Origin: the human T2T-CHM13v2.0 reference genome, Homo sapiens
Assembly: GCF_009914755.1 (NCBI RefSeq)
Contig: NC_060929.1
Strand: one strand, 5' to 3'
DNA length: 64,000 nucleotides
The translations under genes and the position numbers were made by a program. Shown here one piece after another: positions 1 through 64,000 of this stretch. The notes beneath the pieces are model-generated. The model was given only the letters and a program-made list of their open reading frames with translations. It did no database searches and was not told where the DNA came from. Every line of letters starts with the position of its first letter. The stretch's first letter is position 1.

Positions 1-603
1 TCTAACTCCTAGATCTTTTCTTTCTTTCTTACAGCTGCTAAAGCATTTGCCAATAATATTTAAATGCCGTTCTTTTCATGTTCTTATTTTTTAAAAAGAT
101 CTTTAAGATACTCGCTGAGATTAGCAAAAGGGCTGATAGCCATTTTTAGATACTGGTGCCTAGGGAGAGGTGTCTTGAGGAGAGGAGAAAGTTTTTCCAT
201 CACTTCCCTTCCTTTTGCTCATTAATCACCTGGAACAGATAGTTCCTGAAGGTGTTATTGACAGTGCTTCTATAGCTGGGAGCCAAACAGCAACTTAGGG
301 GTCAGTTGCCACTCTTTGCCTGTTATCATTGAGAGAACTAATAAATGTAGAGCTCGCCCAAGATCCTTGATATATTTAGAACCTCAAAAATAGAAGACAT
401 ACTAGTCATTTTGTAGAAATAAATGCAAAAGGAAAATCTCGCAGTATGTATATGTTTATTATAAAAGTTGCCTGTGTTTGTGGTCACTTTTTAGAATAGA
501 GTTTTGATTTCTCGTTTTCCAAAATAAGGGTGACTTCATTAATAACACTACTGTTTGATAAAAAGTGTTTTTTAAAATTTTTGTTTTCTCTTTGTCTAAC
601 TAG

Positions 604-722
604 ATGTGATGCTGATCCTTCAGCCTTAGCCAACTATGTTGTAGCACTGGTCAAGAAGGACAAACCTGAGAAAGAATTAAAAGCCTTTTGTGCTGATCAA
701 CTTGATGTCTTTTTACAAAAAG
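604..722 (+). CDS. RBM27: RBM27 exon 2 (119 nt), PWI domain
   Basis: aactag|A TGT GAT ... CAA AAA G|gtaatt; encodes CDADPSALANYVVALVKKDKPEKELKAFCADQLDVFLQK. Confidence 0.95.
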
Positions 723-1189
723 GTAATTATTATGGGCCTTCAATCGAGTATTGAAGTAAAGATTTTAAGTTTAAAACTTCCTGAAAAGTCTTGGAGATAT
801 AAGCTTGATAGGAAAGAAAGTAGTCAGAGTCCTTTGAATACTTGAATATACCCATTCATACTTAATTATTTATCATGTTTTGTTAGAACTGGTTTTTTCC
901 CTTTCCTTCTTTGCTGCTTTCCTCTATTGAGGCAATGGCAGCTCTAATGCTTTTTAGATGATTAGGTCTTTTGCAGCTTTTGACAGAGCCTACTTGATGA
1001 TTGAGGGGTAACAGTTTAAGGATAATGAAGATGCTTATTCTTGGTGTTCATTAAGATGATGAGCTCATCAGTTTTTTTCCCCCCTTGGATGGGGCTTCTT
1101 AATATCCAAGAAGAGATGTGTATGATCCTCTTCTCTTTGTGCCTTTAACTTTTCATCTTCTTACCAAATCTGTTTCCATGGTCTACAGA

Positions 1190-1814
1190 GCTTCCTAAGG
1201 TTTCCCCTGTTGCCTCTCTGACCTTATCTCCTATCATTGCCCCTCACTTGTTCCACTCTAGCCACAACGACCACCTGTTTTTTGAATTATGGCAAACATG
1301 TTCCCAACTCAGGGCCTTTGAACTCATTTTACCCTTGCCTGAAACATGGATTCTTCTCTCGCTTCTTTCTGGTCTCTTCAAATGTCATCTTCTGAAAGCA
1401 GTTTCCCCTGAGTGCTCTACATACAGTGTAGTATACTCCATGCCTCCATCCACTCTCCTCCTTCCAACCCTGTTTTGTTTTATTTTTCTTTTTTATTTAT
1501 TTATTTTTATATCTATGTATTTTTATTTTTGTAGTGTTGGGGTCTCACTTTGTTGCCCAGGCTGATCCTTGAACTTCTTGCCTCAAGCAACTGCCCCACC
1601 TTGGCATCCCAAAGTGCTGGGATTACAAGGCATGAGCCCCTGTGCCTGACTCCTGTTTTGTTGTTTTCATGGCACTTGTCACCACCTGTCATAGGTTTAT
1701 TTGCCTGGTTATCTGTCTCTCTACCCTTTGTTTGCCTTTTGTTTGGTTGAGAGTGGAGACTTGGAACCTACAGTACTTGGTACATGGAAGATGTTCAGTA
1801 AATATTGTTAAATG
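1190..1814 (+). mobile_element. L2 3'-end fragments, interrupted by an Alu monomer and an Alu
   Basis: cctcagggcctttgaact-like segment and cagtacttggtacatggaagatgttcagtaaatattgtt...gttgaatggatgaat resemble the L2 3' end. Confidence 0.55.
1490..1649 (-). mobile_element. FLAM/AluJ monomer
   Basis: Left-monomer consensus. Confidence 0.8.
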
Positions 1815-2186
<372 letters not shown>

Positions 2187-2551
2187 CTATTGGTGATGAG
2201 AAGATATCATTTAAAATAAGTATTTACTGAGAAGGAGAAAAGTAAGTATGGCTTCTCAATCTAAAACATAGGATTACATATTTTTTCCTACATTTTACAG
2301 CTCTTTTTGTAGAAACAAAGCAATACTGACAGAATTTTTTCCCAGTACAACAGCTACTTAAAAAATTCCTCCCCAGTACAGATGTTTTCTTTTCTAAATG
2401 TGTTAATTTACATTACTTGATTTACATTAAAGATGAGTCTTGTGAAATGTAGAGCCATGACAAAAGAGAAAGCAAAACATATTTGGGGTAAAAGGCCAAA
2501 TGAATGTTTAGACGTCCAAGAATTCTTTGTTATAAAAAGTTAGAAAGGATT

Positions 2552-2777
2552 GGCCAGGCGCGGTGGCTCATGCCTGTAATCCCAGCACTTTGGGAGGCCG
2601 AGGCGGGTGGATCATGAGGTCAGGAGATTGAGACCATCCTGGCTAACAGGGTGAAAACCCAGTCTTTACTAAAAAAACACAAAAAAATTAGCCGGGCATG
2701 GTGGTGGGCGCCTGTAGTCCCAGCTACTCGGCAGGCCTGGACAACAGAGCAAGACTCCATCTCAAAAAAAAAAAAAA
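2552..2777 (+). mobile_element. AluY-like element with a right-arm internal deletion
   Basis: TSD aaaagttagaaaggatt; cagctactcgg joins almost directly to gcctggacaacagagc. Confidence 0.9.
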
Positions 2778-2935
2778 GTTAGAAAGGATTTTAGTAATTA
2801 AAAAAAAAATTACATAGGTAATATATATGAGAAGGAACTATACACTACATTTTTAAAAGGATAAGAAAATAAGTAACCATAAATTTGCCACCAGAGATAA
2901 AATCACTGTTATCAGCTTGTGTGTGTCTTTCTAGA

Positions 2936-3440
<505 letters not shown>

Positions 3441-4014
3441 GTAGACTTATGTCTGTGTTTATATTGCATCTTAAAATAGTATTAAGTGAACATACTCTTT
3501 TATAACATTTTAAAAATTTAATAGTGTACCTTGAATATTGTTTTTATTTTTATTTATTTTTAATTTTTCCCAAACTCTTTGGTTTCCCAGAGAATATTGT
3601 TTAATAGTAGATGTTTATCTTTGCTTTTTAAAAATTGAGCTATGTGTCTTTCAGATTACAAAAGAAAATAACATGTTATAAATTGTTTTAAATAATAATT
3701 ATAAGTGAAAGTATTCTGATTATAGAGGCTTTTGAAGGGTCTGATTATTGTCTTAAGTTTATATGTAATAGTCAATGAGAGCTAACAGTTTTATAATCGT
3801 GGAAAAATGCTTACTACACAAATTAGTAGTGTAAAGAAATTTATAAGAAGATGCTTTTCTGTAGAAAAGATAACATTTTAGAAATAGCTTTTATGTAAAA
3901 GATGTAATCATTGCAATGTAAGCAGAGTTTGTGTTGTGCTTTTAATATGCTCTTTAGCTGTTCCTTAGGGTAGGACCAATCAAAGTTATTTAGATTTGGT
4001 TTTAATAAGACATA

Positions 4015-4337
<323 letters not shown>

Positions 4338-5015
4338 TTAATACTTTTACTAAATTCATCTGGTTCTCCCATTCAGTTGTCTGAGGAAGTTTCAAACAGA
4401 GCACCCTTTAAGTAAAACACAAAAAGTTAGTTTCATGTCATTTTCATATCAGTAAATATTTAACTGATTAAAAAAAATTTTCGGTTAAGTTTTTTGAGTT
4501 GGCAGTGCCTTTAATCCAACAATATAAAGGTATACCATGAAAGTCTCTTACCTGTTTTATATCCACCGCGTTCCCACCTACAGTACACAATTTTGTCAGT
4601 TTTTATTTTTTTCAGTTTCTTTATGCAGATAGATAGAAACACATATAAATACATACTGTTATATCTTTGAGATCAGGTATTATCAGTATTCTTTCTTTTT
4701 ATAGCCGCTGTGTACTCTGTTGTATAGATGTCCCATAGTTTATTTAACTAGTCTCTTATTCATGGAAATTTGAGTTGTTTCCGATCGTTTGCTATTATAT
4801 CCTCCAACAAATAATCTTACATATATATCATTTTGCAAGTAGGTCAGAAGGATTTAAAAACCTGAAAGTGGGATTCTCTTCCATAAGGTAGGACTCATTT
4901 TTAGTCCTACTAGCAGTGTACAAGATGTCCTGTTTTCCTGAGCTTTGCTGACAATGTGTTGTCAAATTTTTGTTTTTTGTTTGCGCAATATGTAAATGTT
5001 ATTTCTTCTCCTTAG

Positions 5016-5140
5016 AAACTTCAGGTTTTGTGGACAAACTATTTGAAAGTCTCTATACTAAGAACTACCTTCCACTTTTGGAACCAGTAAAGCCTGAGCC
5101 AAAACCACTAGTCCAAGAAAAAGAAGAAATTAAAGAAGAG
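5016..5140 (+). CDS. RBM27: RBM27 exon 3 (125 nt), end of PWI domain
   Basis: ccttag|AA ACT TCA ... GAA GAG|gtaatg; ETSGFVDKLFESLYTKNYL...EEIKEE. Confidence 0.95.
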
Positions 5141-5706
5141 GTAATGCAAATTTTTTCTCCTGCTTTTGGGGGCTTCTTAGATCCTGTCACCAGTATCCTT
5201 AGTTGGAAGTTGAGCCTTTTAAAAGTAATTGTGTATTGATTCAAGTTTCCGGATTTTAGGCATGGTACAGATTCTTCATCAGGATTTCATAGTTGCTTGG
5301 ACTGAAGAGTTGAAAAGTTTCAGATAGCTTGTTTAGAGATCCAAGAAATATTTCAGAAATATTGAGGAAGTCAGAGAAATCTTATCTAGTGACTTTTAGA
5401 AAAAGAAAACTTGGTTAAATATAGAGAGATTGACTGAAAGTGAACTGTTAACAAATCCTCAAGAGAAATCATTAGGTAACACATTTTCATGTATATGGAG
5501 AAACCAGTTGCACTTTTTGATTATATAGAGTTTTAAAAAATAGTTAATGTAATTGTGAACATCACTGTCAACATTGGAAAGAGGATTTTAAAAATGTTTT
5601 TATAATATTGAAGTATGAAAACATGGTTATAGATGGTAACCTAATTGTTTGAGCCAAGAAGGAAATTTTACAGAGTTCTTTGTACTTCCTGTTATATACA
5701 GACAAT

Positions 5707-5910
5707 ATAGTATAGAAGAATGTGGATTCTGTAATCAGGTTGCATGAGTTAAAATAACAGCTCTACAAGTTAACTTCTCTGTCTCACTTTGATATCAGTA
5801 AAATGAGGATCAGAGTAGTACTTATTGAGGATTAAGTGAGATTATGTATGTATGTGTGTATATATATATATAGTTTCTAGTCCAGTGCCTGGCACATAAA
5901 TGTTGGTTAT
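5707..5910 (+). mobile_element. MIR
   Basis: aagttaacttctctgtctcactt...taaaatgaggat...gaggattaagtgag...cagtgcctggcacata. Confidence 0.65.
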
Positions 5911-6012
5911 CATGCAGAAATATTTCCCAGTATTTATTTTTATTACATTTATTCTGAAGGTAAAATGAATTTTTAATTTAGAAATAATTTTAAACAAATA
6001 AAAATTACAAGA

Positions 6013-6312
<300 letters not shown>

Positions 6313-6653
6313 TTACGAGAATAATACCCAAAACACCCATATGACGTCTATCTAGATAAACTTTTCTTTTCGATGGAGTTGGAGTCTCCTTATGTTGCCC
6401 AGGTTGGTCTCGAACTCCCACCTCTGCCTCCCAAAGCTCTGGGGTTATAGGTGGTCTAGATATACTTACTGAAAATTTGCCCCATCTGCTCTCTTTAAAT
6501 ATCCATATGATTTTTTTCTCAGTAATTTGAGTAGTGAGTCACATACTTCATGTCTTTTCACCCCTAAGTAAAGTACTTCAGTGTGTATTTCCTACATATA
6601 AGGAATATTCTCTTAGGTAACTATGATACTGTGATCAAGTTCAGTAAATTTAA

Positions 6654-7004
<351 letters not shown>

Positions 7005-7136
7005 TAAAAGAAAAAATGTGGCTATATTTATGAAGATCAACTGAGACTGCTGTCTGTTTTTTCTTTTTATATCATGCCCTGTAATTATCTCATCAAGTTC
7101 TTTCAAAATTGGAGAGGCTTGTTGAATGTGTCTTAA

Positions 7137-7782
<646 letters not shown>

Positions 7783-7989
7783 GGAAGAAAACTTTCTTGA
7801 GTACTTTCATAGACATTTTTCTTTGGTACTTTATAGTATATAATTTTTGGTCTATGGTATAGATTATGTTTTTTATAAGTTAAAATTTTTTGTAACGTGT
7901 TTTTTACAGTCATTGAATCTCAGTGGTTTAGATGTATCTGTTTGAGAGGCAGCTGATTTGAATATGAGAGAAAATTTGCATTATCTTGA

Positions 7990-8319
<330 letters not shown>

Positions 8320-9276
8320 TAAAAAAAAAACAAAACTGTTATACTATCTTGTTTGTATCTTTGTAGATACAATTTTGAGAATTGTGAAAAATGGATAATG
8401 CCAGTTTCTGTGTAGAGCTACCCCCAACTGACAGCTTTCCGGCGTTTCTCATTTTCTAAGTTTTAGAAAATTACATAACTTATCGTAATTACTGAAATAA
8501 ATTGTAGTTCATTTAGTAGTGCATAAACATAATTGTTTATAGTATTTCTGTTAGATAATAGAGTAGGAAAGGAGTCTGAGGTGGCACACATCTTTGGCTA
8601 ATTGTCTTTTTCTGGTCTGTGCTTAGTTGCTCTGAACAGGGTATAGAGAAGCAAATCTAGGGATTACCCATTTTAACTTTCTTCCTTGGTCTTCGGCTAC
8701 ATTGGGTTCCATTAGTGGTTTTCTAATTAGACTGTTGATCACCAGGGTAAGAGAATTTGGATCATTGGCACCAACTCATCCTGCTTCTGGAAAAACAACT
8801 TGGTAGACATGTGCCATGATTTATGAAGCACACTGCCTTCATTGCCTGTTTTCTTTACCTCATCTTTTTCCTTAAATTTTATTTTGTGAAGAAATTCAAT
8901 CATTTGTCCTGTAGAGTTTTTTACTGTCTGGATTTTGCTGTCTGCATCCCAGTGGAATAATACATCCTCTGTATTTCCTGTGAATTAGGATAGAGAATGT
9001 TTTTTAAATGTAGTCTAGTGAGTGTGTAGTGATTTTGCTGCCATATGGTTGCCATATTGTGGCTGCCGTTTTATGTTGCCTGAATTTTATTAAATTATTA
9101 TCTCCTAAGTCCATTCACTCACTTCCTGATTTGTGTATTTGTCAGTGAGCTTCTCCATTAGATAGGTATTTGTTTAACTCTTGCAAATAACTTTATTTCA
9201 CCTTTCTCTGGTAAAGACTATATATTCGGTTTGAGATAAACTTGTTCAAAGACAATAATAAAAATTACTGGTTCTC

Positions 9277-9385
9277 CAGGAGGCAGAGGTTGCTGTGAGC
9301 TGAGATAGCGCCACTGCACTCCAACGTGGGCGACAGAGTGAGACTCGGTCTCAAAAAAACAAAAGAATAAAATAAAAAAATAAAA
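9277..9385 (+). mobile_element. 5'-truncated Alu right arm
   Basis: TSD-like aaaaattactg on both sides. Confidence 0.8.
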
Positions 9386-9881
9386 ATTACTGTTCTCTTT
9401 GTATTTCTGGTCAATTTTGACGGTTAGGCTTTAAGAGAAAGCCTTAACATTTCCATTAGTTCCAATACCATTTTTCCATAGTTTACATGAATTACTTAGT
9501 TTTATAGCATTCATTGATTTAACCATTTTTTCCTAAAACGTTTCCTATGGAATAAATCTGAAGAGCTACTCAAATGAATTATGTATGTATATATATTTCA
9601 TAATGAGGAAAACATAACCGTTTTACTCTATGGTACTTAAGAGATTTGCTGTTTTAATTTGAAGAATGAATTGTTTATACTTTTCCTACACTACCATTCC
9701 CTACTTTAACATTAAAAAATTAACAAACTGCTTGTTGAAGTAATCTGAGCATCTTTTTTATTTCTGCTGTTGCCTGACTCTTTTGGCTATGAATTGACTT
9801 TATTTTTTCAGTGTATTTACTCGTGCCCTCTCTTGCGCCAGAAATATTATCAGGTAGATGGACATGTTTCATAATTTATAG

Positions 9882-10526
<645 letters not shown>

Positions 10527-10559
10527 CTGCTCTTACTTCTACTCAATATTTTCATATAG

Positions 10560-10651
10560 GTATTTCAGGAGCCAGCAGAGGAAGAACGAGATGGCAGAAA
10601 AAAGAAATATCCTAGTCCCCAGAAGACTCGTTCAGAATCTAGTGAACGAAG
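10560..10651 (+). CDS. RBM27: RBM27 exon 4 (92 nt)
   Basis: atatag|GTA TTT CAG ... CGA AG|gtttgt; VFQEPAEEERDGRKKKYPSPQKTRSESSER. Confidence 0.92.
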
Positions 10652-11330
10652 GTTTGTGTTTATCTTTAATTAGGAAGACATTGATAACTCACTTTTTAGT
10701 TGCCTTGCAAGGACATTAAAGGGATTTTTAATATATATACTTACTCCTCTCTCTGTAAACTCATTAAAGAAAGATGTTACCTTTCTTCCTTTCATTCTTT
10801 CTGTTTTTTGTCTTTTGTCTTACTTTCTGTTCCTTTTATAAACAGTCATTATTATGTGTTTTCCCCAAGAGCTCAGGGGTGGGAGCAGTCCCCTTAGAGA
10901 ATATTAATGAAATGTTCCATTTGGTTAGGGGTGCTTAGTATTAAAATCATCCAAGTCATTTTTTTATGACAAGTAGTACAACTTGTATATTGAATCATCA
11001 GCCTAACATCAAAAATTGGTCTTTGTTTAGGAACACTTTTTTTTGAGCCTTTTTTCTTTTCTATTTCAAATTTTCTGTTTTCCCCTGCCCACCCCTCCCC
11101 ATACTTTGGATTCACCTCTTTTTTTCATTTCTCCCCACCCAGTATAATTGCAGGAGGGATGTTTTTTCTCTGTATATATTTGATTAGAGGAATTATGTGG
11201 TAGATTTGCAACTTTCTAAAAAAGCATAGATATGCATTTGGATGACTCAAGAGTAGTATTTATACTATAGATTTGTTTGCAGACTTGGTTTCTATAGCCT
11301 GCATATGGCTTTTATATCTGTATATTATAG

Positions 11331-11524
11331 GACACGTGAGAAAAAAAGAGAAGACGGGAAATGGAGAGACTATGACCGGTACTATGAGCGGAATGAATTG
11401 TACCGTGAGAAGTATGACTGGAGAAGAGGCAGGAGTAAGAGTCGGAGTAAGAGTCGAGGCCTGAGTCGCAGTAGAAGCCGAAGTAGGGGGCGCAGCAAAG
11501 ACCGGGATCCAAATAGGAATGTTG
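11331..11524 (+). CDS. RBM27: RBM27 exon 5 (194 nt), RS-rich region
   Basis: ttatag|G ACA CGT ... AAT GTT G|gtgagt; includes RSKSRSKSRGLSRSRSRSRGRS. Confidence 0.94.
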
Positions 11525-12270
11525 GTGAGTAGATGAGTGTCCCCCTAAAAACTCTGTAGTTATTTATCTGTCTCTATCACAGGGGTGCAAGAAATTCTCT
11601 TAAAGTTGTACCTTTAATATGTCTGAGCAGTGTAAAAACTGGAATTGTCTCAAGAAGCTCAATATCCATTTTGTTAGAAAACAGGGCTCTATTCTGGGGA
11701 TGGAGTCAAGGGAGTTTGATTAAAAAGGAGCTATTCAAGTGTATCATTGTACATGTCTAGACTTAACTCATTTTGTATAATGGATACAAATATCCTTTAA
11801 TCAATAAAGCTATCACGTGAGGAAGAGGGTTGCCTGCTTTTCTTCTTTGTTTGGTTTTCTAAAAGTAATTGATTTGCTGTAAGGGTGCTTGAAGTTTATA
11901 AAATTAAATGGATAAAATAAGTAGATTATTGGGATCCCAACCACTCATCTTCTGAGATACAAGTTTGGAAGTCAGTTCTTAGATAACCTTCTTATTAAAT
12001 ATCTGTGGAGAAGCTGACTCTTTTTCAGTTAAGTGTAACTGATGTTGATACTATAAAAGATGATTTTGCACAAGTTCTTGCCCAAGATATGTCACTTGTT
12101 GATGTCCCTGCTTTTAGGATATATTAATAAAGAGAGGAGTATGAAATATGGATAGCTAGATAAGTTTAATTCAACATTCTCATGTTTTCTATGTGAGAAA
12201 ATAAATATAGTTTAAGAACATGAAATATCTGATCTCTTTGTTTTCTGTTTTTAATTTTGTCTCCAAGTAG

Positions 12271-13018
<748 letters not shown>

Positions 13019-13219
13019 TATAGTCCAAATTTTGTTAAAAGGGATGAATGGGGAGGAGAATCTCTGTTTGATTTAATGGTTTGGCTCTCATTAAGAGAAT
13101 ATTTAAATTTTACCCTTTTTTAGATTTTTTTTGTTTTTTTGTTTTCACTGTTATTTCAAACACTGTATGCCATAGTATACTGTAAAATTTCATAGACACT
13201 AGTAATTGTAATTTTTTAA

Positions 13220-13619
<400 letters not shown>

Positions 13620-13639
13620 TGAATCGGTATGTGTGTATT

Positions 13640-14620
<981 letters not shown>

Positions 14621-15063
14621 AAGTTTCAACTTCCAGATATAGCAATAATGGTTGCTTTAGAATAATGTAATGAGAATAGATTGAGAGTAAATAATCTAGG
14701 TCAATGCCCTTATTCTCCCCTACCCCACGCCTTTGCTAAATTGATATTTGTTTAAAATATCTGAGTTTTTATTATGAAAGCTTAATTGCAAATGGTTTAG
14801 TATAATGGTAGTTGGTAACCTGTTCTTGACTCTTTTATTTGCTTTCTCAACAAGTCATAGTATCATAGTGTAAAAAGTAGAGAGTACATCTGCCTCTACC
14901 TTGGGGATATGTGATGCTTAACAGAGTAACACTGAGACTTTGGATTCCTTGGAGAAAACCACTTTGTAAATGAGATTGGTGGGTTTTTCAGGGACATGTT
15001 TTGTTGTTTTCTGAACTCTAAGTAGATGATAATAAGATTCTTTTTTTATTCTTTATTCCACAG

Positions 15064-15357
15064 AAAGAGGATTTTGTGTACTTGGTGACCTTTGTCAGTT
15101 TGATCATGGAAATGATCCCCTAGTTGTTGATGAAGTTGCTCTGCCAAGTATGATTCCTTTCCCACCCCCTCCTCCTGGGCTTCCTCCTCCACCACCTCCT
15201 GGAATGTTAATGCCTCCAATGCCAGGTCCAGGCCCAGGCCCGGGCCCAGGTCCAGGCCCAGGCCCGGGCCCAGGTCCAGGTCCTGGCCATAGTATGAGAC
15301 TTCCTGTTCCCCAAGGACATGGTCAGCCTCCACCATCCGTTGTGCTTCCCATACCAA
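15064..15357 (+). CDS. RBM27: RBM27 exon 7 (294 nt), rest of CCCH finger, poly-Pro and (PG)11
   Basis: ccacag|AA AGA GGA TTT TGT ... ATA CCA A|gtaagt; completes C-x8-C-x5-C-x3-H (CRDYDERGFCVLGDLCQFDH). Confidence 0.95.
15222..15287 (+). repeat. Coding hexamer repeat (CCNGGY)11 encoding (PG)11, with a perfect 24-nt tandem unit
   Basis: ccaggtccaggcccaggcccgggc occurs twice (15222-15269), followed by a partial third copy. Confidence 0.95.
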
Positions 15358-15627
15358 GTAAGTATATATTTGTTGAATTTTTCTCTAGCGTTCTGTTTAG
15401 AAGAACCTCATCCCTTTTAGCTAACTTGACACTCGTTTAAAGTGTTTGAGAAATAGAGTAATAATATAATTTGGAATATATTCCCATAATTAAGATGCTA
15501 TTCTTTTCTTTTTTTCATCCGTTATTGCATGATGTTATTTGTATTACCACAGTGTAAATTTTGTGTGTAGTGGCCTAACCTATATTGACCTGCAGTCAAA
15601 TCTAGTTATCATCTTAAGAAAGCCAGT

Positions 15628-15783
15628 ATTTATTTATTTATCTATTTTTATTTAGTTTTTCTTTAGAGACAGGGTCTCATTATGTTGGCCAGGTTGGTCT
15701 TGAACTCCTGGCCTCAAGCAGTCCTCTCCTGCCTTGGCCTCCCAAAGTGCTAGGATTACAGGCATAAGCCACCATGCCTGGCC
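15628..15783 (-). mobile_element. FLAM monomer
   Basis: TSD gaaagccagt. Confidence 0.8.
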
Positions 15784-16257
15784 AGGAAAGCCAGTTTTTA
15801 AGATGTCAGAGAAAAAACATGTTAGGAGTTTTATGAAATTTTCCAGTCTTTAAGGAAAATCTCTTCAAGAATATTGAAATAATATTAAAAAAATTTTTTT
15901 TATTACAGACATTTTTAGAAGTAGAATAGTATGTGTGTTGCAGGTACCATCATCCAGCCTCAATGACGATCAATATTCAGCTGTTTTGTCTCATATTTTC
16001 CCTTCTCTCCCATACACTTTCTTTGGGTTGGTTGGTTTTTTGCTGGAGTAAATTCTAAATGTCATGTCACTTCACCAGTATGTACTTCAGTATGGATCTC
16101 CTTTCTGATAAGGACTTTTTGTTTTTGTTATTTAAAAAAAAAAAATCAATATGCCATTATCACATCCAGCAAAATTAGGAGTAAGAAATGTTTTAAAATG
16201 GTCATTTAAAAAGCATTATTAACAGTTGCCAATATAGTAGAAATAGAAGTAAGACTA

Positions 16258-16684
<427 letters not shown>

Positions 16685-16880
16685 GATGGCAAATTTTTAT
16701 TTTTAGAAATATTGCTGTTCAGTTTAAGCAGTAGTTTTAATGAATTTCTTTTTAACATTTTATTTTGAAATAATTACAGACTCAGTTATAGAATTATAAT
16801 TACGGAAATTGTGAAAATGGTTTCACATGATCCTGAGCTTCCCTGCAGTAATAAAGTATTCTGTAGAATATACATTTCAT

Positions 16881-17169
16881 GGCCCGGCACAGTGGTGCAC
16901 GCCTGTAATTCCAACACTTTGGGAGGCTGAGGCTGGCAGATCACTTGAGCTCATGAGTTTGAGACCAGCCTGGGCAACATGGCAAAACCCTGCCTTTACA
17001 AAAAATACAAAAATTAGCCAGGCATGTCGGGGGGTGCATGTAGTCCCTACTGCTTGGGAGCTTGGTGTGGGAGGATTGCTTGAACCCAGGAGGTCAAGGG
17101 TGCAGTGAGCTGTGATGGCCTCACTGCACTGCAGCCTGGGTGACAGAGCAAGACTTTGTCTCAAAAAAA
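16881..17169 (+). mobile_element. AluJ
   Basis: Alu consensus. Confidence 0.88.
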
Positions 17170-17279
17170 TTAAAGAATATGTTTTATTATTAAAGTTGGT
17201 AAATGTTTGGAGGGATTTAATGCATATGTTTGGCCTATAGAAACATGTTGTTGTTTTTTTTTAACTTAGCATTTGTGAT

Positions 17280-17596
17280 TTTTTTTTTCTTTTATTTTCT
17301 TTTTGAGACAAGATCTCATTCTGTGCCCTAGGCTGGAGTGCAGTGGGGAGATCTTGGCTCACGACTCACTGCAACCTCCGCCTCCCAGGCTTGAAGGGAT
17401 CCTCCCACCTCAGTCTCCTGAGTAGCTGGGACTACAGGCGTGTGCCACCATGCCTGGCTAAATTTTTTTGGACTTTTTTGTAGAGACAGGGTTCGCCATG
17501 TTGCCCAGGCTGGTCTTGAACTCCTGGGCTCAAGCAGTTTGCTTGCCTCAGTTCCCAAAGTTCAGGGATTACAGGCGTGAGCCACCGTGCCCAGCC
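17280..17596 (-). mobile_element. AluJ
   Basis: Alu consensus. Confidence 0.88.
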
Positions 17597-18233
17597 CATA
17601 TGTGAATATTTAATATAATCACATAAACAGTATAATTGTGAAGCTCAAGCTGAGATTTCATTTCCCAGATAAAGCAACATCGTTTTATATATGGAAATTC
17701 TAAAATAAAGAACGTTATCTCAGCGTGGGAACATATCTATTTAAAAGTTAAATTCAAGAATACCATTTCTCCCGACATTTTGCTATGAAAAGTTTGTAAC
17801 AAATAGGAAAGTTGAAGGACTTGTACTTGTATACTTACCATCTAGGTTCTACAATTAGCATTTTACTGTATTTATGTTAGCACATATCTTTCCGTTTCTC
17901 CATTTTTACTTTTGATGCTTTTCACAGTATGTTGCAGACATCGTACACTTAAGCATGCTTATCATTAACTTGAATTCTGTAGAACTTTACCATCACCCTA
18001 GAAAGTTTCCTGAAGCCTCTTCTCAGCCGTTCTCCACCTTCACCCATAGAGGCAACCAGTCCTGCCTTTTTTCACCTTAGATTAGTTTTGCCTCTTCTAG
18101 AACAAGTAATGTTCTTTTAATTGATTATACAACTCCCAGTGCTTAAGCTTGCATATATTAAATTCTTTAATTCTATTCAGAACCAAATTAGGTATTTTAA
18201 ATGTGAGTATCCAAGTTAGTACTAGTATGGTAT

Positions 18234-18844
<611 letters not shown>

Positions 18845-18904
18845 TGATACTTTTATTAGGAAATATTAATGCTGTACTTTTCACTTTTTGTTGTCTGTAT
18901 GTAG

Positions 18905-19039
18905 GACCACCTATAACACAATCAAGCTTGATAAACAGCCGTGACCAGCCTGGGACAAGTGCAGTGCCCAATCTTGCATCAGTGGGAACAAGACTACCTC
19001 CTCCTTTACCCCAGAACCTCCTTTACACAGTATCAGAAC
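18905..19039 (+). CDS. RBM27: RBM27 exon 8 (135 nt)
   Basis: atgtag|GA CCA CCT ... TCA GAA C|gtaagt; RPPITQSSLINSRDQPG...LYTVSE. Confidence 0.93.
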
Positions 19040-19292
19040 GTAAGTACATGTTGTTTGACTTAAAATTGACAGGGTATAGAAAAGCCAAGTTGTCTCATAT
19101 CAGTATAACCCTTTAAAAAATGGTAAATAGTTTCTGTTCTTATGGATTCTAAAAATTGTATTTGTGTTTACAATACAGTTTATCGTGTGTTTCTGCTATA
19201 TAGCCACATTTTAATTTTGTGTGATATGGGAGAGAAAGGCAAGGCTTTCTGTTTTGGAGAATTTTACTCTGCCATGGAGTAGCAACATTTAG

Positions 19293-19637
<345 letters not shown>

Positions 19638-19833
19638 TAAAAAAATTGTTTATCTGATTGATTTTCTAAAGCATAAGATGTATCTCCTAAGAAGTATACA
19701 AAAGAGCGGGTTAATTATGCCTAATAATTAACTTGCATACTGAAATAAAGATAGAGCATCATTTAAATTGTAATTTTCTGTATTTAGGCTGTTTGTGACA
19801 TTCACATTTGATTGTAATAATACATTTTTCTTG

Positions 19834-20182
<349 letters not shown>

Positions 20183-20399
20183 TTACTAAAGCTTTAAAAA
20201 ATTACTTCCTTCAAAAACATTTTTTAAAAAGGTAGTTGGTTGTTAAAAATGTCAAATTAGAAGATTTTTTTTTTTTTTTTACAAGGCCTGGTAACTTTAT
20301 GGATATGTTCCTCTTTTATGTAACTATGTATATCATAAAGTTTATTTTGCATCCTAAACATTTCTGTATCTCTTTGATGTCTTGGAGAGGCAATTCAGC

Positions 20400-20630
20400 A
20401 AACTCGTTAAGCCCAGTTTCAAATCCTGGTTTTATCATTTACTATCTTTGTGACCTTGAGTAAGTTGCTTAGTCTCTCTGTAGCTCAATTTCCTCTTCTT
20501 TAAAATGAGAATAATATTACCTCATTAAGGTTGTTTTGAGTAATAAATTAATACATCTAAAGCATCTAAAAAAGTGCCTAGCCACTAGTAAGCTATAAGG
20601 ATTCATTATTATATTATTGTAGTTATTATT
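20400..20630 (+). mobile_element. MIR
   Basis: ttcaaatcctggttttatcatttactatctttgtgaccttgagtaagttgcttagtctctctg...ctcaatttcctc core. Confidence 0.75.
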
Positions 20631-21024
20631 GTCTCCTGAAATTTCAAACTCTGAAATTGAACCTATTAACTTCTTAAATCTGTACCTTCTACCATCCCTG
20701 TTTTTGTCAATGGAGTAACACCCACCTAATACCTAGAATTGAAACCTTCACAGGACTGACTCATTGCTTTGCTTTTTTACATCTGGTTAATCAAAAATTC
20801 TTTTTCTTTGAAGTAGCCCTTTCTATTTCTTCTGTGGCCTCTGCCCTCATCCATGCTAGATCACTTCACATTTGGATTATTACTGCAGCCTACTTGACAC
20901 CATTATGTTTTATGTTTAACTTCCCTAAGTCATACCACATAATGCTGCTAAGCTAATTTTCCTGAGAAATCCAACCATGAAAGTTCCTTATGAGAACTTT
21001 TCGGTGGCTACCATTTCTTTCTGA

Positions 21025-21675
<651 letters not shown>

Positions 21676-21889
21676 TTTAACTCTTTCAATAGTCTACCTC
21701 TTCCTTCTTGGCAATCTTTGTCCACTATTCCTCAACATGCATCTTCTCTGGTAATGCCAATTATACCCTTTCTGTGCCCCCGTCATGGCTCAACTTTCCC
21801 CCCCAATCTTCTTTCCTACTAATATACTCTGTCTTCACCTCTTTCTAGGCCCAAATTCTAAGTATACTTGGAAGACATGATTGCTGTTT

Positions 21890-21890
<1 letters not shown>

Positions 21891-21936
<46 letters not shown>

Positions 21937-21948
21937 GTCTGTCTATCT
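21891..21948. repeat. (CTGT)n/(CTAT) microsatellite in place of an Alu tail
   Basis: Direct reading. Confidence 0.9.
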
Positions 21949-22225
<277 letters not shown>

Positions 22226-22700
22226 TTTTGCTCTGTTTTAAACTCTTACAATACCAAAAAGCATTTGTTACATAATGACATATACTTATATATAGGCCTA
22301 CTGTTTGATTTTTTTTAATATATGTAAATCTTACATTCAACTGAGCTTCTACAGAACGGAAATCACATTTGATACTTAAGTAATTGTTTTTCCTGTTTCA
22401 TACTTAGTATCTCGCTGTATTCTGATTGCTATAGCGTCTTTTCATAGAACATGTTTGTTGCTCATTTTTTAATTATGGGAAATCTCAAATATATATAAAA
22501 GTAAAGAGGACAGTATATGGAACTCCGGAGTACCCAGTATAATGAAGTTCTTTGTGCTTATCCCTCAGTTTCAACCTTTATCAATTTATAGCGGAGCCTC
22601 TTTTATCTATTTCCCCCCGAATCAGCTCTTAATATTGTTTGCCTTTTGGACTTGTAAATATGAAAAAGTGGACTATTCCAGAGTGTGTTGCAGATGGCAT

Positions 22701-22878
22701 ATTTTTATACTGTTAAATTTGGTATTATGACTCATGATAAAAATTCCATCTTGTTTTTAATTTAAAAAAAATCTGGCAATTACCATTTATTTTTATATTG
22801 TTAAATTTAACATTGTGACTCACTCTATAAATATTCCATTTGGTTTTAATTTTTAAAACTCTGGCAGTTACCATTTAT
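22701..22878 (+). repeat. Diverged ~89-nt tandem duplication
   Basis: Two copies share tgttaaattt, tgactca, attccat, ctggca and ttaccatttatt blocks. Confidence 0.85.
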
Positions 22879-23086
22879 TTCAGTGACTTAGCTTAATAAA
22901 TAAATTAATTTGGCAAATATTTATTGAATGCCTACTATGTGCCAGGCATCGTGCCAGACACTAGGGAGCCAAGGTGAATAAGATATTAGATCTCATGTTT
23001 TTTGAAGTCCATTTTTCTGTTTTATTTAAAAGTAAGACTATTTTGTAGTATATGAGTAAAGGCCTTTTAGAACTGTATTTCCAAAT

Positions 23087-23832
23087 TATTATTATTTTTT
23101 GAGACAGTCTTACTCTGTTGCCCAGGCTAGAGTGCAGTGGCGCAACCTCCACCTCCCAGGTTTAAGCTTGTGCCTCAGCCTCAAGTAGCTGGGACTACAG
23201 TCGTGGGCCCCAAGGCCCACCTAATTTTTGTATTTTTGGTACAGATGGGGTTTCGCCATGCTGGCCAGGCAGGTCTCAAACTCTTGGCCTCAAGTTATCC
23301 GCCCGCCTCGGCTTCCCAAAGTGCTGGGATTACAAGTGTGAGCCACTGTGACCGGCCTCTAAACTCATTTTTTAAAGACTGGTAACGTTTCTAAGAAAAT
23401 TCTTGGGACCTGTACAGTTAGCAGCTTGTTATTTTGCCAGGTTAAGGTCTGTATATGAAAATATCTAATACTTTAATTTTAAAAATATGTTTTTAAACTG
23501 AAGAAAGGACATAATCTCAGAATAAAAGATAATCTTTTTAAAAATTTATTTAAAAGTTTTAAAATTTTTAGTAGGCACAGGTTCTTGCTTTGTTGCCCAG
23601 GCTGGTCTCAAACTGTGGGCTCAAGTGTTACTCCTGCCTCAGCTTCCCGAAGTGCTGGGATCACGGGTGTGAGCCATCACACACGGCCTCAAGGACAATC
23701 TTTTAATTAAAAAAAAAATCTTTTGTATGTAGAGGCAGGGTCTTGCTGTCTTACCCAGGCTGGGTGCTCAAGCAGTTGTGCCTTGGCCTCCCAAAGTGGG
23801 TAGGATTGTAGGCATGAGCCACCATGCCTGAC
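23087..23832 (-). mobile_element. Alu with deletions (23087-23357) and two FLAM monomers (23555-23688, 23720-23832)
   Basis: Alu consensus fragments. Confidence 0.8.
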
Positions 23833-24172
23833 TTAATCTTTTAATATTTGATTTTATGAAATAGCACTACATATCCCCCCCGTTTTGTTGTAGACCAATA
23901 AAAGGTGATAATTTCCCCTTAGCATTTGTGAATTACTGCTTTAGAGGATTGTCTTATATGCTGCATCAGTGTTGATAAACAGATTTGATTGGTTGGCAAC
24001 TGAATATTTTGAAAGTTATAGAATATTCATATTGAACACTTCAGAAGTCTGCTATGCAGAGAAATATGTGGTTTTCTTTCTTGAGTGTCAAATCTGATTC
24101 TAAAATTTATAGAGAAATTTTGAAGACTAGTAGAGTTCCTGATAATCTAAACATTAAAAAGGGGATGTGTAG

Positions 24173-24496
<324 letters not shown>

Positions 24497-24560
24497 TCAG
24501 TTTTTAACATCTTTCTATTACCTTTATATTTCTAATAAGTTTTTAATATTTTTCTATTCA

Positions 24561-24898
<338 letters not shown>

Positions 24899-24971
24899 GT
24901 TTTAAAAATATTTTTGTCTTTGAGACAGATAATTGAATCCTTCACATTGTTCAAGTTTATTTTTCTAAATA

Positions 24972-25196
24972 CAGGTCAAGCATTCCCAGTCTGAAATGCT
25001 CCAAAATTAGAAACTTTTTGAGTGCCAATATGATGCTCAAAGGAATTACTTACTCATTGAAGCATTTTGGATTTTGGATTTTAAGATCTGTGATGTTCAG
25101 CCAGTAACTATAATTCAGAGATTGAAAAATCTGAAAAAGTCTGAAATCTGAAACAGTTCTGGTCTCAAGCCTTTTGGATATGGGATACTCAACTCG
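24972..25196 (+). mobile_element. Tigger4a/MER46-type TcMar MITE
   Basis: TA|caggtcaagcattccc ... gggatactcaactcg|TA terminal inverted repeats with TA target duplication. Confidence 0.8.
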
Positions 25197-25810
25197 TACT
25201 ATAATTGGTAATTTCAAAAAGATTAGAAGTTTGATTCAAATAAAGTAAAAAGCTATATGTATGTTTTCAGTGTGTAATGAGAACTTGAGCTGTCTTAAAA
25301 GTTTAACAAGTTGGGAAAGTTTAAATTATGGATATTTTATTGTCATTAAAATTAATATTAAAATTCACAGCACAGAAAATATAGGTGAAAAATGCATATC
25401 AAATGGTGTTTAGTTGTGCAGATGATGTCAATAAGGACCCAAAGTAAACACAGAAAAACGAAATCTGGATTTTTCAAGGTAGGAGTTGGAGTCTGCTCAG
25501 TGTTAGGTACTAGGAATATACAGATGAATAAGAAATGGTCATCTAAGAATCTAAAAATCTAATAGTGGGAAAGAAATATGTTAAAAAAAATCTCCACAAA
25601 ATGAAAACCCATTACAGTATATTTTGCTATTACAGCTAAAAAAAAACCCCAGGTAACAAAGGAACTAATTCTGTGAGAAATAAAGCATTCATTTAGGCTG
25701 CAGTTGTCACTGGTTTTGGAAAAAGACAAGTTGGATGTTAAAATAAGAAAAAGAATTAACCTGATTCTGAAACTGAATAGGATATACATGGTTCCTGGTA
25801 AAGTTAATAT

Positions 25811-25964
25811 TGGCTGAATGCAGTGGTTTACCCCTGTAATCCCAGCACATTCAAAGGCCAAGGTTGGGAGGATTGCTTGAGCCCAGGAGTTCAAGGCTGC
25901 AGATAGTACCATTATACTCTAGCCTGGACAGCAGAGAGAAGTAAGACCCTGTCTTAAAAAAAAA
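25811..25964 (+). mobile_element. Alu monomer fragment
   Basis: Alu consensus. Confidence 0.75.
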
Positions 25965-26145
25965 TTGATTATAATTTATAAAAAACTTTGAAATTTTGTT
26001 ACTTTTCTTGAGTTAAAATGTCATAGACCCTGTGAAAATAAATAACTAACTGTGTTTGGAATTTTGTGTAAAGACAGCAATCAACTGTTAAAATCAACTA
26101 TTTCCTCTGAAGTACTTAACATTTTACCCATGCCCCCCCACCCCC

Positions 26146-26766
26146 TTTATTTCTTTTTGAGACAGAGTCTTGTTGTGCTGCCCAGACTGGAGTATGGTGG
26201 CATCATGGGTCACTGCAGCCTCAACCTTTCAGGCTCTGGAAATCCTCCTACCTCAGCCTCCTGAGTAGTTTGGGACCACAGGCATGCACCACCATGCCCA
26301 GCTAATTTTTTAAATTATTTATAAAGATGAGGTCTTTCTGTATTGCCGAGGCTGATCTTGACCTCCTGGGCTTGAGCTCTTCCCTGAACCTTAGTCCCCC
26401 AAAGTGCTGGGATTACAGGCATGAGCCACCATGCCCAGCTTACCCCAATTTTAAAAACATTTATTTATTTATTTATTTACCTTTTTTTTAGAAATAGGGT
26501 CTTGCTCTGTTGCCCAGGGTGGAGTGTAGTGGCATGATTCTAGCTCGCTGCAGCCTTGAACCACTGGGCTTAAGTGGTCACCCCACCACAGCCTCCCAAA
26601 TAACTAGGCTGTACAGGCACATGCCACCATGCCCAGCTAATGTTGAATTTTTTTGTAGTCTTGCTGTGTTGCCTAGGATGGTCTCAAACTCTTGGCCTGG
26701 AGCAATCCTCTCACCTTGGCCTACCAGAATGCTGGGATTACAGACCTGAGGCATTGTATTTGGACC
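26146..26766 (-). mobile_element. Two AluJ elements (26146-26439, 26460-26766)
   Basis: Alu consensus. Confidence 0.85.
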
Positions 26767-27287
26767 CCTAATTTTTTTTTTTTTTGCATGGGGGTTTCTT
26801 GTTGGGAGACCAGAGAACTTGCTAGAGAAAATCTTAAAGAGCTGTACCACTGCAGCCTCCAAGTTTGAACTCACCAACTCAGTATATACTTTTGGCTTTT
26901 ACAAGACCATTATTAAGTAAAGTACACTCTCTTTTCTACCTTGCTTTTGGTCTGTTCTGCTTCTTGAAGAAGCATAGTAAAAATATTTTGTAACTGCTAA
27001 GTTCGTTCGTTGTACTGGATGTGTGAAAAAGTAAGAGTAGCAGGTAACATCCTGGATTCTAGAGACTGATTCTTAGGTTGAAGATAACTGTCCAGTCTTA
27101 ATATAAATTCACATAAATCTTTATCTTTCAGAAAATACTTTCCTACTAACTGTATAAAATTGTTAAAACAGTATAATTCTAAATTTGAGATTTGCTCATT
27201 TAATTCTGTGGCATTATGTAGAATAATGGGTTTGATGGCTAGAAAAGTAAGTCAGTGTCTATTAGAGTCCTTGTATATTGTCTAGAG

Positions 27288-27526
27288 CAGGGGTCCCCAA
27301 ACCCCGGGTCACGGTGGCACTAAATTATCATAGGAGACTCAACGGTATTGTAAATTGCGCATATGAAGGATCTGAGTTGCGCATTCTTTATGAGAATCTA
27401 ATGCCTGATAATCTGAAGTGGAACAGTTTCATCCTAAAGTCACCACCTCCACTCACCCCTGCCATTTGTGGAAAAATTGTATTCTGTGGAACCGGTCCCT
27501 AGTGTCAAAAAGCTTGGGGACTGCTG
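27288..27526 (+). mobile_element. MER1B (hAT-Charlie), internally deleted
   Basis: caggggtccccaaacc ... gcttggggactgctg TIRs with perfect 8-bp TSD gtctagag. Confidence 0.85.
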
Positions 27527-28127
27527 GTCTAGAGGCTTTCTCCCCCTTGTATTTGACCTGATTCATGTTGTATTAGTTGTGACATTGTCTATTTCAACAT
27601 ACAGATATTCATCCAAAGAAGTACTTAAGTTTCATTTGGGTACTTTAAGCTTTCATTTTTTCTTTAAGTGACTGTTTGATTTCTATTATACATCAGGCAC
27701 TGTTTAGCCCTTGGAACTTCTCAAGTGTACCAGGTACCTTGTATTCTAATCGAGAAGACACATAAATATGGCCAGTATTGGGAAGATGTAGCTTTTTATT
27801 TTTTCTGGATTTGAGTTTTTAGCTTAAAACTTAAAATTTTTTTCCTGTGAATACTCTTAAAGACAAAATCAGGAAAATTATACAGAGTTGCTAAAATTTT
27901 AGGTTGAATAAAGACTGTCTTTATTCTGACTAGAGTTAATATTAAGAAGTTGAAAATATTGATATTAGGCATGTTACCTATATGAACAATTTAAGATGGG
28001 AACATGAACTTGGGATGTTTGCAGTTTGGAAACTACTCTGACCAAAACTAAACTGAATGAATATAAATTCTGACAGACTGATCTTCACCATTACTGTAAC
28101 CTATTTGATAGTGAACATTTTTTAATG

Positions 28128-28290
28128 TAGCTGGGCGTGTGGGCATGTGACTGTAGTCCCAGCCTCTTGGGAGGCTGAGGCAGGGGAAGATACCTTGAGG
28201 CCAAGAGTTCCAGCTGCAGTGAGCTATGATCACACCTATGAATAGCCACTGTACTTTAGCCTGGATAACATAGTAAGACCTCATCTCAAA
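28128..28290 (+). mobile_element. FAM/FRAM-type Alu monomer
   Basis: gatcacacctatgaatagccactgtactttagcctgg resembles the fossil monomer. Confidence 0.75.
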
Positions 28291-28299
28291 TTTAAAAGA

Positions 28300-30010
<1,711 letters not shown>

Positions 30011-30024
30011 TAGGAATTGTTTAA

Positions 30025-30878
<854 letters not shown>

Positions 30879-30989
30879 CCATTTTTCTCTTTAACATACT
30901 ACTACATTCTGCTGATAGGTCACTCTTCACAAGTAATTCCCTGCCATTGATTGTGTGCTTACAACTATTTGTTCCCCTCATTGAGACTA

Positions 30990-31525
<536 letters not shown>

Positions 31526-31767
31526 AAATGTAAATTTTAAAAGGGTTAATGCTAAGTGCACAGTTATACAGTATGATTTGTTACTTCCTCTTTTGCTTCT
31601 TATATACGAAGAAAAGGGTAGTGAAGTTTAGCATCTTTATATTCCCTTTAGGGACTTACTGTGAAACCAAGTGGTTGCTTTGTAGCCTGTCCTATTAAGG
31701 TGCATTTAAAATCTTTAGGAATTTTACAGCTTTTAAGGACATTTCACCAGGTATAAAAAAAATTCAA

Positions 31768-32111
<344 letters not shown>

Positions 32112-32317
32112 TCATATAAATATGTCTCAAATGGGGTTGTCGGTGAAAAAGATACTGTTAAATGGACACCCAAAGGGATTTTGCTCCTTGATACCTTATC
32201 TTTTTCTAATCCTGTCCTTCAGATTTTGGCTTCATTGTGTGTGCATTCTTGCATTAGCCTATATATAAATCCTAAATGTGTTGTCTTTCAAAAAGTGCTT
32301 CTTAATATCCAGGATAA

Positions 32318-32671
<354 letters not shown>

Positions 32672-33298
32672 TGTCCTTTTCCCTTTCTCAATTTTTGTTA
32701 TCCATGTGCTCACAGAGATAACAAATTTTCACTATCTTTAATTTTTTTCTTTGGAGCATTTCTTATTCTTTGCGAAGGTATGCATATAGTGGTTTGTTTT
32801 TTCTTAATGTCTTTGTCTTTTTTTCTGCTCTCAGATACGGGAGCATATTTGGTGCAAACCTGAAATTATGTGGGTTGGTTGGAGAGGGGTTGTTTTCTTT
32901 TTAATGGATATGACAGTTTTCATACCTGCATATCTCATTGGATAGAAAAATTCTGTGTAATTAATAGCTCAGGGCTCCTTTGTCTAATAACCTGATATGG
33001 TTCACTGTTCAGCTTTAGATAAAATTAGCACGTAGTTTTCTCCACTTAAGATCATAAAAGATGGAGATTATATATACTACTTAATTCTTATTCTTTTCTT
33101 TATACCTCAATGGATCCTAACCAGTTGCACGTCTGTTCTTTCTTGAGTTAGAAAGAATCCCAGGAACATCTTTCTGTACTTCTATTCCTGTTGGTTTAAT
33201 TTCTCTGTTTTTGGCTCAAAGTCTCAGGAAACACATCATCACCTAAGAGAAGCTTGTGACTCTCATTCCCAGCTGCCCTCCTATTCTTTCCTCTATAG

Positions 33299-33463
33299 GA
33301 CAGCCCATGTACTCTCGTGAACATGGTGCTGCTGCATCTGAGCGACTTCAGTTGGGGACACCGCCTCCTCTGTTGGCAGCTCGTTTGGTGCCACCTCGAA
33401 ACCTCATGGGATCCTCCATTGGATACCATACCTCAGTCTCCAGCCCTACCCCTCTGGTTCCAG
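33299..33463 (+). CDS. RBM27: RBM27 exon 9 (165 nt, 55 aa), probable cassette exon
   Basis: ctatag|GA CAG CCC ATG ... GTT CCA G|gtaagc; phase 1-1, length divisible by 3. Confidence 0.9.
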
Positions 33464-34553
33464 GTAAGCTTTGCTACAGATGGCCATCCACCTCACTGAT
33501 CTTTTTTACCTCAAGCTGGCCAGTCTAAGCGGTGACCTGGCATCCTGATCTGCTGTTACAAAGTCCCATTAAAGCTCATAGGTAGTTTTATTTTCTGCTC
33601 CTTTGCTTCTTTGGTTTGTCTCTAGTGGCTGCTAGATGATTAGGCCTCCTGTGTATCTGTCATCTCTGGTGTCCTCTATATTTACTTTCAGTGCCTCGGT
33701 AACAAAGTGATGCTAGTTCCTTGAGCTAGTTTCTAATCAGGTAGATAGAAAGATAATATCTACTTGAATGTTTTCTAATTAGTTATACACTGTAATAAAC
33801 TAGGTTAATTTTTCTTTAAAACAAAACAAAAATAAACATCTGGTTTCTTGCCGATCATATCCTTTTTCCCCTTTTGCCCCTTGTATGTGTGCATAATGTA
33901 GCGATTCTTAAAAACTCTTTTCTCCTATTGACATACGTATTTTGAAGGATCTGTGGAATGCTTTGTGGGTGTTTCATGAGGTGTTTTTAACCCTTTCTCA
34001 CTTTGCCTTTGGATCTTATTCTTATAATTAACTAAAGGGCTTTTAAGTTAATTGGTGTTCTGTGTATTCCCAGGATTTATGGCACAAGGTCATTTGATTA
34101 TGTAACTTCTTTAAAACTTTCTGCAGTCTTAACTGTAGGAGATTTTCTGTCAGTAGTGCCAAGTGGTAACTGAAAACTTTTTAATCATAATTTGCTAATC
34201 CTTTTTTAAAAAGATAAAGCAGTATGCATTTTGTATGTTATATTGCATGTAATTTTTAGAGTTGGCATAAGCAGGGAAGCTGTTACTTTACATATCATTT
34301 TCAAACTGTGTCATCCTTAAACACATTGAAATTTAATAAGCAACTATGTTAGATTTACTTTTAAGCTAGACATATCATTACAGTGTGTTTCCATCAGGAG
34401 GGAATGCTCATGATTAAATACTGTCTTTAGTTGTCTTAAAGAGACAAAAAATTTATAAAGAGAGGAGTTAGAACAAAAGCTAAAATAATTAAGTATGAAG
34501 CCCCCAAAATACTCTTTGGCGGATAACTATAATCATAGTCCTGTAACCATTGA

Positions 34554-34883
<330 letters not shown>

Positions 34884-35760
34884 CAATTATTTGGTTTTAT
34901 TGATCATCATCAGGAAACTTTGAGACTGAATGCAAGCCTTAGGAATGAAATAAAAAATCTCTAATAGGAATGTCATTGTGATAATAATTTATTAAAATTT
35001 CTGTGCCATCGTTCTCTGAGGAGGACAGTACAGATGCCCCAAATGATTAATTTTCAACATCATTTAACATTTTATTAGAGGGAGACAGTTCTTAATCTAG
35101 TGATGCCTTTTTTGTGTGTAATTCCATGAGCTGTTTTCAAAACCTGAAAAAAGGGGAAAAATGGGGGTGGGAGGAAGAGAAGGAATGCCAACCAGCAGTT
35201 CTAGTTCTTATATTAGATATCTCAGAATCACCTGTGCTTTAATGGCATTTTATTATTATTGCCTCATTATAGCTTCTGGATGTTTTGTGCAAGAAGGAAA
35301 TTAGCTTGTGAATCTGAAGTTAGGAGGAGCACAATATTCGTGGGAGAGGTTTAATCTAAGAGTATTGGGGGTGAGACGTTTTCTGGATTGAGGACTTCTG
35401 AATCCTAGTTGTGCTGCTTATTGGCCGTTGACTCAAATGCCTGTAGTGGCCAGGAAGATCCCCTAAATGAGGATAATTTGCTGATCTTATATTCTGAATC
35501 ACTTCTATACTGTAAATCATAGAAGTGACTGACGTGTATGTGCGCGTGTGTGCTTTTTTATTTGAAATATGGTTTATGTGTGAAACCAGCTGTTCTCACT
35601 CTAGTTTGAAGAAGTGTACATAACCAAATGAATACATTTTCTTTTCACCTCAATTAAAAAGGTACCTAGAAATTGGAGATATGATGGATAACAGAGGAAA
35701 CTCAATTCTTCACATATGGTGTTTGTGTATGTGAAAATTTGTATTAACAAATGTGCATTG

Positions 35761-35880
35761 GGCTGGGCACAGTGACTCACACCTGTAATGCCAACAGTTT
35801 GGGAGACTGAGGTGGGCAGGTGGCTGAAGCCCAGGAGTTCAAGACCAGCCTGGGCAAGATAGTGAGACTCCATCTCCGTT
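35761..35880 (+). mobile_element. FLAM monomer
   Basis: Left-monomer consensus. Confidence 0.8.
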
Positions 35881-36076
35881 TTTTTAAAATTAGAAAAAAA
35901 AGTGCATTGACATTTGGATTAGGTAATTAATATATAGAGTAGAAATGAGTAGGTGAGTGAATCTGAAAGTATCAGTATTTAAGAATGGATGCATATATCT
36001 ATATTCTGTAATAGGAGCATTTTTTTTTTTTCAGTTTCAAAAGGTGTGTCTAGATACTGTAACACAAAGAGAAATA

Positions 36077-36408
36077 CAGTCATCCCTTCACCTCAGGTTC
36101 CACATCTGCAGATTCAACCAACTACAGATCGAAAATATTCAGGAAAAAAATAAAAATAAAAAAAAACCAGTACAATAATTAAAAGGAATGCAAGTTTTAA
36201 AAACAATATCCATAACAGCTATTTACGTAGCATTTATATTATGTATTATAATTAACCTAGAGATGTTTTAGAGTATACAAGAGGATTTACCTAGGTTATA
36301 TGCAAATACCACCACCCTATTTTATATAAAAGTCTTGAACATTTGTGCATTTTTATATCTGCGGGAGGGTCCTGGAACCAGTCCCTCACAGATACTGAGA
36401 GGTGACTG
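36077..36408 (-). mobile_element. MER2-type TcMar-Tigger element
   Basis: TA|cagtcatccct ... gggtcctggaaccagtccctcacagatactgagaggtgactg|TA. Confidence 0.8.
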
Positions 36409-36529
36409 TAGGTTGATGTATTTGTTGGAGAATATATGTTTTTTAAGCAGTTGTTTATTTTATAACAATGAGAGATGGTTTAACCTCTCTCTGATTTGTT
36501 GTGTGTTTTGTTGCTTTGTTTTCCCTCAG

Positions 36530-36679
36530 ATACATATGAACCAGATGGTTACAACCCAGAAGCTCCTAGTATTACTAGTTCTGGTAGATCTCAGTACAGA
36601 CAGTTCTTTTCAAGAACTCAGACACAGCGTCCCAATCTGATTGGCCTAACATCTGGAGATATGGATGTAAATCCAAGAG
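36530..36679 (+). CDS. RBM27: RBM27 exon 10 (150 nt)
   Basis: cctcag|AT ACA TAT GAA ... CCA AGA G|gtgaga; DTYEPDGYNPEAPSITS motif typical of RBM26/27. Confidence 0.95.
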
Positions 36680-37392
36680 GTGAGAATACCTTGAACTTTT
36701 TCTGATGCTAAGTGTTATGCAGTAGTTGGATATAGTTATTACATTTGCATTTCTGGCCTAGCTTGAGGAAATTAAGGTCCAAATTACTTATATATTATCT
36801 CTTTGGAGGGTGCTATGTATTAATCTCAGATTTTTTAAATAACTTTATCTCCAAATTTTATTTTAAAGCTATAGTTAGGCTATATTTGTTTTTAAATGCA
36901 AATCATACTAATATTATTTAACTGCTTCTTTTGGTAGGACTTTAGGCTGTTTTAGTTTTGTTGCTAGGCACTGTGTTAGATATTGTGTATAGAAAGATGA
37001 AATTACTGATCCCCTGCCCTCAAAGAACTGATCATTGAAGGACCTGCTTTGTATCCTAAGAGCTATGCATCACACTAATTATATTGAGAATCTAAAATGT
37101 TACAATTATTTGATAATTTTTAACACTTATAATTACATCTTTAAGTTAGGACCTTTACAAAACTTAGGAATAAACCTTAAAAATGAAACAAAACCAAGAT
37201 TAAATGCAAGCATTTACCTTTAATATGGCTGATAACCTCCTACCTACTCCCCCACTAAAAAGGTTGGTTAATGATGGTTAGTTTGATGAGATTCCAGTTT
37301 TTTTCTAGCTATTATGAATTTCCAATATATAATTTCAACATGAGTGACTGGCCATGGACTGCACTGACACAATAGTTTTTTGATTAATTTAA

Positions 37393-38240
<848 letters not shown>

Positions 38241-38269
38241 TCATATATATTATTGTCTCTCATATTTCT

Positions 38270-38370
38270 ATTTTTATTCTCCTTTTACAAGTAAAAACAC
38301 TGAGGCTTAGAGAGGTTTAAAGAACTTGCCCAAAGTCACACAGCTGTTAAGTGGCAGAACTAGAATTCAG
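38270..38370 (-). mobile_element. MIR
   Basis: actgaggcttagagaggttt...acttgcccaaagtcacacagctgttaagtggcagaac. Confidence 0.75.
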
Positions 38371-39364
38371 AGGAGAAGTCATGTTGTGTATACAACAAGA
38401 TTTCTTTGTTGTCTTGGGTAAGTCACTTAACCTTTAGTGACTTCCTTCCTTTAATATGACACACTTCATTAAATTAAAAAAAATTAATTAAAAAAAAGCA
38501 TTAGGCAATGTTAGCTGGTAATGATAAAAACTATTTAAGGAGAACATAATGGCATCTCAAACTCTAGAATGCTTTATGCCATCGCAGTTGCTATCTTCTT
38601 CATTAGCCTTCTGCAAACACAAGTCCCGCAAGAGCAAGGATCACGTCTATTTTATTCACTAATGTATACCCAAGGTCTGCTATAGTTGCTGAGCGGTAAA
38701 ATAGCTAAACGTTAAGTGAATGAATCTTTACATCATAATTTCCCTGACAAAGATGAAATCAAATGTACCAACTCCTAACCATATACCTACCCCAGCATTC
38801 AGCTCTGAGTTATTCTTTGCTTGGTGGAGTTGCTAAAGTTAAGAGAAATACTCAAGATTTAATAGGCATAGTTTTGTGTTGCTAATTTCTGTTTTGTTCA
38901 GTACACGTCTTCCTACCCACAGGTTATTTATTGTAAGGACAGATTCTTAGAGTATTTCTGCCAATTTATAGTATTGGCTTTGGATTTTCTTCCCAACTTT
39001 AAACCTGTGGAAAATCAAAAGAAACACAGTGAACATTTGAATGCCTTCATTTAGATTCACCAGTAATATTTTACTGCCTTTGGGCATGAATGCTCTCTTG
39101 TATACTCTCTCTTCTCTTTCTTCTCTCCACTCACATTTTTTTGTTGAATCTCTTGAAATTAATTGGTAGACATTGTGAAACTTTAAGTCCTTTACCTTAT
39201 ATCTAAGAATAAGACAGTCCTATATAAGCACAGTATTATTGCCACACATAAAACCATAATTCCATAATAATATGTAATCCTTATGATTTGGTGAACTTCT
39301 TGTTGAATCATACCAGGAGGCAAATAATGTCCATTAATGGTGCTAAGTTTGATTGCTTGTATAA

Positions 39365-39754
<390 letters not shown>

Positions 39755-40035
39755 TAAATATCTTGTTTTCCAGCAACCTTTCACCAATATTTTTTTCATC
39801 TATTGATCATCCATGCCTGAGTCAATTATTACATCGAGGTTAACTTTGAGTTTTGAAACATGGATTTCTATTTTTTATAGAAAAAGGCATTTGTAACTTT
39901 TTCTTCTGTTAGGCATTTCTAAAAGAGAAATGATAGTAGTTGAGCTATTCATAGTAGTTTTTAGCTTTTAGACTAAATATATTAATCATTGAGACTCCTG
40001 AAAAACTCAGTAATTTCAATTTTTTTTTCCAACAG

Positions 40036-40180
40036 CTGCTAACATTGTGATCCAGACTGAACCACCAGTTCCTGTTTCGATTAATAGCAACATAACCAGA
40101 GTAGTTCTTGAACCAGATAGTCGAAAAAGAGCTATGAGTGGTTTGGAAGGGCCACTCACAAAGAAACCTTGGCTGGGAAA
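40036..40180 (+). CDS. RBM27: RBM27 exon 11 (145 nt)
   Basis: caacag|CT GCT AAC ... CTG GGA AA|gtaaga; AANIVIQTEPPVPV...KKPWLG. Confidence 0.93.
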
Positions 40181-40354
40181 GTAAGATAATTTGCTAATTA
40201 GTAGCATCTAATTGTTATTGTCGTTTGCATTGGTAAATTCATAAAAATAAGATTTGTCATTAATTAATGTTTTTCAAACTAGGTATCTTGAAGTTAGGGT
40301 TCCAGGAGACATCTTTAGAATGTTGTAAAAATTAAAAAGTTAACAATATTTATA

Positions 40355-40647
40355 ATTTTTTTTTTTTTTTTAAAAGACATAGTCATCCAGGCTGGAGTGC
40401 AATGGTATAATCTCAGCTCACCTCAACCTCTGCCTCCTGGGTTGAAGTGATTCTCTTGTCCCAGCCTCCTGAGTAGTTGAGATTACAGGTGCCAGCCACC
40501 ATGCCCACCTGATTTTCTTGTATTTTTAGCGGAGATGGGGTTTCACCTTGTTAGTCAGGCTGGTCTCAAACTCCTGACCTCAGGTGATCCACCCACCTTG
40601 GCCTCCCAAGGTGCTGGGATTACAGGTGTGAGCTACCACATCCAGCC
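40355..40647 (-). mobile_element. Alu (S type)
   Basis: Alu consensus. Confidence 0.88.
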
Positions 40648-40807
40648 CAAAATAGGTATTTCTAATTCGTACCTACCTATTTCTACGCCTAACCCAATAT
40701 TAGAAATTACTGAGACACTAGCAATGGATAGAAAAGAAGAAAAAAATGAAATCAACGGTGAAAAAAAAAAGCTTAGTACCTTTGCAGAAGTTGAAAATAT
40801 GCCGTTA

Positions 40808-41113
<306 letters not shown>

Positions 41114-41277
41114 GGTGGTGTTCTAGCCTTCATTTAATGATGTTAGAGTCTTTGATAATTGTGGTAGATCTTTATGGTAGATCTATTTAGCATATGATTT
41201 TAAGTGTTAGTTGGGCCTTTTCTTTTTGTAATCTATTGCTGTTCACCTTTTCTATTCTCATGTAATAAGAATAATGT

Positions 41278-41588
<311 letters not shown>

Positions 41589-41598
41589 GAATAATGTT

Positions 41599-41938
<340 letters not shown>

Positions 41939-41974
41939 TCACAAAAGGAACTTTAAACAAATTAATCAATCAGT

Positions 41975-42104
41975 TAATTTATTACATAGAGATGTGGTCT
42001 TACTGTGTTCCCCAGACTGGTCTGGAACCCCTGGGCTCAAGCAATCCTCCTGCTTTGGCCTCTCAGAGTGCTGGCGTTACAGGCATGAGCTACTTCGCTC
42101 AGCC
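41975..42104 (-). mobile_element. FLAM monomer
   Basis: Left-monomer consensus. Confidence 0.75.
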
Positions 42105-42325
42105 TGTAATCTGTTTCTGGATGCTTATGTATTTTCTGTGGTTTGAATTTTGAATATAATGTTTCATATGATTTTGAAGAAGTTTTCTGGGATTATAGGT
42201 GGAGCCACCATGCCCAGCCACAAAAGGCACTTGAAAAAATTATAAACCTAAATTCTTTGTGGTTATATCTCTTTGCTAGGCATGAAGTAGGAGAATTAAC
42301 CAAGATGTATTAATCTTCCTTTTAG

Positions 42326-42479
42326 GCAAGGAAATAACAATCAAAATAAACCAGGGTTCTTACGAAAGAATCAGTATACAAACACCAAATTAGAAGTCAA
42401 GAAAATCCCTCAGGAATTGAACAACATTACCAAGCTCAATGAACACTTCAGCAAATTTGGAACTATTGTTAATATCCAG
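42326..42479 (+). CDS. RBM27: RBM27 exon 12 (154 nt), first half of RRM1
   Basis: ttttag|G CAA GGA ... ATC CAG|gtaaat; TKLEVKKIPQELNNITKLNEHFSKFGTIVNIQ. Confidence 0.95.
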
Positions 42480-42713
42480 GTAAATGTGGCTATGTCAGTG
42501 ACAGAATCCAGGCATTTTATGGGTCTTGGGAATATTTCTATCAGCTCACCTTGTTTAAATGAGTCAGTGGTTATTCTGATCATCTCTGCTAAGTGCTGTA
42601 AATGCCACCATATATCTATATACCCACTTTTATGATGGACTTGTTAAACCATGTTTGTTCTTGTGAATTCATTTGGTTCTTTTCTGCAATCTCTTCCTGA
42701 AAGAGAATGGGTA

Positions 42714-43025
42714 GCCTCACAGTTTTGGAGACTGAGAAGTCCAAGATCAAGGTGCTGGATGATTCATTTCCTAGGGAGTGCTGTCTTCCTCGCTTGCAGA
42801 TGGTTGGCTTCTTGTGTTCTCACATGGCAGACAGAGAAAGAGAAAGAGGGGGTCAGGGCAGATCTCTTTCTCTTCTTTTAAGGCCACCGATACTATTCAT
42901 TAGGATGCACCTTTGTGACCTCATTTAACCTTAATTACATCCTAAAAGCTCTATCTCTAAAACAGTAATGTTGGAGTTTAGGGCTTTAACATGTGTATTT
43001 TGGGGAAAACATTCATTACATAGCA
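42714..43025. mobile_element. MLT1A-like (ERVL-MaLR) LTR fragment in the intron splitting RRM1
   Basis: ctcacagttttggagactgagaagtccaagatcaaggtgctgg...tgacctcatttaaccttaattac. Confidence 0.75.
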
Positions 43026-43090
43026 GTGGGTCATAATTTATTTAACTATTTTCTGTTTTTGGGAATTTATATTGTTTTATTTTCTTCAAG

Positions 43091-43387
43091 GTTGCTTTTA
43101 AGGGTGACCCAGAAGCAGCCCTAATCCAATATCTTACCAATGAGGAGGCCAGGAAAGCCATTTCTAGCACAGAAGCAGTTCTAAACAACCGATTCATTCG
43201 AGTCTTGTGGCATAGGGAAAATAATGAGCAACCGACACTACAGTCCTCAGCACAGCTGCTCCTGCAACAACAGCAAACACTTAGTCACCTCTCACAGCAG
43301 CACCATCACCTGCCACAGCATCTACATCAGCAGCAGGTGCTAGTGGCCCAGTCTGCTCCTTCAACAGTGCACGGAGGTATCCAGAAG
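43091..43387 (+). CDS. RBM27: RBM27 exon 13 (297 nt), second half of RRM1 and Q/H-rich segment
   Basis: ttcaag|GTT GCT TTT ... ATC CAG AAG|gtaatc; VAFKGDPEAALIQYLTNEEARKAISSTEAVLNNRFIRVLW. Confidence 0.95.
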
Positions 43388-43437
43388 GTAATCTGGTTCA
43401 CTGGGAATTAAAGGTCTTTTAGTTACACCCTCTAGAT

Positions 43438-43840
43438 CAGTATTTTTCAATTCCTGGTCCTTGGGTCTTCTACAGAAGAGCTACTCTTAATTTGAACTGC
43501 AGACCAGTAGCATCTGATCTCCTGGGATCTTATAGAAATGCAGATTCTTGGGGGAAAAATTTCAGATTCTTGAGCCATACTCCATCCTACTGAATCAGAA
43601 TCCCTATGGGTGGGGCCCAAGGATTTGTGTTTTAACAAGCTCTCCTGGTGATTCTTACATACCTTAAAGTTTGAGACCTGCTATTTTACATCAGAATCAC
43701 TTACCTGGGTGCAAATTTCTGGGCTTCAGCTTCTCAAACCTCTGTAGAGTCAGTCTCTAGATACAGGGCCTATAAATATACATATTTAACAAGTACTCTT
43801 AAGTTATTGTTATGCACCCTAAAGTATAATAACCATCTAC
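43438..43840. mobile_element. MER5A/MER5B (hAT-Charlie) fragments
   Basis: tagaaatgcagattcttggg...cctactgaatcagaatccct...tttaacaagctctcctggtgattct. Confidence 0.75.
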
Positions 43841-44454
43841 CACAGAGCAACTTTAACTGTAGAGCTATTTATTTTGTTTTAGAATCAGTCTTTTTTGTGT
43901 CTACCCATTTGCCCTCCTTTTTCCCATGTAAAAAAGTTATATGTTCCTTCTAAAAATGGGAATAGAAGCTCCAAGAGAATTGGAATTTTGCCTGTTGTGT
44001 CCATTCTATCCCTAGTGCCTAAAACAACGTCTGGTACATATTGCTCAAAGCATATTTGATTGAATAGATGAAGGAAGGAAAAAACAAAACAACAAACTAC
44101 CACACATCAGAGCCATTCAGAGATTGACCTAGATAATCTCATGCTTAGATTAAATACAGTCAGATTTTTAAAAAGTATTCCTTACAGTACATGGCATCAA
44201 CTCCATTTATCATCCTGCTCATTTGCATCTAAATTCTCTTTCAGTTATGTTTGTATCCCACTTCATGTAAGGGTGCAAAGGTGAATGCTTCCCCTAGATG
44301 TTGGGTGAATAGTGTAGAAAAGAGTTCATACTATCACCTTCATGGTGATGATTAAACATGTTCTGTTAGTACAGCCCAAGATTGCATTATGTTTTTGAGG
44401 TGATCATTTCACAATTATTCATATTAAGCCACTGTCAGTTAAGACCCCCTAATT

Positions 44455-44819
<365 letters not shown>

Positions 44820-45074
44820 TAATTAATGGTTTTTTTGTGTGTAGGTGCATGTATATTTTGTTGTGATATGTTTTAGACATCCCAAAAAGTATGAATAATC
44901 TATCATTTGTATATTCACCAGTTCCCCTTAAAAAATAAAACCTTACGGATAATTGAAGCACCTTCCCGTTCCCATTTTCTTATCTTCTTCCCTAGAGTAA
45001 TCATCTTAAATTTGTACCATTTCTAGGCATGTTTTTAAACTTCTGCCACATAAGTGTTCATTTTGTATATGCAG

Positions 45075-45215
45075 ATGATGAGCAAACCACAGACATCAGG
45101 TGCATATGTTCTTAACAAAGTTCCTGTTAAACATCGTCTTGGACATGCAGGTGGTAACCAGAGTGATGCATCACATTTGTTGAATCAGTCTGGTGGTGCT
45201 GGAGAAGATTGCCAG
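45075..45215 (+). CDS. RBM27: RBM27 exon 14 (141 nt)
   Basis: atgcag|ATG ATG AGC ... TGC CAG|gtatgc; includes KVPVKHRLG. Confidence 0.93.
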
Positions 45216-45406
45216 GTATGCATTTTTGGGAGCTTCAGATATATTTAGAATCATTCAGTGAATTAACAGAATAAATCAGTTATCATTCAGACAGTGAAGA
45301 CAGTTGTGACAGTTAACCTAAGTGTGGCAGGTATACCTCTCTAGTTTCCATGTTTCAGTCAGAAATTTGCTGGTGAAATTTTTTTCCTATTCAAAATTAA
45401 GTAGGA

Positions 45407-45720
45407 GGCTGGGCGTGGTGGCTCACACCTGTAATCCCAGCACTTTGGGAAGCCTGGGTGAGTGGATCACCTGAGGTCAGGAGTTTGAGACCAGCCTGGC
45501 CAAAATGGCGAAACCCCCTCTCTACTAAAAATACAAAAAAATTAGCTGGGCGTGGTGGCAGACACCTGTAATCCCAGCTACCCGGGAGGCTGAGGCACGA
45601 GAATCACTTGAACCCGAAGGAGGAGGTTGCAGTGAGCCAAGGTCGTACCATTGCACTGCAGCCTGGGTGACAGAGCAAGACCCTGTGTCAAAAAAAAAAA
45701 AACACAAAAAACAAAAACCA
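45407..45720 (+). mobile_element. Alu (S type)
   Basis: TSD ttaagtagga. Confidence 0.9.
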
Positions 45721-45749
45721 AGTTAAGTAGGAATTTGAGAATTTTAGAT

Positions 45750-46052
45750 ATTTATTTGTTTGTTTGTTTGTTTGTTTGTTTTTTGAGACAGAGTTTTGCT
45801 CTTGTTGCCCAGGCTGGAGTGCAATGGCACAATCTCGGCTCACCGCAACCTCCACCTCCTGGGTTCAAGCGATTCTGCTGCCTCAGCCTCCTGAGTAGCT
45901 GAGATTACAGGCATGCGCCACCATGCCCAGCTGATTTTGTATTTTTAGTGGAGATGGGGTTTCTCCATGTTGGTCAGGCTGGTCTGGAACTCCGACCTTA
46001 GGTGATCCACCCCAGAGTGCTGGACTACAGGCGTGAGCCACTGCACCCGGCT
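45750..46052 (-). mobile_element. Alu (Sp-like)
   Basis: TSD gaattttagatatttatt. Confidence 0.9.
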
Positions 46053-46269
46053 GAATTTTAGATATTTATTAATAGATAAGTGTCTTTATTAATTTCTTTA
46101 ATTTCATCTTTAAGAATTTAGTGAAGGGTATTCTGTCATAGTAAAAAACCAAACTTTGAAATATGTTTTAAGTAATTTATTTTTAGTAATATATCTATAC
46201 TATAACTCTTGAGCATGGTGATTATTACAAAGAGAGCTAAAAAAAAAAAAAAAAAAAGGGAAAGCAAAG

Positions 46270-48030
46270 AAAACTGCTATCCCAAAAATACTATGTAGCT
46301 TCTGTAACTGAAACAACCTGATAATGACTCATGAATAGACAGACTAGTGGAACAGAATAGAAAATCTAGAAATAGACTCAGTTGCAAATAGGAGTTTATT
46401 ATATAATAACAAAGTGGAACAGGTCAGTGGGGAAGTTATAGACATGTTGATAAATAGTATTGGGATGACTGGATAGCCAGTAGGGAAAAGATGAAATAAG
46501 ATCTGATCCTTTTTTTAAAAATTATATCATAAACCAGTATAAATTCCAAATGGATCTGAGATTTAGATGCTGATTGAAAGTCTAAATGATACAACCCTCA
46601 TGAAAGGAAATTTGGCAGTACAGTATCTGCAAAAATTATGCATATGCATTACTAAACTAGTTATCTTCCTTCTAAGAATCTGTGTCAAAGGTATACCAGC
46701 CAAAATATGGAAAGACATATGTGCAAGGCTAGTAATGATATACTCTTTATAATAACAAAAGACTGGAAACAACCCAAATACCCATCTGTAGGGGACTGGT
46801 TACTGCAAATGTAGTATATCTACACAGTAAATATACAACTATATAAAGAATGAAGAATATTTTTATATGTACCATGGAGTGATTATCAGAATATATTAAG
46901 TAAAAAAGCAAAATGGAAGAAAAAAATACATAGTTGACTACTGCTGGTGTGAAAAAGTAGAGGCACTGAACACAGAGAAGTATTTGCTTTTAACAGGAAA
47001 AAAACCAAAAAGATAATTCATATTATTTAAATCTTGTGGTTATGGCAAGTATAGAAGAAGCTAGATGACTTTTGATTACGTCTTGTTTTGTAGATTTAAC
47101 TTGGAACCATGTAAATAAATTCTGAAAGTAATTATAAAGTAAAATTAAATGAAATAGAAGTAATCCCTAAAAAGTGAAAAGAAAAGTGAAACACATGAAC
47201 TAGCATATCTGCATTGAGTGCTTTAAAACAGTGATTTGATGATGTATTCCTAATGTGATATACCCTGAGGACAAAAAACAATTTAAAGAAAGCTCTTTCT
47301 AATCATATTGTTGACAGTGTTGATATTCTAAAACCCATCTGTGAGCATTGTAGGGTAAATCAAATGAGGAATTACACTGATGTCCTTGACAACTCAGACT
47401 TTCAGTGTGGTTGAAAAGAGAGATAGAAGATAGATAAGACTAAGTAAATACCTGTAGTCCTGCATTTGAATAGAAACTATCCGTATTAACTCAGGTTGTA
47501 TTTTATCTTAAGCGGGAAAAAAAAGGCAACAAAATATTCCCCAAACATTTCCCAATTCTATTCACTGAAAAGGTCTAGAAATAATGACCAGCCCAGTCAT
47601 TGAGCATCCCTAGCACTCAAAGGGACCCAGGGATCCTTGAAGAAATAGCTGTCTCCAGACCTGAGACTGGCAGTACTGCAGATGAGCCTAGAATATGGTA
47701 TCAAACCAGAAACTAAGGAGGGTGTCAAAGATTACTAGAGTCCTGTCAAAGAGAAAAACAAATCTGATCAGGCCTCTAGATCTACCCACTAATTTAAAAG
47801 AAATTTGGGGGACAGAGGGACATCTTCAAGGGTACCACAGAATCCTATGGGGGAGTACTACTGGATGAGTGACCTGGTTTCTTCAACAAACAATTTGCAA
47901 TGAAAAGCAAGAGATAGAGAGGGAAACTATGAAGTAAAGGAGACTATAAAGAGATGTAACAAGTTGCACTTACATGGACTTTAATAGATCCCATTTCAAA
48001 TGGGGGGAAATTGTTTAGAATATTATAAGC
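46270..48030 (+). mobile_element. Old L1M(C-like) fragment: degenerate ORF2 3' end and 3'UTR
   Basis: gaatagacagactagtggaacagaatagaaaatctagaaatagactca...ggaaacaacccaaatacccatc are L1 ORF2-derived motifs. Confidence 0.7.
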
Positions 48031-48236
48031 TGGAACTGGAGAGGTGAATATTATGGCACATGCAGGACTTTCCTGTGTAAACTAGTTTAATTTTGATGAT
48101 AATTAAGTGTTGTGGTGATTGAGAGAAGTCTTACATTTGGATATAATATTTATGTGATTGAATTTTCCATGGATTTCTTCATATTATTTTCTATATCTCT
48201 TATATTATTCAAAGTTAATTAAGAAGTTTTTAAAAA

Positions 48237-48530
48237 GACGGGTGCAGTGGCTCACACCTCTAATCCTAGCACTTTGGGAGGCTGAGGTGGGAGGATCACT
48301 TGAGCCTAGGAGTTTGAGACCAGCCTAGGCAACATAGAGAGACCCTATCTCTACAAAAAAGAAAAGAAACCAGCTAGGCTTGCAGGCTCGCACCTATAGC
48401 CCCAGCTACTCTGGAAGCTGAGGTGGGATTGAGCCCAAGAGATTGAGGCGCAGCAAGCCGTGATTGCACCTCTGCACGCTAGCCTGGGTAGCAGAGTGAG
48501 ACCTTATCTTTAAAAAAAAAGAAGAAAGGA
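48237..48530 (+). mobile_element. AluJ
   Basis: Alu consensus. Confidence 0.88.
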
Positions 48531-48639
48531 AAACTTTAAAAAAAGAACGTAGCTTAATACTTAGAAGGATTTTTCAGTTACTGGAAACAAGAGTTTTTAT
48601 TTGGCACTTCACTTACGAAAAACAACTTGTGAAATACCC

Positions 48640-49040
48640 TCCAGCCAGATACCACCTGTAGCCAAACAAATTCAACTTATTATTCAGTGAGAGGTATACA
48701 CAATGAAACTGGATGCCAAAAGGACTTATTTTAGGATTTTGGCTAAGTTAGATGATTTAGAAGGATTTAAGGAAACAGGCATAAATTCTATGATAGGATA
48801 TCTCACTAAATCTTACCTGGAATGAGGCTAAAGCAGTAAGTGGTAAAGAAGCGGCAGTCATTACCAGGATAAACAGATGTTTAGTCATTTTATAGTTTGG
48901 ATAGCATTCATATTTTTGTCTCTGTTCAGTCATGATTAGGGATTGGTCTTGCTTTTGTCTTGATCTGTTATGGTCACAGGAGCACCTTTGTCTGATGTTG
49001 GTGTTTTGTGAAATTGTGTTTAACAGAAGGGTACTTAGGC
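48640..49040. mobile_element. Old ERVL-type LTR fragment (MER76-like)
   Basis: gtcttgcttttgtcttgatctgttatggtcacagg...ttgtctgatgttggtgttttgtgaaattg; family from memory only. Confidence 0.45.
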
Positions 49041-49230
49041 TGTTTTTATCTTTTGGGTGACAAATTTATGCATAAAGAACTAGATTTTATAATGAAATTT
49101 TTAAATGTAAAAAGAAAATTTAACTCCTAAGAAGAGTAGAAATATATGCATCTTTTCTAAAAAAGTATTCTAAGCATTTCTAAGATATAATTATATTTGT
49201 GTGTGCTTTTTTTTTTTCTTTATTTTTTAG

Positions 49231-49350
49231 ATATTTTCAACTCCAGGCCATCCAAAAATGATTTACAGCTCCTCAAACTTAAAGACACCTTCAAAGCTCT
49301 GTTCAGGGTCTAAATCTCATGATGTTCAAGAAGTGCTTAAAAAAAAACAG
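49231..49350 (+). CDS. RBM27: RBM27 exon 15 (120 nt)
   Basis: ttttag|ATA TTT TCA ... AAA CAG|gtaaca. Confidence 0.94.
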
Positions 49351-49753
49351 GTAACAGTCTTGATTCTTCTTGCCTTACAGAAGAAAAGATGCCTTGAATT
49401 TTTAAGTGGTTACATTATCACTTTTAAATCAGTTCATGTTGGCAGGGCATAACATCATAATGCTTATTTAGCTTCTTCTCTAATGTAAACTTGGAAAAAA
49501 AAGGTGGACATACAGAAAAAATGTTTCACAATTGCCATTCAGAATTTTTTTTTGATACACTATTATTCCCTCCAATTCTAGTGTTTATTTTCTTTTTTTA
49601 ATTCCTAGGTAGATAATGATTCATATAAAATATAAGACTTTTGTAATTATTATCTATATGATTCAGTTCTGAGTTTCATTGTCATCCTGTTAAGTTCACA
49701 TAGGGTTTTCCAAATTAAATAGATATTTATATGTACTATCTCAGTATAATTAG

Positions 49754-50449
<696 letters not shown>

Positions 50450-50789
50450 TCACATTTTTAAACTTTAAACTTAAAAAATAAGGATTTAGCTATTACATTG
50501 GCAAGTGAAAACAACTTTGGTTTTTCTTCATAAGGACATTCAGGTCATTCAAGTCAATAAATCTCATAGATATAGCTAATTAGGTCCAATATTTTAAATA
50601 TTTTTTAAGTACAGTTGTAAACTCTATTATGCTGAAAGTGTTAGGGAAAATATATTCAAAGGTTTCATCTATGGTGTCAGCTATTTTTTTATTAGGAGGA
50701 CAGTCTGTCTCAGGGATGACCCAGAAAAAATGAGTTGAGAATGGTGGCAAATTACATTATCTGTATTAATTTCTTTTTTACTTATACAG

Positions 50790-50864
50790 GAAGCAATGAA
50801 GTTACAACAAGATATGAGGAAAAAAAGACAGGAAGTGTTAGAAAAGCAAATAGAATGCCAAAAG
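50790..50864 (+). CDS. RBM27: RBM27 exon 16 (75 nt), coiled coil
   Basis: atacag|GAA GCA ATG ... CAA AAG|gtaaga; EAMKLQQDMRKKRQEVLEKQIECQK. Confidence 0.94.
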
Positions 50865-51002
50865 GTAAGACAAGAGCTCATTATTTGCATGCTAGAATTG
50901 ATGTATAGAATTGATTTTAAAAGTATTATTCATAATTTTTAAAGACTTCTTTATATTAAAGTTTATTAAGCATGGTTTTACCTTTTTCTATTTATTTCGT
51001 AG

Positions 51003-51167
51003 ATGTTAATATCCAAGTTAGAAAAAAACAAAAACATGAAACCAGAAGAAAGAGCAAATATAATGAAGACTTTGAAAGAGCTTGGAGAGAAGATCTCACA
51101 ATTAAAAGATGAATTAAAAACATCTTCTGCAGTCTCCACACCATCTAAAGTGAAGACAAAAACGGAG
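51003..51167 (+). CDS. RBM27: RBM27 exon 17 (165 nt), coiled coil
   Basis: tcgtag|ATG TTA ATA ... ACG GAG|gtatct; MLISKLEKNKNMKPEERANIMKTLKEL. Confidence 0.94.
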
Positions 51168-51324
51168 GTATCTATTTGCATTTTTTATTTAACATAGGGT
51201 TATTGAACATCTGCCATGTGCTTGACACCTTGAAAGTACAATGGGACCCTTAGGTAGCTAATATCCTAACAGGGATATAGGCAAACAATTATAGTACTTA
51301 AAAAAAAAATCCTAATTATAGTAC

Positions 51325-51455
51325 CTTTTTTTTTTTTTTTTTTTTTTTTAAGAGACAAGGTCTCACTATATTGCCCAGGTTGGCCTCAAATGCAGTCCTC
51401 CCACCTTGGCCTCCCAGAGTGCTGGGATTACAGGTGTGAACCACTGCACCCGGCT
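51325..51455 (-). mobile_element. FLAM monomer
   Basis: Left-monomer consensus. Confidence 0.8.
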
Positions 51456-52536
51456 GCCACAATTTTTTTGTTTTAGTGTTTCTGTAGATGCTCTGTACCC
51501 TTTTTGGGAAGAGGTTGATAATACCCTGTTTGAACAAAGATGTGTTTTTTAACTGAATATTTTGGTTCTCTGCTGAAGATGACACTATTAAAGTGATGGT
51601 GGTGAAAGAGGTATTTCCCATTTCAGCAGTGTTTTTCTAATGCTGTAATAGTATTGTAATAAAACCATCCTTTAAAAAAAGAAGCCTGGCCTATTCATAT
51701 GGGTAAAAATGTGGCATGTTATTAAAAAGAATAATCAGAAGTTTTAGATCTATTTAAGTCTAATTTTTATTAATTTCCATGTGTTTCCTTGCTGTACTTG
51801 GTTTAGTCAGTGGTTCCATTACACCACAGTTCTGTGGTGTGATTATAGATAATTCTAGTCCTTTGAGAACTGGTAATGAATTTGTCAGATATGTAGAATG
51901 TAAATTGTTATATGTAGTATTACATTAAATTTGAAATTATGGTTCTCTATCAGTATAGAAACATAAAGTGTTTAAGATTTCTTCTTAAAGATATAATAAA
52001 AATGTTTTTTATTGAAATCTTTTCTAATTATAGAAAGAATATATATGCACATTTTAAAAATTAAAGAGGTGAAAAAATCATTGGCAGTCATGTCTTTTAA
52101 AGACTGATAAATAATTCGTCTCTAACAAAAAAGAGAATGTCAACAGTTGTGGATTCCAATCTGGTAGTAATTATGTAGCTGTTACTTTGTACTATAAATA
52201 CATTTTTACTATATAATTTATTTTGCTCCATTGTGTTTCATTTGTGATACTTTATTATGTGACAGTTATTCTCAGCTCCCTCATCTCAGGTGTCTGTTCC
52301 TAGGATGTAATTTTTAAGCCGTCTAATGCTTACTCTTTTTCACTGATATCTATATACTTTTTACATGTTGGCACTACTATATCTGTAAAGTTACTTTTTT
52401 AAAAACACCCATGTTTATTGCATCCTCTCATTCTCATGTTCCAAAATACATGTGTGTCATTGTGTAACTATCATGTTCTGGAGGAGATCTTGTAAGTTAT
52501 CTAAAAAATACCTTTTTATTTTCAATTTTTCCAAAG

Positions 52537-52641
52537 GCCCAGAAGGAGTTATTAGATACTGAACTGGACCTCCACAAGAGGCTGTCCTCAGGAGAAGACA
52601 CCACAGAATTACGGAAAAAACTCAGTCAGTTACAGGTTGAG
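52537..52641 (+). CDS. RBM27: RBM27 exon 18 (105 nt)
   Basis: ccaaag|GCC CAG AAG ... GTT GAG|gtgaga; AQKELLDTELDLHKRLSSGEDTTELRKKLSQLQVE. Confidence 0.92.
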
Positions 52642-52661
52642 GTGAGATTTAAAAGGAGTTA

Positions 52662-52998
<337 letters not shown>

Positions 52999-53065
52999 GT
53001 TTTCCTTTGTTTTTAAGGTTTAGTCTAATAATGTATGCTACATTCTACTTTTTGTTGTTATTCAG

Positions 53066-53257
53066 GCTGCACGGTTAGGTATTTTACCTGTGGGTCGAGG
53101 AAAGACCATGTCCTCTCAAGGTCGAGGAAGAGGCCGAGGGCGTGGAGGAAGAGGAAGGGGCTCACTAAATCACATGGTGGTGGACCATCGTCCCAAAGCA
53201 CTAACAGTTGGAGGATTCATTGAGGAAGAAAAAGAAGACTTGCTTCAGCATTTCTCA
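53066..53257 (+). CDS. RBM27: RBM27 exon 19 (192 nt), RG box and N-terminal part of a second RRM
   Basis: attcag|GCT GCA CGG ... TTC TCA|gtaagt; GRGRGRGRGGRGRG then VDHRPKALTVGGFIEEEKEDLLQHFS. Confidence 0.95.
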
Positions 53258-54018
53258 GTAAGTTTTTAAAATAGCAAATGCTAACTGTAAAAACACTGTG
53301 CTCATCATTTTCCTTGCTGCAGTGTCTATAAATGTCAGATGTTTTATAGATTAGAAAAATTAGTTGTAAAAAACATGAGTACTACCAAATGCCTATTTAA
53401 TATATTTAAAAGTCAAGAAGCAGCTCTTGCTTTTGATTCCATAATACTCCACTTAAGTGCATTTGTAGTGACAAGTTGTTCCAGAGCTATATTTAATTTT
53501 TGTTTTAGGATTATTACATGGCTTACCAGGCATTTATAGTTAATAGTGAAACAGTCTGGGATGGAAGCAAAATTCAAATAAAGAATTTATTAGGATAACA
53601 GGTATATTTAGTTACATTCTGTATATAGTGGCAACCACTTACTTTTAGGCAAACATGCAAATAGAGATTTGCTACAGGCAAATGTCTTTACTGTTTTGGA
53701 CATATGCAGTATATACTCTTTCCAGCCACTCATTCATTCAGTAAATATTTTATTGACATTATTTGTGCTAGAACATTTTCATACATGATCTCATTTAATT
53801 TTAAATGACTGTATAAATGTGAAATACATGCAAACTGTATATACATGCAAAACTGTGTACATGTGAAATCCTGTGTGTACAGATGTGAACACCACAAGTT
53901 AAAATGTCAACCACAATCATATAATTAATAAGTAGTGGAACCAAGATAACCAGGTTCCCTATTCCTCAAACAACTCTTTTGAGAGGAAGTATTTTCAGCC
54001 CTATTAAGTTTTAAAGAT

Positions 54019-54364
<346 letters not shown>

Positions 54365-55549
54365 TCAAGTGTTTTTATTAGTTTGATGCCCATTAACCCT
54401 GTTTCACCCTGATTCTTGGGGAAGATAGGCCAAGAAAAGTGTCCAGATTTGAATGTCCTCTGGGTTGTGAATGGTTCACTCTTGACCCAGTTCTTTCCCT
54501 GATGTAACCCTTATTTGCCTTTTTTGTAAAGTGGGAGAATAGCTCTAAGTGACTTCTTGAGGAGTAAAGAAGATGGAGGAACACTATACAAGTGCAGTGT
54601 ATTGTGAAGGCCGCACGAATGTTGATTTTTGCCTTTTAAGGTTTAGTATATAAAATTAAAATCTCTTTGCCAAATAAATTGGTCTTGTAGAACCAGTACC
54701 AGTTCTGGTGAGGTGATATTGGATTATGTGAAGCAGAATTTCTACAAATTTGACTCATTGCAGAAAGTTTCAGTTACAAAAAATAGTTAATCTTACTAGG
54801 GAGACAGCTACATGTTCTATCCTGTGGTCACTGGAGACTATATGTAGATGTTTAAATTTTAACCCAGAAGCCATGCTCAAATGGATCTCCTTCCTTCTGA
54901 AAAGTAGAACCATTCTAAAGCATCTAAAAATAACCAATTTTTATGTACATATACCTGACAAGTCTGCAGTGTGGCATTCAGTTGGCAGATGTGGTTATGT
55001 CTAGACACTTAGAAAAGAGCAAGCAAAGCTAAGGCAGATGAGGTAACTTCAAGAACAAAACACTTCCTTTGATTTGGATGGCTCTTTTTTTTTCTTTTTT
55101 GATAGCATACTATCAGAAAGGGTCTTGAGTACTAGGAGCACACTTCCCTGATAATAACTACCTGGGCAATATAGTATGCTTTCTTTGAAAGAAATACAGA
55201 AATACATATTCTTAGGCATTATTGCGAATAGAGTTAGCAAACATAAAAGGAAACTCTTCTTCAAGGTCTTTTGTATCTCACAGAGGCCAAGGTAAAATCT
55301 ATATTTTCAGTATTCTTCTATTCTTAATGATTATGAAAGGATCATGGGTGAGCCATATCTATATGAGAAAATGATGGATGGATTTTAATGAAGCTATTTG
55401 GAATCTAATTCTGGAGTCCTTCAGAGTTTGCTCTTCAATAGTCTAAGAACTTATCATAAGTGGATTATGGTCGTATGCAAATGGCAGCTATAAGTATGCT
55501 CATTATAGTGCATGTAATAGTGAAAAATGATAACCATGTAAATGTTTGA

Positions 55550-55750
<201 letters not shown>

Positions 55751-55805
55751 GTTAGTAGTATTAGCATTTCTCTATTTTCCATACTTCCTGAGGAACACAT
55801 ACTCC

Positions 55806-56151
55806 TTTTTTTTTTTAATAGGTGGTTATCTTTTTTTTGTTTTTTGTTTTCTGTTTTTTGTGACAGTCTCCATCTGTCACCCAGGCTGGAGTGTAGTGGC
55901 ATGATCTTAGCTCACTACAACCTCTGCCTCCTGGGTTCAAGCGATTCTCGTGCCTCAGCCTCCTGAGTAGCTGAGACTACAGGCACGCACGACCACACCC
56001 AGCTAATTTTTCTGTATTTTTTACTAGAGATGGGGTTTTGCCATGTTGGCCAGGCTGGTCTCAAACTCCTGGCCTCCAGTGATAACTGCCCGCCGGCCGC
56101 GTTGGCCTCCCAAAGTGCTGGGATTACAGGCATGAGCCACCGTGCCCGGCC
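55806..56151 (-). mobile_element. Alu with a 14-nt unique segment inside its A-tail
   Basis: TSD acacatact(c/a)ctttt. Confidence 0.88.
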
Positions 56152-56419
56152 CACACATACTACTTTTAAAATCAGACTTTTTTCTTCACATTCACTTTTG
56201 GGATGAAGCATCAGTGTTTTATATTACGTATTTTAAAACCAAATTTGAGGATATTGATTGATCTCGATCTTTTTGGTCCCAGGTACTTATATGAAAGGTA
56301 TATTTACATTAAAGCATATACAAATTTAAAATACATAGAATATTTAATTTACAGTGCAGGTTATATATATAACAGCATAAAAACATACATTAATATATAA
56401 ATATATTAATAGTATGTAT

Positions 56420-56721
56420 CAGAGATCAGCAGACTTTTTCTGTAAAGGACTAGATAGTAAATACTTTAGGTTTTTTGTGAGGAGATACAGATGATCTCCT
56501 TTACATTGTCTTCTCTCCTTTCACCTGCTCTTCCCTCTCTTCCTCTTTCCTTTCTAGTTCTTTTTCTTTTTTTTCTTTTTCTTCTTTGTACTTCAATGGA
56601 TGAACATATTTTTCTTTTAATAACCTTTTCAAAAATGTAAAAACCATTCTTAGCTCCTGGGTCGTTAAAAACAGGGTGCTGGGCTACATTTATCCTGAGG
56701 GCTGTAGTATGCAGACCCCTG
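56420..56721 (+). mobile_element. MER58-type hAT-Charlie element
   Basis: cagagatcagcagactttttctgtaaaggactagatagtaaatacttt...gctgtagtatgcagacccctg. Confidence 0.75.
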
Positions 56722-56839
56722 GTATGTTATTATGTTACTTTATATATCAAATATTTAAGTTAAACATAATTGAAATATATAAATATAATTTTATATATTT
56801 TAAAGATCAAAATCAGCGAATCCAGAAAGAACTTTTTAA

Positions 56840-57149
56840 TTTTAATTTTTTTTTATTTTTTATTTTTTTGGAGACGGAGTCTTGCTCTGTCGCCCAGGCT
56901 GGAGTGCAGTGGTGTGATCTCGACTCCCTTGCAATCTCCGCCTCCTAGGTTCAAGTGATTCACCTACCTCAGTCCCTCCAGTAGTTGGGATTACAGGCGT
57001 ACACCTCCTGGCTAATTTTTTTGTGTTTTTTAGTAGAGACGGGTTTCACCATGTTGGCCAGCCTGGTCTCAAACTCCTGACCTCAGGTGATCCACTGCCT
57101 TAGCCTCCCAAAGTGCTAGGATTATAGGCATGAGCCACTGCGCCCGGCC
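56840..57149 (-). mobile_element. Alu (S type)
   Basis: TSD cagaaagaacttttta. Confidence 0.9.
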
Positions 57150-57206
57150 CAGAAAGAACTTTTTAAAAAATAGAAAAATCTTTATTTACCTATCTTTATT
57201 TCACAG

Positions 57207-57284
57207 AAATCTTAAGATTTTTAATATCTTAATGAAGTTAATGTTAAGTATTTATAATTAAAGTTTAATTCAGAAGCTGAAAAT
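57207..57284 (+). pseudogene. Candidate fossil (pseudo)exon for the missing middle of RRM2
   Basis: Intact-looking acceptor (tttatttacctatctttatttcacag|), 26 codons K S * D F * Y L N E V N V K Y L * L K F N S E A E N, no GT donor; resembles the RBM26-type RRM2 middle exon as I recall it. Confidence 0.6.
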
Positions 57285-58342
57285 TTTAACTCAGAGCCTT
57301 GCCAAGGGCACAGATGGGACAAAAACTAAAGTACTTCATCCCTGTTGAAGGGAGGTTCGGCTAGATACAACAGGAAAAGTTATTTTCTCTAAATATTTGG
57401 AATATATAGACTGTACTTTGATATTTTTCAAGTAGTGTGGCTCATTTAACTGTAAGAATTTTGAATTTTTCCTTCTTTTCAAGAAGTCTAGAGTTAGGTT
57501 TTAGGATTGATCAATTCAGAAATTCAGCTGCTCAGATTAATATATTTCTCTTCTTCTATCCTACCATGTTGCCTTTTATTAGGCTTTTTTCCTCTTGCCT
57601 TGACCTCCCAAAATGTTGGGATTACAGGCATGAGCCATTGCACCTGGCTAGTTTTTTTTTCTTTTTTTAAATTCCTGTTTTTACTGTTACTTCTTGATTT
57701 CTAAATTGTAAGCATTATATATTGACTTCCCATTAATCTTTCTGCTTCCCACCTCTCCAGTTTTTTTTTGACCTTGTCGTGTTTTCTTTTATTTTTTTGT
57801 TACGGATTTATACCTTAAAAAAATAAATTATTCTACTGTCATTTCAGTGGGTGTCTGGGGAAGGGTATGAAATTGCATACGACAGATGGTCAGTTCCCCA
57901 TCTTTAGCCAGAAGACCCTTTGAGTCTTGAGAAAGTAAGAGGTTTATCTCTAAAGTACTGTTTAGAACCTGTGCTCCCACAATATTTATATAATTCGTTA
58001 TAATTTTTATGTTCTTACTGGCAAAAACCTCTAATGTCTCACTCCTGTCATTCCTGGAACTTCATATGAGGCAACAGAATACCTCTGCTGTAATTACCAA
58101 AGACTTCGCACATAGTTAGCTTTTCCCCACAGCCTCTCAAGACAGGGATTTTCCCCCATCTTCCAAGTATCTGAAAAATATATTTGAGAATTTTACTGTA
58201 CATGGAAATGATACTTTATAGTTAGGCAGATAGTTTTCTTTTGTGCTTTCCAGAACAAAAATTAACCTTTTCTGTGTATTTAACATTTGGAGAAAGTTTT
58301 TTAGATAGTGCTTCATTGATTGCCCTTCATCAGACCTTGTTA

Positions 58343-58531
<189 letters not shown>

Positions 58532-59024
58532 TTACTGTTGTTATCTGTCACAAGTGATCAGGAGTTTACCTTTTCTGCACACTTTACTGTGTTCAGGGTT
58601 CTTCAGGTGAAAATATAATTTTCGTAGCTAGTTCTAGGAGTGAAATATGGCAATGGTAATTCTGTGACCTTTACAAAGACATTGAAACTCTAAACTGCCG
58701 TAATTTTTTCTCTTAATTTTGAAAATTTCTTTACAAAGGTAGTTACTGCTTTTAGAACATTCAGACAATACAAATTATAAAGGAGAAGGCACAACAAATT
58801 TGAAATCTTACCAATTACATTTTTATGAACATCTTTCTAGCACCTGTATCTGTCATATGTATACATACTACCCATGCTGTTTTGGAGTTTGTTTTTACAT
58901 CCATAGTGTATCATGGAGAATTGTTCATGTTTATGAATATAGATATACATTTGTCTTATTTGAAGGCATTCTGTTATAAGAATATGCCATAATTTTTATG
59001 TACAGCCCCCTATTGATGAGTTAG

Positions 59025-59563
<539 letters not shown>

Positions 59564-60309
59564 CTTTAGGTAAATTCCTAGGAAGGAGATAACTGGATCA
59601 AAGGCATGCATTGAAATTTTGGCACAGCTCGCTAAATAACCCTTCAGAATGTTGTACTAATTTATACTTGTAGTGACATTGGATGAGAGTACCTATTTGC
59701 TCATTCCCTCATATAGCACTTGAATTTTGTTTTTTTATCTGCCAGTCAGTTGATTGATACATGATGACTGGCATAGATTGGGCGTCAGTTTCTAATCGGG
59801 GAAAATGGCTGGACTAGATGAATTTCTCTTTGAGCAGCTTCTACCAAGAACCCTAATATGCATATAATTTTTAATTTATGGTATATATAGTTGATCTCAT
59901 ATTCACATATATATGTATTTTATTTGAATTATTTCCTTGGCCAACACACGTAAACAAAATGAAAAAGGAATAAAAGTGTATACAATGAAAAATAAGATTT
60001 CCTTCTACCTCCAGTCACTCAATTTCACTCCCCATAGACAATTATTGTTACGAGTTTCTCATACATCTGCTTAAAGATATTCTCTCTCTATATATATTAT
60101 TTGTTCTCTCTTTTATAAAAATGGTAGCATGTTATACAACACCGTTTTGCCATATGTACTTTTACTTTATATTAGATTTTAAATTGTTCTACACTAGTGC
60201 ATGTGGTGTTGCTTCATTCTTTTTAATGACTGCATGGTATTTCATTGCACAGATATATAATACTACAGTTGAACCATCCTGTATTGATGGACATCCAATT
60301 TTTTCCCAA

Positions 60310-60603
60310 TTTTTTTTTTTTTTTGAGACGGAGTCTGGCTGCCTCCCAGGCTGGAGTGCAGTGATGCAGTCTGAGCTCACTGCATGCTCCGCCTCGCAGG
60401 TTCATGCCATTCTCCTGCCTCAGCCTCCCGAGTAGCTGGGACTACAGGCACCCGCCACCACGCCTGGCTAATTTTTTGTATTTTGAGTAGAGACGGGGTT
60501 TCACCGTGTTAGCCAGGATGGTCTCGATCTCCTGACCTCGTGATCTGCCCGCCTCTGCCTCCCAAAGTGCTGGGATTACAGGCATCAGCCCCTGCGCCTG
60601 GCC
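60310..60603 (-). mobile_element. AluY
   Basis: accgtgttagccaggatggtctcgatc diagnostics; TSD tttttcccaat. Confidence 0.9.
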
Positions 60604-60749
60604 TTTTTTCCCAATATTTTATCATTTTAAACCATATTTAGATGTGTATGTGAGAGAATGTATATGTATGTGTAGAACAATTAGGTACTGTAATAAGTAA
60701 CAAATATGTTAAGAGATTAATCCTAGATTTTTTTAAAAAGTACTTTTTA

Positions 60750-61438
<689 letters not shown>

Positions 61439-61640
61439 TTATTAATCTTTTTCCATTCTTAAAAGATAGTCACTATTCTTAGGTATCTTTATAGAAAAAT
61501 ACTATGTATGTAAGAAAACATATATAAAGCTTCTCACTTTAAAAACATTTACGAAAATGTGATCATATTATACATACAGGGCTGCATTCCAAACCTTGCC
61601 TTTTTCACATAAAAATCTTAGCTATCTGGTATTCCTTTAA

Positions 61641-61937
61641 TTTTTTTTTTTTTTGGAGACAGAGTCTCAAGTCACCTGTCACCCAGGCCGGAGTGCAGTG
61701 GTACGATCTCAGCTCACTGCAACCTCCACCTCCCAGGTTCAGGGATTCTCCTTTCTTCGCCTCCTGAGTAGCTGGGATTATAGGCATGCACCACCGCGCC
61801 CAGCTAATTTTTGTATTTTTAGTAGAGATGAGGTTTCACCATGTTGGCCAGCTGGTCTCAAACTCCTGAACTCAGGTGATCTACCTGCCTCAGCCTCAAA
61901 GGGCTGGGATTATAGGCATGTGCCACCACGCCCGACC
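61641..61937 (-). mobile_element. Alu (S type)
   Basis: TSD tat(t)tcctt(t)aa. Confidence 0.88.
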
Positions 61938-62157
61938 TATTTCCTTAAAATTTTTAAAGGTTATACCTATAGTCAACTAAAAATGTTTATAAAAACCAAC
62001 TATACTGATCATAAACATATAGTTCAATGATTTATGAGAAGGCAAACACCTAATATACCTATACCTCAGGTCAAGAAATAGAACATTTCCAATACCCCAA
62101 TCTCCCTTGTTGCTCCCTCCAGCCTCTATCTATCTTCTCTCCTTCTCAGAGCAGTAA

Positions 62158-63367
<1,210 letters not shown>

Positions 63368-63369
63368 TA

Positions 63370-64000
63370 GTTTTATCACCTAAATATGCATTCCTAAATA
63401 TTATAGTAGTATTCTGCCTGTTTTTAAAATGTTATGTAAATGGAATCACACAGTGTATATTCTTTTGTGCTTGGCTTCTTCTGTTTAATGTTTGTGAGAC
63501 TCATTCATGTTTTTACATGTAACATTAATTTGCCATTTTTATTACTATATAATAGTTGTATCAATATACCACAGTTTATTTTTCATCTTTTTTTTTTTTT
63601 TTTTTTTTTGAGATGGAGTCTCACTCTGTTGCCCAGGCCAGATCACAGTGGCGCGATCTCGGCTCTTGGCAACCTCCACCTCATGGGTTCAAGCGATTCT
63701 CTCCTGCCTCAGCCTCCTGAGTAGCTGGGATTATGGGCGTGTGCCAGTACCCCTGGCTAATTTTTGTATTTTTAGTAGAGATGGTGTTTCTCCATGTTGG
63801 ACAGGCTGGTCTTGAACTGCTGACCTCAGGGGATCCGCCCACCTCGGCCTCCCAAAGTGTTAGGATTACAGGCGTGAGCCACCGCACCCAGCCTCATCCT
63901 CTTACTGATGGATGTTTGGGTTATTTCTACTATGTGGCTTTTGTAAGCAGTGTTGCTATCTTATACATGTTTTTAACTACACATGTACACACCATTTCTC
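63370..64000 (-). mobile_element. Old L1M 3'UTR fragment (continues 62000-62197), with an Alu at 63587-63893
   Basis: aaatggaatcacacagtgtatattcttttgtgcttggcttctt...tgatggatgtttgggttatttc. Confidence 0.65.

What the first reader, a model, noticed from the sequence alone, without database searches (positions are those of the whole stretch)
57181..57290. Candidate fossil exon: the lost middle exon of RBM27's second RRM lying decayed in intron 19
Seen in sequence: exon 19 ends in phase 0 halfway through an RRM (VDHRPKALTVGGFIEEEKEDLLQHFS, roughly beta1-alpha1). About 3.9 kb downstream there is a good 3' splice site (tttatttacctatctttatttcacag|). It is followed by 78 nt reading AAA TCT TAA GAT TTT TAA TAT CTT AAT GAA GTT AAT GTT AAG TAT TTA TAA TTA AAG TTT AAT TCA GAA GCT GAA AAT, then tttaac where a GT donor should be. 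This translates as K S * D F * Y L N E ... L K F N S E A E N. From memory, not verified here: the paralogue RBM26 continues its RRM2 with about 29 residues (QYGEIEDCQIDDSSLHAVITFKTRAEAEA) before AAVHGARFK, while human RBM27 jumps from HFS straight to TANQGPKFK. The relic matches at both ends. K-x-x-x-E-A-E-x sits at the correct distance from the exon end, and several 5' codons are one substitution from the expected K-F-G-D/E-I-E-D-L (TCT/TTT, TTT/ATT, TAA/GAA, TAT/GAT). Inference: RBM27 lost a phase-0/0 exon by donor inactivation, not deletion, which crippled RRM2 and left a molecular fossil. This would date and explain the divergence of RBM27 from RBM26, both PAXT/nuclear poly(A) RNA decay factors.
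Basis: partly seen in the sequence, partly recalled or inferred. Interest (0 to 1): 0.85.

Follow-up and report, generated by a model that had tools for sequence, protein, structure and literature searches.

The report
Probable fossil of RBM27's lost exon
Placental mammals, humans included, have lost a small exon that completes the second RNA-binding domain of RBM27, and a decayed 78-base stretch in the human intron is probably, though not certainly, its remnant.

Summary
The sequence is as described. The recalled premise is true. Human RBM27 goes from exon 19 (...LLQHFS) straight to exon 20 (TANQGPKFK...). Echidna, platypus, wombat, reptiles and birds carry 29 extra residues there (KFGDIEDLQEEDSPLSVVLTFKSRSEAEN). 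All 13 named placental species seen lack them. The paralogue RBM26 has an 87-nt phase 0/0 exon at the same place.

The segment forms beta2, beta3 and half of alpha2 of an RRM. Pfam detects this RRM in echidna and wombat but not in macaque.

Is 57207-57284 the relic? Ordinary searches do not single it out. Codon-aware tests do:
- It has 11 of 26 identities. This is the best of 583,264 real-DNA positions apart from the true RBM26 exon.
- 17 of 2,000,000 peptide permutations match it.
- It is the best body match in intron 19 at two of three decay settings, and it sits on one of the 15 best acceptor positions of 12,952.
- The joint intron-wide chance is about 0.001 to 0.04.

Against: about 30-40% divergence, an acceptor better kept than neutral decay predicts, and no orthologous DNA to align.

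Verdict: the exon loss is real and the relic is probable (about 0.7). "Donor inactivation" as the cause and "dates the RBM26/27 split" are not supported.

The parts
53066..53257 (+). RBM27 exon 19. Its last 22 residues (KALTVGGFIEEEKEDLLQHFS) encode beta1 and alpha1 of the C-terminal RRM. It ends in phase 0 before gtaagt.
   Evidence: sequence and translation; the Pfam RRM match in echidna starts in the homologous residues; beta1 is 8-12 and alpha1 is 16-29 of the model.
57181..57206 (+). Acceptor-like 3' splice site tttatttacctatctttatttcacag. It is either the retained acceptor of the lost exon or a chance site.
   Evidence: YAG, 15/20 pyrimidines, no upstream AG; 25 of 12,952 sense positions in intron 19 are as good by this rule. 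PWM log-odds 10.29 bits (real sites 7.6-16.4); rank 15 of 12,952 sense positions; 373 of 583,001 null positions are as good.
57207..57284 (+). Candidate relic of the 87-nt RRM2 exon. It has 26 codons in the frame set by the acceptor, 11 identical to the orthologue peptide, a net 3-codon deletion within EEDSPLSVV, and TAA stops at codons 3, 6 and 17. GC is 16.7%.
   Evidence: alignment; at least 23 of 78 nt differ. (11 identities; next best 10 at five of 583,264 positions). (17 of 2,000,000 permutations; maximum 9 in 10,367 windows with AT at least 80%). (15, 44 and 115 of 1,000,000 permutations). (joint test).
57285..57290 (+). Place where the donor should be. It reads tttaac, with no GT.
   Evidence: Real RBM27 donors all start with gt. 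This fits a dead exon but says nothing about which lesion came first.
56823..57166 (-). Context: an Alu insertion in minus orientation (about 56840-57149) with a 17-nt target-site duplication (56823-56839 and 57150-57166), about 40 nt upstream of the acceptor. It is later than any exon loss and is not part of the relic.
   Evidence: One search shows that 57150-57589 between the two Alu pieces is single-copy in this genome.

Best explanation
Window 57207-57284, with the acceptor at 57181-57206, is the decayed remnant (pseudoexon) of an ancestral 87-nt, phase 0/0 coding exon of RBM27. That exon encoded KFGDIEDLQEEDSPLSVVLTFKSRSEAEN, which forms the end of alpha1, beta2, beta3 and the first half of alpha2 of the C-terminal RRM.

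Shown: the exon is retained in monotremes, a marsupial, reptiles and birds, and is absent from the mRNA-derived protein of every placental seen. The paralogue RBM26 keeps an exon with identical boundaries. Without it the C-terminal RRM is no longer recognisable.

Inferred: on the placental lineage, after the marsupial split, the exon stopped being spliced in. The DNA was not deleted. It drifted for more than about 100 million years (recalled date), acquiring three stops, a net 9-nt deletion, loss of the GT donor and about 30-40% substitutions, while the acceptor happens to survive. The first lesion is unknown. The exon may already have been an alternatively skipped cassette.
For: 1. Premise; echidna P0098, platypus P0122, wombat P0123, turtle, alligator, lizards and birds have 29 residues between ...QHFS and AANQG. 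In one search, 94 of 120 database proteins carry them, and 84 are identical in sequence. All 13 named placental species, plus human, lack them. No placental appears among the top 120 hits to the exon-containing echidna C-terminus.

2. Exon boundaries. Human RBM26 has ...HFA|87 nt|AAVHG with ag and gtaagt. The relic's first codon (K) directly follows AG, and its last (N) is the orthologue's last residue.

3. Identity. It has 11 of 26 identities allowing one in-frame gap. It is the only one of 583,264 real-DNA positions on both strands to reach 11, apart from the true RBM26 exon. Five positions reach 10. AT-richness is not the cause: the maximum is 9 in 10,367 windows with AT at least 80%.

4. 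Order-specific similarity at the site. 17 of 2,000,000 peptide permutations reach 11 identities. For the codon log-odds score, 15, 44 and 115 of 1,000,000 reach the observed value at d = 0.2, 0.3 and 0.4.

5. Rank within intron 19. It is first of 25,904 positions on both strands by body score at d = 0.2 and 0.3. That same position is the 15th best acceptor of 12,952 sense positions. It ranks first by the joint score at all three d.

6. Joint score against the null. It is first of 583,001 null positions at d = 0.2 and 0.3, with margins of 12 and 6.7 bits. A tail fit gives an intron-wide chance of 1.2e-3, 2.7e-3 and 3.8e-2.

7. Specificity. With the RBM26 peptide as query the site scores 5 identities, and 50,904 positions do as well. 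The relic agrees with the RBM27 orthologue alone at 7 residues and with RBM26 alone at 0.

8. Positive control. The method recovers the real RBM26 exon at 42 bits.

9. Not a recognisable repeat. 57150-57589 is single-copy in this genome and holds no tandem repeat.
Against: 1. Standard tools do not find it. BLOSUM62 local alignment gives 27, against 26-28 at seven other places in the intron. A marginal nucleotide profile ranks it first only at d = 0.2, by 0.2 bits, and an Alu A-tail beats it at d = 0.3 and 0.4. A six-frame genome search with the echidna C-terminus finds only the live exons.

2. By body score alone at d = 0.4 it ranks 33rd (sense) and 70th (both strands) in the intron, and 2,433 of 583,001 null positions equal it. 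The joint intron-wide chance at that setting is only 0.04-0.08.

3. The model log-odds of the body is small: 3.4-5.4 bits with the intron background and about 0 with a local 300-nt background. Simulated true relics without indels score 61, 44 and 27 bits at 20%, 30% and 40% divergence. A real relic must therefore be about 40% diverged, or an unlucky draw.

4. The acceptor (10.3 bits) is much better kept than simulated neutrally decayed acceptors, whose medians run from +4 to -3 bits. It is the acceptor that drives the joint significance. Likelihood ratios per intron came out at 7-60, 1-27 and 0.1-1.5 depending on settings.

5. The scoring scheme, gap penalties (not varied) and the three d values were my own choices. 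The null is 292 kb from two loci only.

6. No orthologous genomic DNA, whole-genome alignment or RepeatMasker/Dfam call was available. An old diverged transposon fragment is not excluded.
Confidence: 0.7

Rival explanations
1. Chance resemblance. The ancestral exon was deleted or has decayed beyond recognition. 57207-57284 is ordinary AT-rich intron that happens to follow a chance polypyrimidine-AG site and to share 11 residues with the orthologue peptide.
For: Ordinary alignment methods give it no special rank. The body log-odds is only 0-5 bits. At d = 0.4 there are 2,433 equal or better body scores in 583,001 positions. The acceptor is better preserved than a 30-40% diverged body would predict. 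Likelihood ratios fall to about 1 at one setting.
Against: It is the single best of 583,264 positions by identity. 17 of 2,000,000 composition-matched permutations reach it. The best body match in the intron falls exactly on one of 15 top acceptor positions of 12,952, on the sense strand and in phase. It matches RBM27-specific residues, not RBM26-specific ones, 7 to 0. The joint chance is 1e-3 to 4e-2.
Confidence: 0.26
2. The stretch belongs to something else, such as a fragment of an ancient, highly diverged transposon, or a cryptic or poison exon of independent origin. Its likeness to the RRM2 exon is incidental.
For: No RepeatMasker/Dfam library was available. The acceptor is strong enough to be functional. 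The neighbourhood is rich in Alu insertions.
Against: 57150-57589 has no second copy in this genome at the search's sensitivity. There is no GT at the expected donor, and there are three in-frame stops. The incidental likeness would still need the coincidence quantified above.
Confidence: 0.04

Closest known systems
Human RBM26 middle RRM2 exon (G000 C13, minus strand; L011 7068-6982)
   Same: It has the same position in the gene, between the exon ending ...HF[S/A] and the exon starting A-A-[N/V]-[Q/H]-G. It has the same length (87 nt) and the same phase 0/0. It is 16 of 29 residues identical to the RBM27 orthologue peptide.
   Different: It is a live exon with ag and gtaagt and an open frame. 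The relic shares only 5 residues with it, and all of the relic's paralogue-specific matches are to RBM27.
The live RBM27 exon of monotremes, marsupial, reptiles and birds (proteins P0098, P0122, P0123, P0015, P0104, P0035 and others)
   Same: It is the presumed orthologue. 11 of 26 aligned residues are identical, with boundaries coinciding at K1 and N29.
   Different: Only protein sequences were available, so no nucleotide or syntenic alignment was possible. The human stretch has stops at codons 3, 6 and 17, a net 3-codon deletion and no donor.
Pseudoexonization of TNNI3 exon 3 in shrews and moles (bioRxiv 10.1101/2023.05.19.541292; seen as search listing and abstract start only)
   Same: This is lineage-specific inactivation of a small coding exon whose remnant stays in the intron and removes a functional protein segment.
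   Different: That case is recent, recurrent and supported by multi-species DNA. Here the loss is single and old (placental stem or early placentals), and the remnant is judged from one genome.
Drd2 exon 6 skipping and Drd3 exon 6 deletion (PMC12198306; search listing and abstract start only)
   Same: Paralogues differ in whether a small cassette exon is included, skipped or lost.
   Different: In Drd3 the exon is deleted. Here the DNA appears to persist.

Membership tests
Relic (pseudo)exon of a lost coding exon | A live exon exists at this gene position in outgroup orthologues or paralogues | tested here: met
   29 residues lie between exons 19 and 20 in echidna, platypus, wombat, reptiles and birds. 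The RBM26 exon has the same boundaries and phase.
Relic (pseudo)exon of a lost coding exon | The exon is absent from the mature product in the lineage in question | tested here: met
   Human exon 19 joins exon 20 (annotation). 13 named placental species lack the segment. The placental/Boreoeutherian labels are from my own knowledge of the species names. No Afrotherian or Xenarthran name was seen.
Relic (pseudo)exon of a lost coding exon | Sense-strand similarity to the orthologous exon above chance, in the right intron | tested here: met
   It is best of 583,264 positions by identity. 17 of 2,000,000 permutations reach it. It ranks first in the intron by body score at d = 0.2 and 0.3 but 33rd/70th at d = 0.4. 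It is not distinguished by BLOSUM local alignment or a marginal profile. Met with moderate strength.
Relic (pseudo)exon of a lost coding exon | Remains of splice signals at the expected boundaries and phase | tested here: inconclusive
   A strong acceptor sits exactly at the first codon. No GT is present at the donor position. The acceptor is better kept than neutral decay predicts.
Relic (pseudo)exon of a lost coding exon | Syntenic nucleotide alignment to the live exon in genomes that keep it | not testable with these tools
   No vertebrate genome other than the window's own is held. Only proteins of the orthologues were obtainable.
Relic (pseudo)exon of a lost coding exon | Not part of a transposon or other repeat | tested here: inconclusive
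   It is single-copy at the sensitivity, with no tandem or dispersed repeat. No RepeatMasker/Dfam is available, so old diverged elements are not excluded.
Canonical RRM (RNA recognition motif) as the C-terminal domain of RBM27 | beta1-alpha1-beta2-beta3-alpha2-beta4 fold recognised by RRM profiles | tested here: not met
   For placental RBM27, macaque P0002 has no C-terminal RRM hit in Pfam. The AF2 single-sequence model shows only helix 16-29, pTM 0.19 (this is a weaker comparison than the aligned echidna run). For the exon-containing form the feature is met. Echidna and wombat hit Nup35_RRM_2 and RRM_Nup35 at 35-44 bits, above cut-off. The AF2 model has the full topology. Foldseek hits the RBM22 RRM, Nup35 and U1A.

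The most novel reading that the evidence does not exclude
The 87-nt exon was a regulated cassette in ancestral tetrapods that switched RBM27's second RRM on and off. Exon-less models are annotated from coelacanth and frog to birds. Placentals hard-wired the 'off' state in RBM27 while RBM26 kept the full domain, which divides labour between the two PAXT-associated paralogues. The unusually well-preserved acceptor at 57206/57207 survives because the spliceosome still recognises it, for example as a decoy or poison-exon site tuning RBM27 output.
Probability: 0.1. Interest if true: 0.65.

Novelty: new member of a known kind. Interest (0 to 1): 0.45.

Why it matters
RBM26 and RBM27 are treated as interchangeable paralogues in work on PAXT-mediated nuclear RNA decay (PMC7049725, passages read). 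RBM27 is also an autism candidate gene (PMC11556708, passages read).

This analysis shows that placental RBM27, unlike RBM26 and unlike RBM27 of other vertebrates, cannot build its C-terminal RRM. More than half of the Pfam-matched domain is missing: 29 of 52 residues. That is a concrete, testable structural difference between the paralogues. It also warns against transferring results between placental RBM27 and non-mammalian or invertebrate orthologues.

The probable relic would be a clean example of an exon lost by disuse rather than deletion. It would also allow the order of lesions to be read from other placental genomes. No paper in the searched library connects RBM27 with exon loss or a truncated RRM2:
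- 'RBM27' + 'exon loss' found 0 papers.
- 'RBM27' + 'RRM2' found 5 papers, none relevant by title.
- The six-term search listed none of its top 12 with RBM27.

About 1.7 million PubMed Central articles and most subscription journals are not covered by these searches.

Tried and rejected
1. BLOSUM62 local alignment of the 29-mer against six frames of intron 19 did not discriminate.

2. A marginal nucleotide profile with glocal alignment was confounded by composition, and an Alu A-tail near 65115 wins at d = 0.3 and 0.4.

3. A genome-wide six-frame search with the echidna C-terminus looked for an old retrocopy that might preserve the ancestral exon DNA, or for a better relic. It found only RBM27 exons 19-21 and the three RBM26 exons.

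4. A solved-structure search with exon 19 gave no match.

6. I asked for a larger real-DNA null.

7. The idea that exon 20 beyond the window was simply the 'missing' exon was rejected. Exon 20 starts TANQGPKFK.

8. Repeat or tandem-repeat origin found no support.

9. AT-richness as the explanation was rejected by AT-matched windows and by permutation.

10. I meant to vary the gap penalties but did not.

11. I did not use complex prediction, the search of protein representatives, the protein-atlas search or the RNA tools, because none bears on the question.

Full report
**Observation**

A polypyrimidine tract ends in cacag at 57206. It is followed by 78 nt that translate in the frame set by the AG as KS*DF*YLNEVNVKYL*LKFNSEAEN, and then by tttaac where a donor would be. 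Exon 19 (53066-53257) ends ...VDHRPKALTVGGFIEEEKEDLLQHFS|gtaagt in phase 0.

**Is an exon really missing?**

The annotated gene has 21 exons, and exons 20 and 21 lie beyond the window. My first suspicion was that exon 20 was simply the 'missing' one. The window's own genome is held, so I fetched the next 8 kb.
- Exon 20 (L002 2210-2320) is ag|TANQGPKFKDRRLQISWHKPKVPSISTETEEEEVKEE|gtaaat, and exon 21 follows. The recalled junction HFS|TANQG is therefore correct.
- The paralogue RBM26 on contig 13 has the homologous flanking exons (...LLPHFA|gt and ag|AAVHGARFK).

**Orthologues**

A search of the large protein database with exon 19 returned vertebrate RBM27 proteins.
- Echidna, turtle, alligator, duck and hummingbird have 29 residues, KFGDIEDLQEEDSPLSVVLTFKSRSEAEN, between ...QHFS and AANQG. 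Macaque, flying fox and ground squirrel do not.
- Of the 120 database proteins, 94 carry the segment, and 84 of those are identical in sequence. A further 16 lack it by pattern and 3 more by eye. One joins exon 19 to exon 21. Six end at or read on past exon 19.
- A second search with the echidna C-terminus added platypus and wombat, both with the segment. It showed no placental among its top 120.
- A third search with the exon-less macaque C-terminus added a gundi.
- In all, 13 named placental species plus human lack the segment. By my own knowledge of these names they are primates, rodents, bats and cetartiodactyls. No Afrotherian or Xenarthran name was seen.
- The loss therefore falls after the marsupial-placental split.

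29 non-mammalian entries lack the segment precisely: birds, king cobra, wall lizard, tuatara, coelacanth and a frog. So do 6 bird entries. Both forms are annotated within Anser cygnoides, Pelecanus crispus, Podarcis muralis and Rhynochetos jubatus. This may mean that the exon is a cassette exon outside mammals. Some models may instead be projections of mammalian proteins; that suspicion is recalled, not tested.

**What the exon encodes**

- Pfam finds an RRM (Nup35_RRM_2 and RRM_Nup35, 35-44 bits, above cut-off) at echidna 971-1022 and at the same place in wombat. It finds nothing there in macaque. The segment accounts for 29 of those 52 residues.
- An AlphaFold2 model of the echidna C-terminus (alignment of 8 sequences) shows beta1 8-12, alpha1 16-29, beta2 32-38, beta3 43-48, alpha2 51-61 and beta4 70-74, with pLDDT about 83 in the core.
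- That model matches solved RRMs: the RBM22 RRM, Nup35 and U1A.
- The exon is residues 28-56 of the model, which cover the end of alpha1, beta2, beta3 and half of alpha2.
- The exon-less macaque tail, folded as a single sequence and so not a like-for-like control, shows only the alpha1 helix.

**Is 57207-57284 the relic? Negative results first**

- BLOSUM62 local alignment of the 29-mer against the six frames of intron 19 (12,952 nt) gives 27 for the candidate and 26-28 at seven other places.
- A marginal nucleotide profile ranks it first only at an assumed divergence d = 0.2, by 0.2 bits. An Alu A-tail beats it at higher d.
- A genome-wide search with the echidna C-terminus finds only live exons and no retrocopy.

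**Codon-aware score**

I then scored each codon by log-odds: the orthologue residue, codon weights from RBM27's own 976 codons, neutral decay d, and the intron's base composition as background. Alignments were anchored at a start position and had to consume the whole peptide. Gap costs were fixed beforehand and never varied.
- The method finds the real RBM26 exon at 42 bits.
- At the candidate the score is 3.4, 5.4 and 4.0 bits at d = 0.2, 0.3 and 0.4. The alignment always ends at 57284.
- Permuting the peptide gives equal or better scores in 15, 44 and 115 of 1,000,000 trials.
- With a local 300-nt background the score is about 0.

**Null from real DNA**

The null used all the real DNA I held: the window, 8 kb downstream, 20 kb of RBM26 and 200 kb upstream. 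This is 583,001 positions on both strands.
- Body scores equal to or above the candidate occur at 8, 97 and 2,433 positions.
- Acceptor log-odds as high as the candidate's 10.29 bits occur at 373 positions. The acceptor matrix was built from the gene's 19 real acceptors.
- The sum is highest at the candidate for d = 0.2 and 0.3, with the next best 12 and 6.7 bits lower. At d = 0.4 it is second only to a genuine RBM27 acceptor.
- An exponential fit to the null tail gives a chance per sense strand of intron 19 of 1.2e-3, 2.7e-3 and 3.8e-2.

**Model-free count**

Using identical residues with one in-frame deletion of up to four codons:
- The candidate has 11 of 26 identities.
- Apart from offsets of the true RBM26 exon, no other of 583,264 positions reaches 11. 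Five reach 10 and 82 reach 9.
- Among 5,956 acceptor-like sites the next best is 9.
- AT-richness does not explain this. The relic is 83% AT, and 10,367 windows with AT at least 80% reach at most 9. 17 of 2,000,000 peptide permutations at the site reach 11.

**Rank and specificity within intron 19**

- The candidate is first of 25,904 positions by body score at d = 0.2 and 0.3 (33rd on the sense strand and 70th on both strands at d = 0.4).
- The same position is the 15th best acceptor of 12,952 sense positions.
- The likeness is specific to RBM27. With the RBM26 peptide the site scores 5, as do 50,904 other positions.
- The relic agrees with both paralogues at 4 residues, with the RBM27 orthologue alone at 7, and with RBM26 alone at 0.

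**Points against**

- Simulated true relics without indels score 61, 44 and 27 bits at 20%, 30% and 40% divergence. The observed body therefore implies about 40% divergence or a low draw.
- The minimum possible divergence is 23 of 78 nt.
- Simulated decayed acceptors have median log-odds from +4 to -3 bits. The observed 10.3 bits is unexpectedly good, and it is what carries the joint test.
- Likelihood ratios per intron ranged from 0.1 to 60 across settings.
- There is no orthologous DNA, no whole-genome alignment and no RepeatMasker. I can only say that 57150-57589 is single-copy here and lies between an Alu with a 17-nt target-site duplication and a second Alu piece.

**Judgement**

- The exon loss in placental RBM27 is established (about 0.97).
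- That 57207-57284 is its remnant is probable (about 0.7). The rival is chance.
- The cause of the loss cannot be read from one genome. The missing GT, the stops at codons 3, 6 and 17 and the net 9-nt deletion are unordered, and prior exon skipping is an alternative first step.
- The loss does not date the RBM26/RBM27 duplication. Proteins named RBM27 and 85-92% identical to human exon 19 occur across birds and reptiles, and similar ones in coelacanth and frog, while human RBM26 is about 60% identical.

**Literature**

- I read passages of PMC7049725 (RBM26/27 in PAXT), PMC11556708 (rbm-26 and the autism candidate RBM27) and PMC9320363. None discusses a truncated second RRM.
- Searches for RBM27 with 'exon loss' (0 papers), with 'RRM2' (5, none relevant by title), and with six evolutionary terms (none of the 12 listed holds RBM27) found no prior description.
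- Comparable cases, seen only as listings and abstract starts, are TNNI3 exon 3 pseudoexonization and Drd2/Drd3 exon 6.
- Supplements were not consulted.

Noticed in passing
Database proteins P0034, P0043, P0048, P0050, P0080, P0107, P0194-P0221 and P0231 (no window coordinates): Exon-less RBM27 models are annotated outside mammals: birds, king cobra, wall lizard, tuatara, coelacanth and a frog. Both forms occur within Anser cygnoides, Pelecanus crispus, Podarcis muralis and Rhynochetos jubatus. This is either a genuine cassette exon or projection of mammalian gene models.
   Followed up: partly
window 56823-57166: A minus-orientation Alu (about 56840-57149) has a 17-nt target-site duplication, CAGAAAGAACTTTTTAA, at 56823-56839 and 57150-57166. 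It was inserted about 40 nt upstream of the candidate acceptor.
   Followed up: yes
window 57590-57697: A partial Alu-like repeat is the only part of 57150-57750 with other copies in the genome: 51 matches elsewhere among the 40 candidates scored.
   Followed up: partly
L002 2210-2212 (window 66210-66212, outside the window): Human exon 20 begins with ACC (Thr), giving TANQG. Macaque and every other species seen have Ala (AANQG), or Pro/Ser variants in some ungulates.
   Followed up: no
Database protein P0004 (Camelus ferus model): This model joins exon 19 directly to exon 21 (...LLQHFS|ETETSDLF), so it also skips exon 20. It is probably an annotation artefact.
   Followed up: no
L002 about 1077-1163 (window about 65077-65163): The A-rich tail of an Alu gives the top score to an A-rich coding profile at d = 0.3 and 0.4. 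This is a reminder that composition can mimic similarity to this Glu/Lys/Asp-rich exon.
   Followed up: yes
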